63,534 bases of DNA, filler included, from 4 parts of 4 records of this genome joined end to end with filler, not necessarily neighbours in it, one strand, 5' to 3'; positions 1-63,534 are shown, counted from the first letter of the whole stretch. Numbers and translations are program-made. Notes: generated from the sequence alone by a model not told the origin.

Positions 1-858
1 ATCTTTATCCGATTTTACTTTTGCGCCTTTTTGCTTTTCAGCGTTTATTTTATCCTGCGTTTTTTTCTCTTCGTTATTCATTGCTTCCAACAAACTTTTT
101 ACCTGTTGAGGCGACAATTGCCCTGGAACAGGCTGCTGTTGCTGAGGTTTATCACCTTGTTCGTCTTTAGGTTTGTCAGGCTTTCCTTGGTCTTTTTCTT
201 CATCTCCTTCTTTTTTATCCTCTTTTTGATCGCCTTTATCTTTGTCTTCTTTCTCGTCGCCTTTATCGCCTTCTTTATCTTTATTATCTTTATTATCCTG
301 ATTTTGTTGATCTTTTTGGTCTTTGTCGTCCTTTTTATCGTCTTGTGGTGGTGGCGGATTTTTTTCTAGTAAATCTTTTGCCAATGCTAAATTATAACGG
401 GATTCCTCATCGTTGGGGTTATTCCGAAGTGCATTTTTATAGGCTTCAACGGCTTCAGTATATTTTTTTTCATTCATAAAAGTATTTCCCAAATTATGAA
501 ATGCTTTATGTTTTTCACTTTTTTCTGTAGCGGTGGTTGCAGCTTGTTGAAAACGAAGCATTGCCTCGGCATTTTTTTCTTTTCCGTAGTAAGCGGTACC
601 CAAATTGTACTTTGCAGTTTCACTTTTTGGATTTAAAGAAATTGATTTTCTGAAATCTGCTTCTGCAGTTGCAAATTCATTTTTTTGAAGTGACTGCTGT
701 GCTTCACTTAAATAATTCTGCGCTGCGCGTAGTTCCTTTTCCTGCTCTTTGGTTTGTTGTGCAAATGAATTCCACGAAAACAAAACCACACACAGAAACA
801 TACACGAAATGTTTCGCATTGATTTTTTCTGAAAAAATGTTTTAACTTCAAAAATCAT
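1..858 (-). CDS. batC: BatC-like TPR protein (3' end runs off the window; not in ORF track)
   Basis: Manual translation from ATG 858: signal-like N-terminus, TPR repeats (AKYNLGTAYY…, AFHNLGNTFMNEKKYTEAVEAYKNALRNNPNDEESRYNLA), D/K/Q-rich linker, C-terminal LLEAMNNEEKKTQDK; lies directly after batB. Confidence 0.85.
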   Translation of the reverse strand, partial: MIFEVKTFFQKKSMRNISCMFLCVVLFSWNSFAQQTKEQEKELRAAQNYLSEAQQSLQKNEFATAEADFRKSISLNPKSETAKYNLGTAYYGKEKNAEAMLRFQQAATTATEKSEKHKAFHNLGNTFMNEKKYTEAVEAYKNALRNNPNDEESRYNLALAKDLLEKNPPPPQDDKKDDKDQKDQQNQDNKDNKDKEGDKGDEKEDKDKGDQKEDKKEGDEEKDQGKPDKPKDEQGDKPQQQQPVPGQLSPQQVKSLLEAMNNEEKKTQDKINAEKQKGAKVKSDKD

Positions 859-860
859 CT

Positions 861-1904
861 TTATACTTTTTCCTTTTCATTAAACAAATTCAACTTTTTA
901 AGCCAAGCGGTTTTTCGTTCTAACAGCAATACATCAAAAACCAACAAAAATAATGCCCCAGCTAAAAACCACTGAAACTGATCTTTAAAATCAGTGAATT
1001 GCTTCGCCTCAAATTCTTTTTTGTCCATGCCGTTCAAAATGGCCTTAACTTCATCCACGACTACTTTGGTATTAGCACCGTCAATATAGGCACCATTGGC
1101 GGTTTGAGCAATTTCTTTAAGTGTTTCTTCCCCTAAACGAGTGATTACCTGCTCGTTGTTTTGATCGCGTTTGTAATATTGTAACACGCCATTTTCTTTA
1201 ATAGGAATTGGCCCTCCATTTATAGTTCCTACACCAATAGTAAAAATGCGAACCCCATTATCTGCAGCTTCTTCGGCGATACTTGAAACATTTCCTTCGT
1301 GGTCTTCTCCGTCTGAAATGATAAAAAGTACCCGGTTTGTTTGGCCTTCATCATCATAAAAAGTTAGCGCCATATCAATTGCCTGCGTAATTGCAGTTCC
1401 TTGTGAAGAAACCATGTCAGTATTCATGCCGCTTAAAAATAGTTTTGCAGAAGAAAAATCTGTAGTAATTGGAACCTGCGGAAATGCGCTGCCAGCATAG
1501 CCAATAATTCCAATTCTATCGCCAGCAAGGCTATTTATTATCTGGGTAATAAGTTGTTTTGATTTTTCCAAACGGTTTGGCGCAATGTCTTCAGCAAGCA
1601 TACTTTTTGAAACATCTAGCGCAAAAACAATATCTACACCTTCACGTTTAACGGTTTCTAACTTGGTTCCAATTTTTGGGTTTACCAAAGCAAAACTTAA
1701 ACACGCAATTGCCAAACAAAGCACAAAAATCTTTAAAATTGATTTGAAAAGCGACTGGTTTGGACTCAATTTTTTAAGCAATTCTTTATCCACAAACCGT
1801 TTTTGAACCGTTTTTTTCCAAAGTATAACCATTAGAAAAAGCACTACAAACACCGGTATGGCGAAGAGAATGTAAAAATATATGGGTTGCTCCAGTTGGT
1901 ACAT
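861..1904 (-). CDS. batB: BatB, VWA-domain membrane protein
   Basis: N-terminal TM segments, MIDAS DVSKSM, SDGEDH, C-terminal TM; bat operon context. Confidence 0.9.
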   Translation of the reverse strand: MYQLEQPIYFYILFAIPVFVVLFLMVILWKKTVQKRFVDKELLKKLSPNQSLFKSILKIFVLCLAIACLSFALVNPKIGTKLETVKREGVDIVFALDVSKSMLAEDIAPNRLEKSKQLITQIINSLAGDRIGIIGYAGSAFPQVPITTDFSSAKLFLSGMNTDMVSSQGTAITQAIDMALTFYDDEGQTNRVLFIISDGEDHEGNVSSIAEEAADNGVRIFTIGVGTINGGPIPIKENGVLQYYKRDQNNEQVITRLGEETLKEIAQTANGAYIDGANTKVVVDEVKAILNGMDKKEFEAKQFTDFKDQFQWFLAGALFLLVFDVLLLERKTAWLKKLNLFNEKEKV

Positions 1905-1907
1905 TTT

Positions 1908-2336
1908 TTATTCTTTATTGCTGTTTTTTAGTTTTATTATTTTGGTTTTCATATTCATTCTTTCAACAGAAAACGAATTGCTTTTTTCGTTTGCAAAATC
2001 AATCATTAATAATAATTTCTTCGACAACTCATTTATTTCAATATTCAATTGAGCATTAAACTCTTCTGATTTTTGAATTGTTTGAAACATTAATTCTATT
2101 AATTTTTCAAGATGTACTTCATGAATATTTTTCACTTTTTCCATCAATTCTGAATCTTTGGTTTTTGAAATTTCTTTAAGCGATAAACCAAAATATCCGT
2201 CTAATTTTTCATCCGATTCAGAAACTACAGTTTCAAAATTATTTATGTCTGCTGAAATTGTTTCACCAATCAATTTCGCTATTGCCATCGTTAACTTTTG
2301 GACTTCACGCTTCAAAAAATCATTTTCCTGTTCCAT
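1908..2336 (-). CDS. Hypothetical all-helical protein inserted between batA and batB
   Basis: 142-aa ORF, co-oriented, 3 nt from batB and 20 nt from batA. Confidence 0.7.
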   Translation of the reverse strand: MEQENDFLKREVQKLTMAIAKLIGETISADINNFETVVSESDEKLDGYFGLSLKEISKTKDSELMEKVKNIHEVHLEKLIELMFQTIQKSEEFNAQLNIEINELSKKLLLMIDFANEKSNSFSVERMNMKTKIIKLKNSNKE

Positions 2337-2356
2337 TTCTTCGGGGGTTATGAACT

Positions 2357-3364
2357 TTACAAAAACCCACGGAAAACGGTTGTTCGCAACAAAAACTCAA
2401 ATGCAATTAAAATCAATGCGAAAATTGCCCATGGGCGAAACATTTCGTTATAATTTGTGTATTTAAATTCTTCGATATCCGTTTTCTCTAACTTGTTTAT
2501 TTCTTCGTAAATTTCTTCTAGTTTCGTATTGCTCGTTGCTCGAAAATATTGACCACCCGTTTTTGCAGCGATTTCCTTTAGCAAAGTCTCGTCAATTTCC
2601 ACTTGTACATTTCCGTATTGAAAACCACCGTCTGGGCGAATACCAATGGGCGACATTGCCATACCATTGCTTCCCAAACCAATGGTATATACTTTTATGC
2701 CAAATTCCACTGCAAGCTCACTTGCTATTCTTGGGTCTATAAAGCCTGAGTTGTTAACCCCGTCGGTCAATAAAATGATAACTTTACTTTTGGCACGGCT
2801 TTCCTTCAAACGGTTTACAGCCGTTGCCAAACCTGAACCAATTGCTGTTCCGCCTTCAATGGTTGTATTGTAAACCATACTTTTTAGAGATGAAAGGACT
2901 ATGGTTTTATCACTTGTTAAAGGGGTTCGGGTATAACTTTCTCCTGCATATTCCACCAAACCAATTCGGTCATTTGGGCGACTGCTTATAAAACGTGCGG
3001 CAACTGTTTTTAGGGCTTCCAAACGATTTGGTTTTAAATCGCGCGCAAGCATACTTGCAGAAAGATCCATTGCCATAACAATGTCTATTCCACGCGTAGT
3101 TTTTGTTTTTGTGGTTTCATCTACTGTACGCGGCCTTGCCATTGCCACGATTAATGCTGAAAGTGCCAAAAGGCGAAGTACAAACAAAAATGGTTTTAAG
3201 CGCGCTAGCCAGTTTTTTCCAGTTTTAAAACCGCTAATACTAGAAATTTTTAGTGATGCTGTTTGTTGTTTTCGTTTCCATAAATACCATAGCACAAGTG
3301 GTGGAAGTATTAGAAACAACCAGAAAAACTGCGGATTTACAAATTCGAAATTACTGCCCATCAT
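2357..3364 (-). CDS. batA: BatA, VWA-domain protein
   Basis: BatA N-terminal TM, DLSASM MIDAS, GTAIG, LLTDGVNNSG; start probably ATG 3364 or 3361. Confidence 0.9.
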   Translation of the reverse strand: MMGSNFEFVNPQFFWLFLILPPLVLWYLWKRKQQTASLKISSISGFKTGKNWLARLKPFLFVLRLLALSALIVAMARPRTVDETTKTKTTRGIDIVMAMDLSASMLARDLKPNRLEALKTVAARFISSRPNDRIGLVEYAGESYTRTPLTSDKTIVLSSLKSMVYNTTIEGGTAIGSGLATAVNRLKESRAKSKVIILLTDGVNNSGFIDPRIASELAVEFGIKVYTIGLGSNGMAMSPIGIRPDGGFQYGNVQVEIDETLLKEIAAKTGGQYFRATSNTKLEEIYEEINKLEKTDIEEFKYTNYNEMFRPWAIFALILIAFEFLLRTTVFRGFL

Positions 3365-5018
3365 GCTCTGAAATTTCAAGTTCTATGGAATTGATAATAC
3401 GTTCTTTTATTTTTTCGGCGTATTTGCCATCGTCTTGATATACAATCAAAACTTCTTGCAAACCATTTTGCTGTGCAAAGAGTAAGAGTTCATAAGTGCT
3501 TTTCTCTTTTAGAATTTTGTTGTCTGAAACCTGAACATTAAACTCGCCATAAGCTTTTAAACCTTTGATGCCTTTTTCGGTTTCAAAATCATCGCGTTTT
3601 ACGATTAAATTTTTAGCTCCACTTTGCTCAAGATCGTCCAAAACAGCATCTAAAGCAGTGTCTAATGCAATGTCTTGTTTTTGTGAAAACTGTATTGTTG
3701 AAACCATAATATAAAGCGGTGTATTTTTTTCACCAAAAGTGAATACATCTCTAGCGCTTATAATGCTATTATCGGCATTTGTTTTAGGCATTTCGCCTCT
3801 AATAAGTACTTCGGGGGTTTCTAAAATTACGGCAGGGTTTCCGTATTCGCTATTTATCCAGCGTCCTTCGGAAAGCTCTCGGAGCTCATTGCCAAGAATT
3901 TTATCTTTTAAATTATCAAAACCAGAAATACTACCATAGATTATTGCCGACAAGATAATTGCAGCAAATACACCCGAAATTCCCAAAATCCATTTTTTGC
4001 GTTGGCGCTTTTTCTTAAGCTTTTCTAGGTGTTCTTGGTTTTTTAAAAGTTCCTCCTCGGTAGGTTCCGGAACGGCTTCATGGGTTTCGTTGATAATTTC
4101 TTCAATAGTTTTTCTATCAACTTCCGCTTGCCCCGATTGTTGGCTCATTTTTGCAAATTTTACCAAATCGGCACGTTTAAAAATTTGATCTAACTTCCGA
4201 ATCGTGTCCAAATCAAAATCAAAACTTCCAGCATCTTTGTGCATCATTAAACGACTAATAAGTTCGTCGCTGGTGCTTTCTAGCGCAGCTTCATCTACTT
4301 CACGGTCTAAATAACGCTTTACAATTTCAGTAAGATTACTATAATATTCTTTGCTTTTATTCTCCAGCAATAATTGTGAATTATCCAATTGTTTTAACGC
4401 TACAATAGCTTCTTCATAAGGAGGTAATTGTTTTTCGGCAGCGTCTTTTCGTTTTTTTCTTCGGAATAAATAAAAGGCGATTGCAATAATCAATAAAACA
4501 GGAAGTAACCAGTATAAAAGCGATAACCAATCAAACGGCGGGCTTTTTACTTCCACCGCAGGTTTTATATCGAACATTTTCTGTTTTGTAGTATCTACAA
4601 CCACATCTGCAACTTCCACTTTTATGGAATCGGTTAAAAAAGGTTTGTTGTTGATGAAAATACGTTGCGGCGGAATGGTAAAATGACCACTATCAAACTG
4701 CGTTAACCCGTATTTTTTAATGAGGCGGTATTTTGAAGCTTCAAATGTAGTGTCCATTTTATAGGACGTTATCATTTCTAAAGGCATAAAAGTTTGCTCT
4801 TCAGGAAAAACAACTACATCGGTTGAGTCTGCTTGAACGTTTATGGTGTATAGTATTTCTTCGCCAATTCTAATTTTTGTAGAATCGATTGAAGAGGTTA
4901 CTTGGGCGTTAGCAAAAAAAGAAAAGAAGAATACGATTGCCGAAAAAAGTAAATATGAGTTGCCTTGAAAAATAAATTTTCGGTTTTTCTGATTACTATT
5001 TTGTCTAAAATCTAACAT
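3351..5018 (-). CDS. Bat-operon membrane protein (BatD-like/DUF4381-like)
   Basis: Signal peptide, Ig-like region, TM followed by a basic patch, ADLVKFAK motif; lies between DUF58 and batA. Confidence 0.75.
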   Translation of the reverse strand: MLDFRQNSNQKNRKFIFQGNSYLLFSAIVFFFSFFANAQVTSSIDSTKIRIGEEILYTINVQADSTDVVVFPEEQTFMPLEMITSYKMDTTFEASKYRLIKKYGLTQFDSGHFTIPPQRIFINNKPFLTDSIKVEVADVVVDTTKQKMFDIKPAVEVKSPPFDWLSLLYWLLPVLLIIAIAFYLFRRKKRKDAAEKQLPPYEEAIVALKQLDNSQLLLENKSKEYYSNLTEIVKRYLDREVDEAALESTSDELISRLMMHKDAGSFDFDLDTIRKLDQIFKRADLVKFAKMSQQSGQAEVDRKTIEEIINETHEAVPEPTEEELLKNQEHLEKLKKKRQRKKWILGISGVFAAIILSAIIYGSISGFDNLKDKILGNELRELSEGRWINSEYGNPAVILETPEVLIRGEMPKTNADNSIISARDVFTFGEKNTPLYIMVSTIQFSQKQDIALDTALDAVLDDLEQSGAKNLIVKRDDFETEKGIKGLKAYGEFNVQVSDNKILKEKSTYELLLFAQQNGLQEVLIVYQDDGKYAEKIKERIINSIELEISEHDGQ

Positions 5019-5035
5019 CTCAAGTCTAAAATCTA
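5004..5035. repeat. Degenerate heptamer tandem array TCTAAAA-TCTAACA-TCTCAAG-TCTAAAA-TCTA
   Basis: Read directly; 7-nt periodicity. Confidence 0.65.
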
Positions 5036-5896
5036 TCGTCTTTTAAAATAACCTAATAATTTTTTTACATAACTTTCATCAACCCTACAACTCAAGGCAC
5101 CTGCGCCACTTTTGGTAAAGGTTTCAGTGAAATAATCCACACGTTCACGATGGTAACTATAATAGTGATTACGCACACTTTTGGAGCCTGTGTTTACTAA
5201 AAGAAGCTCGCCAGTTTCTTGATCTTGCATTTGCACCATTCCTAAATTTGGAATATTTTCTTCGGCTTTGTCATAAACTCTAATTCCGGTGAGGTCGTGC
5301 TTTCTAGCGGCAATTTTCAATGTATCTTTATAATCGGCTGCAATAAAATCTGAAAGCACAAAAACAATGGCTTTCTTTTTCATTACGTTGCTTAAAAATT
5401 TTAATGCGTTGGCAAGATCTGTTTTATTGCTTTTTGGTTGAAATTCAATCAACTCACGAATAATTCGCAGTACATGCGATTTTCCTTTTTTCGGTGGAAT
5501 ATAAAGTTCTATTTCATCTGAAAAAAGAATCAATCCCGTTTTGTCGTTATTTTGCATTGCTGAAAAAGCCAAGGTTGCGGCTATTTCAGTAATAATTTCA
5601 TTTTTGAACTGTTCTTGTGTTCCAAAAAATTCAGAACCACTTATATCTGCCATCAACATTAAAGTGAGTTCGCGCTCTTCTTCAAAAACTTTTACAAAAG
5701 GCTCGTTGTATCGCGCGGTAACATTCCAATCTATATTCCGAACGTCATCGCCAAATTGGTACTGACGCACTTCACTAAAGGTCATCCCGCGACCTTTAAA
5801 CGTACTATGATATTCGCCACCAAACACGTGATCGCTCAATCGGCGTGTTTTGATCTCGATTTTCCGTACTTTTTTAAGAAGTTCTTTTGTATCCAT
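5033..5896 (-). CDS. DUF58 domain protein (MoxR-associated)
   Basis: FSEVRQYQFGDDVRNIDWNVTAR motif. Confidence 0.92.
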   Translation of the reverse strand: MDTKELLKKVRKIEIKTRRLSDHVFGGEYHSTFKGRGMTFSEVRQYQFGDDVRNIDWNVTARYNEPFVKVFEEERELTLMLMADISGSEFFGTQEQFKNEIITEIAATLAFSAMQNNDKTGLILFSDEIELYIPPKKGKSHVLRIIRELIEFQPKSNKTDLANALKFLSNVMKKKAIVFVLSDFIAADYKDTLKIAARKHDLTGIRVYDKAEENIPNLGMVQMQDQETGELLLVNTGSKSVRNHYYSYHRERVDYFTETFTKSGAGALSCRVDESYVKKLLGYFKRR

Positions 5897-5904
5897 TTTG
5901 ATTA

Positions 5905-5982
5905 ATTACGATATACGATTTTAGATTTATGAATTTTTAATTTGATAGGAATTCGTAAATCGGCATTCTAAAATCGTAAATC
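5905..5982. repeat. Inverted pair of degenerate heptamer arrays (TTTACGA/TTTTAGA-type units)
   Basis: Left arm ATTACGA TATACGA TTTTAGA TTTATGA; reverse complement of right arm reads TTTACGA TTTTAGA ATGCCGA TTTACGA. Confidence 0.65.
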
Positions 5983-6987
5983 CTATGGGACTTCAATTAC
6001 GTTTACAATCTTATTGATAATATCTTCGGAAGTAATATTTTCGGCTTCAGCTTCATAAGTAATACCGATTCTGTGGCGAAGTACATCGTGTACTACTGCG
6101 CGAACATCTTCAGGAACTACGTAGCCACGACGACGAATAAACGCATAACACTTTGCAGCAATTGCAAGGTTAATACTACCACGCGGGGAAGCACCAAAGT
6201 TTACAAGGGGTTTAATTTCTGAAAGACCAAAATTCTCTGGGGTTCTTGTTGCGAAAATTATATCTAGAATGTATTTTTCAATTTTTTCATCCATATAAAC
6301 TTCACGAACTGCAGCTTGAGCTCTTGTAATTTGCTCTATAGTTGCCACAGGATTCACTTGTTCATAGCTTCCTTTTAAATTTTGGCGCACAATAAGTTGC
6401 TCCTCAGCAATCTGTGGATATTTAATTACTGTTTTTAGCATAAAACGGTCAACCTGAGCTTCCGGTAAAGGATAGGTTCCTTCCTGTTCAATTGGGTTTT
6501 GTGTTGCCATTACTAAAAACGGCCTGTCAAGTTTAAAAGTAGTTTCCCCAATGGTAACTTGCTTTTCTTGCATCGCTTCCAAAAGTGCAGATTGTACTTT
6601 GGCTGGCGCACGGTTAATCTCATCTGCAAGCACAAAGTTGGCAAAAATAGGACCTTTCTTGATGCTAAAATCGTTCACTTTCATGTTATAGATCATCGTT
6701 CCCACAACATCTGCAGGAAGTAAATCTGGCGTAAACTGTATTCGGCTAAAAGTTCCGTGAACTGCTTTAGAAAGTGTGTTGATGGCAAGCGTTTTTGCAA
6801 GCCCAGGAACACCTTCCAACAGAATGTGGCCTTGGCCTAAAAGCCCAATCATAAGCCGTTCCACCATGTGTTTTTGGCCTACAATTACTTTATTCATTTC
6901 CATTGAAAGAACATCCACAAAGGCACTTTCTCTTTCAATTTTCTCATTTAATGCCCCAATGTCAAAGGTCGAATTTGTGTTTTCCAT
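5983..6987 (-). CDS. moxR: MoxR family AAA+ ATPase
   Basis: GVPGLAKT Walker A, RIQFTPDLLPAD, LADEINRAPAKVQSALLE, ATQNPIEQEGTYPLPEAQVDRF; likely start ATG 6987. Confidence 0.95.
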   Translation of the reverse strand: MENTNSTFDIGALNEKIERESAFVDVLSMEMNKVIVGQKHMVERLMIGLLGQGHILLEGVPGLAKTLAINTLSKAVHGTFSRIQFTPDLLPADVVGTMIYNMKVNDFSIKKGPIFANFVLADEINRAPAKVQSALLEAMQEKQVTIGETTFKLDRPFLVMATQNPIEQEGTYPLPEAQVDRFMLKTVIKYPQIAEEQLIVRQNLKGSYEQVNPVATIEQITRAQAAVREVYMDEKIEKYILDIIFATRTPENFGLSEIKPLVNFGASPRGSINLAIAAKCYAFIRRRGYVVPEDVRAVVHDVLRHRIGITYEAEAENITSEDIINKIVNVIEVP

Positions 6988-7201
6988 ACTATGATTTAGA
7001 TTCAATGTATATTTCTTTTTAAAAAGACGGTGCAAATTGAAAATTTATTGATAAAAACCCTGTTAACAATTGGTTAAATTAAAAAAGAGAAAAACTTAAA
7101 ATTATGGGGTACATTTTAAATTAATTTTATCTAACAACTTAGATCGCGATTTTTTGCTTTTAGAACCCTTTAGAAATAGTATTTTTAAAAAAAGTTTGAA
7201 A

Positions 7202-7957
7202 ATGAAAAATAAAACAGCAGTAATTACTGGAGCTACTTCAGGAATAGGTATGGCCACAGCAAGGCTTTTTGCGAAAAATGGATTAAAATTAGTGCTCTGC
7301 GGAAGAAGAGAAGATCGATTGAAAAAAATTTCTGAAGAACTTTCCAAAGTTACAAAAGTACACACACTAAATTTTGATGTGCGGAATAAAGAAGAAGTTT
7401 TTTCAAAATTACAGCAGCTGCCAGCTGAATTTTCAGAAGTCGATATTCTATTAAACAACGCTGGTAATGCCCATGGAATGGACACAATTGATGAAGGCGC
7501 TATAGAAGATTGGGATGCTATGCTAGACATTAATGTAAAAGGATTACTTTATGTGAGTAAAGCAATTCTTCCAAAAATGATTGAACGCAAAAGTGGGCAT
7601 ATTATAAATATTGGAAGCACAGCTGGCAAAGAAGTGTACCCAAAAGGGAATGTGTATTGCGCCAGTAAACATGCTGTAGACGCCATAAACCAAGGCATGC
7701 GAATAGACCTTAACGGAAAAGGAATAAAAGTAGGCGCTATAAATCCAGGATTGGTTGAAACGGAATTTAGTGAAGTTCGTTTTAAAGGAGATTCAGCAAA
7801 AGCCGAAAAAGTGTATCAAGGTTTTACACCATTGAAACCTGAAGATATTGCAGATATCATTTGGTTTGCTGTAACGCGTCCGCCTCATGTAAATATTGCT
7901 GATTTAACAGTTATGTGTTTGGACCAAGCTTCTTCAACGATTGTAAATAAGAAATAA
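7202..7957 (+). CDS. SDR family oxidoreductase (YdfG-like)
   Basis: TGATSGIG, NNAG, YCASK catalytic motif; likely start ATG 7202. Confidence 0.92.
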   Translation: MKNKTAVITGATSGIGMATARLFAKNGLKLVLCGRREDRLKKISEELSKVTKVHTLNFDVRNKEEVFSKLQQLPAEFSEVDILLNNAGNAHGMDTIDEGAIEDWDAMLDINVKGLLYVSKAILPKMIERKSGHIINIGSTAGKEVYPKGNVYCASKHAVDAINQGMRIDLNGKGIKVGAINPGLVETEFSEVRFKGDSAKAEKVYQGFTPLKPEDIADIIWFAVTRPPHVNIADLTVMCLDQASSTIVNKK

Positions 7958-9093
7958 TGATCAACAAACGCCTTTTAATTAAAAATTTACTCGCGCATAA
8001 CGATGAGAGCAGTTTTTATGATAAAAAGCGAAAAATAGATCTTGGCACTAAAGAAGGGAAAGCAAAATTTTTAAAACACATTTGTGCACTCAGCAATAGC
8101 AATCCTTCAAACAATTCTTTTATTGTTATTGGTGTGGAAGACGAAACCAACGAGATTAGAGGCGTAGATTTTTTTGACGATAGTAAAATTCAAAATCTTG
8201 TAAATGCATATCTCACAAATGCACCCTTGATTATTTATGAAAACGTTGCTTTTCCTAATTTGCCTTCAGATAAAGTGGTGGGTTTGGTGACCATTCGACC
8301 CAACGGGAAAATTACATCACTTCGGAAGAATATTTGGAAATATTGGGGCGGCTCAATTTTTCTTCGTGACGGAAGCATTTCAATGCCAAAAGATTTTGAT
8401 ATTGAAATAAAAGATGTGAATTCAGAAATCGTGAAATCCATTGAAAATGCTGCAAAAAATAATATTCAACATACACTAGACGGTGTGATGGATTTTACAA
8501 ACAACCGCCACAAAGACCTTGAAAGTCACTACAAAGTTTTTAAAGAGCAGTTTGTAGTTTGTTGGGCTGGAAATTATAAAAAAGTGAAGGGCAATTTATA
8601 CTATTCTCGCGTAGATATTGAGCTTATCAACGAACAGGTGCGCCTTTTTTATTCTGCTTTAGATGAAATTAGCATCACTTTTACAGACGATTATTTTAAA
8701 ACTGTGGAGTATGTTCATTTGGGTTTGAATGAACAGTTTAAATATTATCCGTTGGAAGAAATGACTATTCACTTTCAAGAAAATGGTTCGTATAAAATAG
8801 ATTCTAAGCTTATTTTTGAGCCACCACAGTTCAACAAAAAAACGCTTTTTCATATTTATAATTCAAATAATACCATTTTAGAAAAACTGAAAAAGCACAT
8901 TCCACTTAATGCTTCCGAAGAAAGAGATTTACACAATTTGCCATCAACCTATCTTATTTGTTATTTGAATGATTTTGAAGAAGCAAAAGAAAAACTGCAA
9001 GAAGCAAAGGAATATTTGAAGCAATACAGCGCTGAAGCATATCAACTTTTAAAAGAATCGTTGCGGATTTTGAGGAAGGTAAGCTATAATTAA
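7957..9093 (+). CDS. Schlafen/AlbA_2-domain protein with uncharacterised C-terminal domain
   Basis: ESSFYDKK…KHICALSNS…FIVIGVEDE…GV pattern typical of AlbA_2; TAATG coupling to the SDR gene. Confidence 0.7.
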   Translation: MINKRLLIKNLLAHNDESSFYDKKRKIDLGTKEGKAKFLKHICALSNSNPSNNSFIVIGVEDETNEIRGVDFFDDSKIQNLVNAYLTNAPLIIYENVAFPNLPSDKVVGLVTIRPNGKITSLRKNIWKYWGGSIFLRDGSISMPKDFDIEIKDVNSEIVKSIENAAKNNIQHTLDGVMDFTNNRHKDLESHYKVFKEQFVVCWAGNYKKVKGNLYYSRVDIELINEQVRLFYSALDEISITFTDDYFKTVEYVHLGLNEQFKYYPLEEMTIHFQENGSYKIDSKLIFEPPQFNKKTLFHIYNSNNTILEKLKKHIPLNASEERDLHNLPSTYLICYLNDFEEAKEKLQEAKEYLKQYSAEAYQLLKESLRILRKVSYN

Positions 9094-9151
9094 CCTTGGT
9101 TTCAACCTAATTTTATATCTTTAAACTTCAATTTTTAAACTCACTGTAATT

Positions 9152-10288
9152 ATGGGCATTTTCGACAAAATTAAAGAAAAGCTAAGTCACGAATTTATTG
9201 ACATTATTGAATGGTTGGACTATACTCCAGATACTATTTGTCATCGTTTTGAACGTTACCAAAACGAAATAAAGAACGATGCAAAACTCATTGTACGCGA
9301 AGGGCAAACTGCTGTTTTTATCAATGAAGGGCAATTGGCAGATGTTTTTAAACCTGGAACATATACTTTAAACACTCAAAACCTTCCAATTTTAACAACT
9401 TTAAAAGGATGGAAATACGGTTTTAATAGTCCGTTTAAAGCTGAGGTTTATTTTGTGAATACACATCTTTTTACAGATGAAAAGTGGGGAACAAAAAACC
9501 CGATTACACTGAGTGATGATCGTTTTGGTTTGGTTGAAATTCGTGCTTTTGGAAGCTATGCCTACAAAATAAATGATGCCGGAAAATTTATTGTTGATAT
9601 TGTGGGAACAGACAATAACTTCACCAATTTTGAAATTAATGAACACCTAAAAAGCCTTATCGCCACACGATTTACAGATACTGTTGGCGAGGCAAAACTT
9701 CCTATAGAATTGTACGCTGCTAATACAACAGAGCTTTCTGAAACTTGTAAAGAAGTGATGCAACCAGAGTTTAACAGTGTGGGAATTTCATTAGAAAAAT
9801 TCTACATTGAAAATGTTTCAATGCCAGAAGATCTTAAAAAAGAAATCTTCGAGTACAGCCGAATTGACAAGTTAGATTTAGATAAGCTTACCAAGTTTAA
9901 AACTGCAAAAGCTATTGAAGCTGCAGCAGCAAATGAAGGCGGAACCGCTGGGGCTGGTATGGGCATGGGTATGGGCTTTGTGCTTGCACAACAAATGGGC
10001 GGTATGATGAACCCGCAAATGGGGCAACAGCAAGTTCAACAACAACAGCAAGGTGGAATGATGCCACCGCCAATGCCTGCCGCAGTGCAGTATTTTTATG
10101 CTGCAAATGGCGCACAAGTTGGCCCTGTAGGATTCGAGCAATTACAGGCATTATTTGCAAATAGAACCGTAAACAAAGATACTTTGGTCTGGAAAGCTGG
10201 GTTGGCAGAGTGGACAGCACTCCAACAAATTGAGGAATTGAAATCATTTTTGGGAGGAAATACACCACCACCACTTCCACCGCAATAA
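9152..10288 (+). CDS. SPFH/Band-7 domain protein (YdjI-like) with C-terminal GYF_2 domain
   Basis: LIVREGQTAVF…PGTYTL…KWGT, GAGMGMGMG linker, GPV…TLVWKAGLAEW GYF_2 motif, PPPLPP tail. Confidence 0.85.
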   Translation: MGIFDKIKEKLSHEFIDIIEWLDYTPDTICHRFERYQNEIKNDAKLIVREGQTAVFINEGQLADVFKPGTYTLNTQNLPILTTLKGWKYGFNSPFKAEVYFVNTHLFTDEKWGTKNPITLSDDRFGLVEIRAFGSYAYKINDAGKFIVDIVGTDNNFTNFEINEHLKSLIATRFTDTVGEAKLPIELYAANTTELSETCKEVMQPEFNSVGISLEKFYIENVSMPEDLKKEIFEYSRIDKLDLDKLTKFKTAKAIEAAAANEGGTAGAGMGMGMGFVLAQQMGGMMNPQMGQQQVQQQQQGGMMPPPMPAAVQYFYAANGAQVGPVGFEQLQALFANRTVNKDTLVWKAGLAEWTALQQIEELKSFLGGNTPPPLPPQ

Positions 10289-10335
10289 CTGATTTATAAT
10301 TTCTGAAATAACCATTCCTTCGGAAGAAAAACTTC

Positions 10336-10465
10336 ATGGAAGAAATTTCACCCAAAAAATCTGAACTTAAAAAATCCTGTGTCAATTGTGGTGCAGCGCT
10401 TATTTATGCGCCAGGAACAACCGATTTAAAGTGTGATTATTGCGGACATACGGAAACAATTGCTC
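10336..10465 (+). CDS. Zinc-ribbon protein (YdjG-like), truncated by contig end
   Basis: CVNCGA…CDYCG double CxxC. Confidence 0.65.
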
Positions 10466-10565
10466 NNNNNNNNNNNNNNNNNNNNNNNNNNNNNNNNNNN
10501 NNNNNNNNNTTAATTAATTAANNNNNNNNNNNNNNNNNNNNNNNNNNNNNNNNNNNNNNNNNNNN
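10466..10565. other. Artificial contig spacer
   Basis: N run with central TTAATTAATTAA (all-frame stops). Confidence 0.98.
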
Positions 10566-10595
10566 AGGTGCTCTAACCAACTGAGCTATAGGACC
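10566..10595 (-). tRNA. 5' half of a tRNA truncated by the contig end (probably CAT anticodon, Met/Ile2)
   Basis: Minus strand GGTCCTATAGCTCAGTTGGTTAGAGCACCT = acceptor 5' strand plus canonical D-arm; the anticodon is not in the window, so identity rests on recalled similarity only. Confidence 0.8.
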
Positions 10596-10602
10596 GTTTT
10601 TT

Positions 10603-10646
10603 GGTACTCTAACCTCCCAATAATTATCGGGATGAGCTATAAGACC
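10603..10646 (-). repeat. Degenerate duplicate of the tRNA 5' half with an 18-bp palindrome in the D-loop
   Basis: GGTCTTATAGCTCA-TCCCGATAATTATTGGGA-GGTTAGAGTACC versus GGTCCTATAGCTCA-GTT-GGTTAGAGCACC. Confidence 0.8.
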
Positions 10647-10797
10647 ATTTCCTTTTTTGCTTCTTGTATCAAATACGCTTATTTGAAAAAGCAATCGGGA
10701 ACCGCAAATTGCGGATGCAATATTACTACTTATTTTCCAACACTGCAAACAAAATTGGAAGCTTAATATTGCGTATTTATTCTATTGCCCGCAAATA

Positions 10798-11226
10798 TCA
10801 TACCTTCCTGCTTTCAAGTTTTGGCAAAGGGTCTTCCTGACAGAGCTCTATCAACACTCCATTAGTGCCCTTGGGATGTAAAAAAGCTACCAGTTTGTTG
10901 TCCGCTCCCTTTTTGGGAATTTTATTCAAGACTGTAAATCCTTCATGGGTCAAACGCTCTATTTCAGCCACTATATCATCCACCGCAAAGGCAATATGAT
11001 GTACCCCCTCTCCCCTCTTCGCCAGAAATTTGGCAACAGGGCTATTGTCATCTAAAGCCTGCAATAACTCAATCTTATTGGGACCTGCTTTAAAAAAAGA
11101 GGTCTTTACTCCTTCCGATACTACTTCCTCGATCTTATAATGGGGCACCCCCAATATTTTTTCGAACAAGGCATTGGAGACCTCCAAATCATGTACCGCT
11201 ATACCCAAATGTTCAATTTTCTTCAT
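10798..11226 (-). CDS. mce: Methylmalonyl-CoA epimerase
   Basis: VOC fold; IEHLGIAV, GEGVHHIAF, FLHPKGTNGVLIELCQ. Confidence 0.92.
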   Translation of the reverse strand: MKKIEHLGIAVHDLEVSNALFEKILGVPHYKIEEVVSEGVKTSFFKAGPNKIELLQALDDNSPVAKFLAKRGEGVHHIAFAVDDIVAEIERLTHEGFTVLNKIPKKGADNKLVAFLHPKGTNGVLIELCQEDPLPKLESRKV

Positions 11227-11371
11227 ATTCACCCTAATTATACTGTCCCAGATTTATTGTATTCCCTTATGCCCTCAGCTCCCTTATATCAAAAATATCA
11301 TATTCCACATTATCTAAGGCTAATCCTTGCCCAATCATAGAATCTATATAAATATATCGTATTTTTGTGCC

Positions 11372-11764
11372 ATGGAGACACAAAGACAGAAGAAAATAGG
11401 CGGGGTCATACAAAAGGATATCGCGGATATTTTACAACGTGCTGCTACCGACGGCGGACTAAAAGGTACGCTAATTTCGGTATCCAAAGTGTCGGTCACT
11501 ACAGACCTTTCCATCGCCAAAATATATGTAAGCATTTTTCCGGCCACCAAGGGCAAGGAATTATTGGAAGGTATTAAATCCAATCAGCCCATGATAAAAC
11601 ATGAACTGGCACAGCGTACTAGGCATCAGTTAAGAAGGGTTCCTGAACTTTTATTCTTCCTGGACGATTCCTTGGAGTATATAGACGGCATTGAAAAATC
11701 GCTTAAGGGCGAGGAAAATCCTGTTAAGAATCCTGATCTACTGGAAAAAAGGAAAAAATCATAA
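11372..11764 (+). CDS. rbfA: Ribosome-binding factor A
   Basis: METQRQKKIG…DLSIAKIYVS…LRRVPELLFFLDDS; TATTTTTG promoter element just upstream. Confidence 0.95.
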   Translation: METQRQKKIGGVIQKDIADILQRAATDGGLKGTLISVSKVSVTTDLSIAKIYVSIFPATKGKELLEGIKSNQPMIKHELAQRTRHQLRRVPELLFFLDDSLEYIDGIEKSLKGEENPVKNPDLLEKRKKS

Positions 11765-11766
11765 GA

Positions 11767-12975
11767 TTGAACTTCCCTTTATACATAGCAAAGCGGTACT
11801 TGCGTTCCAAGAGTAGCCAAAATGCGGTAAACATTATCAATTTTATTACTTTTCTGGTCATCGTTATTGGATCGGCAGCACTTTTTATCGTGCTTTCCGG
11901 TTTTGCCGGACTAAAAACCTTTAGCCTTTCCTATACCAATATGGTGGACCCCGATCTTAAGGCCTTGCCACTAACGGGGAAATTCTTTAGCGTATCGGAA
12001 TCCCAGGACCAAGCACTTCAACAACTGCAGGACGTAGCAGCCTATTCCAAGGAAATTGAGGAAAAAGTCTATCTGACCCATGACCAAAAAGCGCATATTG
12101 CCTATATAAAAGGAATAGATTCTACCTTTTTGCAAACTACCCCCATAGATAGTAGCCTTTATTTTTATGGCGACTGGGCCATAAACGGACTACAAGGGGT
12201 TGCTGGACAGGGAATTGTAAGTCTATTGGGATTGAGCATCAACAATTTTAGGAGTCCGTTGGTGATTCGTGTCCCCAAACCGGGCAAGGGCCTATTGGGC
12301 CAACGCTTGTTAAAGGACAGCTATAATGAGACCAACTTGGTCATTAGTGGAATCTACCAAATTGAAGAGGAGTTGGATAGAAAATATATTTTTGCCGATC
12401 TACCCATGGTACAAGCCTTACTGGAAAAGGACAGTACCCAGTTTTCGGGAATAAATTTTAAATTCAAGGAAGGCGCCAATATTGCTGATCTGCGGCAAAA
12501 AATTGAAGCTATTTTTCCAACTCAGGTCGTTTTAAAGGACCGCAGGGAATTGAACAGTACCCTGTATAGAATGCTAAACACGGAGAACCTGGCAACATAT
12601 CTTATTTTTACCCTAGTACTTATCATTGCCCTTTTTAATGTGGTAGGTGCCATTATCATGATGATTCTGGACAAACAGCAGAATTCCAAGACCTTGTACA
12701 ACTTGGGCACGACCATTAAGGCGCTTCGTAAAATATACTTTGTTCAGGGTATATTGGTAACAGGAATGGGCGGTTTGATCGGTGTGTTTTTGGGTTCCTT
12801 GTTGATATGGTCCCAATTGGCCTTTGGTTGGTTAAAAATAACTCCTAGCCTGTCCTATCCAGTGGAGTACAACTTGATCAATGTTCTAATCGTATTGGCC
12901 ACCATTATTGTACTGGGCATTATTGCCTCCTTGATTGCCAGCAGTAGGATCAATAAAAAATTAATAGCACATTAA
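11767..12975 (+). CDS. ABC transporter permease, LolC/E (FtsX-like) family
   Basis: IAKRYL N-terminus, one TM, large periplasmic domain, three C-terminal TMs. Confidence 0.85.
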   Translation: MNFPLYIAKRYLRSKSSQNAVNIINFITFLVIVIGSAALFIVLSGFAGLKTFSLSYTNMVDPDLKALPLTGKFFSVSESQDQALQQLQDVAAYSKEIEEKVYLTHDQKAHIAYIKGIDSTFLQTTPIDSSLYFYGDWAINGLQGVAGQGIVSLLGLSINNFRSPLVIRVPKPGKGLLGQRLLKDSYNETNLVISGIYQIEEELDRKYIFADLPMVQALLEKDSTQFSGINFKFKEGANIADLRQKIEAIFPTQVVLKDRRELNSTLYRMLNTENLATYLIFTLVLIIALFNVVGAIIMMILDKQQNSKTLYNLGTTIKALRKIYFVQGILVTGMGGLIGVFLGSLLIWSQLAFGWLKITPSLSYPVEYNLINVLIVLATIIVLGIIASLIASSRINKKLIAH

Positions 12976-13967
12976 CCTACGAATTCGAAATCCCCGAATT
13001 TTTCCATTACCTCATCAAAAGCCTCAAAAACATCTACAGAATGGTCACTGGTGACCATCTTCATTCGGTACTCCTTAAAATTGGGTATACCCTTAAAATA
13101 ATTGGTATAGTGCCTACGGGTCTCAAAAACCCCCAGCTGTTCCCCTTTCCAGTCTATGGCCATTTGTAAATGACGGCGTGCAGCATTAACGCGCTCCTCC
13201 ATAGTTGGTGGTGCGGCATGGGTGCCTGTTTTAAAAAAGTGCTTCACTTCCTTAAAGAACCAAGGATACCCTATACTGGCACGGCCTATCATGGCACCGT
13301 CCAAGCCATATTCGTCCCTCATTTTCATAGCCATTTCAGGGCTGTCCACGTCACCATTCCCAAAAACCGGAATATGCATCCGTTGGTTGTTCTTTACCTC
13401 CGCAATAGGTCTCCAATCGGCCTCTCCCTTGTACATCTGTACCCGGGTTCTGCCATGAATGGAAATGGCCTTGCAACCTACATCTTGTAGACGCTCCGCC
13501 ACCTCAACTATTTTGATGGAATCAGAATCCCAACCCAAACGCGTTTTTACCGTAATGGGTAGTTTGGTATGCTCTACCATAGCCTTGGTCAAAGAAACCA
13601 TTAGGTCTATATCCTTAAGGATTCCGGCACCTGCACCTTTACTTACTACTTTTTTGACCGGACAGCCAAAGTTGATATCGATAATATCCGGCCCCGACTT
13701 TTCCACTATCTCCACAGATTGAAGCATGGAGTCCAAATTGGCCCCAAAAATCTGTATCCCCACAGGACGTTCCTTTTCGTAAATATCCAACTTCATGACG
13801 CTTTTGGCAGCATCGCGAATTAGTCCTTCCGAGGAAATAAATTCGGTATATACCACATCAGCTCCTTGCTCCTTGCACAAGGCGCGGAAAGGTGGGTCAC
13901 TAACATCTTCCATTGGTGCAAGCAGCAATGGGAAATCCGGTAATTGAATGTCTCCTATTTTAGGCAC
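12972..13967 (-). CDS. dusB: tRNA-dihydrouridine synthase B
   Basis: LAPMEDV, IDINFGCPVKKV, IHGRT, GNGDV, MIGR. Confidence 0.95.
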   Translation of the reverse strand: MPKIGDIQLPDFPLLLAPMEDVSDPPFRALCKEQGADVVYTEFISSEGLIRDAAKSVMKLDIYEKERPVGIQIFGANLDSMLQSVEIVEKSGPDIIDINFGCPVKKVVSKGAGAGILKDIDLMVSLTKAMVEHTKLPITVKTRLGWDSDSIKIVEVAERLQDVGCKAISIHGRTRVQMYKGEADWRPIAEVKNNQRMHIPVFGNGDVDSPEMAMKMRDEYGLDGAMIGRASIGYPWFFKEVKHFFKTGTHAAPPTMEERVNAARRHLQMAIDWKGEQLGVFETRRHYTNYFKGIPNFKEYRMKMVTSDHSVDVFEAFDEVMEKFGDFEFVG

Positions 13968-14144
13968 AGTATATATCCTTTAAATTTTGGGACTGCAAAA
14001 TTACTGAAAAATTCTATAATCCTAAATTTCAAGGGATAAGAATAGTATAACAGCTAAACGAAACCAATAACAAAATTCAATTTTAGATATATTTCGATCT
14101 TAATATTGCATTGGGAAATTTAATTATAAAGTACATTAGCCCCT

Positions 14145-14918
14145 ATGTTATCTCTTATCTTTCTGCCATACGAACCAATTCTGTTTGGAATAAAAGTCAA
14201 TGCACATATAGTGCTGGAATATTTGGCCTTTTTTGTAGGGTTTCAATATTATCTCTATTTAAGAAAACGAACCACGGACACCATCTCTACCAATAACCGT
14301 TTGTCCATAATTATTGGAGCAGTTTTTGGTGCCCTTTTTTTTTCCCGATTAATTGCCTTTTTAGAAAATCCGCCCCTACACTACTCCCAGGGCATAATAT
14401 CATTCCTTAATAACAAAACCATTATGGGCGGACTCTTTGGCGGATTATTGGGCGTGGAGTTGGTAAAAAAAGTAATTGGGGAAAAGCAGTCTTCCGGAGA
14501 TCTGTTCACCCTACCCATAATTCTGGGGATCGCCATAGGTAGGTTGGGATGCTTTTTGGCAGGAACAAAGGAATTTACCTACGGGAAAAAAACTACTTTT
14601 TATTTTGGTATGGATTTAGGCGATGGACTTTCCAGGCATCCCATTGCGCTTTATGAAATAATTTTTTTAATTGGCCTGTTCTTTCTAATCACACAACTTC
14701 AAAAATCTAAACAGCCCCTGGAAAATGGTAGCTATTTCAAATTTTTTATGATAAGTTACTTTTCATTTAGGTTTATGATGGAATTTTTAAAGCCGAATAC
14801 GTATTTCCTATTTGGTCTGAGCAGCATTCAATATTTATGCTTACTTTGTTTGTTGTATTATTATAAATCCGTCGGAGAAGCGATTAAATATGCCTACAAG
14901 AAACTATACCTACTATGA
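14145..14918 (+). CDS. Prolipoprotein diacylglyceryl transferase (Lgt) paralog
   Basis: Multi-TM; GRLGCFLAG, RHPIALYE and YFSFRFMMEFLK match Lgt signature motifs; the HGG motif reads IMGG. Confidence 0.85.
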   Translation: MLSLIFLPYEPILFGIKVNAHIVLEYLAFFVGFQYYLYLRKRTTDTISTNNRLSIIIGAVFGALFFSRLIAFLENPPLHYSQGIISFLNNKTIMGGLFGGLLGVELVKKVIGEKQSSGDLFTLPIILGIAIGRLGCFLAGTKEFTYGKKTTFYFGMDLGDGLSRHPIALYEIIFLIGLFFLITQLQKSKQPLENGSYFKFFMISYFSFRFMMEFLKPNTYFLFGLSSIQYLCLLCLLYYYKSVGEAIKYAYKKLYLL

Positions 14919-16290
14919 TTTTACCTTAAGTCTTTGTCCCGAATGCCTAAGGCGGGTAGATGCAAAGATCGTCTTCGAAGATGAAAAGGTTTATATGCTC
15001 AAAAATTGCAGGGAGCATGGAAAATCAAAAGTAATTATTGCCGACGATATTGAGTACTACAAAAATATACGCAACTACAACAAGGCTTCCGAATACCCTA
15101 AGACCTTTAACACCAAAACCCATTATGGCTGCCCATATGATTGCGGACTGTGTCCTGACCATGAGCAGCACTCCTGTCTTACGGTAGTTGAAGTTACTGA
15201 CCGATGCAACCTTAGCTGCCCTACCTGCTATGCTTCCTCCTCGCCCCACTATGGAAGACATAGAACCCTGGAAGAAATAAAAAAGATGTTGGATGTTATC
15301 GTAAAAAACGAAGGCGAGCCCGATGTAGTCCAGATCAGTGGCGGTGAGCCTACCATACATCCACAATTTTTTGAAATATTGGATTATGCCAAATCGCTAC
15401 CCATTAGGCACTTAATGGTGAATACCAACGGCATTGAAATTGCCAAGGATTTTGCCTTTGCGGAAAGGTTGGCCACTTACGCCCCCGATTTTGAAATTTA
15501 TCTACAGTTCGACTCTCTGGATGAACAGGTTTTACGTACGCTGCGAGGTGCAGATTTAAAACAAACAAGGTTAAAGGCTTTAGAACATCTTAATGCCTTT
15601 AACCTTTCCACAACTTTGGTGGTTACCTTGCAAAAAGGTCTTAACGACCATGAAATGGGCACCACTATTGATTTTGCCCTAAAACAAAAATGCGTTCGGG
15701 GAGTTACTTTTCAGCCCACCCAAATTGCAGGAAGGTTGGAAAATTTTCAGGTTGATGAAAATAGGATTACCCTAACCGAGGTTAGACGTAAAATTTTGGA
15801 GCAATCCCCAATTTTTGAACCGGACGATCTTATTCCCGTTCCCTGCAATCCTGATGCTCTGGTCATGGGATATGCCCTAAAAATGGGGAAGGAAGTAACA
15901 CCATTAACTAGGTATATAAATCCGGACGATCTGCTTAATAGTGGTAAGAATACCATTATCTACGAGCAGGACGAACAACTACATGAAAAAATGATACAGC
16001 TTTTCAGCTCGGGAAACTCGGTTGAAAAAGCTTCGGAAAATTTAAAATCCATCATGTGTTGCCTTCCAGAGATCGATGCCCCCAATATGGGCTACGACAA
16101 TTTGTTCAGAATCATAATTATGCAATTTATAGATGCCTATAATTTTGACGTAAGGGCAATTAAAAAGTCTTGCGTGCATATCGTGAACAAAGATTACAAA
16201 ATCATACCCTTCGAAACTATGAACCTCTTCTACCGGGATGATAAAATAGAACGTCTGAACAAACTAAAGGCGGAAGTGGAAAACAACTAG
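14890..16290 (+). CDS. Radical SAM protein, Tes/GDGT-MAS (MJ0619)-like architecture
   Basis: C16xxC19…C40xxH43, C81xxxC85xxC88xxH…C96, radical SAM C106xxxC110xxC113, SGGEPT, NTNG, YLQFD, C-terminal FIDAYNFDVRAIKKSCVH…IIPF. Confidence 0.88.
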   Translation: MPTRNYTYYDFTLSLCPECLRRVDAKIVFEDEKVYMLKNCREHGKSKVIIADDIEYYKNIRNYNKASEYPKTFNTKTHYGCPYDCGLCPDHEQHSCLTVVEVTDRCNLSCPTCYASSSPHYGRHRTLEEIKKMLDVIVKNEGEPDVVQISGGEPTIHPQFFEILDYAKSLPIRHLMVNTNGIEIAKDFAFAERLATYAPDFEIYLQFDSLDEQVLRTLRGADLKQTRLKALEHLNAFNLSTTLVVTLQKGLNDHEMGTTIDFALKQKCVRGVTFQPTQIAGRLENFQVDENRITLTEVRRKILEQSPIFEPDDLIPVPCNPDALVMGYALKMGKEVTPLTRYINPDDLLNSGKNTIIYEQDEQLHEKMIQLFSSGNSVEKASENLKSIMCCLPEIDAPNMGYDNLFRIIIMQFIDAYNFDVRAIKKSCVHIVNKDYKIIPFETMNLFYRDDKIERLNKLKAEVENN

Positions 16291-16367
16291 AAACTGTCTT
16301 GTTATTTAAGCCTAAAATATTAAAACCCCATTGAATATTATGGTATATTTAATCTTCGATTTTAGCT

Positions 16368-16586
16368 ATGTATAATTTATCCCTTCCTTTAGAAGTAGGC
16401 AATTTGAATGGCCTTTTCGTGATCTTGTTACTGATCATGTTTGGCCCTGCAATCTTATTGATGGTGATAGGATTTATATTGAGGACCAAACAAAAAAGAA
16501 AGGCCGGCAAGGTTTTATTTATACTGGCAGGAGTGTATATGTTGATAAGTCTAGGTGTTTGTGGAGCACTAATAGGAGGTTTTTAG
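16368..16586 (+). CDS. Small two-TM membrane protein with single C-terminal Cys (candidate substrate/precursor)
   Basis: 72 aa: TM1, basic loop RTKQKRKAGK, hydrophobic TM2 ending ISLGVCGALIGGF. Confidence 0.75.
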   Translation: MYNLSLPLEVGNLNGLFVILLLIMFGPAILLMVIGFILRTKQKRKAGKVLFILAGVYMLISLGVCGALIGGF

Positions 16587-19003
16587 AGCCTGTCCCTTTC
16601 ATCCGTATCTTTGGATTTGTAGTTGTCCCTTATCTTCATATTGCCAAAGTTGTACCTAAACCCAAGTGAAAATACCCTCCCGTCCGGTTTATAAATAGAT
16701 GTATTATCCTGATTACCGTATTTACGGGTGTTTGTTAGTTTAAACTGCTTGAGAATATCGGAAAGGCCCATAGTTATGGTTCCTTTTTTGCCCCAAATAT
16801 TCTTTTTCACGGAGATCCCCCATTCATTGTAGTATTCCTGTCTCGAATTGCCAATTATGATAGGGGAAACATAACTGTAATTAAGGCTGGCCGTTAAAGA
16901 TCGGTCTTCCAGCAGAATAAAATTGTTATTCAATTGAACCAAGAGCGTCCACTGTCCCTGGTCCAAGCTTTGTTGCGATAGAATATCGGTAAAACGCTCC
17001 GCCCCATAGTAATAGGAAGATAGGAAATAAGTGTCCCAGAAATTGGATATCTCCTTCCTATAAATGAAATCCAAGCCATAGGCCAACTCCCTATCAACAT
17101 TATCCGTAATAAATCTTAACAGATTGCTTTCATTGTCCTGAAAGGTCAACAAACGCATAATATTCCGGTGATATCTATAAAAAAGTTCAAAGGTGTAATC
17201 CCTATCATAGGTATATGATAAAATCACTGAATTCTTAAAGGAAGGCTGCAGATTTACATTGCCCTCCACCACGGAATTATTACTTTGAAATACCTGAAAA
17301 GGATTAATCTTATTATAGCTGGGCCTGATGATGCTTCTTTTGTAACTGGCCCCCAATCTATGCTTTACATTGGGGTTAAATTGTAAAAATAGTGTAGGGA
17401 ACAATTCCAAATAATGATTTTTAATCTTGTCCGTGCTTAAACTAAAATCCCCTTTTGTATCCGTATATTCCGCTCTTAGCCCAGATTTGAACGTCCAATT
17501 ATTCCATTTTGCATCGAAACTGGCGTAGCCGGCAAGAATTGCTTCATCGTAAAAAAATGTTCCCTCCTCCGTAGACTCAATGCCTTCCTGATCCCGGTCA
17601 AAACCTTCCTGGGCAATATAACTTTCAGAATCTATTAGTGCATACTTTATTCCCGATTCAAAATTGGCACCCTCCCCAACGGGAGAGACAAAATCTGCCT
17701 GCGCACTGTACAAATCGGTGTGCTGCCTATTGAAGGTATTAAAATTGTTCTCCCCAACTATGGCCCGGTTACCATCGTAAAAATCGGTTTCCAATTCCTG
17801 GTCTTTATCATAATCATAATGGGTGTAATGGACATTCACCGCCAGATTGGAGCCTTGGTCGTTAAAGTTGTGCTTATAATCCAAATAGAACGCAGCGTTG
17901 ATCGATTCAAATTTGCCATTGTTCAAGGTGTAAAAACCTGAAGTACTGCCATCATTGGCGTCCAAAATTTGAGTGTCGGACAAATCCCTTGTCAAATAAG
18001 AGGGTGTTAATGTGGCAATGGAAGAAAAACTGATGGTATTATTGTCGTCAAAAGCATAATCCACAAAGGCACTGGTATTGTGCTTTTTACTTCTATAGAT
18101 GACCTCCAGATCTGAAGTCCAGGTATCCCTAATCTGGCCATCCTCAATAAAATTGGTGATATCCGTATAATTTGTTAATATCTTGTTTTGAGAATAACTA
18201 TAATTAAAAGAGGCTTCCAATTGCTTGCTCTTAAAAAAGTGTCCAGTACCAAACATTTGCCGTGGAAATACTGCCTGACTATATTTATTATATATGGCTC
18301 CGTTATAGCCTGCAATTAAATTCTTTTTCATTTTAATATTGATCAAGGTCCCACCTTCGGCATCATATTTTGCTGGGGGTGTTGTTATCACCTCAATAGA
18401 CTGTACCCCTTTTGCCGAAGTACCACTTAATAGATTAAGAATATCTTCCGGCGGAAGGTTCACTTTCTTATCGTTGATCATTATTTGAACCCCGCTCTCC
18501 CCTTTCACCTTAATCTCATCGTTCATAACAAATACGGTTGGAGTACTCTTGAGAACATCCCATAAGTCCGAATCTGAAAGCGCCGTGTTCTCAATATTAA
18601 AGACCAAGCGATCTACCTTTTGTTCCAATGTTGGTTTTTGGGAGACTACGACCACCTCATTCAATTCCTGGCCTTTATCATCTATAAAGAGAGGCCCTAT
18701 GTCCAAATCGGAATTTACCTCTACCAATTTATAATTGGAATAGCTTCCTATATAACTGGCACGCATTAAATATTGGTTGCCGATTATATTATCAAAAGAA
18801 AAAAAGCCTTTTTCATCGGATGCAGCACCTTTAAAAAAACTGGTATCGGATACTTTATAAAGTAGTATATTTGCAAAAGCTAACTCGGTACCATCTGTTT
18901 GCTTAACATGGCCTGAAACCTTGTATTCCTGCCCCACCAACGGGATGCAAACTAGGAGAAAGAATAGGGGCGAAACCTTTAACATTGTCACAAACAGTGG
19001 CAT
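16583..19003 (-). CDS. Outer-membrane beta-barrel protein (TonB-dependent-receptor-like, carboxypeptidase-regulatory-like N-terminal domain)
   Basis: Signal peptide, LNEVVV, IEVITTPPAKYDAEG plug motif, GNVNLQP, FRYNFG near C-terminus; start uncertain (19003 or 18985). Confidence 0.85.
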   Translation of the reverse strand: MPLFVTMLKVSPLFFLLVCIPLVGQEYKVSGHVKQTDGTELAFANILLYKVSDTSFFKGAASDEKGFFSFDNIIGNQYLMRASYIGSYSNYKLVEVNSDLDIGPLFIDDKGQELNEVVVVSQKPTLEQKVDRLVFNIENTALSDSDLWDVLKSTPTVFVMNDEIKVKGESGVQIMINDKKVNLPPEDILNLLSGTSAKGVQSIEVITTPPAKYDAEGGTLINIKMKKNLIAGYNGAIYNKYSQAVFPRQMFGTGHFFKSKQLEASFNYSYSQNKILTNYTDITNFIEDGQIRDTWTSDLEVIYRSKKHNTSAFVDYAFDDNNTISFSSIATLTPSYLTRDLSDTQILDANDGSTSGFYTLNNGKFESINAAFYLDYKHNFNDQGSNLAVNVHYTHYDYDKDQELETDFYDGNRAIVGENNFNTFNRQHTDLYSAQADFVSPVGEGANFESGIKYALIDSESYIAQEGFDRDQEGIESTEEGTFFYDEAILAGYASFDAKWNNWTFKSGLRAEYTDTKGDFSLSTDKIKNHYLELFPTLFLQFNPNVKHRLGASYKRSIIRPSYNKINPFQVFQSNNSVVEGNVNLQPSFKNSVILSYTYDRDYTFELFYRYHRNIMRLLTFQDNESNLLRFITDNVDRELAYGLDFIYRKEISNFWDTYFLSSYYYGAERFTDILSQQSLDQGQWTLLVQLNNNFILLEDRSLTASLNYSYVSPIIIGNSRQEYYNEWGISVKKNIWGKKGTITMGLSDILKQFKLTNTRKYGNQDNTSIYKPDGRVFSLGFRYNFGNMKIRDNYKSKDTDERDRL

Positions 19004-19194
19004 ATCCGTTATAAAAATTTTTAAAGTTAACTTTTTCTTAACTACTAGCAATATTTTCTTTACTTTTTGTAGTAAAAAACCGCAATTTTAACTTCTGCCC
19101 AATTTAAATACCACCATTAATTTTAATTTTTGTAATATACTTTTGGATGGAATAGGCCTAAGAGATTTTTACATTAATAATCGTGGATAAAGCC

Positions 19195-19202
19195 TATCTT
19201 TG
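19195..19202 (+). promoter_or_regulatory. Bacteroidetes housekeeping -7 promoter element upstream of lepA
   Basis: TATCTTTG matches the TAnnTTTG consensus. Confidence 0.5.
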
Positions 19203-19325
19203 CATTTGGTTTGATTTGCATTAGCATTAAATAGAATGCCGATCATGGGAAAAGGAATACTGAAACGCCTTGGTGTGGAACAAATACTCCAAGATTAAAT
19301 TCAGTACAAGTAAATCTAAGCATAG

Positions 19326-21122
19326 ATGAAAAACATAAGGAATTTCTGCATTATTGCACATATTGATCACGGCAAGAGTACTTTGGCCGATAGGTTATTG
19401 GACTTTACTGGTTCAGTAACGGAAAGGGAAAAGCAGGACCAGCTATTGGATAGTATGGATCTTGAACGAGAGCGTGGGATCACCATTAAGAGCCATGCCA
19501 TACAAATGGATTATGAGCACGAGGGCGAAAAATATGTACTCAATCTTATAGATACCCCGGGACACGTGGATTTTTCCTATGAAGTATCGCGTTCCATAGC
19601 AGCCTGTGAGGGTGCCTTATTGGTAGTGGACGCAGCGCAGAGCATACAGGCACAGACCATTTCAAATCTTTACTTGGCTTTGGAGAACGATCTGGAAATT
19701 ATTCCTGTATTGAACAAAGTAGACCTTCCCAGTGCGAACCCCGAAGAAGTTACCGATGATATTGTTGATCTATTGGGTTGTAAACCAGAGGACGTTATCC
19801 CGGCAAGTGCTAAATCGGGCCTAGGGATCCAAGAAATTCTGACTGCCATTATAGAACGTATACCTGCCCCCAAGGGCAATCCCGATGAATCCCTACAGGC
19901 TTTGGTATTCGACTCCGTATACAATCCATTCAGGGGGGTAGAAACCTATTTTAGGGTCATTAACGGGGAAATAAAAAAGGGTCAAAAAATAAAATTCGTC
20001 GCCACCGATAAAAACTATTACGCTGATGAGGTGGGTACCCTAAAACTGGTACAACATCCCAAACAAAGTATAAAGGCCGGAGATGTTGGCTATCTCATTA
20101 CTGGTATAAAAGATGCCAGGGAAGTAAAAGTAGGGGACACCATAACAGATGCTGCGAGCCCTACCAAGAACCCAATTGGTGGTTTTGAAGATGTTAAGCC
20201 CATGGTATTCGCCGGTATCTATCCTGTAGATACGGAAGATTATGAAGAACTGCGCTCCTCCATGGAAAAATTGCAATTAAATGATGCTTCTTTGGTATTT
20301 ACACCGGAAAGCAGTGCAGCCCTTGGGTTTGGTTTTCGTTGTGGTTTCTTGGGAATGCTGCACATGGAAATCATCCAAGAACGTTTGGAACGGGAGTTCG
20401 ACATGACGGTGATCACCACCGTACCCAACGTAAGCTACCATGCGTTTACCCGTAAGAATCCGGAAGAGCCCATTATAGTGAATAATCCATCCGATCTACC
20501 GGATCCATCTACCTTAGATCACGTAGAAGAACCGTACATAAAGGCAACGATTATCACCAAAGCCGATTTTGTTGGGAATGTTATGTCCTTATGTATTGAT
20601 AAAAGAGGACAGATTACCAATCAAACCTATTTGACTACAGAAAGGGTAGAGTTGAATTTTGATATGCCCTTAGCAGAAATTGTATTCGATTTTTATGATA
20701 GGCTAAAAACAGTTTCCAAAGGATATGCCTCCTTTGATTATGCACCAATTGGTATGCGCACCTCCAAATTGGTAAGGGTAGACATATTGCTCAACGCACA
20801 ACCTGTAGATGCCCTGTCCGCCTTAATACATGCAGACAACGCTGCCAACATTGGAAAAAAAATGTGCGAAAAGCTTCGCGAACTGATCCCAAGGCAACAA
20901 TTTGATATTCCAATCCAAGCTGCAATAGGGGCCAAAATTATTTCCAGGGAAACTATTAAAGCCTTAAGAAAGGATGTAACCGCCAAATGTTATGGAGGTG
21001 ATATCTCTCGAAAGAGAAAATTGTTGGAAAAGCAAAAGAAGGGTAAAAAACGTATGCGTCAGGTTGGAAACGTAGAAATACCCCAGCAGGCATTTATGGC
21101 TGTTCTTAAGCTGAACGATTAA
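19326..21122 (+). CDS. lepA: Elongation factor 4 (LepA)
   Basis: [40 protein letters not shown]. Confidence 0.98.
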
Positions 21123-21227
21123 AAAAAGGAACGTCCTTAACGTCTAAAACAGGGTGTATAAAGAGGGTGTAGTACCTTGGGTCACCGCTCCAATTAGTTA
21201 TCCATAGCCCTTCACAACAGGCTAGGA

Positions 21228-22694
21228 CTATCCAGCGGTTTCCCTCTTCCGTCTTACCAATAACAATCCTAAAATAGTAAGCCCGGCATTGACGGCTATA
21301 TTGATGAATCCAAAGTCGAAATTAAAGGATTGGGCAAAGTAGACACTCAATAAATAGGTAAGTACTGGAGCCATAACACATATAAGGGGCACCCATTTGT
21401 CCTTAACTGCAATCTTGGTAAACATCCCCAACATATAAAGACCAAGTAGCGGGCCATAGGTATACCCAGCTACTTTGAATATAAGCGATACCACATCTCC
21501 CCTACTGTTGGCGAATAACATAATTATTAGAAATAGCACCCCTGAAAAACCGAGTAGCACCCAGTTCTTAAGCCTTTTTTTATCAGCACTGGATTTATGT
21601 GAAATATCCAAAAAATCATAGGTAAAAGAAGTGGTTAGGGCAGTCAGGGAAGAATCCACACTGGAAAATGACGCGGCTATTATTCCCAATAAAAAACTGA
21701 TTCCCGCAAAAACACCGAGATGGTTCAATGCTAGATCGGGAAACAGGTTGTCCGTATCCAAAAGCGCACCGTTTTCGCCAACGGCCAAAGCAATACCATT
21801 ATTCTCCGCATAAATATATAATAGGATTCCCAATCCCAAAAACAGGAATTGGGTTATGGCCAAAATTAAACTGTAGGTCAAAGTGTTCTTTTGTGCATCC
21901 CATTGATTCTTACAGGTCAATGTTTTTTGCATCATGTTCTGATCCAAACCTATCATGGCAATGGCCACAAGAATACCGGCAATAAACTGTTTGAAAAAAT
22001 TATTGCTCGATTTGTTTTCCCAATTAAACACTTCAAAATACTTATGTTCCGTAACCTGTTGTATGGCCCCTGAAAACGACAGATTTAAGGAGGTAGTGAT
22101 GGTATAGATCGTAATTATGGCACCAAGGACCAAGAAGGTCGTTTGCAAGGTATCTGTCCAAACAATGGTCTTTATTCCGGACTTATTGGTATACAGCCAA
22201 ACCAACAGCAAGATGATGATAACCGTTATGGGAAATGGAATATTCAGCTTGTCAAATAATGCAAATTGAAGAATTTTTGAGGCCAACAATAGCCTAAGTG
22301 CAGCTCCAAATGATTGTGAAACCAAAAAGAACAACGACCCCGTCTTATAAGTTTTTACGCCATAACGTTGATCCAAATAGCCATAAATGGAAACCAACCT
22401 TAATCTATAGTACAACGGAATCAGGACAAAGGTAATGAAGAGATAGCCTACGACATTCCCTAGAATAAATTGGTAGAAATAGAAATTGTTATTGCCTACC
22501 ATTCCAGGAAGCGATACAAAGGTTACTCCTGAAAGTCCGGCGCCCACCATTCCAAAGGCCACTAAAAACCAGGGCGATTGCCGGTCCCCTGTAAAATAAG
22601 ACTCGTCACTTCTATTTCTTGAAGTGAAATACGAAATGGTCATTAACAAAACAAAATAAATGGAAATGATCGCTAAAACTAGAAGTGGATTCAA
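21228..22694 (-). CDS. Sodium:solute symporter family protein
   Basis: YFTGDR…SGVTFVSLPG, IVWTDTLQ, GLDQNMMQK; many TMs. Confidence 0.9.
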   Translation of the reverse strand: MNPLLVLAIISIYFVLLMTISYFTSRNRSDESYFTGDRQSPWFLVAFGMVGAGLSGVTFVSLPGMVGNNNFYFYQFILGNVVGYLFITFVLIPLYYRLRLVSIYGYLDQRYGVKTYKTGSLFFLVSQSFGAALRLLLASKILQFALFDKLNIPFPITVIIILLLVWLYTNKSGIKTIVWTDTLQTTFLVLGAIITIYTITTSLNLSFSGAIQQVTEHKYFEVFNWENKSSNNFFKQFIAGILVAIAMIGLDQNMMQKTLTCKNQWDAQKNTLTYSLILAITQFLFLGLGILLYIYAENNGIALAVGENGALLDTDNLFPDLALNHLGVFAGISFLLGIIAASFSSVDSSLTALTTSFTYDFLDISHKSSADKKRLKNWVLLGFSGVLFLIIMLFANSRGDVVSLIFKVAGYTYGPLLGLYMLGMFTKIAVKDKWVPLICVMAPVLTYLLSVYFAQSFNFDFGFINIAVNAGLTILGLLLVRRKRETAG

Positions 22695-22804
22695 TACAGA
22701 CGGATTAAATTATAACTTAAAGTATTCTTTCTATTGGTACTATTTAACTTTTGATTATTGATGGGCCATTTTGGCTACATGCCCAAGTATTGCCACCTGG
22801 CCAC

Positions 22805-24655
22805 TTAAATTTTCTGTTTTTTAACAGGCTTGTCAGCCTCCAATAACTTTCCAAGGTACACCAACTTACAGCCTTCTTTAATATCTTCAAAATTTTTGCT
22901 AAACGAAGAAATAATTTTTAGGTCCCCGTCCAAGGTCTTGATAAAAATTGGAACAATATCCTTATCCGCTTTAGTAATTTCTATGAGGCCCTCATAATGT
23001 TCCTTGCCCTTTAATTCTATTTCATGAATTACAGGATTACTCCTAGCGGCTTCGGTCAGGGTAATAAAATCATCTGTATGGGAAAAAAGACCTTCCATTG
23101 GGTTATTTTCCGGGTCGTTCATCTCATCCGAATTTACCAGTCTAAATGAACCTTGTTCCCCAAACTGTTTCTTGAAAGTTTCTATGGCGTATTCGTTGAT
23201 ATCCGAATTACCGGTCAATGCCATTAAATATCCTACATCGTTCAATTCAATATTATCTGTTAGGGCATCGGAATAAATGTTGGCTACAAAGGCTTCCAGA
23301 CCAATATTTTTGGCCTTTTCTATATTGTTTTGGTTATTGTCTATCAATACCACGTGTCTATTATTCTTCTTGAGATAACTGGCTATGAGTCTGGGCACCT
23401 TGGAGGCACCTATAATTAGAATACCTTCGGACTTTTCCAAGAATACCCCAAGCAATTTGGCCATGAACCTGGCGGTGGATGCATTGAGGAGTACGGTTCC
23501 CAAAACGATCATAAAGACCAATGGTGTAATATATTCCGCTCCCGGTTCCCCGCGCAAAATTAATTTGGAACCAAATAGTGAGGCAATCCCTGCAGCAACG
23601 ATCCCCCTGGGACCAACCCAGCTGATAAACAATTTTTCCCTAAAATTAAGATTGGACCCCATGGTACTCAAAAATACCCCCATAGGTCTTACCACAAAAA
23701 CCACAATAGCAAAAAGTATTAGTGTATTGGGGCTGTACAACAATTCCAGCTCGGGTAAATTCATACTTGCCGAAAGCAAAATGAAAAGCATAGATATTAA
23801 AAGTATACTAAGGGACTCCTTAAAATAGAGCAACTCCTTAATATTGGGCAGTTGGGTATTTCCCATAACCATTCCCATAACCACAACGGCAAGTAGCCCC
23901 GATTCATGTGCAAAAAGTTCAGAAATAACAAAAACCGAAAGTACTACGGATAAGGATACCACATTTAACAAATAATGAGGTACGTAATTCTTTTTTATAG
24001 CCAAGGTCAAAGCATGTGCAAAAGAGAAACCAAAGCTGAAACCTAATAATAGTACCTTTACAAATTCCAAAAGGCCGGTCTGTGTATATCCTTGACCTTC
24101 CCCGATACTGATAAACTCAAAGACCAATACCGCTACAAGGGCACCAATGGGATCGATCAAAATACCCTCCCATTTCAAAACCGCGGACAGATCTTTTTTC
24201 AAAGGAATATTTCTAAGGATAGGGGTAATTACAGTTGGGCCTGTAACAATTATGAGTGCCGAGAACAAAAAGGAGATTTGCCAAGGCAAATCAAAAATAA
24301 AATGTGCTGCTGTACCTGCTAAAAAAAAGGTAACTGCACTACCCAAGGTAATCAACTTGGTAATAACCGGTCCCACTCTAGTTACCTCGGAACGCTTAAG
24401 GGTAAGTCCGCCCTCAAATAATATAACACCTATAGCAAGGGATACAAAATGGTAAAGGCTCTCCCCTAAAAACAAACCCTCGCTCTTGTTCCAAATAGGT
24501 CTTATTAATTTAGTGCCGTCCTCTGTAAACAAAGTAGATATAGGCCCTACCAACAAACCTATAAGGATAAGTGGCAAAATGGCCGGTAATTTAAAGCGCC
24601 ATGCCACCCACTGTGCAATGATACCAAGAACAATTATTCCCGCTAGTTCTACCAT
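22805..24655 (-). CDS. Cation:proton antiporter (CPA1) with C-terminal TrkA-N-like domain
   Basis: ILFEGGL, VTGPTV, WEGILIDPIG, GPRGIVAA. Confidence 0.9.
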   Translation of the reverse strand: MVELAGIIVLGIIAQWVAWRFKLPAILPLILIGLLVGPISTLFTEDGTKLIRPIWNKSEGLFLGESLYHFVSLAIGVILFEGGLTLKRSEVTRVGPVITKLITLGSAVTFFLAGTAAHFIFDLPWQISFLFSALIIVTGPTVITPILRNIPLKKDLSAVLKWEGILIDPIGALVAVLVFEFISIGEGQGYTQTGLLEFVKVLLLGFSFGFSFAHALTLAIKKNYVPHYLLNVVSLSVVLSVFVISELFAHESGLLAVVVMGMVMGNTQLPNIKELLYFKESLSILLISMLFILLSASMNLPELELLYSPNTLILFAIVVFVVRPMGVFLSTMGSNLNFREKLFISWVGPRGIVAAGIASLFGSKLILRGEPGAEYITPLVFMIVLGTVLLNASTARFMAKLLGVFLEKSEGILIIGASKVPRLIASYLKKNNRHVVLIDNNQNNIEKAKNIGLEAFVANIYSDALTDNIELNDVGYLMALTGNSDINEYAIETFKKQFGEQGSFRLVNSDEMNDPENNPMEGLFSHTDDFITLTEAARSNPVIHEIELKGKEHYEGLIEITKADKDIVPIFIKTLDGDLKIISSFSKNFEDIKEGCKLVYLGKLLEADKPVKKQKI

Positions 24656-24718
24656 AAAAAAATTTGAAGCAAGATAAGTTTTAATATAGAAAAAATCCAT
24701 CTAAGCTAAAAAAAACTT

Positions 24719-24818
24719 NNNNNNNNNNNNNNNNNNNNNNNNNNNNNNNNNNNNNNNNNNNNTTAATTAATTAANNNNNNNNNNNNNNNNNNNNNNNNNN
24801 NNNNNNNNNNNNNNNNNN
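24719..24818. other. Artificial contig spacer
   Basis: N run with TTAATTAATTAA. Confidence 0.98.
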
Positions 24819-27800
24819 ATTACAGATATCGACAATGCGTATTATAAAGGTAATATTGTACTCAAGGATTTTAACCTTGGGAAAATTTCAAAAACAACTT
24901 CACTTGGCAAAATGACGGCCAACCTTGACTTTGATGGCCGTGGATTAAATAAAAATACCGTAAATGCAGAAATTTCAGGCGCGGTTTCTTCTTTTAATTT
25001 TGAAGGATATAACTATCAAAACATAGAGGTCTCAGGGGTTTTAAAAAACCCTCTTTTTAATGGAGAACTTTCTATAAATGACCCAAATTTAAAACTAAAT
25101 TTTAAAGGTTTAATAAATGCTTCCACAGATACAAATCAATTAGATTTTGAAGCAGATGTAGAATATGCTGAACTTAATAAGTTAAACCTTATAACACGTG
25201 ATAGCATATCAGTTTTTACTGGAAAAGTTGTTGTTGATATGGAAGGGAAAACGATTGATGATGTTGTGGGAACAATTAATTTCAACCAAACTTTCTATCA
25301 AAACGAACGGGATTACTATTATTTTGATGATTTTACAGTTACTTCATCTTTTAACGGGCCTGTACGAACCATAGATATAAATTCTCCAGACATAATAAAT
25401 GGTGCAATTTCAGGCGAGTTTTTAATTGCAGATATCCCCAATCTTTTTCAGAATGGAATAGCTAGTATTTATGCGAATTATATTCCGCAGGAGGTAACTA
25501 CAAACCAGTATATAGATTATGAATTTGTAGTTTATAACAAAATTGTTGATGTTTTCGTACCTCAATTAAAACTTGGTGATAATACTCGAATTAAAGGGTC
25601 GGTTTCTTCTGATGAATCTAAGTTTGAATTAGATTTTCGTTCCCCAGAAATATTGCTTTTTGATAATTATATAAGTAAACTAAATGTTCAGGTAGACAAT
25701 GATAATCCATTATATAACACCTATATAGCTGCAGATTCTGTGTACACTGGTTTTTATAATTTAATAGATCTTAACGTAATAAATAAAACATTAAACGATA
25801 CAATGTATGTACGTTCAGAATTTAAGGGAGGTACAAAAAAAGAAGACCTATTTAACCTTTCTCTTTACCATACAATTAACCCTGCGGGGAAATCTGTTAT
25901 CGGGGTAAAAAAGTCTGATATTAACTATAAAGGTAATGTTTGGTACTTAAATGAAACCAACAACCGTTTGAATAAAGTTGTTTTTGATGATAATTTTAAT
26001 GAAGTTAGAATCGACTCATTGGTACTAAGTCATAATGAGGAATTAATACAAATGGCTGGAGTAATCCGTGATTCCACATATAAAGATTTAAAAGTTCGTT
26101 TTAAAGATGTAAATATTGGAAATATAACTCCCGAAATTGATAGTCTTCGCCTTAAAGGAAATGTGAACGGTAAGTTTGATTTTATGCAAAAAAACGGTGC
26201 GTATTATCCAAATAGTGCCGTGACTATTGATAAAGTGATGATTAATGAAATTCCATTTGGAGATTTAAAATTAAACATAAATGGTAACGAAGATTTAACC
26301 AAATATCAAATCAACACCTCATTAACTAATAACGAGGTAAAATCTATTAATGCCGTTGGTGAAATCGATGTTTCTCCTCAAAATCCACAAATATTATTAA
26401 ATGTAGCACTTAATCAATTTAATATGCAAGCATTTAGCCCATTTGGAGCCGATGTTATTACAGACATTCGTGGGTTAATTTCTGGTAGTGCTAAAGTTTC
26501 AGGAAGCTATAAATCGCCTGATATTTTGGGGCGTTTCACTTTGGAAAACAGTGGATTAAAAATTCCGTATTTAAATACAGATTTTGATATTGAAAATAAT
26601 GCACAAATTATTGTTACAAAGAATAAATTTCAAATAGGCTACACACAAATTATAGATACAAAACACAAAACAGAAGGATTACTTTCGGGTAATGCAACGC
26701 ATACTAATTTCGGCGATTGGGCGCTAAACTTGGTAATAGACGCTCCAGAAAGATTATTAGTTTTAGACACCCCCCCAGATGAAGATGCACTTTATTACGG
26801 GACTGCTTTTATAAGCGGAAGCGCCAAAATTAATGGACCTATTGATGAGTTAGAGATAAATGTAGATGCCACCACTGAAAAAGGAACGAGTTTTAAAATA
26901 CCAATTAGTGAAACGGAATCAATTAGTGATGATTCATTTGTGCATTTTCTTTCACCTAAAGAAAAAGAAGCGCGTATTAACGGCGAGTCTATAGTTGAAG
27001 AAGAAGCAAAAGGACTGACACTTAATTTTGACTTAAACATAAACAAAAACGCTGAAGTTGAAGTTGTTGTAGATAAAGTGAACAACTCTACATTAAAAGG
27101 TCGTGGTGCAGGAATTCTTTTGATTGAAATAAATACTAATGGAAAATTTCAGATGTATGGTGATTTTCAAGTGTTTGAAGGTCAGTACGATTTTCGTTAT
27201 GGAGGTATTATTCAACGAAATATTGAAGTGGTGCCCGGAGGAAATATAACGTGGGATGGTGCTCCTGAAAAAGCGAATCTTAATTTGAGCGCAATGTATA
27301 AAACTAAAGCAAATCCTTCAGTTTTATTAGACAATCCTTCTGCAAATGCTAAAATAGATGTTGATGTTTCTGTAGGATTAAAAGGGGAGCTTGCGCAACC
27401 AGAGTTGTCATTTAATATAGATTTTCCTTCTGCAAGTTCTACATTAAAAAGTGAGTTGCAATACAAGCTTCAAAACCAAGAGCAGATGCAAAATCAAGCA
27501 CTTTTCCTTTTGGCTTCAAACTCTTTTGTAAATGATAATTATGCCGGTTCTAATGCGTTTGCAGGAACTTTGGCAGATAGAGTTTCTGGCTTGGTAAATG
27601 ATCTTTTCTCAGATCAAGATGGAAAATTTAGTGTAGGTTTAGATTACTCTGTGGGCGATAGAACACCAAATCAAGAAACAGCAGACCGTTTAGGGATTAC
27701 ACTTTCTACACAGATTAACGAACGAATTCTAATTAATGGAAAGGTTGGGGTGCCAGTTGGTGGTGCTAATGAAACTGCCGTGGCGGGAGATATTGAAGTG

Positions 27801-28067
27801 CAATGGCTAATTAATGAAGATGGCAGCTTGCGAATGAAATTCTTCAACCGTCAAGCAGATATACAATTTATTGGGGAAGATCAAATTTTTGAACAAGGCG
27901 CAGGTATCTCATATTCTGTAGATTTCAATACTTTTCGCGAACTGTATCAAAAGCTATTTAATAAGAAATTGACCTTGGAGTCTGAACAACCAATCATTCC
28001 ACCTGACAATGATTTTCCTGTTGATTTTAAACCACAGGGAACTAAAAGTGAAGAAGATGGAGAATAA
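24819..28067 (+). CDS. tamB: Translocation/assembly module TamB-like (DUF490) protein, 5' truncated
   Basis: Long beta-rich ORF beginning near the contig edge; C-terminal GGNITWDG…L.G.L..P.L.F and QGAGISYSVDF. Confidence 0.85.
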   Translation: MTDIDNAYYKGNIVLKDFNLGKISKTTSLGKMTANLDFDGRGLNKNTVNAEISGAVSSFNFEGYNYQNIEVSGVLKNPLFNGELSINDPNLKLNFKGLINASTDTNQLDFEADVEYAELNKLNLITRDSISVFTGKVVVDMEGKTIDDVVGTINFNQTFYQNERDYYYFDDFTVTSSFNGPVRTIDINSPDIINGAISGEFLIADIPNLFQNGIASIYANYIPQEVTTNQYIDYEFVVYNKIVDVFVPQLKLGDNTRIKGSVSSDESKFELDFRSPEILLFDNYISKLNVQVDNDNPLYNTYIAADSVYTGFYNLIDLNVINKTLNDTMYVRSEFKGGTKKEDLFNLSLYHTINPAGKSVIGVKKSDINYKGNVWYLNETNNRLNKVVFDDNFNEVRIDSLVLSHNEELIQMAGVIRDSTYKDLKVRFKDVNIGNITPEIDSLRLKGNVNGKFDFMQKNGAYYPNSAVTIDKVMINEIPFGDLKLNINGNEDLTKYQINTSLTNNEVKSINAVGEIDVSPQNPQILLNVALNQFNMQAFSPFGADVITDIRGLISGSAKVSGSYKSPDILGRFTLENSGLKIPYLNTDFDIENNAQIIVTKNKFQIGYTQIIDTKHKTEGLLSGNATHTNFGDWALNLVIDAPERLLVLDTPPDEDALYYGTAFISGSAKINGPIDELEINVDATTEKGTSFKIPISETESISDDSFVHFLSPKEKEARINGESIVEEEAKGLTLNFDLNINKNAEVEVVVDKVNNSTLKGRGAGILLIEINTNGKFQMYGDFQVFEGQYDFRYGGIIQRNIEVVPGGNITWDGAPEKANLNLSAMYKTKANPSVLLDNPSANAKIDVDVSVGLKGELAQPELSFNIDFPSASSTLKSELQYKLQNQEQMQNQALFLLASNSFVNDNYAGSNAFAGTLADRVSGLVNDLFSDQDGKFSVGLDYSVGDRTPNQETADRLGITLSTQINERILINGKVGVPVGGANETAVAGDIEVQWLINEDGSLRMKFFNRQADIQFIGEDQIFEQGAGISYSVDFNTFRELYQKLFNKKLTLESEQPIIPPDNDFPVDFKPQGTKSEEDGE

Positions 28068-28089
28068 TAAAATTTATAAGTTAAGCTTC

Positions 28090-28470
28090 TTATATTGAAG
28101 CAATAACGGAGATTTCAACATTTACAAATTTCGGTAAGTTTGCTACTTCAACGGTTTCACGGGCTGGGGCAGTAGCTTCATCAAAATAAGTGCTATATAC
28201 TTCATTTATAGCCGCAAAATTGTGCATATCACTAATAAAAATTGTGCTTTTCAATACGTTTTCAAAAGTCATTCCTGCTTCAGTTAGTATTGCTTTTAAA
28301 TTCTCCATTACCAATTTTGTTTCAGTTTTGATGTCATCGATAACTAATTCTCCAGTTTTTGGATCAATGGCTATTTGCCCAGAAGTGTAAAGCATTGTTC
28401 CATTAAGTATCGCTTGATTGTATGGCCCAATTGGTGCTGGAGCATTTGGAGTAGTAATTATTTTTTTCAT
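28090..28470 (-). CDS. ridA: RidA/YjgF family enamine deaminase
   Basis: APAPIGPYNQA, SGQI, PARETVEVANLP…VEI. Confidence 0.92.
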   Translation of the reverse strand: MKKIITTPNAPAPIGPYNQAILNGTMLYTSGQIAIDPKTGELVIDDIKTETKLVMENLKAILTEAGMTFENVLKSTIFISDMHNFAAINEVYSTYFDEATAPARETVEVANLPKFVNVEISVIASI

Positions 28471-28518
28471 ATTCTTCAATAATTGATTTCTTTTTTTAAA
28501 TTCTCATCATTCAAAAAA

Positions 28519-31281
28519 CTATAATCTCTTGTCGCTTTCTCTACGTTTATCGTATTTAATATCGCTAAGCACTGACGATTTTATTCCAACAAAGAAATAC
28601 CAAGCCGTATTGATGCTGCCAATTGGCGTCCAATTAAAGCTCATTTGCCAGCTTTCTAAATCTCGCTGAAAACGAAATTGTGTTAATGTAACACCTTTAT
28701 TTTTAAAATCATACCCAGAAGAAACACCTACTGTCCATCGTGGTGCAAGCTCAAGGTTGGTGCTCATCATAAACGATTGACTTGAAATTTCATTTTGACG
28801 TTGGTTGTTACCATACGTAATGGTATAGGCAAAACGTACATCCCACGGAATGGTGTAATTATACCATTCTACATCCGTTTTATCCTTGTCATCCTCATCG
28901 TCCTCTTTATAGATTCGACCGTCATAAATGTCTGAAGATTCACCAAATAAATCATCGGGTCTACCACCATTTCGGAAGGTTTCATTATCTACACCAGTAT
29001 CTTTTCCAGAGCTTTCAAGGTCTTTACTTGAAAAAGAGTAGTTGATGCTCACATTTGCATTTGTTAATCTGAAAAGACTTCCGCCGTTGTCAATATTAAA
29101 CACATCGATTTTTTTATTAGTATTATCCAGCGCATACGGGTCTAATGTTCCACTGAAATTAAAATCGAGTTTATTTACAATAGGAATACTTCCAGTAAAG
29201 CGCAATGGGCTCCAGTTTAACGAATCACCCGCTAAGTTATAGGCTGTTGAAAAGTTTAAATTATTTAGTAGAATTACCTTTTTAGGCTCTTTAGCAAGCG
29301 TATCACGATCGCGTACTTTGGCTTCAAAAGTATTGCTTAGGGAAAAACCTACATTGCTAGAATACACTTTCCCAGGCGCTCCGTACAGCGTGTTTTCAAA
29401 ACGAGAATACGAAACAGTTTCACCAGCAGATTCTTCAGCTGTTAACGGAATTTGAAATTCGTCGTAATACCTATCAAAAGCAGGGTTGATGTTGTAGCTT
29501 ATGGATGGGCGAACCACATGGCGAATGGCTTGTATTTTCTTCTCTTTTCCGAAGTTAAAAAGTCCGTAAAGTGTAGTTCCTAAGCTAGTTGAAAAATTAT
29601 AAGTCCGGTAGCTTTCAAAACCAGAAACAGTATCCTGAACAACGCCTCCAATTCCATCTAAAGCAGTTTCATCATAACGTTTTCGTGTGCTTTTAAGCAC
29701 CCATGTTTCCTTAAAATTTGTTCCAGCGGAAGCGCTTAAATATTTTAGTACTTTGAAGTTTGTTGTAATGGGTATATTGTGTTGCGCGCCAATCTGTGCG
29801 TCATTAAACATTTCCGACTTAAAGAAAAGTGAATCGGTGGTTTCAATTCTATTTTCCGCAGCTACGTCATATTGAAAGTTTATATTCTGAAAAATACCTT
29901 TTTTAATTCCGTTTTTTGGAGCAAATGGATAAATTCTTGAAACACTTACATTCATATTTGGCAAGGACATTGAAATAGCATTTGTTTGCGTATTCTGTCT
30001 GTGTGTAGCAGCAAGTGTAAGGTTTATTTGGGGATCGCCTTCAAAGGTTTTGGCATATGAAATTGATGAACTTAAGGTGTTTACTAGCGCACTCGCGTTA
30101 TTTGTTTGGTTAATAGATTCATTAAAATATTGACTACTTCCTAAGTTTACAGAAGCAGAAAAGCGTGAATTTGGATTGCTTTTTGGATCTTGTGTATGTG
30201 TCCATCGAATGTTATAAACACTACTTTCACTAAAACCAGGAAAACCTCTTTCTTCCTCTACAAGGCTTTCAAACCGCGCACTTATATTTCCTCTAAATTT
30301 ATATTTTAAAACATAAGCAGATTCTCCACGAAGTGCATAACTACCATTGGTGTAATAATCGCCCAAAAGTGTTAAATCTAAATAATCATTAATAGCGAAA
30401 TAATATCCGCCATTCTGAAAGAAAAACCCACGATTATTATTCTGTCCAAAAGAAGGTATAATAAACCCTGAAGTGCGTTCTTCAGTTAAAGGAAAATAGG
30501 CAAACGGCAATCCAATTGGAGTGGGTACATCGGCAATATACATATTTGTAAGCCCTGTAACGATTTTCTTTTTAGGCACAAACTTGGCTTTTCGTGTATA
30601 AAAATAGTATTCAGGATCGTCTATGTTTTTTGAAGTAGTAAACTTTACATTTCGAAGATAAACAACGGAGTCGTTTACTTTTTTAGTTACTTCAGCAATC
30701 ACATTAAAGCCATTTTGTTCTGTTCGGCTATTAAAAACCAAGGCTTTTTCTGAATCAAAATTATACCGAATGGAATCAGGTTCTACTTTGTTGGTGCCTT
30801 GCACAAAAATAGGGCGTTGGCTATAGGTTCCTGCGCTGTCAATTCCTTTAGCGTAGACTTCGTTTTTATTGTAATCTAAAATTATCAAACCTGCGTCAAT
30901 ACGCATATCTTCATAAATAATATATGCATTATTATACATATATACTTTGTTTTCTTTTCTATTGAGAAGCACATAATCTTCTCCATAATAATCCACAATA
31001 TTTGTTAGTGTTTCCTTGGGTGGTTTTATGGAATCAGATTTTATAGTGTCTTGGTTTTTTTCATTAATTTCTTCAACAATAGGTTTTAGGTTTACAGAAA
31101 GCGTATCATCTTTTGTAGTTTTTAAAATAGTGGCTTCATTTTTTGGAGGAATGTCCTGTGCGTGCAAAACACCACCGCTAATAAGCAGGAATGTTAAGAA
31201 AATTGTTAAGTAATGCCTATGTGTCTGCAATGCTACGATGCTATTATTTTGTAGATTTGGCTCAATATTTGAAACGGTCAA
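28519..31281 (-). CDS. lptD: LPS-assembly protein LptD (Bacteroidetes type)
   Basis: OstA-like N-terminus, GGYYFAINDY, beta-barrel, C-terminal LSDIKYDKR; divergent from amidase; start uncertain. Confidence 0.85.
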   Translation of the reverse strand: MTVSNIEPNLQNNSIVALQTHRHYLTIFLTFLLISGGVLHAQDIPPKNEATILKTTKDDTLSVNLKPIVEEINEKNQDTIKSDSIKPPKETLTNIVDYYGEDYVLLNRKENKVYMYNNAYIIYEDMRIDAGLIILDYNKNEVYAKGIDSAGTYSQRPIFVQGTNKVEPDSIRYNFDSEKALVFNSRTEQNGFNVIAEVTKKVNDSVVYLRNVKFTTSKNIDDPEYYFYTRKAKFVPKKKIVTGLTNMYIADVPTPIGLPFAYFPLTEERTSGFIIPSFGQNNNRGFFFQNGGYYFAINDYLDLTLLGDYYTNGSYALRGESAYVLKYKFRGNISARFESLVEEERGFPGFSESSVYNIRWTHTQDPKSNPNSRFSASVNLGSSQYFNESINQTNNASALVNTLSSSISYAKTFEGDPQINLTLAATHRQNTQTNAISMSLPNMNVSVSRIYPFAPKNGIKKGIFQNINFQYDVAAENRIETTDSLFFKSEMFNDAQIGAQHNIPITTNFKVLKYLSASAGTNFKETWVLKSTRKRYDETALDGIGGVVQDTVSGFESYRTYNFSTSLGTTLYGLFNFGKEKKIQAIRHVVRPSISYNINPAFDRYYDEFQIPLTAEESAGETVSYSRFENTLYGAPGKVYSSNVGFSLSNTFEAKVRDRDTLAKEPKKVILLNNLNFSTAYNLAGDSLNWSPLRFTGSIPIVNKLDFNFSGTLDPYALDNTNKKIDVFNIDNGGSLFRLTNANVSINYSFSSKDLESSGKDTGVDNETFRNGGRPDDLFGESSDIYDGRIYKEDDEDDKDKTDVEWYNYTIPWDVRFAYTITYGNNQRQNEISSQSFMMSTNLELAPRWTVGVSSGYDFKNKGVTLTQFRFQRDLESWQMSFNWTPIGSINTAWYFFVGIKSSVLSDIKYDKRRESDKRL

Positions 31282-31360
31282 AAATAAACATATTTTTTCG
31301 GGTACGTTTTTTTAAATCATTTTTTTGAAACATCAAATTTTATTAATCATTATAAGATAT

Positions 31361-32482
31361 ATGAAAACGAATATTTTTTCTTCTTTCGTATTAATAATTA
31401 GTCTTTTACTAGCTACAAGTATTTCCATAGCTGCTGAAAAACCTACAAAACCTTTTGTTGTTGTTTTAGATGCAGGGCACGGAGGCCATGACCACGGTAA
31501 CAAAGGTAATGGCTATAAAGAATCAGAAATAGCTCTTAACATAGTTTTAAAGGTAGGCGCCGAACTTGAGAAACTTCCAAATATAAAAGTTATATACACA
31601 CGTAAAACGGATGTTTTTATCGAATTGCGTGAACGTGCCGCAATTGCAAATAAGGCAGATGCCGATCTTTTTGTATCGGTACATTGTAATGCGCACCACT
31701 CCGATGCTTACGGCGCGGAAACTTTTGTGCTTGGGTTGCATAAAAGTCAAGCGAACTTTGAGGTTGCTAAAAAAGAAAATGAAGTAATCTATCTGGAAGA
31801 AAACTATCAAGAAAAGTATGGTGGGTTCGATCCTAATGCTCCAGAATCGTTGATAGGCATGGTGTTAATGCAAGAAGAATACTTAGATCAGAGTATTTTA
31901 TTAGCCAGTTTGGTACAGAATAATGTAATAAATAACTTAAAACGTAAAGACAGAAGCGTTAAACAAGCAGGTTTTTGGGTACTTCACAATACGTATATGC
32001 CGAGTGTTTTAATTGAAACTGGTTTTTTAACTAATAAAAGTGAAGGAGCTTATTTAAATTCTGCCAAAGGACAAACGGAAATGGCTCGCGAAATAGAAAA
32101 TGCGATTGAAAGTTATATTAAAAGTATTTCGGTAAGCATTGAAAAACTAAAAGATCCAGAGATTGAGCATATTCAGGTTGAAAAAGTAATAGAAACTACC
32201 AAAGAAAATGTTTTTGATGGCGTAATTTTTAAGGTGCAATTAGCTGCTAGCAGTAGAAAGTTAGACCCTAAACCAAGTAATTTCAAAGGTTTAAAAGAAG
32301 TTACACGAGATAAAGAAGATGGACTTTTTAAATATTATTACGGGGAAACATCCGATTATAATAAAATTCAAGTAATGAAAACTTTTGTTCAGCAAAAAGG
32401 CTATCCATCTGCTTACATAGTTGCATTTAAAAAAGGAAAAAAAGTTAATCTTCCTGAAGTGTTAAAATCGAAAGGCATTTAA
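31361..32482 (+). CDS. N-acetylmuramoyl-L-alanine amidase (Amidase_3)
   Basis: VVLDAGHGGHD, FVSVHCNA, PSVLIETGF; SPOR-like C-terminus. Confidence 0.93.
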   Translation: MKTNIFSSFVLIISLLLATSISIAAEKPTKPFVVVLDAGHGGHDHGNKGNGYKESEIALNIVLKVGAELEKLPNIKVIYTRKTDVFIELRERAAIANKADADLFVSVHCNAHHSDAYGAETFVLGLHKSQANFEVAKKENEVIYLEENYQEKYGGFDPNAPESLIGMVLMQEEYLDQSILLASLVQNNVINNLKRKDRSVKQAGFWVLHNTYMPSVLIETGFLTNKSEGAYLNSAKGQTEMAREIENAIESYIKSISVSIEKLKDPEIEHIQVEKVIETTKENVFDGVIFKVQLAASSRKLDPKPSNFKGLKEVTRDKEDGLFKYYYGETSDYNKIQVMKTFVQQKGYPSAYIVAFKKGKKVNLPEVLKSKGI

Positions 32483-32537
32483 TGTGCTTTCTTTATATTT
32501 ATCATTTAAATTTGTTTAAAAATCTAAAACCACACAC

Positions 32538-33488
32538 TTGAAACTATCAAAGGAAGTAAAAACTGGGATTCTTGCTATTGGAGCCATATTATTATTAATT
32601 TTTGGCTACAGTTTTTTGAAAGGCACGAATTTATTAGACAAAAATCGTGAGTTTTTTGTGAAATACGATAACGTTGAAGGATTGGCACAAGCTGCTCCTG
32701 TAACTATTAACGGACTTACAGTAGGGAAGGTTCAGGAAATTTCATTTGCTAATTCTAAAGGGGGATTAATTGTGAAGTTTTCAGTAGAAAAAGATTTCGA
32801 TTTTTCAAAAAATAGTGTAGTAAGAATATACAGCACAGGACTTATTGGTGGAAAATCATTAGGAATTTTTCCAGAATACGATATAAATAATATTGCTAAA
32901 AATGGCGATACACTTCGTGGCGATGTTGAAGATGGAATGTTAACTGCCGTAACAAAAGCTCTTGGCCCATTAGAAAAGAAAGTAAACAATACCTTAGCTA
33001 CAGTTGATACACTTCTATTAAGTGTAAACGCTATTGTTGATGAAAAAACACGTCAAAATTTAAAAGAAGCGATAGAAAATCTCAATAAAACCTTGAATTC
33101 ATTTTCAGGAGTTTCTGAAAATCTAAACCATATTCTTGCTACAAATACAGGGAAATTAGATAATACTTTTACAAATTTAGACAAGACCGCAGGAAATCTT
33201 TCTAAACTTACAGATTCCTTAGCACAGCTTGAAACAGGGAAATTGGTTACAAACCTTCAAAGCGTTGTCGATAAAATGGACAATATTGTTTCAGGTATTG
33301 ATAATGGTGACGGTTCCATAGGAAAGCTTTTAAAGGACGATAAACTTTATGAAAATTTAGAAGGAGCTTCAAGACAATTAGAACAGCTTCTTCAAGATGT
33401 TAAGCTAAACCCGAAACGATACGTTCACATTTCTGTTTTTGGTAAAAAAAATAAAGAATACGAAACTCCAGACAACCCAGAAAAATAG
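32538..33488 (+). CDS. mlaD: MlaD/MCE family protein
   Basis: N-terminal TM, GL…PVTINGLTVGKV, coiled region, GSIGKLLKD…NPKRYVH. Confidence 0.88.
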   Translation: MKLSKEVKTGILAIGAILLLIFGYSFLKGTNLLDKNREFFVKYDNVEGLAQAAPVTINGLTVGKVQEISFANSKGGLIVKFSVEKDFDFSKNSVVRIYSTGLIGGKSLGIFPEYDINNIAKNGDTLRGDVEDGMLTAVTKALGPLEKKVNNTLATVDTLLLSVNAIVDEKTRQNLKEAIENLNKTLNSFSGVSENLNHILATNTGKLDNTFTNLDKTAGNLSKLTDSLAQLETGKLVTNLQSVVDKMDNIVSGIDNGDGSIGKLLKDDKLYENLEGASRQLEQLLQDVKLNPKRYVHISVFGKKNKEYETPDNPEK

Positions 33489-33491
33489 ACC

Positions 33492-34823
33492 ATGCAGTAC
33501 ATCCCGAATTTACTTTTTATAATAGCACTTGCAGCGGGTATTGGTTATTTTACCAGCAACATCCGAAAAATAATTCGCAACATTAAGTTAGGGCAGGAAG
33601 TGGATGCTTCCGATAATGTAGTCCAAAGGTGGAAAAATGTAGCGCTTATAGCCCTTGGACAATCAAAAATGGTTGTAAGACCCATACCTGGTTTATTACA
33701 TATTATAGTATATCTTGGGTTTGTAATAATCAATATTGAAGTAATCGAAATTATTATCGATGGAATTTTCGGTACACACCGCGTTCTTTCTGGAATACTT
33801 CCTGTTGGAGTATACAACTTTTTAATAGCATCCTTCGAAATATTAGCATTGCTTGTTTTACTAGGAGTAATCGTTTTTTGGACACGAAGAAATATTCAAA
33901 AATTAAAACGATTTTGGGCAAACGAAATGAAAGGTTGGCCAAAAAGCGACGGAAATATTATTTTATATTTTGAAATGGTCTTAATGATTTTATTTCTTAC
34001 AATGAATGCTGCCGACCAATCTTTACAAGCCATGGGTGCCGCACATTATGTGGAAGCTGGATCATTTCCTATAAGTCAATATATAGTACCATTTTTTAGT
34101 AATTTTTCAGAAGGAACATTAATTATTATTGAACGTAGCGCATGGTGGCTTCATATATTGGGGATACTGGCTTTTCTTAATTATTTGTATTTTTCAAAAC
34201 ACCTTCATATTATGTTGGCTTTTCCAAATGTTTACTTCGGAAAAGTGGTTCCAAAAGGGCAATTCAAAAACCTTGATTCTGTTACAAATGAAGTGAAAAT
34301 GATGATGGATCCAAGTATAGATCCGTTTGCAGCTCCTGCTGAAGACGCTACAGCAGCCCCAGCAAAATTTGGAGCAAGCGATGTAATGGATTTAAATAGA
34401 ATTCAATTACTAAATGCATATACCTGTACTGAATGTGGTCGTTGTACCAGTGAATGCCCAGCAAACATTACAGGTAAGAAACTTTCACCTAGAAAAATAA
34501 TGATGGATACTCGCGACCGTTTGGAAGAAGTTGGGAATAACATCAATAAAAATGGGGGGTTTAAACCAGACGGAAAACAACTTTTAGACGATTATATAAC
34601 GCGGGAAGAACTTTGGGCGTGTACAAGCTGTAACGCCTGTGTAGAAGCTTGCCCTGTGAGTATTGACCCGTTGAGTATTATTATGGATATGCGTCAGTAT
34701 TTAGTGATGGAACAGTCTGCGGCACCAACCGAGTTGAATGTTTCAATGACAAATATTGAAAATAATGGCGCACCATGGCCATACAACCAAATGGATCGTT
34801 TAAATTGGAAAGATGAGAATTAA
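33492..34823 (+). CDS. Membrane Fe-S oxidoreductase (FadF/HdrD-like N-terminal half)
   Basis: TM helices plus CTECGRCTSECP and CTSCNACVEACP. Confidence 0.88.
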   Translation: MQYIPNLLFIIALAAGIGYFTSNIRKIIRNIKLGQEVDASDNVVQRWKNVALIALGQSKMVVRPIPGLLHIIVYLGFVIINIEVIEIIIDGIFGTHRVLSGILPVGVYNFLIASFEILALLVLLGVIVFWTRRNIQKLKRFWANEMKGWPKSDGNIILYFEMVLMILFLTMNAADQSLQAMGAAHYVEAGSFPISQYIVPFFSNFSEGTLIIIERSAWWLHILGILAFLNYLYFSKHLHIMLAFPNVYFGKVVPKGQFKNLDSVTNEVKMMMDPSIDPFAAPAEDATAAPAKFGASDVMDLNRIQLLNAYTCTECGRCTSECPANITGKKLSPRKIMMDTRDRLEEVGNNINKNGGFKPDGKQLLDDYITREELWACTSCNACVEACPVSIDPLSIIMDMRQYLVMEQSAAPTELNVSMTNIENNGAPWPYNQMDRLNWKDEN

Positions 34824-34876
34824 ATAATAATTCTTTACAATTAATATTAATTAAATAAAAGCGGTAATAATTGAAC

Positions 34877-35311
34877 ATGAAAAAAGAAGAAGTTGATAGA
34901 ATACTGCACAATAAAGTAGAAAAAGGCGAACACGTTAGCCCAATTCTTCCTGAAGGAATAAAAAACTATTTAATTGATATTGATGGTACCATTACAGAAG
35001 ATGTTCCAAACGAGGAACCTGAAAGAATGGTAACCTGTGAGCCATTTCCTGATGCCTTAAAAACATTAAATAAATGGTATGACGAAGGTCATATTATTTG
35101 TTTTTTCACATCACGAACAGAAGCGCATCGTGAAGTAACTGAAACCTGGCTTAATAAACACGGTTTTAAGTATCACAGTATGTTAATGGGTAAACCACGC
35201 GGTGGAAATTATCATTGGATTGACAACCACTTAGTTAAAGCAACCCGTTATAAAGGTAAATTTACCGATTTAATAGAGAAACAAGTAAAAATAAAAGTAT
35301 TTGAAGATTAG
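34877..35311 (+). CDS. Small HAD-superfamily (LNS2-like) protein
   Basis: IDIDGTI motif I, FTSR motif II, GKPRGG…IDN. Confidence 0.8.
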   Translation: MKKEEVDRILHNKVEKGEHVSPILPEGIKNYLIDIDGTITEDVPNEEPERMVTCEPFPDALKTLNKWYDEGHIICFFTSRTEAHREVTETWLNKHGFKYHSMLMGKPRGGNYHWIDNHLVKATRYKGKFTDLIEKQVKIKVFED

Positions 35312-35369
35312 TCATAAAATTTCGAAGCGCTGAAATTAAGCTCTTCAATTAAAATTTGAAATATAGAAT

Positions 35370-36161
35370 ATGAGTGAAGCAATAAAAGTCCCAACAATGG
35401 CCGAATATATGGCACAAGGCAAAAAGCCTGAAGTGCTTTTTTGGGTAGGTTGCTCAGGGAGTTTTGACGACCGTGCAAAAAAAATTACCAAAGCATTTGT
35501 AAAGTTACTTAACAAAGCAAATATAGATTTCGCTGTTTTAGGGACTGAAGAAAGCTGTACTGGAGATCCCGCAAAAAGAGCAGGAAATGAGTTTTTGTTT
35601 CAAATGCAAGCAATGACAAATATTGAAGTGCTAAACGGCTATGAAATTAAAAAAATAGTAACCGCTTGCCCACATTGCTTCAACACTATAAAAAATGAAT
35701 ATCCTGGCCTTGGCGGCAATTATGAAGTTGTGCATCATACACAATTCCTAAAATCGTTAGTAGAAGAAGGAAGATTAAAAATAGAAGGAGGAAAATTCAA
35801 AGGAAAAAGAATCACATTTCACGATCCATGTTATTTAGGAAGAGCAAATGGTGAATATGAAGCCCCGCGTGAATTACTTAGAAAACTAGAAGTAGAACTA
35901 ATAGAAATGAAACGTTGTAAAACCCGTGGCCTTTGTTGTGGCGCTGGTGGAGCACAAATGTTTAAAGAACCAGAAGCTGGTGATAAAGACATAAATGTGG
36001 AAAGAACAGAAGAAGCTTTAGAGGTTGCTCCAAAAATTATTGCTGCGGGATGTCCTTTTTGCAATACAATGCTAACCGATGGCGTTAAAGCTAAACACGC
36101 AGAAGACAATGTTCAAGTTTTGGATGTTGCAGAAATGATTGCAAATGCAGAAGATTTATAA
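35370..36161 (+). CDS. CCG-domain Fe-S protein (FadF/HdrD-like C-terminal half)
   Basis: WVGC, ESCTGD, TACPHC, HDPCYLGR, CCGAGG, CPFC. Confidence 0.88.
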   Translation: MSEAIKVPTMAEYMAQGKKPEVLFWVGCSGSFDDRAKKITKAFVKLLNKANIDFAVLGTEESCTGDPAKRAGNEFLFQMQAMTNIEVLNGYEIKKIVTACPHCFNTIKNEYPGLGGNYEVVHHTQFLKSLVEEGRLKIEGGKFKGKRITFHDPCYLGRANGEYEAPRELLRKLEVELIEMKRCKTRGLCCGAGGAQMFKEPEAGDKDINVERTEEALEVAPKIIAAGCPFCNTMLTDGVKAKHAEDNVQVLDVAEMIANAEDL

Positions 36162-36164
36162 AGA

Positions 36165-36650
36165 ATGCTGACAGATTTTAAAAATTTACCTGATGATTCC
36201 AGAGTATGGATTTATCAAGCCAATAGAAAGCTTAGTGACGATGAAGTTGCTAAAATTAACGAATTAACAAACAACTTTTTAACAAAATGGACTGCCCACG
36301 GTGCTGAACTTGAAGCAGGGGTGGAGTTAAAGTACAACCGTTTTATAATTATTGGTCTTAACCAAGCAAATGCTTCGGCTTCAGGCTGTAGTATTGATGC
36401 TTCAGTACATTTTATACAATCGCTTCAAGATGATTTTGATGTAGATTTATTAGATAAAATGAACGTTACATTCTATTCAGGAGACTATATTGCTTATAAA
36501 CCATTGGCTGATTTCAGAAAAATGGCAAAAGACAAATCGGTTTCAAAAAATACTATAGTCTTTAATAATTTAGTAAACACAAAAGCAGAATATCTTGAAA
36601 ACTGGGAAGTACCCGCCACAGAAAGCTGGCATAATCGATTTTTGTCCTAA
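36165..36650 (+). CDS. Conserved Bacteroidetes hypothetical protein
   Basis: SRVWIYQ…WTAHG…ASGCSID motif; no Walker motifs. Confidence 0.75.
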   Translation: MLTDFKNLPDDSRVWIYQANRKLSDDEVAKINELTNNFLTKWTAHGAELEAGVELKYNRFIIIGLNQANASASGCSIDASVHFIQSLQDDFDVDLLDKMNVTFYSGDYIAYKPLADFRKMAKDKSVSKNTIVFNNLVNTKAEYLENWEVPATESWHNRFLS

Positions 36651-36666
36651 TCCCATTTCAACCGCT

Positions 36667-39585
36667 ATGAAGAATTTTTTGCTTGTTTGCATTTTCGTAT
36701 CTATATATTTTCCAAGTTTAGCGCAGGAAAATAACCCATTGATCGTTAAGAGTGATTTTAAAAATCAAAAGAAATGGGTGGATAGTATCTATGACAGTAT
36801 GACTTTAGAAGAAAAAATGGGCCAGCTCTTTATGGCTGATATTTTTTCAAGTGATCCAAAATCTAAAACAGATAAAATAAAGGATCTTATTACTAATTAT
36901 CATCTAGGTGGAGTTATTTTTTCTAAAGGAGGACCACTGCGACAAGCCAAGCTGAATAATGAATTTCAATCGCTAGCAAAAATCCCCATGCTAATTGGGA
37001 TGGATGCAGAATGGGGCTTGTCTATGCGTCTTGATTCTACCTATGCTTTTCCTTGGAATATGACTTTAGGTGCTATAACCGATTCAAAAATTGTTGAAAA
37101 AGTAGGCCGACGAATTGGTGAACAATCCAAGCGTTTGGGAGTTCATATTAATTTTGCGCCAGTTGTTGATATAAATACAAATCCAAAAAATCCAATCATA
37201 GGTAACCGTTCTTTTGGGGAAGATAAAGACAATGTAACCGAGAAAGCACTTGCGTTTATGAAAGGTATGCAAAGTGCTGGAGTTATGGGAAGTGCAAAGC
37301 ATTTTCCAGGTCATGGCGACACCGATATGGATAGTCATAAAGCCCTACCAACCATTGATTTTTCGAAAAGAAGATTAGATACTTTAGAATTATATCCTTA
37401 TAAAAAACTGATTAGTGAAGGCTTAAACAGTGTGATGGTGGCACATTTAAATGTTCCAGCATTAGAACCACAAATGAATTTTCCATCATCGCTTTCCACA
37501 AAAGTAGTTACCGATCTTCTTAAAAAGGAAATGGGCTTTAACGGCCTTATTTTTACGGATGCACTTAATATGAAAGGTGCCTCAGATTATAAAAAACCTG
37601 GTGAAATTGAGTTGGCAGCATTTTTGGCCGGAAATGATGTTTTATTAATTTCAGAGGACGTTCCAAAAGCAATTGAATTTTTATTAGCTTCTTATAACGA
37701 AGAAGTAATTACTGAAAAAAGATTGGCGTATTCCGTTAAAAAAATCCTTTACGCAAAATATAAAGTTGGTTTGCACAAGTATAAACCTGTAAAAACAGCG
37801 TATTTGGTAGAAGATTTAAATTCGGTTACGGATGATGCACTTTATGAAGAAGCCATGGATAATGCGCTTACAGTTATTAAAAACGACCTCGCCATTCTTC
37901 CTATAAAAGATCTTCAGAAGAAAAAAATTGCATATGTAAACTTTGGCGATGATTCTGGAAAAGTTTTTTTAGATGAATTGAAAAAATACGGCGATGTTAC
38001 TTGGGTTAAAGCCAATAGTTTGGATGAATATGTTCAGAAGTTAAAAGAATATAATTATGTAATTATCGGTTTTCATAAATCTAATGACAATCCATGGAAA
38101 AAATTTGAATTCACTGAAAACGAACTTGTTTGGATATACGAGATTGCACGAACCAATACAGTAATTTTGGATGTTTTTGCAAGACCGTATGCAATGCTGG
38201 ACCTTAAAACCACTGCAAATTTTGAAGGTGTAATAATGTCTTATCAAAACAGTACAATTACACAAAAGCTTTCTGCCCAGCTTATATTTGGCGCTCGTGA
38301 AGCAAAAGGTAAGTTGCCTGTTTCTTTAGGAGAGGATTTTCCATTAAATACAAGCTTACAAACAAAATCGTTACGAAGACTTCAATACGGAACACCTGAA
38401 AGTGTTGGTGTTAATAGCTATAAGCTTAAAAAAATAGACTCTCTTGCCAATCTTGGTTTAAGGGAAGGAATGTATCCAGGGGCGCAAATTTTAGTAGCTA
38501 GAAAAGGAAAAATCATCTATCAAAAAGATTTTGGCTACCACGAATACAACAAGAATCTTGAAGTTAGAGACACCAATGTTTATGACCTTGCATCATTAAC
38601 CAAAATTTTAGCAACCTTACCAATTGTAATGCAATTGGTAGATAAAAAGGAGTTGAGTCTAAACACAAAACTTTCTGAAATGCTTCCAGAGTATAAAAAC
38701 TCAAACAAAGCAGATGTAACTTTAAAACAAATGTTATCGCATTATGCACGTTTTAAAGCGTGGATTCCATTTTATAGACATACTTTAAATGAAGAAAAAA
38801 CAGCGGTTTCACCAAAATACTATTCCAGAAACCCAAGTAAAAGTTATAATGTTGAAGTTGCCGAAAACCTATATATGCGTAGGGATTATATAGATTCAAT
38901 CTATAAAAATATCCGTGAGAGTGATTTAAATTCAAGACTAGAGTATAAATACAGTGACTTGCCTTATTATATTCTAAAAAAATATTTAGAAGAAAAGTTT
39001 GGGAAACCAATGGAAATAATTCTACAAGAAAACTTGTACGAATCCTTGGGGGCAAATTATACGATGTACCATCCATTGGATGCTTTTTCAAAAGATAATA
39101 TTCCACCTACCGAACAAGATGCTATTTTTAGAAATCAGAAAGTTCAAGGATATGTAAACGACCAAGGTGCTGCTATGCTTGGTGGCGTTAGCGGACATGC
39201 AGGCTTATTTAGTAATGCAAATGATGTTGCCAAAATAATGCAAATGTACCTTTGGAAAGGTTTTTACGGTGGAAAAAGATATTTCAATCCAGAAGTTCTC
39301 GATCTTTTTAATACCTGTTATTATTGCAATAAAAATGTAAGAAGAGGTGTTGGTTTCGACAAACCACAACTCGGATCATCTGGCCCTACTTGTGGTTGTG
39401 TTTCTATGACAAGTTTTGGGCATAGTGGATTTACTGGAACATTTGCTTGGGCAGATCCACAACAGGAAATTGTGTATGTATTTCTTTCGAATAGAACTTT
39501 TCCAGATCCAGAAAATAGAAAGTTGATTAAGAGTGATTTACGAAGTAAAATACAAGAAGCCATATACGAGGCAATTGATTATTAA
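36667..39585 (+). CDS. GH3 beta-N-acetylglucosaminidase fused to a beta-lactamase-like serine hydrolase (NagZ-AmiE-like)
   Basis: KHFPGHGDTDMDSH, TDALNM; SLTK, YSD, GHSGFTG. Confidence 0.9.
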   Translation: MKNFLLVCIFVSIYFPSLAQENNPLIVKSDFKNQKKWVDSIYDSMTLEEKMGQLFMADIFSSDPKSKTDKIKDLITNYHLGGVIFSKGGPLRQAKLNNEFQSLAKIPMLIGMDAEWGLSMRLDSTYAFPWNMTLGAITDSKIVEKVGRRIGEQSKRLGVHINFAPVVDINTNPKNPIIGNRSFGEDKDNVTEKALAFMKGMQSAGVMGSAKHFPGHGDTDMDSHKALPTIDFSKRRLDTLELYPYKKLISEGLNSVMVAHLNVPALEPQMNFPSSLSTKVVTDLLKKEMGFNGLIFTDALNMKGASDYKKPGEIELAAFLAGNDVLLISEDVPKAIEFLLASYNEEVITEKRLAYSVKKILYAKYKVGLHKYKPVKTAYLVEDLNSVTDDALYEEAMDNALTVIKNDLAILPIKDLQKKKIAYVNFGDDSGKVFLDELKKYGDVTWVKANSLDEYVQKLKEYNYVIIGFHKSNDNPWKKFEFTENELVWIYEIARTNTVILDVFARPYAMLDLKTTANFEGVIMSYQNSTITQKLSAQLIFGAREAKGKLPVSLGEDFPLNTSLQTKSLRRLQYGTPESVGVNSYKLKKIDSLANLGLREGMYPGAQILVARKGKIIYQKDFGYHEYNKNLEVRDTNVYDLASLTKILATLPIVMQLVDKKELSLNTKLSEMLPEYKNSNKADVTLKQMLSHYARFKAWIPFYRHTLNEEKTAVSPKYYSRNPSKSYNVEVAENLYMRRDYIDSIYKNIRESDLNSRLEYKYSDLPYYILKKYLEEKFGKPMEIILQENLYESLGANYTMYHPLDAFSKDNIPPTEQDAIFRNQKVQGYVNDQGAAMLGGVSGHAGLFSNANDVAKIMQMYLWKGFYGGKRYFNPEVLDLFNTCYYCNKNVRRGVGFDKPQLGSSGPTCGCVSMTSFGHSGFTGTFAWADPQQEIVYVFLSNRTFPDPENRKLIKSDLRSKIQEAIYEAIDY

Positions 39586-39631
39586 ATTTCGAAGTAATTG
39601 TTTGTAAAACTTTGAACTTGAAAAAAATACA

Positions 39632-40774
39632 ATGAAGATAGCAATAGTATGTTACCCAACCTTCGGAGGAAGTGGAGTAGTAGCCACTGAATTGGGCTTG
39701 GCGCTTGCCGAAAAAGGTCATGAAATTCATTTCATAACATACAAACAACCTGTTCGATTGGAATTACTTTCGAAAAACATTCATTTTCACGAAGTTTCTG
39801 TCCCTGTTTACCCACTATTTCATTATCAACCCTATGAACTTGCGCTTTCCAGTAAGTTGGTAGATATGGTGAAACTACATAAAATAGAAGTACTTCATGT
39901 GCATTATGCAATTCCACATGCGTATGCAGGTTATATGGCTAAAAAAATATTAGCGGAAGAAAACATCCATATTCCAATGGTTACAACACTTCACGGCACA
40001 GATATTACCTTGGTTGGTAATCATCCATTTTATAAGCCTGCAGTAACTTTTAGCATCAATAATAGCGATGTAGTTACTTCAGTTTCAAAGAGTTTAAAAG
40101 ATGATACCTTACATCTTTTCGATATAAAAAAGGAGATTCATGTAGTTCCAAATTTTATTGATATTCCTGATAAAAAACCTTTTACGGATTGCCAGCGTGA
40201 TATGATGGCGAGCAAGGAAGAACGCATCATTACACACGTTAGTAACCTTAGAGAAGTAAAAAGAGTTAAAGATGTAGTTGAAGTTTTTGATCGTGTTCAA
40301 AAGAAAATACCTTCAAAATTAATTATCGTAGGTGAAGGCCCTGAACGTGAAGCTTGCGAACGTTTGTGTAGAAAAAAAGGAATTGAAGAAAAAGTTCTCT
40401 TTTTAGGAAACAGTAATGAAATTGATAAAATTTTATGCTTTACTGATTTATTTATTCTTCCTTCAGAAAAAGAAAGTTTTGGTCTCGCTGCTTTAGAAGC
40501 TATGGCTTGTGGGGTTCCAGTAATTTCAAGTAATGCTGGCGGATTACCTGAAGTAAATATTAATGGCGTAAGTGGATTTTTGAGTGATGTGGGGAATGTA
40601 GATGAAATGGCTGAAAACGCTCTGATTATTTTAGCTTCAGATGAAACTTTAAATAAATTTAAAAATCAAGCAATTGAAGCTGCTATGGTGTATGATACCA
40701 AAAAAATTGTGCCTTTATATGAAAAGCTTTATGAAACAGCTATTCAACAAAAAGGCACAACTAATTATAATTAA
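39632..40774 (+). CDS. bshA: N-acetyl-alpha-D-glucosaminyl L-malate synthase
   Basis: CYPTFGGSGVVATELG, HVHYAIPHA, TTLHGTDIT, ESFGLAALEAM. Confidence 0.93.
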   Translation: MKIAIVCYPTFGGSGVVATELGLALAEKGHEIHFITYKQPVRLELLSKNIHFHEVSVPVYPLFHYQPYELALSSKLVDMVKLHKIEVLHVHYAIPHAYAGYMAKKILAEENIHIPMVTTLHGTDITLVGNHPFYKPAVTFSINNSDVVTSVSKSLKDDTLHLFDIKKEIHVVPNFIDIPDKKPFTDCQRDMMASKEERIITHVSNLREVKRVKDVVEVFDRVQKKIPSKLIIVGEGPEREACERLCRKKGIEEKVLFLGNSNEIDKILCFTDLFILPSEKESFGLAALEAMACGVPVISSNAGGLPEVNINGVSGFLSDVGNVDEMAENALIILASDETLNKFKNQAIEAAMVYDTKKIVPLYEKLYETAIQQKGTTNYN

Positions 40775-40784
40775 TATCTACTAT

Positions 40785-41282
40785 CTAAAATTGATATCGA
40801 GCACTTAATCCAATATCAAAACCTGCATCATCTAAATACCCTAAATTAAACTGAGGCCTAAAATCAAACGAGATTAATAACGGGAAATCGAAATTATATT
40901 CAATACCGATATCACCTGTAATAAAAGCGTATGCATCTGTGGTTTTATCCTTATCAAAAGGATCCTTGTCATTATAATCATCATAACTAACTAAACCAAC
41001 ACCTGCTCCAGGTCCTGCATACCAGTTAAAACCACCATCAATATTCCAAACCCATTGGTAAATTCCTGTTAATTTTATAGCGTCATAATGGCGGCTACTA
41101 TTCCATCCTAGTCCTAATTCTAAACGATTATTGTCGCCCAAACCACGCTGGTAATTAACTTCAGTTCCGAAGCCATCATTGTCTCCAAACCTAAGTCCAA
41201 TAGCGTTTTCTGATATTTCTTGTGCGGTAGCTTGCCATCCAAAAGCCACTACGGCAAGAACGACTAAAATTGATTTTTTCAT
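40785..41282 (-). CDS. Small outer-membrane beta-barrel protein
   Basis: Signal peptide, alternating beta strands, C-terminal RYQF. Confidence 0.8.
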   Translation of the reverse strand: MKKSILVVLAVVAFGWQATAQEISENAIGLRFGDNDGFGTEVNYQRGLGDNNRLELGLGWNSSRHYDAIKLTGIYQWVWNIDGGFNWYAGPGAGVGLVSYDDYNDKDPFDKDKTTDAYAFITGDIGIEYNFDFPLLISFDFRPQFNLGYLDDAGFDIGLSARYQF

Positions 41283-41416
41283 AATTTTTTCTTTAAGTTG
41301 TTAATATCGTAAATATAGTCTTAAAAGTATTCGATGATAGTTAAGGCGATGCTAATCTAAATCATATTTTTTACAAAATTTTGTTAAGGAAGTTTGTTAC
41401 TTTTACGGTCTCAGCA

Positions 41417-44359
41417 ATGAAAAAACAATTATCCGATTTTCAGAAAATTTTTAATGGTGAATTTTTCACAGATTCACTTTATACCTCAATATACGCTACG
41501 GATGCTTCAGTTTATAGAAAAATTCCACTAGCTGTAGCTTTTCCAAAAAATAAACGTGGAATTAAGCAACTAATCTCTTTTGCTGAAATAAATGAAACAT
41601 CGCTTATTCCTAGAACCGCAGGTACTTCTTTGGCAGGACAATGTGTTGGCGATGGAATTATAGTAGACGTTTCAAAGCATTTCACCAAAATTTTAGCTGT
41701 TGATACCGTAAAAAAAACGGTTACTGTTCAACCTGGAGTTATTCGAGATGAATTGAATACATATTTAAAACAATTCGGGCTCTTTTTTGGTCCAAATACT
41801 TCAACGAGCAACCGTTGTATGGTTGGCGGTATGGTTGGAAACAATAGTAGTGGCACAACGTCTATCCAATATGGCGTAACTCGCGACAAAGTTTTAAAAT
41901 TGAAAACACTTCTTTCAAATGGTGAAGAAGTTGAGTTTAAATCGCTTTCCAAGGAAGAATTTTTAAGGAAAGCAGAAACAGATTCTTTAGAAGGTAAAAT
42001 ATATAGGACGCTTTATTCCGAATTAAGTTCAAAAGAAGTTCAGCAAGAAATAAAAGAACAATTTCCAAAACCAGAAATTCATAGACGTAATACAGGTTAT
42101 GCAGTTGATATGTTATTGAATTCCTCTGCTTTTGGGGATGCTAATGAAGAAATTAATCTCTGTAATTTACTATGTGGAAGTGAAGGAACACTCGCTTTTA
42201 CTACAGAAATCACACTTCAATTAGATCCTTTACCACCAAAATTTACTGCAATGGTGGCAACACATTATAAAACATTAGAGGCTTGCTTAAACGATGTTGT
42301 GGTTGCGATGCAGCATAAATTGCATACCTGCGAAATGATGGATAATGTGATTTTAGATTGCACCAAAAAAAACAAAACGTATGTGCCGTATCGTTTTTTT
42401 GTAAAAGATGATCCAAAAGCAATTTTATTATTAGAATTGAAAAGCGATACTGAAGAAGATTTAAACCTGCAAATAAAGCATTTACTAGAATCGTTAAATA
42501 GTTCGAATTATAGCTATCACACCCCAGTTTTAAGAGGGGAAGAAATTGAAATGGCACTCGAATTACGCAAAGCTGGCTTAGGAGTATTAGGAAATATGGT
42601 GGGCGATAAAAAAGCTGTGGCTTGTATTGAGGATACTGCCGTTGCACTTGAAGATTTGCCAAATTATATTAAGGAGTTTTCAGATTTGATGAAAAAATAC
42701 GACCAACAAGCAGTTTATTATGCGCATGCTGGTGCAGGAGAGCTTCATTTACGCCCAATTCTAAATTTGAAAGAGCAGGAAGGGATTACTTATTTTAGAA
42801 AAATTACTACGGATGTTGCGCTTCTTTGTAAAAAATATAAAGGCTCTTTTTCTGGGGAACATGGCGATGGAATAGTTCGGGCAGAGTTTATTCCGTTGAT
42901 GATAGGCCAGAAGAATTATGAACTTTTAAAACGGATAAAAACCGCGTTTGACCCTCAAAATATATTTAATCCTGGAAAGATTGTGAACGCCTTTAAAATG
43001 GATGAATCACTACGATATAAAGTTGATAGGGAGGAACCAAACATTAAAACTTTAATGGATTTTAGTGATTCTGAAGGAATTCTTCGGCTCGCTGAAAAAT
43101 GTAATGGGAGTGGGGATTGCCGTAAGTCTGCAGATGCAGCTGGTGCAATGTGTCCGAGTTATCAAGCTACAAAAAACGAAAAAGATACCACACGCGCTCG
43201 TGCAAATGCTTTACGAGAGGTTTTAACAAATAATGATTCGGTAAATAAGTTTAATTCAAAAGCACTAAAAGAAGTTTTTGATCTGTGTATAAGTTGTAAA
43301 GCGTGTGCTAGCGAATGCCCAAGTAATGTAGATATTAGTACCGCAAAAGCTGAATTTTTATACCAATATAATCAAGTGAATGGGGTTTCATTTTCAAATA
43401 AACTCTTTGGAAAAAGCACGAAACTCAATAAAATTGCTTCACGATTTCCAAAGGCTTCAAATTGGGTTTTTTCAAATTCTTTTACTTCAAGAATTATTAA
43501 AAATAGTAGTGGTGTACATCAAAATCGTACACTTCCAAATATTTCAACAAAAAGTTTTAGTAGGATAGCTAATTCTGCTGTAAATCAAAATTTTAATAAA
43601 AATTATAATTGTGGAAAAACAACTAAATCTGTTTTACTTTTTGTTGATGAGTTTAGTAATTATTTAGATGCAGAAATAGCACTCGATTCCTTTCTACTTT
43701 TAACAAGTTTAGGCTACAAAGTGGAGATTGTTGATACTTTGGATAGTGGTCGCGCCCTTATTTCAAAAGGATTTTTGGTGGAAGCTAAAAATGAGGCAAA
43801 TAAAAACATTTCTTATTTAAAAGATAAAGTAACAGCGTCTATTCCATTGATAGGTATTGAACCTTCAGCAATACTTAGTTTTCGAGACGAATACCTTAGA
43901 ATGGCAGATGATATTGTTTCAGCAAAAAGTATTTTGGAAAACACTTTTTTGATTGAAGAGTTTTTAGCTTCAGAGATTCAAAAAGGATATATTTCAGAAT
44001 CACAATTTACTTCAGAAGAAAAAAACATTAAAATCCATTCACATTGCCATCAAAAATCACTTAGCAACCAAAAAGTAACCTTCGATATTTTAAACCTTCC
44101 AAAAAACTACAAACCAACTATTATAACTTCAGGGTGTTGTGGAATGGCAGGGAGTTTTGGTTATGAAAAAGTACATTACGATATTAGCATGAAAATAGGG
44201 GAGTTGAAGCTGTTTCCAGCTGTAAGGAAATCTCCAGATGACACTATAATTTCTGCAAATGGAACAAGTTGTAGGCATCAAATCTATGACGGTACAGGTA
44301 GAAAAGCTTTGCATCCTATTACAATTTTGAAAAATGCGTTAAAAGATAATTCGTTCTAA
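41417..44359 (+). CDS. FAD-binding, Fe-S-containing oxidoreductase (YdiJ/GlcD-GlcF fusion type)
   Basis: YATDAS, GTSLAGQ, GSEGTL, SGEHGDG, CISCKACASECP, CCGMAGSFG. Confidence 0.9.
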   Translation: MKKQLSDFQKIFNGEFFTDSLYTSIYATDASVYRKIPLAVAFPKNKRGIKQLISFAEINETSLIPRTAGTSLAGQCVGDGIIVDVSKHFTKILAVDTVKKTVTVQPGVIRDELNTYLKQFGLFFGPNTSTSNRCMVGGMVGNNSSGTTSIQYGVTRDKVLKLKTLLSNGEEVEFKSLSKEEFLRKAETDSLEGKIYRTLYSELSSKEVQQEIKEQFPKPEIHRRNTGYAVDMLLNSSAFGDANEEINLCNLLCGSEGTLAFTTEITLQLDPLPPKFTAMVATHYKTLEACLNDVVVAMQHKLHTCEMMDNVILDCTKKNKTYVPYRFFVKDDPKAILLLELKSDTEEDLNLQIKHLLESLNSSNYSYHTPVLRGEEIEMALELRKAGLGVLGNMVGDKKAVACIEDTAVALEDLPNYIKEFSDLMKKYDQQAVYYAHAGAGELHLRPILNLKEQEGITYFRKITTDVALLCKKYKGSFSGEHGDGIVRAEFIPLMIGQKNYELLKRIKTAFDPQNIFNPGKIVNAFKMDESLRYKVDREEPNIKTLMDFSDSEGILRLAEKCNGSGDCRKSADAAGAMCPSYQATKNEKDTTRARANALREVLTNNDSVNKFNSKALKEVFDLCISCKACASECPSNVDISTAKAEFLYQYNQVNGVSFSNKLFGKSTKLNKIASRFPKASNWVFSNSFTSRIIKNSSGVHQNRTLPNISTKSFSRIANSAVNQNFNKNYNCGKTTKSVLLFVDEFSNYLDAEIALDSFLLLTSLGYKVEIVDTLDSGRALISKGFLVEAKNEANKNISYLKDKVTASIPLIGIEPSAILSFRDEYLRMADDIVSAKSILENTFLIEEFLASEIQKGYISESQFTSEEKNIKIHSHCHQKSLSNQKVTFDILNLPKNYKPTIITSGCCGMAGSFGYEKVHYDISMKIGELKLFPAVRKSPDDTIISANGTSCRHQIYDGTGRKALHPITILKNALKDNSF

Positions 44360-45213
44360 AAAGAAGCTTTAAACGTTTTCATTGCTGCCATCATTGTTGC
44401 AAAATCAGTTTCTTCGTTCTCTATTTCTGTTTCTTCAGGTACTAAAAGATGTTTTCTGTCTTGATAACTGTATAGCGTCCATCTTTCATTAGAATACTCC
44501 AGAGCAGTAAGATTTTCAATCCAATCGCCACTATTTAGATACGTACAGCTTCCTTTAGGCGTTTTAACTTCCTTCATACAAGGTTGGTGGATATGTCCAC
44601 AAACTACAAAATCAAAATTATTATCGATTGCAAGATCGGTTGCGGTTTCCTCAAAATTATTAATAAACTTGATTGCGCCTTTTACACCGTTTTTTATCTT
44701 TTTCGAAAGCGAATATTTTTCCTTTCCAGCTTTTATAAGGAAATAATTAATGAATCTATTTAGAAGAATAAGTAAATCGTAACCCCAACCTCCCAATTTT
44801 GCTATCCATTTGGCGTGTTGTACGGAAGCATCAAAAACATCGCCATGAAAAAACCAAGCTTTTTTACCGTCAAGATTCAGCACTAATTTATCAATAATCT
44901 GAATATTACCCATTTTAGTATTGCTAAAACGGCGTAATTGCTCATCGTGATTCCCGGTTATATAATATACTTTTGTTCCTTTTGTAGCAAGCGAAAGTAT
45001 TTTTTTTATAATAAGAAGATGTGCCTTAGGAAAGTAACGCTTTCTAAACTGCCAAATATCAATAATATCTCCGTTTAATATTATTTTCTTCGGTTTAATA
45101 GAGTTTAAATAGTTAAGAAGTTCTTTGGCATGGCAACCATAAGTTCCTAAATGCACGTCTGAAATAACAACAATCTCAACTTTTCTTTTCAAGTAGTATA
45201 TTTTATGAAACAA
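44356..45213 (-). CDS. Calcineurin-like metallophosphoesterase (UDP-2,3-diacylglucosamine hydrolase-like)
   Basis: SDVHLG, GDIID, GNHD, HGD, GHIH, NSGDW; start uncertain (possibly TTG 45192). Confidence 0.85.
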   Translation of the reverse strand: MFHKIYYLKRKVEIVVISDVHLGTYGCHAKELLNYLNSIKPKKIILNGDIIDIWQFRKRYFPKAHLLIIKKILSLATKGTKVYYITGNHDEQLRRFSNTKMGNIQIIDKLVLNLDGKKAWFFHGDVFDASVQHAKWIAKLGGWGYDLLILLNRFINYFLIKAGKEKYSLSKKIKNGVKGAIKFINNFEETATDLAIDNNFDFVVCGHIHQPCMKEVKTPKGSCTYLNSGDWIENLTALEYSNERWTLYSYQDRKHLLVPEETEIENEETDFATMMAAMKTFKASF

Positions 45214-45365
45214 ATTTCTAAAAATAAGTAACTAAGTATTTTACGTAAATGTTACGTTTGCTTCTTTTTACGGTTATTTAGTGTTTGGAATGTTTCCAGA
45301 ATATTATGAATACAGTTTATTTTCATTATTCATTCGTATCGTTTACATTTGTTGAAAACCACTTT

Positions 45366-46445
45366 ATGGCAGGTAATTCATTCGGAAAAATCTTTAAAAC
45401 CACCACCTTCGGAGAATCTCACGGTTCAGCCATAGGTGGAATTATAGATGGATGTCCAGCAGGAATCGCATTAGATTTTGATGCAATAAACGCTGAAATG
45501 CAACGAAGAAAACCAGGACAATCTGCTATTGTTACCCAACGTAAAGAAGAAGATGAAGTGAAGTTTCTTTCCGGAATATTTGAAGGAAAAACAACTGGTA
45601 CGTCAATAGGGTTTTTAATTGAAAATACAAATCAAAAAAGTCAGGATTACGGACATATAAAGGACATTTATCGTCCTTCACATGCAGATTTCACATTCGA
45701 TAAAAAATATGGAATTCGCGATTATCGTGGTGGGGGTCGCTCCTCAGCACGTGAAACAGCCTGTAGAGTAGTGGCTGGAGCAATTGCAAAACAATTACTC
45801 GCTACTATAAAAATTACAGCCTACGTTTCTTCTGTGGGCACGTTAACGTTGCAAAAACCATATTCAGAAATCGATTTCTCAGAAATAGAAAAAAATCCTG
45901 TACGATGTCCTGATGCCGAAATGGCTTCAAAAATGGAAGAGTATATAAAGCTCATTAGAAAGGAAGGTGATACCGTTGGAGGAACCGTTTCATGTGTAAT
46001 TCAAAATGTACCAATTGGCTTGGGTGAACCCGTTTTTGATAAACTTCACGCAGAACTTGGTAAAGCAATGCTTTCTATAAACGCTGTAAAAGGGTTTGAA
46101 TATGGAAGTGGTTTTGCGGGAACTGCAATGAAAGGAAGCGAGCATAACGATGCTTTTAATGAAGATGGAAGTACAAAAACAAATTTTAGTGGCGGAATTC
46201 AAGGTGGAATTAGTAATGGAGAAGACATCTATTTTAAAGTTGCCTTTAAACCAGTAGCTACAATTATGCAAAAACAAGATACTATTGATAGCAAAGGAAA
46301 TAAAGCAGTAGCTGAAGGCAAAGGGCGTCATGATCCTTGTGTGGTACCTCGTGCTGTTCCAATAGTTGAAGCTATGGCCGCATTGGTTTTAGCCGATTTT
46401 TATATGCTTAATAAGATTTCAAAAATTTCAACAATTCAACAATAA
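45366..46445 (+). CDS. aroC: Chorismate synthase
   Basis: [30 protein letters not shown]. Confidence 0.97.
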
Positions 46446-46446
46446 A

Positions 46447-47892
46447 ATGAAGAAACTCGCACTACACTGGAAAATTATCATCGGATTAGTTTTAGGTATA
46501 ATTTGGGCCTTACTCTCTAGCCAATTAGGATGGAGCGAGTTTACCATTAATTGGATTGCACCCTTTGGAAAGATTTTTATCAATCTTTTAAAGTTGATCG
46601 CTGTACCATTGGTTCTTGTTTCAATTATAAGTGGTGTGGCAAATATTGGCGATCCTTCTAGCTTAGGTAGAATGGGAGGGAAAACGCTATTAGCATATTT
46701 GTTTACAACGCTTTTTGCAGTAGCAATGGGGCTAATTCTTGTTAATATTATTCAACCAGGAAAACTTATTGATGAACAAAGTAGAATTGATAACCGCATA
46801 AGCTATGAAATTTGGGCAGCATCTGAAGGTCATGAAATTAAAGATGGAATAAATTACCTTCAAGATCCTGAATTTTTTGAACGTGCCCAGAAAATTACTG
46901 ATTTAACTAAAGGAGAATTAAATAATGCAGCTGTTTCAGATAAAGTGGAAACTGTGAAACAAGCCAAAGAAGCTACCCCATTACAACCATTAGTGGATAT
47001 AGTGCCAGAGAACTTCTTCTTTTCCTTAACAGATAACGGTTTAATGCTTCAAATAATTTTCTTTGGAATATTTTTCGGTGTCTGTTTGTTATTGATTCCC
47101 AATGAAAAATCACATCCAGTTACATCCTTTATGGATAGTATGATGGAAGTTTTCCTAAAAATGGTCGATTTGGTTATGCAAGCTGCTCCTTTCTTCGTGT
47201 TTGCTTTATTGGCGGGAGTTGTAAGCAAGATGGCAGGTGACGATATTGGTAAAGTATATGAAATTTTTAAAGGCCTAAGCTGGTATTCACTTACTGTATT
47301 TTTAGGACTTATGATGATGATTTTTATAATCTATCCGCTATTTATGAAGATTTTCGTTAAGAAAATTCCATATAAAGGATTTTTTAAAGCTATGGCTCCA
47401 GCACAAACCTTAGCTTTTTCTACTTCAAGTAGCGCAGCAACACTTCCAGTAACTATGGAATGCGTGGAAGAAAACTTAGGTGTAGATAAAAAAATTACCA
47501 GCTTCGTTTTACCTATCGGCGCAACTGTAAATATGGATGGAACCTGTTTATATCAAGCTGTAGCGGTTGTATTTTTAGCGCAGTTACACATGATAGATTT
47601 AACAATTGGGCAACAATTAACCATTGTTTTAACAGCAACTTTAGCTTCAATTGGTTCCGCAGCAGTGCCAAGCGCTGGTTTGGTTATGCTAATCATTGTT
47701 TTAGAATCAGTGGGATTAAACCCTGCGTGGATTGCTATTATTTTTCCAGTAGATAGAATTTTAGATATGTTCCGAACTGTTGTAAATGTAACAGGAGACG
47801 CTACTGTGTGTACAATTATTGCGGATGGTGAAGAAATGCTAAATTACAATCCTCAAGAAAACCCTTCCGAAACTTTCGATTTAGATTCTTAA
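46447..47892 (+). CDS. Dicarboxylate/amino acid:cation symporter
   Basis: AFSTSSSAATLP, GATVNMDGT, DRILDMFRTVVNVTGD. Confidence 0.93.
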   Translation: MKKLALHWKIIIGLVLGIIWALLSSQLGWSEFTINWIAPFGKIFINLLKLIAVPLVLVSIISGVANIGDPSSLGRMGGKTLLAYLFTTLFAVAMGLILVNIIQPGKLIDEQSRIDNRISYEIWAASEGHEIKDGINYLQDPEFFERAQKITDLTKGELNNAAVSDKVETVKQAKEATPLQPLVDIVPENFFFSLTDNGLMLQIIFFGIFFGVCLLLIPNEKSHPVTSFMDSMMEVFLKMVDLVMQAAPFFVFALLAGVVSKMAGDDIGKVYEIFKGLSWYSLTVFLGLMMMIFIIYPLFMKIFVKKIPYKGFFKAMAPAQTLAFSTSSSAATLPVTMECVEENLGVDKKITSFVLPIGATVNMDGTCLYQAVAVVFLAQLHMIDLTIGQQLTIVLTATLASIGSAAVPSAGLVMLIIVLESVGLNPAWIAIIFPVDRILDMFRTVVNVTGDATVCTIIADGEEMLNYNPQENPSETFDLDS

Positions 47893-48027
47893 AATAGTTT
47901 TGAAAATTTACAAATATTTGCATTGTAATTAATTTATAATCACTAAATTAGGTTCATCTCCCTGATTGGTTTTCCCAATCTATTATTTATTGATTTTTTC
48001 TGTTTGGCTATGATAAAACTCATAGTC

Positions 48028-48816
48028 ATGAAAACACATACCTTAATTATTATTAGCGGCTTTACAGTGGGAATTGGATATAGCCAAGTGGGAGTTGGAA
48101 CAATATACCCTGCTAATTCTTCAATGCTTGAAATAAGTAGTACTTCAGATGGAGGTATTACTTTTAAAGGTTTAATGCCCCCTAGGGTTCCTAGTACGAC
48201 ACAGCGCGATTTAATTAATCCAATTTCTAATGATGTGGGTTTGCTAGTTTTTGTTGAAAATATTGGATGTTTTCAAATTTGGAATGGTAGTACTTGGGAA
48301 AATATTTATTGCTTAGATAAAATTCCTATTGAACCTTGGATTAATGAATTTCACTACGATAATATTGGAGGTGATATTGGTGAATTTATTGAAATTGCGG
48401 GTCCATCTGGTTTAGATTTGAGTAATTATAGAATATTGCTCTATAATGGAGCAAATGGCGCTACATATGATGGATTTACTTTATCGGGAATACTTCCTAT
48501 GGAATCTAATAATTATGGAGCTATAAGTTTTTACCCGACTACTATTCAAAATGATATGGAAGGAATAGCACTCATTAAACTTTCCACTAATCAAGTAATA
48601 CAGTTTATAAGTTATGAAGGAAGTTTTATAGCTACAAATAATACCGCAATTGGCACAACATCTATAGACATAGGGGTTTCCGAATCAACCAGCACAACGT
48701 CAATTGGATATTCACTACAGCTTAAAGGAACAGGAAATTCATATAACGATTTTATCTGGAGTTCTCCAGAAATTGAATCACCAGGCTTATTAAATACGGG
48801 ACAACAAATTAATTAA
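48028..48816 (+). CDS. Secreted protein with QVGIGT-type N-terminal module and lamin-tail-like C-terminal domain
   Basis: SQVGVGT…MLEISS…KGLMPPRV; WINEFHYDN…GEFIEIAG…LYNG. Confidence 0.7.
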   Translation: MKTHTLIIISGFTVGIGYSQVGVGTIYPANSSMLEISSTSDGGITFKGLMPPRVPSTTQRDLINPISNDVGLLVFVENIGCFQIWNGSTWENIYCLDKIPIEPWINEFHYDNIGGDIGEFIEIAGPSGLDLSNYRILLYNGANGATYDGFTLSGILPMESNNYGAISFYPTTIQNDMEGIALIKLSTNQVIQFISYEGSFIATNNTAIGTTSIDIGVSESTSTTSIGYSLQLKGTGNSYNDFIWSSPEIESPGLLNTGQQIN

Positions 48817-48842
48817 AATAGAATTAATTGATTTTAAACACT

Positions 48843-49250
48843 TTATAAAAATTTAGATTTCAATTCTGGTGTAGGAATCATACAGCTTTCCTTTTTTCCG
48901 TACCATTTGTATCGGTTTTTCGCAACATAATCATAAACTGCATTTCTTATGAATTTAGGAACAATCATAAACCCAAAAAATAGGGGGTATGCTCCATCTA
49001 GGTTTTTAGCTATATGAAGTGCAGCTGATGATTTTTCATACTTTTTGTCACCATCAATTAATATAATAGAATCTACTTTTGCAGTATTTACATTAAATTT
49101 TGAAAGTAGTTCTTGCCCGATTTCACTCTGCAACGCTGCAAATTTGAAGTTGTTTTTCGGGTCGTGTTTAATCACAAAATTGATGGAGTTATTGCAAAGG
49201 TTGCAAACCCCATCAAAAAGAATAATTTTATTTTCAGTTGCAGTCTGCAT
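48843..49250 (-). CDS. DCC1-like thiol-disulfide oxidoreductase (DUF393)
   Basis: FDGVCNLC, FAALQS, YDYVAKNRYKWYG. Confidence 0.9.
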   Translation of the reverse strand: MQTATENKIILFDGVCNLCNNSINFVIKHDPKNNFKFAALQSEIGQELLSKFNVNTAKVDSIILIDGDKKYEKSSAALHIAKNLDGAYPLFFGFMIVPKFIRNAVYDYVAKNRYKWYGKKESCMIPTPELKSKFL

Positions 49251-51424
49251 TATACTTTTTCCAGTTCTTCTAAACTCACATTTGTAGTAAACATACCGTA
49301 ATTAACAATCGCTTTGGTTTTTTCAATTGTATCAATCGTTCCAATGGCGCGACCGTCAATCATACGCACTCTGTCGCCAATTTTTAATGTAACTTTCGGT
49401 TTTGGTGGTGGAAGTTTTTTTGCTTTTTCCTTTTCTACCTTCTTACGTTCACGAATAACCTCGACCTTTTTTTCAACTTCTTGAATTACCTTTTGTTCTT
49501 TAACTTTTACAGCCTTTTTTTGTTTTGGAGCAAGCTTTTTTCGTTTGCTATTTTCAACCATAACAAGCTTCATTAACTGATCAATCAGTTGCTTTTTCTG
49601 CTTGTTGTTAAAGTATTTTTCTGAAAGCACAGCTACTTTTTTACCAAGACTAATAAGTTTTTGGTTGGCATCAAATAATTCCTGATAACTTTCTAGTTTT
49701 TCTTGAACCCGAGCATTTATTTCTTCCAATTGTTTTCCTTCTACGCGGGCTTTTTGTTCTTCACTTTTAAGTGCTTCAGAAGTCTTCCGAAGGTTAGAAC
49801 GCTCTTTTTGTAAATTAGCTATGGTTTTATCAAAACGTACTTTGCCACGTTCAATTTTCTTTTTCGCCCTATTGATTAAACTATACGGAATCCCATTTTT
49901 CTGAGCAACTTCAAACGTATAACTACTTCCAGCTTCACCTAAATGAAGGTGGTACAGCGGTTCTAACGATTTATTGTCAAACTGCATATTGGCATTTATA
50001 GCATTTGGCAATTCGTTGGCCAATAGCTTTAAATTGGTGTAATGCGTTGTTATAATCCCAAAAGCTTCCCGTTCATAAAAAACTTCTAAAAAGGTTTCAG
50101 CCAAAGCACCACCAAGTTCAGGATCACTTCCAGTTCCAAATTCATCAATTAAAAAAAGTGTGTTTTTATTACACTTCTTAAGAAATTGATTCATTTTTTT
50201 TAATCGGTAACTGTACGTACTTAGATGATTTTCAATAGATTGATTGTCGCCAATATCCGTTAAAATTCGTTTGAAGAAGAAAACTTCACTTTGTGGTTCC
50301 ACAGGTATAAGCATTCCGCTTTGCAACATAACTTGCAATAGCCCAACAGTTTTTAAAGTGATACTTTTTCCTCCAGCATTGGGACCAGAAATTACAATAA
50401 TCCGCTTATCAGGAACCAATTCAATAGTTTGTGGGAAGGTTTTTTCTTTTCGTTTATTATTTGAAACTAACAATAACGGATGAAAAGCCTTTTGTAGTAA
50501 AATTCTTTTTTCTGTGGTAAGTATAGGTAAAACTGCATTTATTTTTATAGCGTATTTCGCTTTTGCATAAAGCACATCTATGGTTGTTAAATACGCTTGG
50601 TAAGCCGCCAAAAGCGTATTATAGGGACGAATAAATTCAGTTAAGGCTTTTAATATTTTTTTTATTTCTTCATCCTCTTCATACAACAAATTACTGAGTT
50701 CATTAGCGTATTCAAGGGTTTCCTGAGGTTCAATAAAAACAATGCTTCCAGTTTTGGAGCTTCCTAAAACAGCGCCTTTCACTTTTTTGCGATGCATTGC
50801 TTTTACTGCAAGCACACGACGGTTTTCAACAATAGATTCACGAATTTCATCCAAATAATCATTCTGCAAATATTGCGAAAGCGCTTTGGTAAACGATGAA
50901 TTTATTTTCCCTTTTACTACATTCAATCTTCTACGTATTACTCCTAATTCTGAAGAAGCTTCGTCTTTAATTTCACCGTATTTATCAATACGTTTATGTA
51001 TTTCTTCGGAAATCATTGAAGTATAATTTACTTCTTCCGAAAATCGATTCAAGTGAATATAGAATTCTTCAAATTTCTTAAAGAATTTTAAAAGTATTCG
51101 TGTGGTTTCTGAAATAGATAAAATCCTTCTAAATCCAGAGATTTCCAACGTGCTATTTTCAATATCTAGCAAGCGCAATTCTCTAAAAATAGGGTCGAAA
51201 CCGTGGTTTGGAATACGATTTTCTCCATCAAATGAAGCGGTAAACTCTTTTACACGCTTTAACTCAGGAGCTATTTCAGTAAAATCCTGAAATGGATTTA
51301 TTAAAAGCACTTTTTCTTTTCCAGGTTCAGTAACGCAATTGTCAGCAACTTGCCGCAATACCGAAGGGAATTCAAGGTCTTCTAAAGTTTTAGTATCTAT
51401 ACGGGCTTTCCGTTTTATTTCCAT
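49250..51424 (-). CDS. mutS2: MutS2 family protein without C-terminal Smr domain
   Basis: SKTGSIVFIEP, HPLL, GPNAGGKS, DIGDNQSIE, IDEFGTGSDP, TTHY; ends with a KOW-like domain. Confidence 0.9.
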   Translation of the reverse strand: MEIKRKARIDTKTLEDLEFPSVLRQVADNCVTEPGKEKVLLINPFQDFTEIAPELKRVKEFTASFDGENRIPNHGFDPIFRELRLLDIENSTLEISGFRRILSISETTRILLKFFKKFEEFYIHLNRFSEEVNYTSMISEEIHKRIDKYGEIKDEASSELGVIRRRLNVVKGKINSSFTKALSQYLQNDYLDEIRESIVENRRVLAVKAMHRKKVKGAVLGSSKTGSIVFIEPQETLEYANELSNLLYEEDEEIKKILKALTEFIRPYNTLLAAYQAYLTTIDVLYAKAKYAIKINAVLPILTTEKRILLQKAFHPLLLVSNNKRKEKTFPQTIELVPDKRIIVISGPNAGGKSITLKTVGLLQVMLQSGMLIPVEPQSEVFFFKRILTDIGDNQSIENHLSTYSYRLKKMNQFLKKCNKNTLFLIDEFGTGSDPELGGALAETFLEVFYEREAFGIITTHYTNLKLLANELPNAINANMQFDNKSLEPLYHLHLGEAGSSYTFEVAQKNGIPYSLINRAKKKIERGKVRFDKTIANLQKERSNLRKTSEALKSEEQKARVEGKQLEEINARVQEKLESYQELFDANQKLISLGKKVAVLSEKYFNNKQKKQLIDQLMKLVMVENSKRKKLAPKQKKAVKVKEQKVIQEVEKKVEVIRERKKVEKEKAKKLPPPKPKVTLKIGDRVRMIDGRAIGTIDTIEKTKAIVNYGMFTTNVSLEELEKV

Positions 51425-51463
51425 TAATTTTACTTTTTCAGCAATCATACAAAAGTAAGAATA

Positions 51464-52141
51464 ATGCAACTAACAATCCCACCTAGTTGGAAACAGGTTT
51501 TAAAGGAAGAAATAGAAAACCCTGAGTTTAAAAATTTAATGGAATTTGTTGAAAATGAGTATAATTCAAGCGTCAGCAAATGTTTTCCGCCAAGTGAACA
51601 GTTATTTTCAGCCTTCAAGCATACCCCTTTTAATGAGGTAAAAGTTGTAATAATTGGCCAAGATCCATATCACGGAGCAGGGCAGGCCAATGGGCTTTGT
51701 TTTTCAGTAAATGACGGAATTAAAAAACCACCATCACTAAATAATATATTCAAGAAAATAAGTTTGGATTTAGGAACTGAGATTCCTGAGTCTGGTAATT
51801 TAGAACGTTGGGCAGGCCAAGGAGTGCTTTTATTGAATGCAATACTAAGTGTTCGAGAAAAAAAGCCTGGTAGTCATAAAAATAAAGGCTGGGAAAAATT
51901 TACGGATGCTGTTATTGAAAAGCTTTCTTCGGAAAAAGAAAATTTGGTGTTTATTCTCTGGGGAAATTATGCAAAGCAAAAAGGAAAAAATATTGATGAA
52001 ACAAAGCATTTAGTGATAAAAAGTATTCACCCATCACCATTAAGCGTCAATAAAAATAAAGAGGAGTGGTTTACTAAAAATAATTTTAGTGAAATAAATA
52101 GTTTTTTAAAAGAAAAAGGTAAAAGTCCAATAGTCTGGTAA
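51464..52141 (+). CDS. ung: Uracil-DNA glycosylase
   Basis: GQDPYH, PPSLNNI, GVLLLN, HPSPLS. Confidence 0.96.
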   Translation: MQLTIPPSWKQVLKEEIENPEFKNLMEFVENEYNSSVSKCFPPSEQLFSAFKHTPFNEVKVVIIGQDPYHGAGQANGLCFSVNDGIKKPPSLNNIFKKISLDLGTEIPESGNLERWAGQGVLLLNAILSVREKKPGSHKNKGWEKFTDAVIEKLSSEKENLVFILWGNYAKQKGKNIDETKHLVIKSIHPSPLSVNKNKEEWFTKNNFSEINSFLKEKGKSPIVW

Positions 52142-52208
52142 CCTGTGTAATAACAACTAAAAGTGGTTGTTTCAAAAAAATAGAATAGAAGGTTGAGGAG
52201 AAACCAAT

Positions 52209-52316
52209 CTATTCTTCTTCGGGTACTTCTGGTTCGGTAGCATCATTACAGCTAAACTGTAACAAAAGAAAGTTAGTGACCAACAACGCTCCCAAAACGA
52301 TTAAAAATGTAGTCAT
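52209..52316 (-). CDS. Small 35-aa membrane/lipoprotein-like protein (not in ORF track)
   Basis: MTTFLIVLGALLVTNFLLLQFSCNDATEPEVPEEE*: hydrophobic stretch, FSC, acidic tail; A-rich upstream region. Confidence 0.6.
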   Translation of the reverse strand: MTTFLIVLGALLVTNFLLLQFSCNDATEPEVPEEE

Positions 52317-52388
52317 AATATTTGATTTTATACAAATAAGATGCAGTATGCTTTCTCGGGTTGCGTAAAATTTAAATTTTTTTGTGAT

Positions 52389-53237
52389 TTATTTTAAAAT
52401 GCTGGTATGCTGTATTTTATTTTCAATTAAATCTAATTCTAATAACTTTTGTTGAATGTTTTCGAGCTCTGCTAACGTTAACTGACTATCACTCCATTCT
52501 GTTAATGAAAGCCATTCTTGAACATCTTCAATTTTCTGACCGTATCTTTTTGCTATAATTTGGTCAATATTTTCTAATTGCTTGAAACTTCTAGTAGTCG
52601 CGTTTATTATTTCTAGAATAGTTTGTATTGCCTCAGCATCATTATCTAAAACATCATTTCTAACTGCAATCACAAAACTTGGCCAAGGAGTAGGGGATTC
52701 GCCAACCAATCTAAAAACACCAGTATCAACATAGGGTTTGGTCATAAATTTTTCCCACATAAAATAATCACCGTTTCCATTTGGTAAACCTTCCAAAGCA
52801 CCATCAAGATCTTGAATTACTTTAAACTTTAAGTCATTTTGTAAATTCCATTCTAAGTTTTCAGCATTTACATAAGCCATTAAATGCGAGCCCGAACCAT
52901 ACCTACTAATAGCCGCCGACGTTCCTTTTAGGTCTGAAACAGTTTTGTAATCTGAATTTGCAGCAACATGAATCCCCCAGATTAAGGGTGATTTCACAAA
53001 AACTTGCACAATTTTGCAATCATTACCATTAATAATATCACGAACTACGCCTTCAGTGAGTATAACAGCCATATCAATCTCTTTTTCTCTAAGAGCTTGA
53101 CACATTTGTCCTGTTCCTCCTGGATAATCTTTCCAACGAAGGTTAATATTCTTTTTCTGAAATTCCTTATCGCGAAGTGCGATGTACCAAGGTAAATTGA
53201 AGTGTTCTGGCACCCCGCCAATCAGGAAGTTTTTCAT
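52389..53237 (-). CDS. Substrate-binding-domain protein (NMT1/THI5-like fold), no signal peptide
   Basis: GGVPEHFNLPW, GGTGQM, LTEG, SRYGSGSHLMA, FMWEKF, TPWPSF. Confidence 0.8.
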   Translation of the reverse strand: MKNFLIGGVPEHFNLPWYIALRDKEFQKKNINLRWKDYPGGTGQMCQALREKEIDMAVILTEGVVRDIINGNDCKIVQVFVKSPLIWGIHVAANSDYKTVSDLKGTSAAISRYGSGSHLMAYVNAENLEWNLQNDLKFKVIQDLDGALEGLPNGNGDYFMWEKFMTKPYVDTGVFRLVGESPTPWPSFVIAVRNDVLDNDAEAIQTILEIINATTRSFKQLENIDQIIAKRYGQKIEDVQEWLSLTEWSDSQLTLAELENIQQKLLELDLIENKIQHTSILK

Positions 53238-54106
53238 TTAGAAATAATTTTCAATGTCGTTTTTATTAAAGAATCAATAGTCTTTTCAGAATTAAGACTA
53301 AAGGTTCCATTTGCTCTATTTGCCAAAATAGCATTTAGCGATATTGCACTATGACCCAATAATCTTGCCAATCCATAGATTCCAGATGTTTCCATCTCCA
53401 AATTGGTAATTTTAGCACCTTTATAATTGAATTTTTGGATTTTATCATTCATGTTTTTATCTTCAGTTGAAAGACGAAGCACACGTCCTTGTGGCCCATA
53501 AAAACCTACGTTTGTGGCGGTAATACCTTTAATAAATTCCTTTGAACTAAACTTTTTTAGTAATTCATCATCCGCTGAAACAACATAGGGTTCAGATTTT
53601 TTAGCGTTCCAGTTAGTATGTTCGGTAAATGCTGCTGAAAAATCAGTATCAAGGAAAGAAGTTTCTTTATAAAAATGAAGCAAATTGTCAAACCCAATTG
53701 CTTTTGCTGAAACCAAAAAACTATCAATCGCTATTTCTGGCTGAATTGCACCAGAAGTTCCTATGCGGATTATTTTTAAAGGGGTAAGTTGATTTTTAAT
53801 AGTGCGTGTTTCAAAATCAATATTTTTTAAGGCGTCTAATTCATTTAAAACAATATCAATATTATCAGTCCCAATACCTGTAGAAATCACACTTATGCGT
53901 TTTCCATTAAAGCTTCCGGTATGTGTTTTAAACTCCCTTTTATGGGTTTTAAATTCAATGGTGTCAAAATATTTTGAAACTGTAGCTACACGGTCTGGAT
54001 CACCAACGGTAATTATAGTATCTGCAAGTTGGTGGGGTAGTAAATTGAGATGATAAATACTTCCATCAGGATTAAGGATTAGCTCCGATTCTTTAATTTT
54101 CACCAT
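53234..54106 (-). CDS. Nucleoside (uridine) phosphorylase family protein
   Basis: VGDPDRV, STGIGTDN, RIGTSG, FYGPQGR, NLEMET. Confidence 0.9.
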   Translation of the reverse strand: MVKIKESELILNPDGSIYHLNLLPHQLADTIITVGDPDRVATVSKYFDTIEFKTHKREFKTHTGSFNGKRISVISTGIGTDNIDIVLNELDALKNIDFETRTIKNQLTPLKIIRIGTSGAIQPEIAIDSFLVSAKAIGFDNLLHFYKETSFLDTDFSAAFTEHTNWNAKKSEPYVVSADDELLKKFSSKEFIKGITATNVGFYGPQGRVLRLSTEDKNMNDKIQKFNYKGAKITNLEMETSGIYGLARLLGHSAISLNAILANRANGTFSLNSEKTIDSLIKTTLKIISK

Positions 54107-54111
54107 ACTAT

Positions 54112-54441
54112 TTATCCTCCAACACGTTTTACCTTAAACCCTTTTTCTTTTAAAAAGGTCATAATTTTATCGCGATAATCCCCTTGAATAATTATTTGTT
54201 CGTTCTTAAAACTACCGCCAACACTCAATAACTGCTTTATTTCTTTCGCAAGAATTTTAAAGTCTGAATCGGCACCTGTATATCCTTCAATGATTGTAAT
54301 TGGTTTTCCTTTTCGCTTTTCATATTTGCAAATTAAAGGATCATCTTGCATCCAAAGTGTTGATTCCTCCTGCGTTTCAGGAATATCTTTGGGCTCATGG
54401 TCTGGAAAAAGGTTTTTTAATTGGTCTTCTAAAGATCTCAA
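54112..54441 (-). CDS. Translation initiation factor SUI1/YciH family
   Basis: RKGKPITII…GGSFK…IQGDYRD; TTG start. Confidence 0.88.
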   Translation of the reverse strand: MRSLEDQLKNLFPDHEPKDIPETQEESTLWMQDDPLICKYEKRKGKPITIIEGYTGADSDFKILAKEIKQLLSVGGSFKNEQIIIQGDYRDKIMTFLKEKGFKVKRVGG

Positions 54442-54483
54442 AGTCTAAATTTTCAAGTTTATCTGCAAATTGCCACTAACAAC

Positions 54484-54703
54484 TTACTTTTTAATTAATC
54501 CAATCTCCACCAATCGTTGGTGTAAAAACTCTCCAGCGGTAATATCATCATACGCTTTTGTATGTTCCGAATCAATACATTCTGGCAAGCAGTTTAATTT
54601 CATATCGCTACGTGGATGCATAAAAAATGGAATAGAGTAGCGTGCCGTACCCCATTCTTCTTTAGGTGGGTTTACAACACGATGTATTGTAGAACGTAGC
54701 TTA
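54484..54703 (-). CDS. Isopenicillin N synthase-like 2OG-Fe(II) dioxygenase, C-terminal fragment
   Basis: KLRSTIHRVVNPP…RYSIPFFMHP…LVEIGLIKK*. Confidence 0.85.
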
Positions 54704-54803
54704 NNNNNNNNNNNNNNNNNNNNNNNNNNNNNNNNNNNNNNNNNNNNTTAATTAATTAANNNNNNNNNNNNNNNNNNNNNNNNNNNNNNNNNNNNNNNNN
54801 NNN
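54704..54803. other. Artificial contig spacer
   Basis: N run with TTAATTAATTAA. Confidence 0.98.
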
Positions 54804-54999
54804 AACATTAGAAGATTCTGGAACTGTTACCTCTGTTTTAGTTCCTTGGAACACTTGTGGTGCCTACCAAAGTGGCGTACTTGGAGTAGATACTACTGCC
54901 TACATTGGCTATGCTTTCTTTAATTATTTGAGTCCGTTTGTAACATTACTGTATGCTGCTTTAAATATTAAAATAAAACAGCTTTCAGAAAAAAAATAA
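54804..54999 (+). CDS. nhaC: NhaC family Na+/H+ antiporter, C-terminal fragment
   Basis: TLEDSGTVTSVLVPWNTCGAY…LGV…YAFFNYLSP. Confidence 0.8.
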
Positions 55000-55204
55000 T
55001 ATCATAATTTTTCAAGCACTCTATTGAGCATTCCTTAATTAAAGAGGTCAAAAATTACATCATCAATAAAAATAATACCTATTCCGCACTAGTATAAGTA
55101 AACTCTATTTTTTAATAAGTTAATATAATTCAAAAAATATGGTTTCCTCTCTATTACTTTTTAAATTTGCATTGAAAGTTTAACACAAATAAAAAGTAAT
55201 AAAT

Positions 55205-55843
55205 ATGGCATTAGTAGGTAAAAAATTTCCAAACATAGCAGTAGATGCTATGAACGAAATGGGAGACACTTTTAAATTGAATGTTTTAGAAGAAGCAATC
55301 AAAAACAAGAAAAAAGTAATCCTTTTTTGGTATCCAAAGGATTTTACATTTGTTTGCCCTACAGAATTACATGCATTCCAATCAGCTTTAGGAGAATTTG
55401 AAAAAAGAAACACCCTTGTAATTGGTGCTTCTTGTGATACTCCTGAAGTACACTTTGCATGGTTAAATACAGCAAAAGACAACGGAGGAATTGAAGGAGT
55501 TACTTACCCTCTATTAGCAGATAGCAACAGAAACTTAGCAAATATGTTACGTATTTTAGATTTATCTTCTGAAACGTATAACGAAGAAACAGATTCTTAT
55601 GTTTACGAAGGAGATAATGTAACTTTTAGAGCTACTTTCTTAATCGACGAAGATGGTAAAGTATTCCACGAAAGTGTAAACGATATGCCTGTAGGAAGAA
55701 ATGTAAACGAATATTTACGTTTAATAGACGCATATGCGCACGTTCAAAAAAACGGAGAAGTTTGTCCTGCAAACTGGGAAGAAGGTAAAGAGGCTATGAA
55801 CGCCGACAGAAAAGGGGTTGCAGCTTACTTAAGTTCAAACTAA
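55205..55843 (+). CDS. ahpC: 2-Cys peroxiredoxin (AhpC/Prx1)
   Basis: YPKDFTFVCPTE, GRN, GEVCPANW. Confidence 0.95.
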   Translation: MALVGKKFPNIAVDAMNEMGDTFKLNVLEEAIKNKKKVILFWYPKDFTFVCPTELHAFQSALGEFEKRNTLVIGASCDTPEVHFAWLNTAKDNGGIEGVTYPLLADSNRNLANMLRILDLSSETYNEETDSYVYEGDNVTFRATFLIDEDGKVFHESVNDMPVGRNVNEYLRLIDAYAHVQKNGEVCPANWEEGKEAMNADRKGVAAYLSSN

Positions 55844-55851
55844 AGAATACG

Positions 55852-56166
55852 ATGTTAGTAGAATTAGAAAAAGATAATTTAGCTGATTTAGTTGCAGAAA
55901 ACGATACCGTACTTGTACAGTATTCTGCTGGATGGTGCGGCAATTGCCGAATCATGAAACCTAAATTCAAGAAGTTTTCTCAAGAAGCAGCAAATGCAAC
56001 TTTTGTTATTGTTGATGCTGAAAAATTTCCTGAATCTAGAAAATTAGCAAGTGTAGACAACTTACCTACCTTTGCTGCTTTCAAGGGTGGAAAAGTGAGC
56101 AACCAAATTCAGACAAATAAAACAGACGTCTTAAAAGATTTTATTGATGAAGCTACCAGTAATTAA
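55852..56166 (+). CDS. Thioredoxin family protein
   Basis: WCGNC active site, LPTF. Confidence 0.9.
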   Translation: MLVELEKDNLADLVAENDTVLVQYSAGWCGNCRIMKPKFKKFSQEAANATFVIVDAEKFPESRKLASVDNLPTFAAFKGGKVSNQIQTNKTDVLKDFIDEATSN

Positions 56167-56407
56167 ACAGCTTTCCAATTTTATTGAAGCCAACGATGAG
56201 GATTATGTAATTGAGGCCATTGAAACTTTGGAAGCTATTACAGAAGTCCCTTCATTAAAAGACGAAGAGTTGGACGTTATTGGAGAACTTATTTCCAATA
56301 TGTATGGCGCTTTGGAGGTCAATAAAATGGTAAAAGAAGACGGAATGAACCAAAAAGAGGCTGTAAATGCCTTTATGAAGAGAGTTTTAGGTTCTATTGA
56401 TAAATAG
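56147..56407 (+). CDS. Small acidic helical hypothetical protein (DUF6952-like)
   Basis: Overlaps the thioredoxin gene; MKLPVIK…ELDVIGELISNMYGALEV…FMKRVLGSID. Confidence 0.75.
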   Translation: MKLPVIKQLSNFIEANDEDYVIEAIETLEAITEVPSLKDEELDVIGELISNMYGALEVNKMVKEDGMNQKEAVNAFMKRVLGSIDK

Positions 56408-56447
56408 AATTGAATTCCTCAGATGGGAAAAAATTAGAAAAAGAAAC

Positions 56448-56479
56448 AAAAAAGGTTGTCTGAAAAGACAGCCTTTTTT
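56448..56479. terminator. Rho-independent terminator (bidirectional type) after ahpC-trx-hypothetical
   Basis: AAAAAAGGTTGTCT-GAAA-AGACAGCCTTTTTT hairpin with T tract. Confidence 0.8.
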
Positions 56480-56565
56480 GTTTCTAATACCAGCATTTAT
56501 TAATACCTTTAAATTTAGAAAAATCAACTATTTTTCTTTAAACATAAAAATTCAAGACAAATAAA

Positions 56566-57069
56566 ATGGCAACAGTAACATTAAAAGGAAATCAAATTCA
56601 CACATCAGGAGAGCTTCCTAAAACTGGAAACAAGGCACCCGATTTTAATCTTGTAAAAACAGATCTTTCTACTACTTCTTTAGCAGATTTTAAAGGTTCT
56701 AAAGTAGTATTAAATATCTTTCCAAGTGTAGATACAGGAACCTGTGCAGCCAGTGTACGTGCGTTTAATAAAGAAGTTTCTGCATTAGAAAACACAAAAG
56801 TATTATGTATTTCAAGAGACTTACCTTTTGCAATGGCTCGTTTTTGCGGGGCAGAAGGTTTGGAAAACGTAATTTCTCTATCAGATTTTAGAAATCATAA
56901 ATTTGGTAAAGACTACGGTTTAGACTTTACAGATGGTCCTTTAGAGGGGCTTTTAAGTAGAGTTGTTATTGTTTTAAATGAAAATGGAGAAATTATTTAT
57001 TCAGAACAAATAGCTGAAACTGTAGACGAACCTAACTATGAAGCTGCATTAAATGCTTTAAAAGCTTGA
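56566..57069 (+). CDS. tpx: Thiol peroxidase (atypical 2-Cys Prx)
   Basis: FPSVDTGTCA, ISRDLPFAMARFCGAEG, EPNYEAAL. Confidence 0.95.
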   Translation: MATVTLKGNQIHTSGELPKTGNKAPDFNLVKTDLSTTSLADFKGSKVVLNIFPSVDTGTCAASVRAFNKEVSALENTKVLCISRDLPFAMARFCGAEGLENVISLSDFRNHKFGKDYGLDFTDGPLEGLLSRVVIVLNENGEIIYSEQIAETVDEPNYEAALNALKA

Positions 57070-57425
57070 TCAATTTTATAAAAAATAGATTACACAGTAT
57101 TAGGTACGCTTGTAAAGGAGCGTACCTTTTATTAAAAACTGAAGCCAGTATTCAAACGCAGGCTTCCATTGCCCTAATTGCTACAATTGCTGGTTTTTAC
57201 TATCAAATTTCTCCTACTGAATGGATCTTACAAATTCTTACAATTGCTTTAATAATGAGTATTGAAGGTTTGAATACTGCTGTAGAAAAAATAGCAGATT
57301 TTATACATCCCGAGCATCATTATAAAATAGGATTTATTAAAGATATTGCTGCTGGCGCAGTTTGGATTTCAGCTATTGCAGCTATAATAATTGGGGCTAT
57401 AATCTACATTCCTAAAATATTTTAA
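57066..57425 (+). CDS. dgkA: Diacylglycerol/undecaprenol kinase family
   Basis: EGLNTAVEKIAD…IKDIAAGAV. Confidence 0.88.
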   Translation: MINFIKNRLHSIRYACKGAYLLLKTEASIQTQASIALIATIAGFYYQISPTEWILQILTIALIMSIEGLNTAVEKIADFIHPEHHYKIGFIKDIAAGAVWISAIAAIIIGAIIYIPKIF

Positions 57426-57487
57426 AAATATAATTAGAAACTGTACGTTTGTAATTAGTATTTTTGCGACAAAACTTAATGTAGCCA

Positions 57488-59908
57488 ATGGCCAAGAAAA
57501 AGACTAAAACGAGTACTAAAACTTCCTCAAAAAAAATTCCATCTTTTAAGGTATCCAATCAACAAAAAATTATTTTTGGAAGCCTCTTGATGCTTTTAAG
57601 TGTGGCTTGCGTTATTGCATTTATCTCGTATTTTTCTACTTGGCAAGAAGATCAAAGTTTACTTAAAGAGTTTGGAAACCGACAAGCAGAGGCTAAAAAC
57701 TGGCTTAATAAATTTGGGGCTTCTGTAAGCCATTTATTTATTTATAAAGGTTTTGGAATTGCTGCATTTATATTTCCTATTTTACTTTTTCAAACAGGTC
57801 TTTATCTGTTTCTAAATTACAAACTTAAATTGCTGACCAATAGGTGGTTTTGGGGGATTATTGTAAGTACTTGGTTAGCTATATTTTTTGGATTCTTTTC
57901 TGAAAGTGCCCCTTTGCTTGGCGGTGTTGTTGGGTTTGAAATGAATGATTTCCTTCGTGCTTACATCGGGAAAATTGGAGTTGCATTATTATTGTTTTTT
58001 ATTTTTATAACCTATGCTGTTACTAGGCTTGGGGTAACTCCACAAAAGATAAAAGCTTTATTTTATACTACTCAAGAAGAGTTTAAAGCTGCTTTTAAAT
58101 CAAATAAAGTAAAGGCTGAAGGTAATGAACCTGAAACAGCAACTTCTTATACAGAAATTTCTTCCACTCAAGAACCTAAAACTGTTTCAAATTCCTCAGA
58201 ACCCGATACTACTTCTGATGTAGATATTGAAAATTCCTTCGAAATTAAACTAGCCGAAGAAGAGGAAGAGCTTGCTCCTCCAACATTAAAAACTCAAGCA
58301 CCTTCTTCAAATAATGAAAATGATGAACTTAAAATTGAAGTAGAAACAGTTGAAGAAGAGAAAGAAGAAATTGATAATCTTTCTGAAAAACTGGTTAAAG
58401 ATTTTGGGGAATTCGACCCGAAATTAGCTTTAAGCAATTATAAGTTCCCTACCCTAGAACTTTTAAACGACTATGGTTCTGGAAGTATCACTATTAATCA
58501 GGAAGAACTAGAGGAAAATAAAAATAAAATTGTAGACACTCTTAAAAACTACAAAATTGAAATTTCACAAATAAAAGCCACTATTGGTCCTACTGTAACA
58601 CTTTATGAAATTGTTCCAGCGGCGGGGGTGCGTATTTCAAAAATTAAGAATTTGGAGGACGACATTGCACTTTCTTTAGCGGCTTTAGGAATTAGAATCA
58701 TCGCTCCTATTCCTGGAAAAGGTACTATTGGTATTGAAGTTCCTAATAAAAATTCTACCATTGTTTCTATGCGTTCGGTAATAGCTTCCAAGAAATTCCA
58801 AGCTGCCGAAATGGAATTGCCTATTGCTTTTGGTAAAACCATTAGTAATGAAACTTTTGTTGTTGACCTTGCTAAAATGCCTCACTTATTGATGGCAGGA
58901 GCAACAGGACAAGGAAAATCTGTTGGATTAAATGCTATATTAACTTCATTATTATACAAAAAACATCCTGCGGAAGTAAAATTTGTATTGGTTGACCCTA
59001 AAAAAGTAGAGCTTACTCTGTTTAATAAAATAGAACGTCATTTTTTAGCCAAGCTTCCAGATAGTGAAGAAGCTATAATAACCGACAATACTAAAGTTAT
59101 AAATACTTTAAATTCGCTTTGTATAGAAATGGATAATCGCTATGAGATGTTGAAAAATGCCATGGTGAGAAACATAAAAGAATACAACACAAAATTTAAA
59201 GCTCGTAAGTTAAATCCAAATGACGGTCACCAATTCCTCCCATATATTGTATTGGTTATTGATGAGTTTGCCGATTTAATTATGACGGCTGGAAAAGAGG
59301 TAGAAACCCCTATTGCTCGTTTAGCTCAATTGGCTCGTGCTATTGGAATTCATTTAATTGTTGCTACTCAACGTCCTTCTGTAAACGTAATTACTGGTAT
59401 TATTAAAGCAAACTTCCCTGCGCGAGTAGCTTTTAGAGTGACTTCAAAAATTGACTCAAGAACAATTTTAGATTCTCCAGGAGCCGACCAATTAATTGGA
59501 CGTGGAGACATGCTTTATACACAAGGAAATGACCTTACCCGTTTGCAATGTGCCTTTGTAGATACACCAGAAGTAGATAAAATAACTGACTTTATTGGTG
59601 GACAACGTGCATATCCAGATGCTCATTTACTGCCAGAATATGTAGGAGAAGAGTCTGGCACAGGACTTGATATAGATATCTCAGAACGAGATGCTCTATT
59701 TAGAGAAGCAGCCGAAGTAATTGTTATTGCTCAACAAGGTTCTGCTTCCCTATTACAACGTAAATTAAAACTAGGTTATAATAGGGCTGGAAGAATTATA
59801 GATCAGCTAGAAGCCGCTGGTATTGTTGGACCTTTTGAAGGAAGTAAGGCTAGACAAGTACTTGTTCCAGATATGGTAGCACTCGATCAATTATTGAATA
59901 ACGAATAA
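57488..59908 (+). CDS. ftsK: DNA translocase FtsK
   Basis: N-terminal TMs, MPHLLMAGATGQGKS, VIDEFADL, ATQRPS, gamma domain LQRKLKLGYNRAGR. Confidence 0.97.
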   Translation: MAKKKTKTSTKTSSKKIPSFKVSNQQKIIFGSLLMLLSVACVIAFISYFSTWQEDQSLLKEFGNRQAEAKNWLNKFGASVSHLFIYKGFGIAAFIFPILLFQTGLYLFLNYKLKLLTNRWFWGIIVSTWLAIFFGFFSESAPLLGGVVGFEMNDFLRAYIGKIGVALLLFFIFITYAVTRLGVTPQKIKALFYTTQEEFKAAFKSNKVKAEGNEPETATSYTEISSTQEPKTVSNSSEPDTTSDVDIENSFEIKLAEEEEELAPPTLKTQAPSSNNENDELKIEVETVEEEKEEIDNLSEKLVKDFGEFDPKLALSNYKFPTLELLNDYGSGSITINQEELEENKNKIVDTLKNYKIEISQIKATIGPTVTLYEIVPAAGVRISKIKNLEDDIALSLAALGIRIIAPIPGKGTIGIEVPNKNSTIVSMRSVIASKKFQAAEMELPIAFGKTISNETFVVDLAKMPHLLMAGATGQGKSVGLNAILTSLLYKKHPAEVKFVLVDPKKVELTLFNKIERHFLAKLPDSEEAIITDNTKVINTLNSLCIEMDNRYEMLKNAMVRNIKEYNTKFKARKLNPNDGHQFLPYIVLVIDEFADLIMTAGKEVETPIARLAQLARAIGIHLIVATQRPSVNVITGIIKANFPARVAFRVTSKIDSRTILDSPGADQLIGRGDMLYTQGNDLTRLQCAFVDTPEVDKITDFIGGQRAYPDAHLLPEYVGEESGTGLDIDISERDALFREAAEVIVIAQQGSASLLQRKLKLGYNRAGRIIDQLEAAGIVGPFEGSKARQVLVPDMVALDQLLNNE

Positions 59909-59979
59909 ATTATTTTAACACAAAACATTCTATTCCTTTTCAATTTATAAATAGAATAGAAAAATAAGTATACAAAAAC

Positions 59980-60627
59980 ATGAAAAAAATATTCTTTTTT
60001 ATAGCAATAGCTCTAATATCATTTAATACAAATGCACAAAATGATGCAAAAGCAAAAAACCTTCTAGATGAAGTATATGCTAAAGTTAAAAGCTATGATA
60101 ATATATTTATCGAATTTAAATATGCTTTAGACAACACTGCAGAAAGTATTCACCAGGAAACAAAAGGAGATGTTACTATCCAAGGAGATAAGTATGTATT
60201 TAATTACTTAGGAGCTACCAAAATATTTGACGGAAGTAAAACATATACTATTATTCCTGAAAATGAAGAAGTAGTTATTGAAGCTAGTCAAGAAGAAGGA
60301 GAAGGCGCTATAACACCATCTAAAATGCTTACTTTTTACAGAGAAGGTTATAATTATAAATGGGATATTCTAAAAAACGTAAAAGGAAGAAACATTCAAT
60401 ATGTAGAATTAACGCCTATTGATAGCAATTCAGAAATAAAGCAAATCCTTTTAGGAATCGACGCGCAAACAAAGCATATCTATGATTTGATTGAAGTTGG
60501 CAGCAACGGTACCAAAACTACAATTACCGTAAATTCCTTCAAAACAAACGAACCAATTTCGAAGTCTTTATTTACTTTTAATAAAGCAAAATACGACGAA
60601 TTAGGGTATTACATCATAACAAACTAG
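59980..60627 (+). CDS. lolA: Outer-membrane lipoprotein carrier LolA family
   Basis: Signal peptide, FDGSKTY…ENEEV, downstream of ftsK. Confidence 0.85.
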   Translation: MKKIFFFIAIALISFNTNAQNDAKAKNLLDEVYAKVKSYDNIFIEFKYALDNTAESIHQETKGDVTIQGDKYVFNYLGATKIFDGSKTYTIIPENEEVVIEASQEEGEGAITPSKMLTFYREGYNYKWDILKNVKGRNIQYVELTPIDSNSEIKQILLGIDAQTKHIYDLIEVGSNGTKTTITVNSFKTNEPISKSLFTFNKAKYDELGYYIITN

Positions 60628-60631
60628 TACA

Positions 60632-62152
60632 TTGAAAATTTTAGACAGATACATTCTATCAAGGTTTTTATATAATTTCATCAGTTCGTTTGTGATTCTG
60701 ATGTTTATATTTATCTTTCAAGCAATATGGTTTTTCATAGATGAATTTGCAGGTAAAGATATCGACCTAATTATTGTAGGGAAATTTCTGTTTTACTACT
60801 CCCCTAACCTTGTTCCAAATGTTCTTCCGCTAACAGTGCTATTGGCATCTATTATGACCTTTGGTTCTTTAGCAGAAAACTATGAATTTGCGGCAATGAA
60901 AGCCTCTGGTATTTCTTTATATCGAGCCATGCGGGGACTTATTATTTTTATTACTTTTTTGAGTATCGGTACCTTCTTTTTTGCTAATAATGTTATTCCT
61001 GCTGCCGAATATAAATCGTATAACTTAAGAAGAAATATCGGACAAATGAAACCTGCAATGGCTATTACCGAAGGGGTATTTAGTAATGTAGGGGAAGATG
61101 TTAGCATGAAGGTTGAAAAGAAGCATGGAAATAACGACAACTTACTAGACAATGTAATTATTCATCAATTAGCAGATGGAGGACTTAATAATAAGGTTAT
61201 AAAATCTGTTGAAGGGGAATTAGTAAGTAGCGAAAATTCTAATATTCTTCAGCTTGTATTAAAAGATGGAAATTATTACGAAGATTTAAAGGCTGAAAGT
61301 AGAGATAAACGTGATAACTATCCGCATGCTAAAGCATATTTTGATCGCTATACCATGTTTATGGACTTATCAAAACTTAATGATGTTGATTTAGATAAAG
61401 GGGACATTAAAAACTCTTACAAAATGCTAAGAGTGAGCGAATTAGATTACGCTATTGATTCCATACATACTTCACATAAAAAAATATTTACCAACTTTGG
61501 GGAGAATATTTACAAAAGAACAGGCGCTGCAAATCTTTACATCAAAAGAAACACTAAAAAAGTGGCTCCAAAAAAAGATACTCCAGAAATAAAAGTAGAT
61601 AGTATTTCTAGTAATAATTTTAAAGTATTAGTTGATAAAAATACCGATAGTATTATTACCATTTTTGAAGACTACAGACAGAATCAATTGGTAGAAATGG
61701 CTTTGAATACCGTTAAAAATACGAAGACCACTTTAGAAGGGAAAAAATGGGATTTAAATAGAAGAACAAAGCTTTATAACCATTACAAACTTGCAATGCA
61801 TCAAAAATATGCGCTTGCATTTGCTTGTTTTATTCTGTTTTTTGTGGGTGCTCCTTTAGGTGCAATTATCAGAAAAGGTGGTTTAGGACTTCCAATGGTT
61901 CTTGCTATTGGATTGTTTTTGACTTATCATTTTATAGGAATTTTTGCTAAAAATTATTCAGAAGATGGAAGCATCCCTCCTCTTATTGGTGCTTGGGTTG
62001 CTACAGGAATTATGCTCCCACTAGGAATTTTCTTAACCCGACGGGCAACTGCCGATAAAGCAGTGTTTGATTCTGGTGGTATTGTTTCAAAAGTATCTAG
62101 TCTGTTTAGTTTTTTAAAGAAAAAGAAATCGGATTCTAAAACTAACCCATAA
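60632..62152 (+). CDS. LptF/LptG family permease
   Basis: KILDRYI, LPLTVLLASIMTFG…EFAAMKASGIS, GAPLGAIIRKGG. Confidence 0.9.
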   Translation: MKILDRYILSRFLYNFISSFVILMFIFIFQAIWFFIDEFAGKDIDLIIVGKFLFYYSPNLVPNVLPLTVLLASIMTFGSLAENYEFAAMKASGISLYRAMRGLIIFITFLSIGTFFFANNVIPAAEYKSYNLRRNIGQMKPAMAITEGVFSNVGEDVSMKVEKKHGNNDNLLDNVIIHQLADGGLNNKVIKSVEGELVSSENSNILQLVLKDGNYYEDLKAESRDKRDNYPHAKAYFDRYTMFMDLSKLNDVDLDKGDIKNSYKMLRVSELDYAIDSIHTSHKKIFTNFGENIYKRTGAANLYIKRNTKKVAPKKDTPEIKVDSISSNNFKVLVDKNTDSIITIFEDYRQNQLVEMALNTVKNTKTTLEGKKWDLNRRTKLYNHYKLAMHQKYALAFACFILFFVGAPLGAIIRKGGLGLPMVLAIGLFLTYHFIGIFAKNYSEDGSIPPLIGAWVATGIMLPLGIFLTRRATADKAVFDSGGIVSKVSSLFSFLKKKKSDSKTNP

Positions 62153-62332
62153 TAATGTAAAATAAACACCCTTGAGGAGTTTAAATAAAATAACTTAAAT
62201 TCAATTCGACTGAGAGTACTTCGGTAAACTCAGAACAGACTCTTAGGAATTAAACCCTCTATGAGAGGTTAATTTAGAAAAGCAAATTAATAATTCAATG
62301 CTTACCTAGCGAGTCAAAAGTGAAGAATTAAG

Positions 62333-62340
62333 TATCTTTG
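62333..62340 (+). promoter_or_regulatory. Bacteroidetes -7 promoter element upstream of ribBA
   Basis: TATCTTTG ending 13 nt before the ATG. Confidence 0.55.
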
Positions 62341-62353
62341 ATAAAAATTTGCA

Positions 62354-63505
62354 ATGAATACAGATACGCTAATGCCAACATCAGATATAAAATTAAATAC
62401 TATTGAAGAAGCAATTGCCGATATCCGCCAAGGAAAGGTTATTATTGTTGTTGATGATGAAAATAGAGAAAATGAAGGAGACTTTGTAGCGGCTGCAGAT
62501 AAAGTAACGCCAGAAATGATAAATTTTATGGCTACTTATGGGCGTGGTCTTATTTGTACCCCGCTTACTGAAAAACGTTGTAAAGAGTTAGATTTACACC
62601 CTATGGTTGGTAATAATACCGACCCTATGGAGACAGCATTTACAGTTTCTGTAGATTTACGAGGTTATGGCGTAACTACTGGTATTTCTGCTGGAGATAG
62701 AGCCAAAACAGTGAAAGCACTTATAAATCCTGAAACAAAATCTTACGAATTAGGAAGACCCGGACATATTTTCCCATTAGTAGCTAAAGAAGGTGGGGTT
62801 TTAAGACGTACAGGACATACGGAAGCAGCTATTGATTTTGCACGCTTAGCAGGACTCTCTCCTGCAGGTGTTATTGTAGAAATTATGAATGAAGATGGTT
62901 CTATGGCTAGACTTCCAGAACTATGCGAAGTTGCTAAAAACCTTGATATCAAAATTGTTACTATAGAAGATTTAGTTGCTTATAGAATGCAACATGATAG
63001 TTTGATTGAGAAAAAAGAAGATTTTGATATTGAAACAAGATTTGGTAAATTTAGACTTAGAGCCTACAAACAAACTACAAACGACCAAATCCATATAGCA
63101 CTTACCAAAGGTAATTGGAACAGTGAAGAACCTGTTTTAACACGTATTAACTCTACCTTAGTAAATAATGACATTTTAGGCACACTTACCAGCAATGCTG
63201 ACAAAAAGCTAGACGATATGTTTAAATTGTTAAATAAGGAAGAGAAAGGCGCTATTGTGTTTATTAATCAAGAGAGTCATTCGCTTAACTTACTCAATCG
63301 TTTATCAGAATTAAAAAAGCTTCAAGAAGAAGGAGAAATGAGAGCGCCAAAAGTAAATATGGATGCTAAAGATTTTGGAATTGGAGCACAAATACTACAC
63401 GATTTAGATATCTCAAAAATTAAATTAATGTCTAATTCCTCACAAACAAAAAGAGTAGGAATTATTGGTTACGGGCTTGAGATTGTGGAATATGCAAATT
63501 ATTAA
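62354..63505 (+). CDS. ribB: 3,4-dihydroxy-2-butanone-4-phosphate synthase fused to a degenerate GTP cyclohydrolase II domain
   Basis: DDENRENEGD, TTGISAGDRA, RPGHIFPL, GHTEA; C-terminal domain keeps FGIGAQIL but has no Cys. Confidence 0.92.
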   Translation: MNTDTLMPTSDIKLNTIEEAIADIRQGKVIIVVDDENRENEGDFVAAADKVTPEMINFMATYGRGLICTPLTEKRCKELDLHPMVGNNTDPMETAFTVSVDLRGYGVTTGISAGDRAKTVKALINPETKSYELGRPGHIFPLVAKEGGVLRRTGHTEAAIDFARLAGLSPAGVIVEIMNEDGSMARLPELCEVAKNLDIKIVTIEDLVAYRMQHDSLIEKKEDFDIETRFGKFRLRAYKQTTNDQIHIALTKGNWNSEEPVLTRINSTLVNNDILGTLTSNADKKLDDMFKLLNKEEKGAIVFINQESHSLNLLNRLSELKKLQEEGEMRAPKVNMDAKDFGIGAQILHDLDISKIKLMSNSSQTKRVGIIGYGLEIVEYANY

Positions 63506-63534
63506 TTTTTTTATTGTTGTCCGATAAAAGTTAA

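What the first reader, a model, noticed from the sequence alone, without database searches (positions are those of the whole stretch)
14145..16586. Candidate undescribed lipid-modification system: Lgt paralog + tetraether-synthase-like radical SAM + Cys-bearing membrane peptide
Seen: three co-oriented genes between the housekeeping dusB and an OM barrel gene. The Lgt-like and radical SAM ORFs overlap by 29 nt, and a 72-aa membrane ORF follows 77 nt later. Established: Lgt transfers diacylglyceryl from phosphatidylglycerol to a lipobox Cys. Archaeal Tes/GDGT-MAS (MJ0619 family) forms C-C bonds between lipid-chain termini, and its bacterial homologs are largely uncharacterised. Inference: the Lgt paralog lipidates the dedicated peptide and the radical SAM enzyme cross-links or macrocyclises the acyl tails. 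The product could be a membrane-spanning or macrocyclic lipopeptide (RiPP-like), or the peptide could act as a carrier for making membrane-spanning lipids. I know of no described pathway that couples these two families.
Basis: partly seen in the sequence, partly recalled or inferred. Interest (0 to 1): 0.9.

Follow-up and report, generated by a model that had tools for sequence, protein, structure and literature searches.

The report
Lgt-paralog, Tes-like enzyme, cysteine mini-protein cassette
Three linked genes (a second, altered copy of the enzyme that puts lipid anchors on bacterial proteins, a relative of the archaeal enzyme that welds lipid tails together, and a tiny membrane protein with one never-changing cysteine) form a widespread cassette with no published description that I could find, and it probably attaches and remodels a lipid on the tiny protein.

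Summary
Three co-oriented ORFs lie at 14145-14918, 14890-16290 and 16368-16586, with a 29-nt overlap and a 77-nt gap.

They form a real, conserved unit:
- All 80 related Bacteroidota loci keep the trio.
- In 201 genomes of the same family, the Lgt paralog and a full-length radical SAM gene occur together in 31 and apart in none.
- At least 55 protein clusters fuse the two enzymes into one chain.
- 72 of 80 metagenome loci keep them adjacent, and 61 of 74 are followed by a small Cys-helix ORF.

The mini-protein's only invariant features are a Cys at the outer end of a transmembrane helix that follows a basic patch. This is lipobox-like.

The Lgt paralog keeps the fold and both phospholipid-binding arginines. 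It loses His103, Asn146 (now an invariant Cys) and the head domain. The radical SAM enzyme keeps three Tes metal sites, but its C-terminal cluster site is rewired. It meets neither the Tes nor the TrsS cut-off.

The chemistry is inferred, not shown. I found no publication coupling these families. This scan has noted the same module before on other DNA.

The parts
14145..14918 (+). LgtP: divergent Lgt-family integral membrane transferase paralog (257 aa, 7 predicted TM helices)
   Evidence: Pfam LGT 81.6 bits (cut-off 24.9). TIGR00544 scores only 39.2 against a cut-off of 118.9. AlphaFold2 model: pLDDT 87.4. Its only significant PDB match is E. coli Lgt 5AZB (E 7.2e-6, TMq 0.57). A canonical Lgt (186.6 bits) lies elsewhere in the close relative G001.
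14541..14552 (+). Codons R133-L-G-C136, the counterpart of the Lgt signature G142-R143-L-G-N146. The Arg is kept and Asn146 is replaced by Cys.
   Evidence: R133, G135 and C136 are invariant in 63 LgtP sequences (A2). Alignment to 5AZB and to canonical Lgt of relatives.
14890..14918 (+). 29-nt overlap of the LgtP stop with the radical SAM start (translational coupling)
   Evidence: Among 102 Bacteroidota loci the two genes overlap by 29 nt (33 loci), 11 nt (38), 20 nt (5), 8 nt (3) or 4 nt (1).
14890..16290 (+). Tes/TrsS-family radical SAM enzyme (466 aa) with a rubredoxin-like Zn-ribbon, an N-terminal auxiliary cluster motif, a CX3CX2C core and a clade-specific C-terminal domain
   Evidence: Pfam and NCBIfam results. 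238.7 bits to GDGT-MAS 7TOL. It sits in an SH-aLRT 100 clade of Lgt-linked enzymes.
15205..15228 (+). Radical SAM cluster motif C106-X3-C110-X2-C113
   Evidence: All three Cys are invariant in 110 of 110 aligned family members.
16057..16062 (+). Clade-specific Cys390-Cys391 pair in the C-terminal domain
   Evidence: Present in 62 and 61 of 63 Lgt-linked rows, against 7 and 8 of 47 other rows. Invariant in the fusion alignment A1 (C647, C648).
16368..16586 (+). 72-aa two-helix membrane mini-protein, the probable dedicated substrate
   Evidence: A homolog lies downstream of the radical SAM gene in 80 of 80 loci. The codon-position pattern indicates coding. There is no Pfam or NCBIfam family; only a sub-threshold YesK hit (17.6 bits against a cut-off of 25.2). 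The nearest Atlas clusters are unnamed and from Bacteroidota.
16560..16562 (+). Codon of Cys65, in the lipobox-like S-L-G-V-C-G motif at the end of helix 2
   Evidence: Cys is invariant in 81 of 81 sequences. I52, G63 and C65 are the only invariant columns of A3. tabulates the residues at positions -6 to +6 around this Cys.

Best explanation
The three genes encode one membrane machine. LgtP is an Lgt-fold enzyme whose cavity opens to the outer leaflet. It binds a glycerophospholipid through the two retained arginines. It transfers the lipid's diacylglyceryl (or a similar) group to the invariant Cys of the dedicated two-helix mini-protein. That Cys sits where a lipobox Cys sits: at the outer end of an in-to-out helix that follows a basic cytoplasmic patch.

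The radical SAM enzyme docks on, or is fused to, the cytoplasmic C-terminus of LgtP. It uses 5'-deoxyadenosyl radical chemistry on the alkyl tail(s) of the bound or transferred lipid. The most likely reaction is a Tes-like coupling or other functionalisation at the tail end.

Shown: the three genes are inherited, lost and fused together; the folds, motifs and metal-site patterns; the invariant Cys and its lipobox-like setting.

Inferred: the topology (positive-inside rule), the lipid donor, lipidation of the Cys, and the radical SAM reaction and its substrate.
For: Unit:
- 80 of 80 loci hold the trio. The two apparent exceptions have LgtP 3.9 and 5.6 kb upstream.
- Co-occurrence in 201 family genomes: 31 with both, 0 with one alone.
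- 80 of 102 Bacteroidota loci have overlapping LgtP and radical SAM genes.
- 55 of the 120 listed relatives of P0123 carry LGT, Zn-ribbon and Radical_SAM in one chain.
- 72 of 80 metagenome loci have a separate Lgt ORF directly upstream, and 1 is fused.
- The radical SAM and Lgt trees show the same sub-groupings, and all rSAM-linked Lgt rows are separated from the 3 canonical Lgt by an SH-aLRT 100 branch.

Substrate-like mini-protein:
- Its only invariant columns are I52, G63 and C65.
- Tandem copies of 2-3 occur in L101, L105-L107, L109, L115 and L169.
- In six metagenome loci the Cys helix is N-terminal ('MRR..hydrophobic..S[LVA]CGGG') instead of C-terminal, so helix orientation plus Cys is what is kept.
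- In the metagenome set the residues before the Cys are mostly A/S at -2 and A at -1, as in a lipobox.

Enzymes:
- Equivalents of R143, R239 and Y235, and the RHPxxLYE motif, are invariant or nearly so.
- Lgt fold.
- Lgt's cavity opens to the periplasm and its C-terminus is cytoplasmic (PMC4728403, passages). This fits a C-terminal fusion to an Fe-S enzyme.
- The Tes rubredoxin-like site, N-terminal cluster site and radical SAM site are conserved.
- Tes binds glycerophospholipids, including E. coli lipids, with their tails in its pocket (PMC9433317, passages).
Against: - No biochemical datum exists.
- LgtP lacks His103 (M, V or I instead). Asn146 is an invariant Cys, the E151 region differs, and the periplasmic head domain is missing. 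Catalysis may therefore differ from Lgt.
- In Flavobacteriaceae the -1 residue is I, V or T rather than G, A or S.
- The Cys is followed by only 4-12 mostly hydrophobic residues, unlike a prolipoprotein.
- The radical SAM active site is cytoplasmic while the Cys is predicted in the outer leaflet. Tail access needs a path that I did not show.
- The family Cys at columns 323, 427 and 442 are replaced (A, S/T, E/D), and a CC pair appears instead. So the Tes C-S intermediate site is not conserved as such.
- Other members of this radical SAM family are fused to non-lipid domains (NTP_transf_3+HD, DUF5714).
- 13 of 74 metagenome loci and 8 of 30 Bacteroidota sample loci showed no Cys-helix ORF with my detectors. 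One of the eight (L100) has one by eye, and two more (L116, L117) have one further downstream.
Confidence: 0.4

Rival explanations
1. The enzyme pair makes a modified free membrane lipid, for example a tail-to-tail coupled, macrocyclic or membrane-spanning diacid lipid. The mini-protein is only a transient covalent carrier or primer, or a holder that presents the lipid, and is not the end product.
For: The radical SAM enzyme is closest to a lipid-tail coupling enzyme whose substrates are glycerophospholipids. LgtP keeps the phosphate-binding arginines. Bacteroidota are rich in iso-branched fatty acids, whose ends resemble phytanyl ends; that resemblance is argued in PMC8941075 (passages), while the fatty-acid make-up of Bacteroidota is my recollection. 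The enzyme that makes iso-diabolic acid in aerobic Acidobacteria is unknown (PMC13159169, passages), and a protein named as from an Acidobacteria MAG (P0376) lies in the Lgt-linked clade.
Against: A mere carrier would not be expected to multiply into 2-3 tandem, divergent copies. To my knowledge, which is recollection and not a search result, membrane-spanning lipids are not reported from Flavobacteriaceae. The cassette is present in only 31 of 201 family genomes, so it is not a core membrane-building function.
Confidence: 0.25
2. No lipid is attached to the mini-protein. It is a structural or regulatory subunit of the LgtP-radical SAM complex. Its Cys pairs with LgtP Cys136 as a disulfide or a metal or cluster ligand. 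The enzymes act on phospholipids or on ordinary lipoproteins.
For: LgtP has its own invariant Cys136 in the active-site motif, and the mini-protein has one invariant Cys. Small single-purpose membrane subunits are common. The mini-protein always has a second helix that could dock on the enzyme.
Against: Tandem paralogs, very low sequence conservation outside the Cys helix (36-94% identity), and the permuted N-terminal or C-terminal placement of the Cys helix are unusual for a fixed subunit and typical of substrates.
Confidence: 0.15
3. The radical SAM enzyme modifies the mini-protein's peptide itself in a RiPP-like way, for example a thioether or another change at or near the Cys. LgtP serves as membrane scaffold or adds a lipid as a second tailoring step.
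For: The cassette has the layout of precursor genes in tandem beside a radical SAM enzyme. Weaker NCBIfam hits of the core domain include peptide maturases. The C-terminal cluster site is rewired with a CC pair.
Against: The full-length best matches are Tes and TrsS, not SPASM maturases. By the positive-inside rule the Cys lies in the outer leaflet, away from a cytoplasmic Fe-S enzyme. The residues after the Cys are not conserved.
Confidence: 0.12
4. The adjacency is synteny without a shared function, and the small ORF is not a gene.
For: None beyond the lack of experimental data. RNA evidence for the small ORF is lacking.
Against: Strict co-occurrence and co-loss, fusions, recurrence in distant metagenome lineages with other neighbours, and the coding signature of the small ORF.
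Confidence: 0.02

Closest known systems
Lgt, phosphatidylglycerol:prolipoprotein diacylglyceryl transferase (E. coli, PDB 5AZB/5AZC; Pfam PF01790; TIGR00544)
   Same: Same Pfam family and fold, with seven helices. Equivalents of Arg143, Arg239, Tyr235, Glu202 (RHPxxLYE) and the GGL stretch are kept. The partner protein carries a Cys after a basic patch and a hydrophobic helix, like a lipobox.
   Different: It is a paralog beside a canonical Lgt and is far below the equivalog cut-off. His103 is lost, Asn146 is an invariant Cys, there is no head domain, and the arms are shorter. Its presumed substrate is one dedicated mini-protein with a mostly C-terminal Cys helix, not secreted prolipoproteins. 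It is always paired with, or fused to, a radical SAM enzyme.
Tes / GDGT-MAS, archaeal tetraether lipid synthase (MJ0619; PDB 7TOL/7TOM; NF045702)
   Same: Same domain order. The rubredoxin-like CX2C..CX2H site, the CX3CX2C+His N-terminal cluster site and the radical SAM CX3CX2C are all present. The window's Met411 aligns with the labile Met439. Score 238.7 bits.
   Different: 292.9 bits against a cut-off of 450. The middle of the C-terminal half does not align (query 322-399). The family Cys at columns 323, 427 and 442 are replaced and a clade-specific Cys390-Cys391 pair is gained. It is bacterial and found in aerobes. It is linked to Lgt and a Cys mini-protein, which Tes is not reported to be.
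TrsS, radical SAM (seleno)protein (NF045646)
   Same: It is the best-scoring NCBIfam model (332.4 bits) and aligns over the full length.
   Different: Below the cut-off of 490. The one true TrsS among 20 relatives tested (P0258, 592.6 bits) lies outside the Lgt-linked clade. TrsS itself has no described function in what I read; I saw only a table row of PMC13188914.
Mss, bacterial membrane-spanning lipid synthase (Thermotoga, Thermoanaerobacter)
   Same: A radical SAM enzyme that couples fatty-acyl tails of bacterial phospholipids. It is the known bacterial analogue of the chemistry proposed here (PMC13159169, passages).
   Different: That paper describes Mss as only remotely related to Tes and as found only in anaerobes. 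I did not compare sequences here. No Lgt or mini-protein partner is described.
Lipidated-Cys sorting and processing systems: MYXO-CTERM/myxosortase and eukaryotic CaaX prenylation with ICMT
   Same: An invariant Cys next to a C-terminal helix is thought to be lipidated by an unidentified 'Lgt-like' enzyme (PMC11980579, passages). A sister cassette of the present one carries an ICMT-family methyltransferase next to its Lgt-like gene.
   Different: MYXO-CTERM has the opposite helix topology and sits on large secreted proteins. The window's cassette encodes no sortase, protease or ICMT.

Membership tests
Lgt (PF01790 / TIGR00544) | Match to the Pfam LGT model above the gathering score | tested here: met
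   81.6 bits against 24.9, residues 16-237.
Lgt (PF01790 / TIGR00544) | Match to the NCBIfam equivalog above its cut-off | tested here: not met
   TIGR00544 scores 39.2 against 118.9; NF000778 scores 34.9 against 334.
Lgt (PF01790 / TIGR00544) | Seven-helix Lgt fold | tested here: met
   AlphaFold2 pLDDT 87.4, pTM 0.85. Foldseek finds 5AZB as the only hit at E<=0.001 (E 7.2e-6, prob 1.00, TMq 0.57, rmsd 6.3).
Lgt (PF01790 / TIGR00544) | Essential Arg143 and Arg239 (PMC4728403 abstract) | tested here: met
   R133 and R209 are invariant in 63 sequences and align to R143 and R239.
Lgt (PF01790 / TIGR00544) | HGGL motif His103, and Asn146/Glu151 of the signature G142-RLGNFINGELWG-154 | tested here: not met
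   The His103 column holds M, V or I. Asn146 is the invariant Cys136. Glu151 aligns with Thr141.
Lgt (PF01790 / TIGR00544) | Periplasmic head domain between TM4 and the RHP motif | tested here: not met
   This stretch is much shorter than in two of the three canonical Lgt of relatives (L082, L083), which carry a long insert there (alignment).
Lgt (PF01790 / TIGR00544) | Transfers diacylglyceryl from phosphatidylglycerol to a lipobox Cys | not testable with these tools
   Needs mass spectrometry or an in vitro assay.
Tes / GDGT-MAS (NF045702) | Match to the equivalog above its cut-off | tested here: not met
   292.9 against 450. None of 20 relatives tested reaches it.
Tes / GDGT-MAS (NF045702) | Rubredoxin-like CX2C-X20-CX2H, [4Fe-4S]N CX3CX2C+His, and radical SAM CX3CX2C (PMC9433317) | tested here: met
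   C16, C19, C40, H43; C81, C85, C88, H91; C106, C110, C113. Each is conserved in at least 60 of 63 in-clade rows and at least 43 of 47 other rows. Ligand lists come from passages read.
Tes / GDGT-MAS (NF045702) | C-terminal [4Fe-4S]C site (3 Cys + Met439) that carries the lipid-S intermediate | tested here: inconclusive
   M411 aligns with Met439, but that column was under 85% conserved in the clade. The family Cys columns 323, 427 and 442 are A, S/T and E/D here. C319 and C428 are kept, and C390-C391 is gained. I did not see which Cys ligate the cluster in 7TOL.
Tes / GDGT-MAS (NF045702) | [quoted passage not shown] | not testable with these tools
   Needs lipidomics or an enzyme assay.
TrsS (NF045646) | Match to the equivalog above its cut-off | tested here: not met
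   332.4 against 490. The true TrsS P0258 lies outside the clade.
Bacterial prolipoprotein (lipobox substrate) | Basic n-region, hydrophobic h-region, then [LVI][ASTVI][GAS]C | tested here: inconclusive
   The window has KQKRKAGK, 16 hydrophobic residues, then L-G-V-C. Position -1 is I, V or T in Flavobacteriaceae, but mostly A in the metagenome set, with A or S at -2. The lipobox consensus is quoted from the abstract of PMC12462473 (listing).
Bacterial prolipoprotein (lipobox substrate) | The motif is part of an N-terminal signal peptide of a secreted protein | tested here: not met
   In the window protein the Cys helix is the second, C-terminal helix, and only 7 residues follow the Cys. N-terminal versions exist in six metagenome loci.

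The most novel reading that the evidence does not exclude
The cassette is a protein-primed lipid-welding machine. The Lgt paralog loads a diacylglyceryl group onto the mini-protein's Cys. The attached radical SAM enzyme then joins iso-branched acyl tail ends. The product is a macrocyclic or membrane-spanning (iso-diabolic-acid-type) lipid, either kept on the protein or released. This would be the missing oxygen-tolerant bacterial route to tail-to-tail coupled lipids. It would also give the many unexplained bacterial 'Tes homologues' a function, with consequences for the unresolved sources of brGDGT palaeoclimate biomarkers.
Probability: 0.12. Interest if true: 0.92.

Novelty: new variant of a known kind. 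Interest (0 to 1): 0.8.

Why it matters
Bacterial homologues of the archaeal tetraether synthase have been noted since 2022, with no confirmed function. The papers whose passages I read only guess at brGDGT synthesis (PMC8941075, PMC9433317, PMC11868695). The enzyme for iso-diabolic acid in aerobic Acidobacteria is still unknown (PMC13159169).

Here one large clade of those homologues proves to be tied obligately to a specialised Lgt paralog and a Cys-bearing mini-protein. This changes the question from 'which free lipid?' to 'which lipid on which protein?'. It also gives a simple three-gene system, or a two-gene system in the fused forms, that can be expressed and read out by mass spectrometry.

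If the proposed chemistry holds, it would be a new post-translational lipid modification. It would be the first Lgt-family enzyme with a dedicated substrate, and the first link between protein lipidation and radical tail chemistry.

Tried and rejected
- Complex prediction on LgtP (A2) plus the mini-protein (A3) gave no answer: score 0.00 in both runs, the alignments were not used, and the partner's own fold was uncertain. This says nothing about binding either way.
- No whole genome is held for the window. A canonical Lgt in the window's own genome is therefore inferred from the close relative G001. None lies in the window.
- RNA evidence is weak. Two runs labelled RNA are probably DNA. Two seawater metatranscriptome runs gave only 155-189-nt contigs on the radical SAM gene and none on the small ORF. 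Transcription is not shown.
- A search for further conserved partner genes in the 80 metagenome loci found none beyond the pair itself; the best other cluster occurred in 10 loci, and spurious high-GC ORFs confuse the picture.
- My first fusion test mislabelled loci and was corrected after reading ORFs. Most metagenome loci are adjacent, not fused.
- My first label 'no Lgt seen' for L116 and L117 in the tree was an artefact of short flanks.
- The script printed nothing.
- The Atlas gave only unnamed Bacteroidota clusters for the mini-protein.
- Literature searches for any paper joining Lgt with Tes, radical SAM or brGDGT found nothing relevant. TrsS appears only in a selenoprotein table. Supplementary tables of the Tes-homologue surveys were not open to me and may list these genes.
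- The weak Pfam YesK hit of the mini-protein (17.6 bits against a cut-off of 25.2) was rejected as below threshold.
Full report
**Observation**

One search confirms three + strand ORFs:
- an Lgt-like ORF at 14145-14918 (257 aa);
- a radical SAM ORF at 14890-16290 (466 aa);
- a 72-aa ORF at 16368-16586.

They lie between dusB (12972-13967, minus strand) and an OMP_b-brl_3 outer-membrane barrel gene (16583-19051, minus strand). The closest genomes are Arenibacter species of the Flavobacteriaceae, at 96-97% identity of the radical SAM protein. No whole genome is held for the window.

**Families**

The first protein matches Pfam LGT (81.6 bits). It is far below the Lgt equivalog cut-off (TIGR00544 39.2 against 118.9).

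The second has the HMPTM/Tes-type zinc ribbon and a radical SAM core. Its best NCBIfam models are TrsS (332.4 against a cut-off of 490) and Tes (292.9 against 450), so it is an equivalog of neither. In the PDB its only strong match is GDGT-MAS 7TOL (238.7 bits). Residues 11-321 and 400-455 align, and the stretch between them does not.

The 72-aa protein has no family. Its only hit is a sub-threshold YesK match, and the nearest Atlas clusters are unnamed Bacteroidota clusters.

**Is the trio a unit? Bacteroidota**

A genome-contig scan found 501 relatives among 600 matched stretches; the best 80 loci were kept.
- tblastn found a homolog of the small ORF downstream of the radical SAM gene in 80 of 80 loci.
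- It found the Lgt paralog upstream in 79 of 80.
- The one miss (Lewinella, L064) and one displaced case (Hyunsoonleella, L051) have the paralog 3.9 and 5.6 kb upstream on the same contig.
- Among 102 Bacteroidota loci, the Lgt stop overlaps the radical SAM start in 80: by 29, 20, 11, 8 or 4 nt.

An evenly drawn sample of 201 genomes of the same family gave strict co-occurrence. The radical SAM gene was found in 32 genomes. The Lgt paralog was found in 31 at E<=1e-25. The 31 are the same genomes, and the genes lie at adjacent coordinates. The extra genome (G486) keeps only a 93-aa radical SAM fragment with a stop codon. So 31 have both, 0 have one intact gene alone, and 169 have neither.

Across the phylum, 31 of 401 sampled genomes had a match. 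The cassette is therefore accessory and patchy, yet strongly conserved where present. The radical SAM protein is 81-97% identical across genera. In the same loci LepA is 85-99% and DusB 82-99%, while the Lgt paralog is 54-93% over its hits and the small protein 36-94%.

The close relative G001 also has a canonical Lgt elsewhere (186.6 bits against 80.9 for the paralog). None lies in the window.

**Beyond Bacteroidota**

A search of 1.84 billion representatives gave 10,638 relatives of the radical SAM protein at E<=0.001, of which 675 were at E<=1e-30. Two of ten tested were natural LGT + zinc-ribbon + radical SAM fusions (P0123, P0257).

Searching with P0123, 55 of the 120 listed clusters (P0123, P0283-P0336; 656-825 aa) carry all three Pfam domains in one chain. 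The named ones are from Tepidisphaerales/Tepidisphaeraceae and Verrucomicrobiota. Unfused close relatives are named from Aquisphaera, Acidobacteria, Planctomycetota and Kapabacteria.

A metagenome scan with an alignment of 17 fusions (A1) returned 80 loci:
- in 72 a separate Lgt-like ORF lies directly upstream on the same strand;
- 1 is fused;
- 7 show none, and 4 of those are cut at the 5' end (checked by eye).

No other gene recurs with the pair.

**The mini-protein**

Aligned from 80 loci plus the window, it always shows the same plan:
- a short acidic N-terminus;
- helix 1;
- a Lys/Arg-rich loop;
- helix 2 ending in [SG]-[LF]-G-[IVT]-C-[GSF];
- then 4-12 mostly hydrophobic or Gly residues.

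In a 60-sequence alignment the only invariant columns are I52, G63 and C65.

Codon-position differences against the five closest relatives (69, 16 and 164 at positions 1, 2 and 3) show that it is coding.

In more distant Bacteroidota (57-76% radical SAM identity) the sequence is no longer recognisable. Even so, a small membrane ORF ending in G-x-x-C still follows the radical SAM gene, often in 2-3 tandem copies (L101, L105-L107, L109, L115).

In the metagenome loci the same holds. The ORF often overlaps the radical SAM stop by 4-10 nt and has '...L-L-[NV]-A-A-C-[FG]-G'. In six loci (L145, L147, L175, L186, L189, L193) the Cys helix is instead N-terminal: 'MRR, hydrophobic stretch, S-[LVA]-C-G-G-G', followed by a second helix.

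Counts with a fixed rule (an ORF of 40-200 aa holding a Cys after 14 uncharged hydrophobic residues that follow a net-basic patch, and starting -60 to +700 nt from the radical SAM stop) were:
- 80 of 80, 22 of 30 and 45 of 73 loci;
- against 63 of 2301, 10 of 543 and 48 of 2791 other ORFs of the same loci.

A detector that does not depend on start-codon choice found 61 of 74 metagenome loci, at 0.69 hits per kb near the genes against 0.10 per kb elsewhere.

Misses remain: L108 and L110-L112 among the Bacteroidota loci, and 13 metagenome loci. Two metagenome loci carry the ORF divergently upstream instead (L176, L191).

What is conserved is therefore a Cys at the outer end of an in-to-out helix that follows a basic cytoplasmic segment. 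This is the geometry of a lipobox Cys. The topology rests on the positive-inside rule and is inference. Residues -2 and -1 are mostly A/S and A in the metagenome set, as in a lipobox. In Flavobacteriaceae they are G and I/V/T, which is not canonical.

**The Lgt paralog**

An AlphaFold2 model from 63 sequences (pLDDT 87.4, pTM 0.85) has seven long helices. It matches only E. coli Lgt in the PDB (5AZB, E 7.2e-6, TMq 0.57).

Conserved across the 63 sequences:
- invariant: R133 (=Arg143), R209 (=Arg239), Y205 (=Tyr235), and the R164, P166 and E171 residues of the RHPxxLYE motif;
- nearly invariant: H165, L169 and Y170 of that motif.

Arg143 and Arg239 are the residues that Mao et al. call essential (PMC4728403, abstract and passages).

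Not kept:
- His103 of the HGGL motif (M, V or I here);
- Asn146, which is an invariant Cys (C136);
- the Glu151 region;
- the periplasmic head domain.

The same 'GRxGCF' signature is in the consensus of the fused forms and in the metagenome ORFs aligned.

In an Lgt-family tree (49 rows), all 45 radical-SAM-linked or fused Lgt rows group together. The three canonical Lgt of relatives are separated from all other rows by an SH-aLRT 100 branch. The sub-groups mirror those of the radical SAM tree. Only three canonical sequences served as contrast.

Lgt's cavity opens to the periplasm and its cytoplasmic face is basic. The C-terminus on the cytoplasmic side fits fusion to an Fe-S enzyme there.

**The radical SAM enzyme**

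I built a quick maximum-likelihood tree of 110 rows. The rows were the window, 46 loci picked by hand, 12 of the 55 fusions and 51 full-length representatives or named relatives.

A clade with SH-aLRT 100 (63 rows) holds all 18 Bacteroidota and all 22 metagenome Lgt-adjacent rows and 11 of 12 fusions. The one true TrsS (P0258, 592.6 bits) and most other representatives lie outside it. None of 20 relatives tested reaches the Tes cut-off.

The next clade out (L116, L117; 40% identity) looked Lgt-free. After I fetched longer flanks it proved to be a longer cassette:
- the common core in both genomes is radical SAM, ICMT-family protein, DUF4395 and an Lgt-like gene with 'GR[IF]GCFF' (the L200 genes were recognised by tblastn likeness to L199; Pfam was run on L116/L199 only);
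- in L199 a methyltransferase precedes the radical SAM gene;
- each Lgt-like gene is followed by a small Cys-helix protein (seen in L199 and L200 by eye).

The divergent fusion P0257 lies one clade further out. The Lgt link is therefore older and wider than the 63-row clade.

Metal sites follow the ligand lists of Lloyd et al. (PMC9433317, passages) and a 2026 review (PMC13459092, section 2.1 read in full).
- The rubredoxin-like site (C16, C19, C40, H43), the N-terminal cluster site (C81, C85, C88, H91) and the radical SAM site (C106, C110, C113) are conserved inside and outside the clade.
- The C-terminal site differs. Columns that are Cys in 40-41 of 47 other family members are A (323), S/T (427) and E/D (442) in the clade.
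- Cys390-Cys391 (62 and 61 of 63) and C268 (54 of 63) are clade-specific.
- The window's M411 aligns with the labile Met439.

In Tes this cluster is proposed to hold the first lipid radical as a C-S adduct. The equivalent chemistry here may therefore differ.

**Mechanism**

The best-supported reading is a three-part membrane machine in which:
- LgtP binds a glycerophospholipid and lipidates the mini-protein's Cys in the outer leaflet;
- the attached cytoplasmic radical SAM enzyme then acts on the alkyl tails.

The hydrophobic floor of the Lgt cavity could present tail ends toward an enzyme docked underneath. That is my inference and was not tested.

For the mini-protein as substrate: tandem divergent copies, the permuted position of the Cys helix, and conservation limited to the Cys helix. 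Against simple Lgt-plus-Tes chemistry: the lost Lgt residues, the non-canonical -1 residue, the rewired cluster site, and the opposite sides of the membrane.

The rivals cannot be excluded without experiments. They are a free-lipid product with the mini-protein as carrier, the mini-protein as a subunit, and peptide modification.

**Known or new**

Passages of Zeng 2022, Lloyd 2022, Sahonero-Canavesi 2022 and a 2025 Black Sea survey note bacterial Tes homologues and guess at brGDGT or membrane-spanning lipids. No passage that I read mentions Lgt.

Searches combining Lgt or diacylglyceryl transferase with tetraether synthase, brGDGT or radical SAM found nothing relevant.

This scan's own earlier notes describe the same module on at least sixteen other stretches of DNA. 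They agree with what I found, but they are not independent evidence.

I file it as a new variant of Lgt-type protein lipidation, coupled to a Tes-like enzyme. The combination itself is undescribed.

**Not obtained**

The complex prediction gave no answer. RNA runs do not show transcription of the small ORF.

Noticed in passing
L199 (G034:C25:36000-47500) 3245-7451; L200 (G181:C49) about 4019-7588: A sister cassette in other Bacteroidota. The common core in both genomes is a Tes-like radical SAM gene (40% identical to the window's), an ICMT-family membrane methyltransferase, DUF4395, an Lgt-like gene carrying the same GRxGC motif, and a small Cys-helix protein. L199 also has a Methyltransf_4 methyltransferase upstream. 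The ICMT family (isoprenylcysteine carboxyl methyltransferase) hints that a lipidated Cys becomes C-terminal in that variant.
   Followed up: partly
P0239, P0241: Other members of the Tes-like radical SAM family are fused to non-lipid domains: MobA-like NTP transferase plus HD domain (P0239), and DUF5714 (P0241). The family is probably functionally diverse.
   Followed up: no
L084 1168-2328 (Lewinella genome G002): A third Lgt-family gene (386 aa, Pfam LGT 129 bits) with an N-terminal extension. It has the same Cys in place of Asn146 ('GRMGCHLAG') and sits next to a cytochrome c gene, not a radical SAM gene.
   Followed up: partly
G486:C7:758703-758981: A 93-aa remnant of the radical SAM gene with an in-frame TGA. 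The genome gave no match to the Lgt paralog. This looks like a decayed cassette, consistent with joint loss.
   Followed up: no
L046, L064 compared with Flavobacteriaceae loci: Saprospiraceae and Lewinella radical SAM genes are 81-82% identical to the window's and nest inside the Flavobacteriaceae clade. Yet only 31 of 201 family genomes carry the cassette. The patchy spread may reflect lateral transfer within Bacteroidota.
   Followed up: no
window 16583-16586: The small ORF's stop overlaps by 4 nt the stop of the convergent outer-membrane barrel gene (16583-19051, minus strand). This leaves no room for a terminator between them.
   Followed up: no
A1 columns C245-C246 (fusion proteins): The linker between the Lgt and radical SAM domains of the fused forms holds an invariant Cys-Cys-Gly. 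It has no obvious counterpart at the C-terminus of the window's separate Lgt paralog.
   Followed up: no
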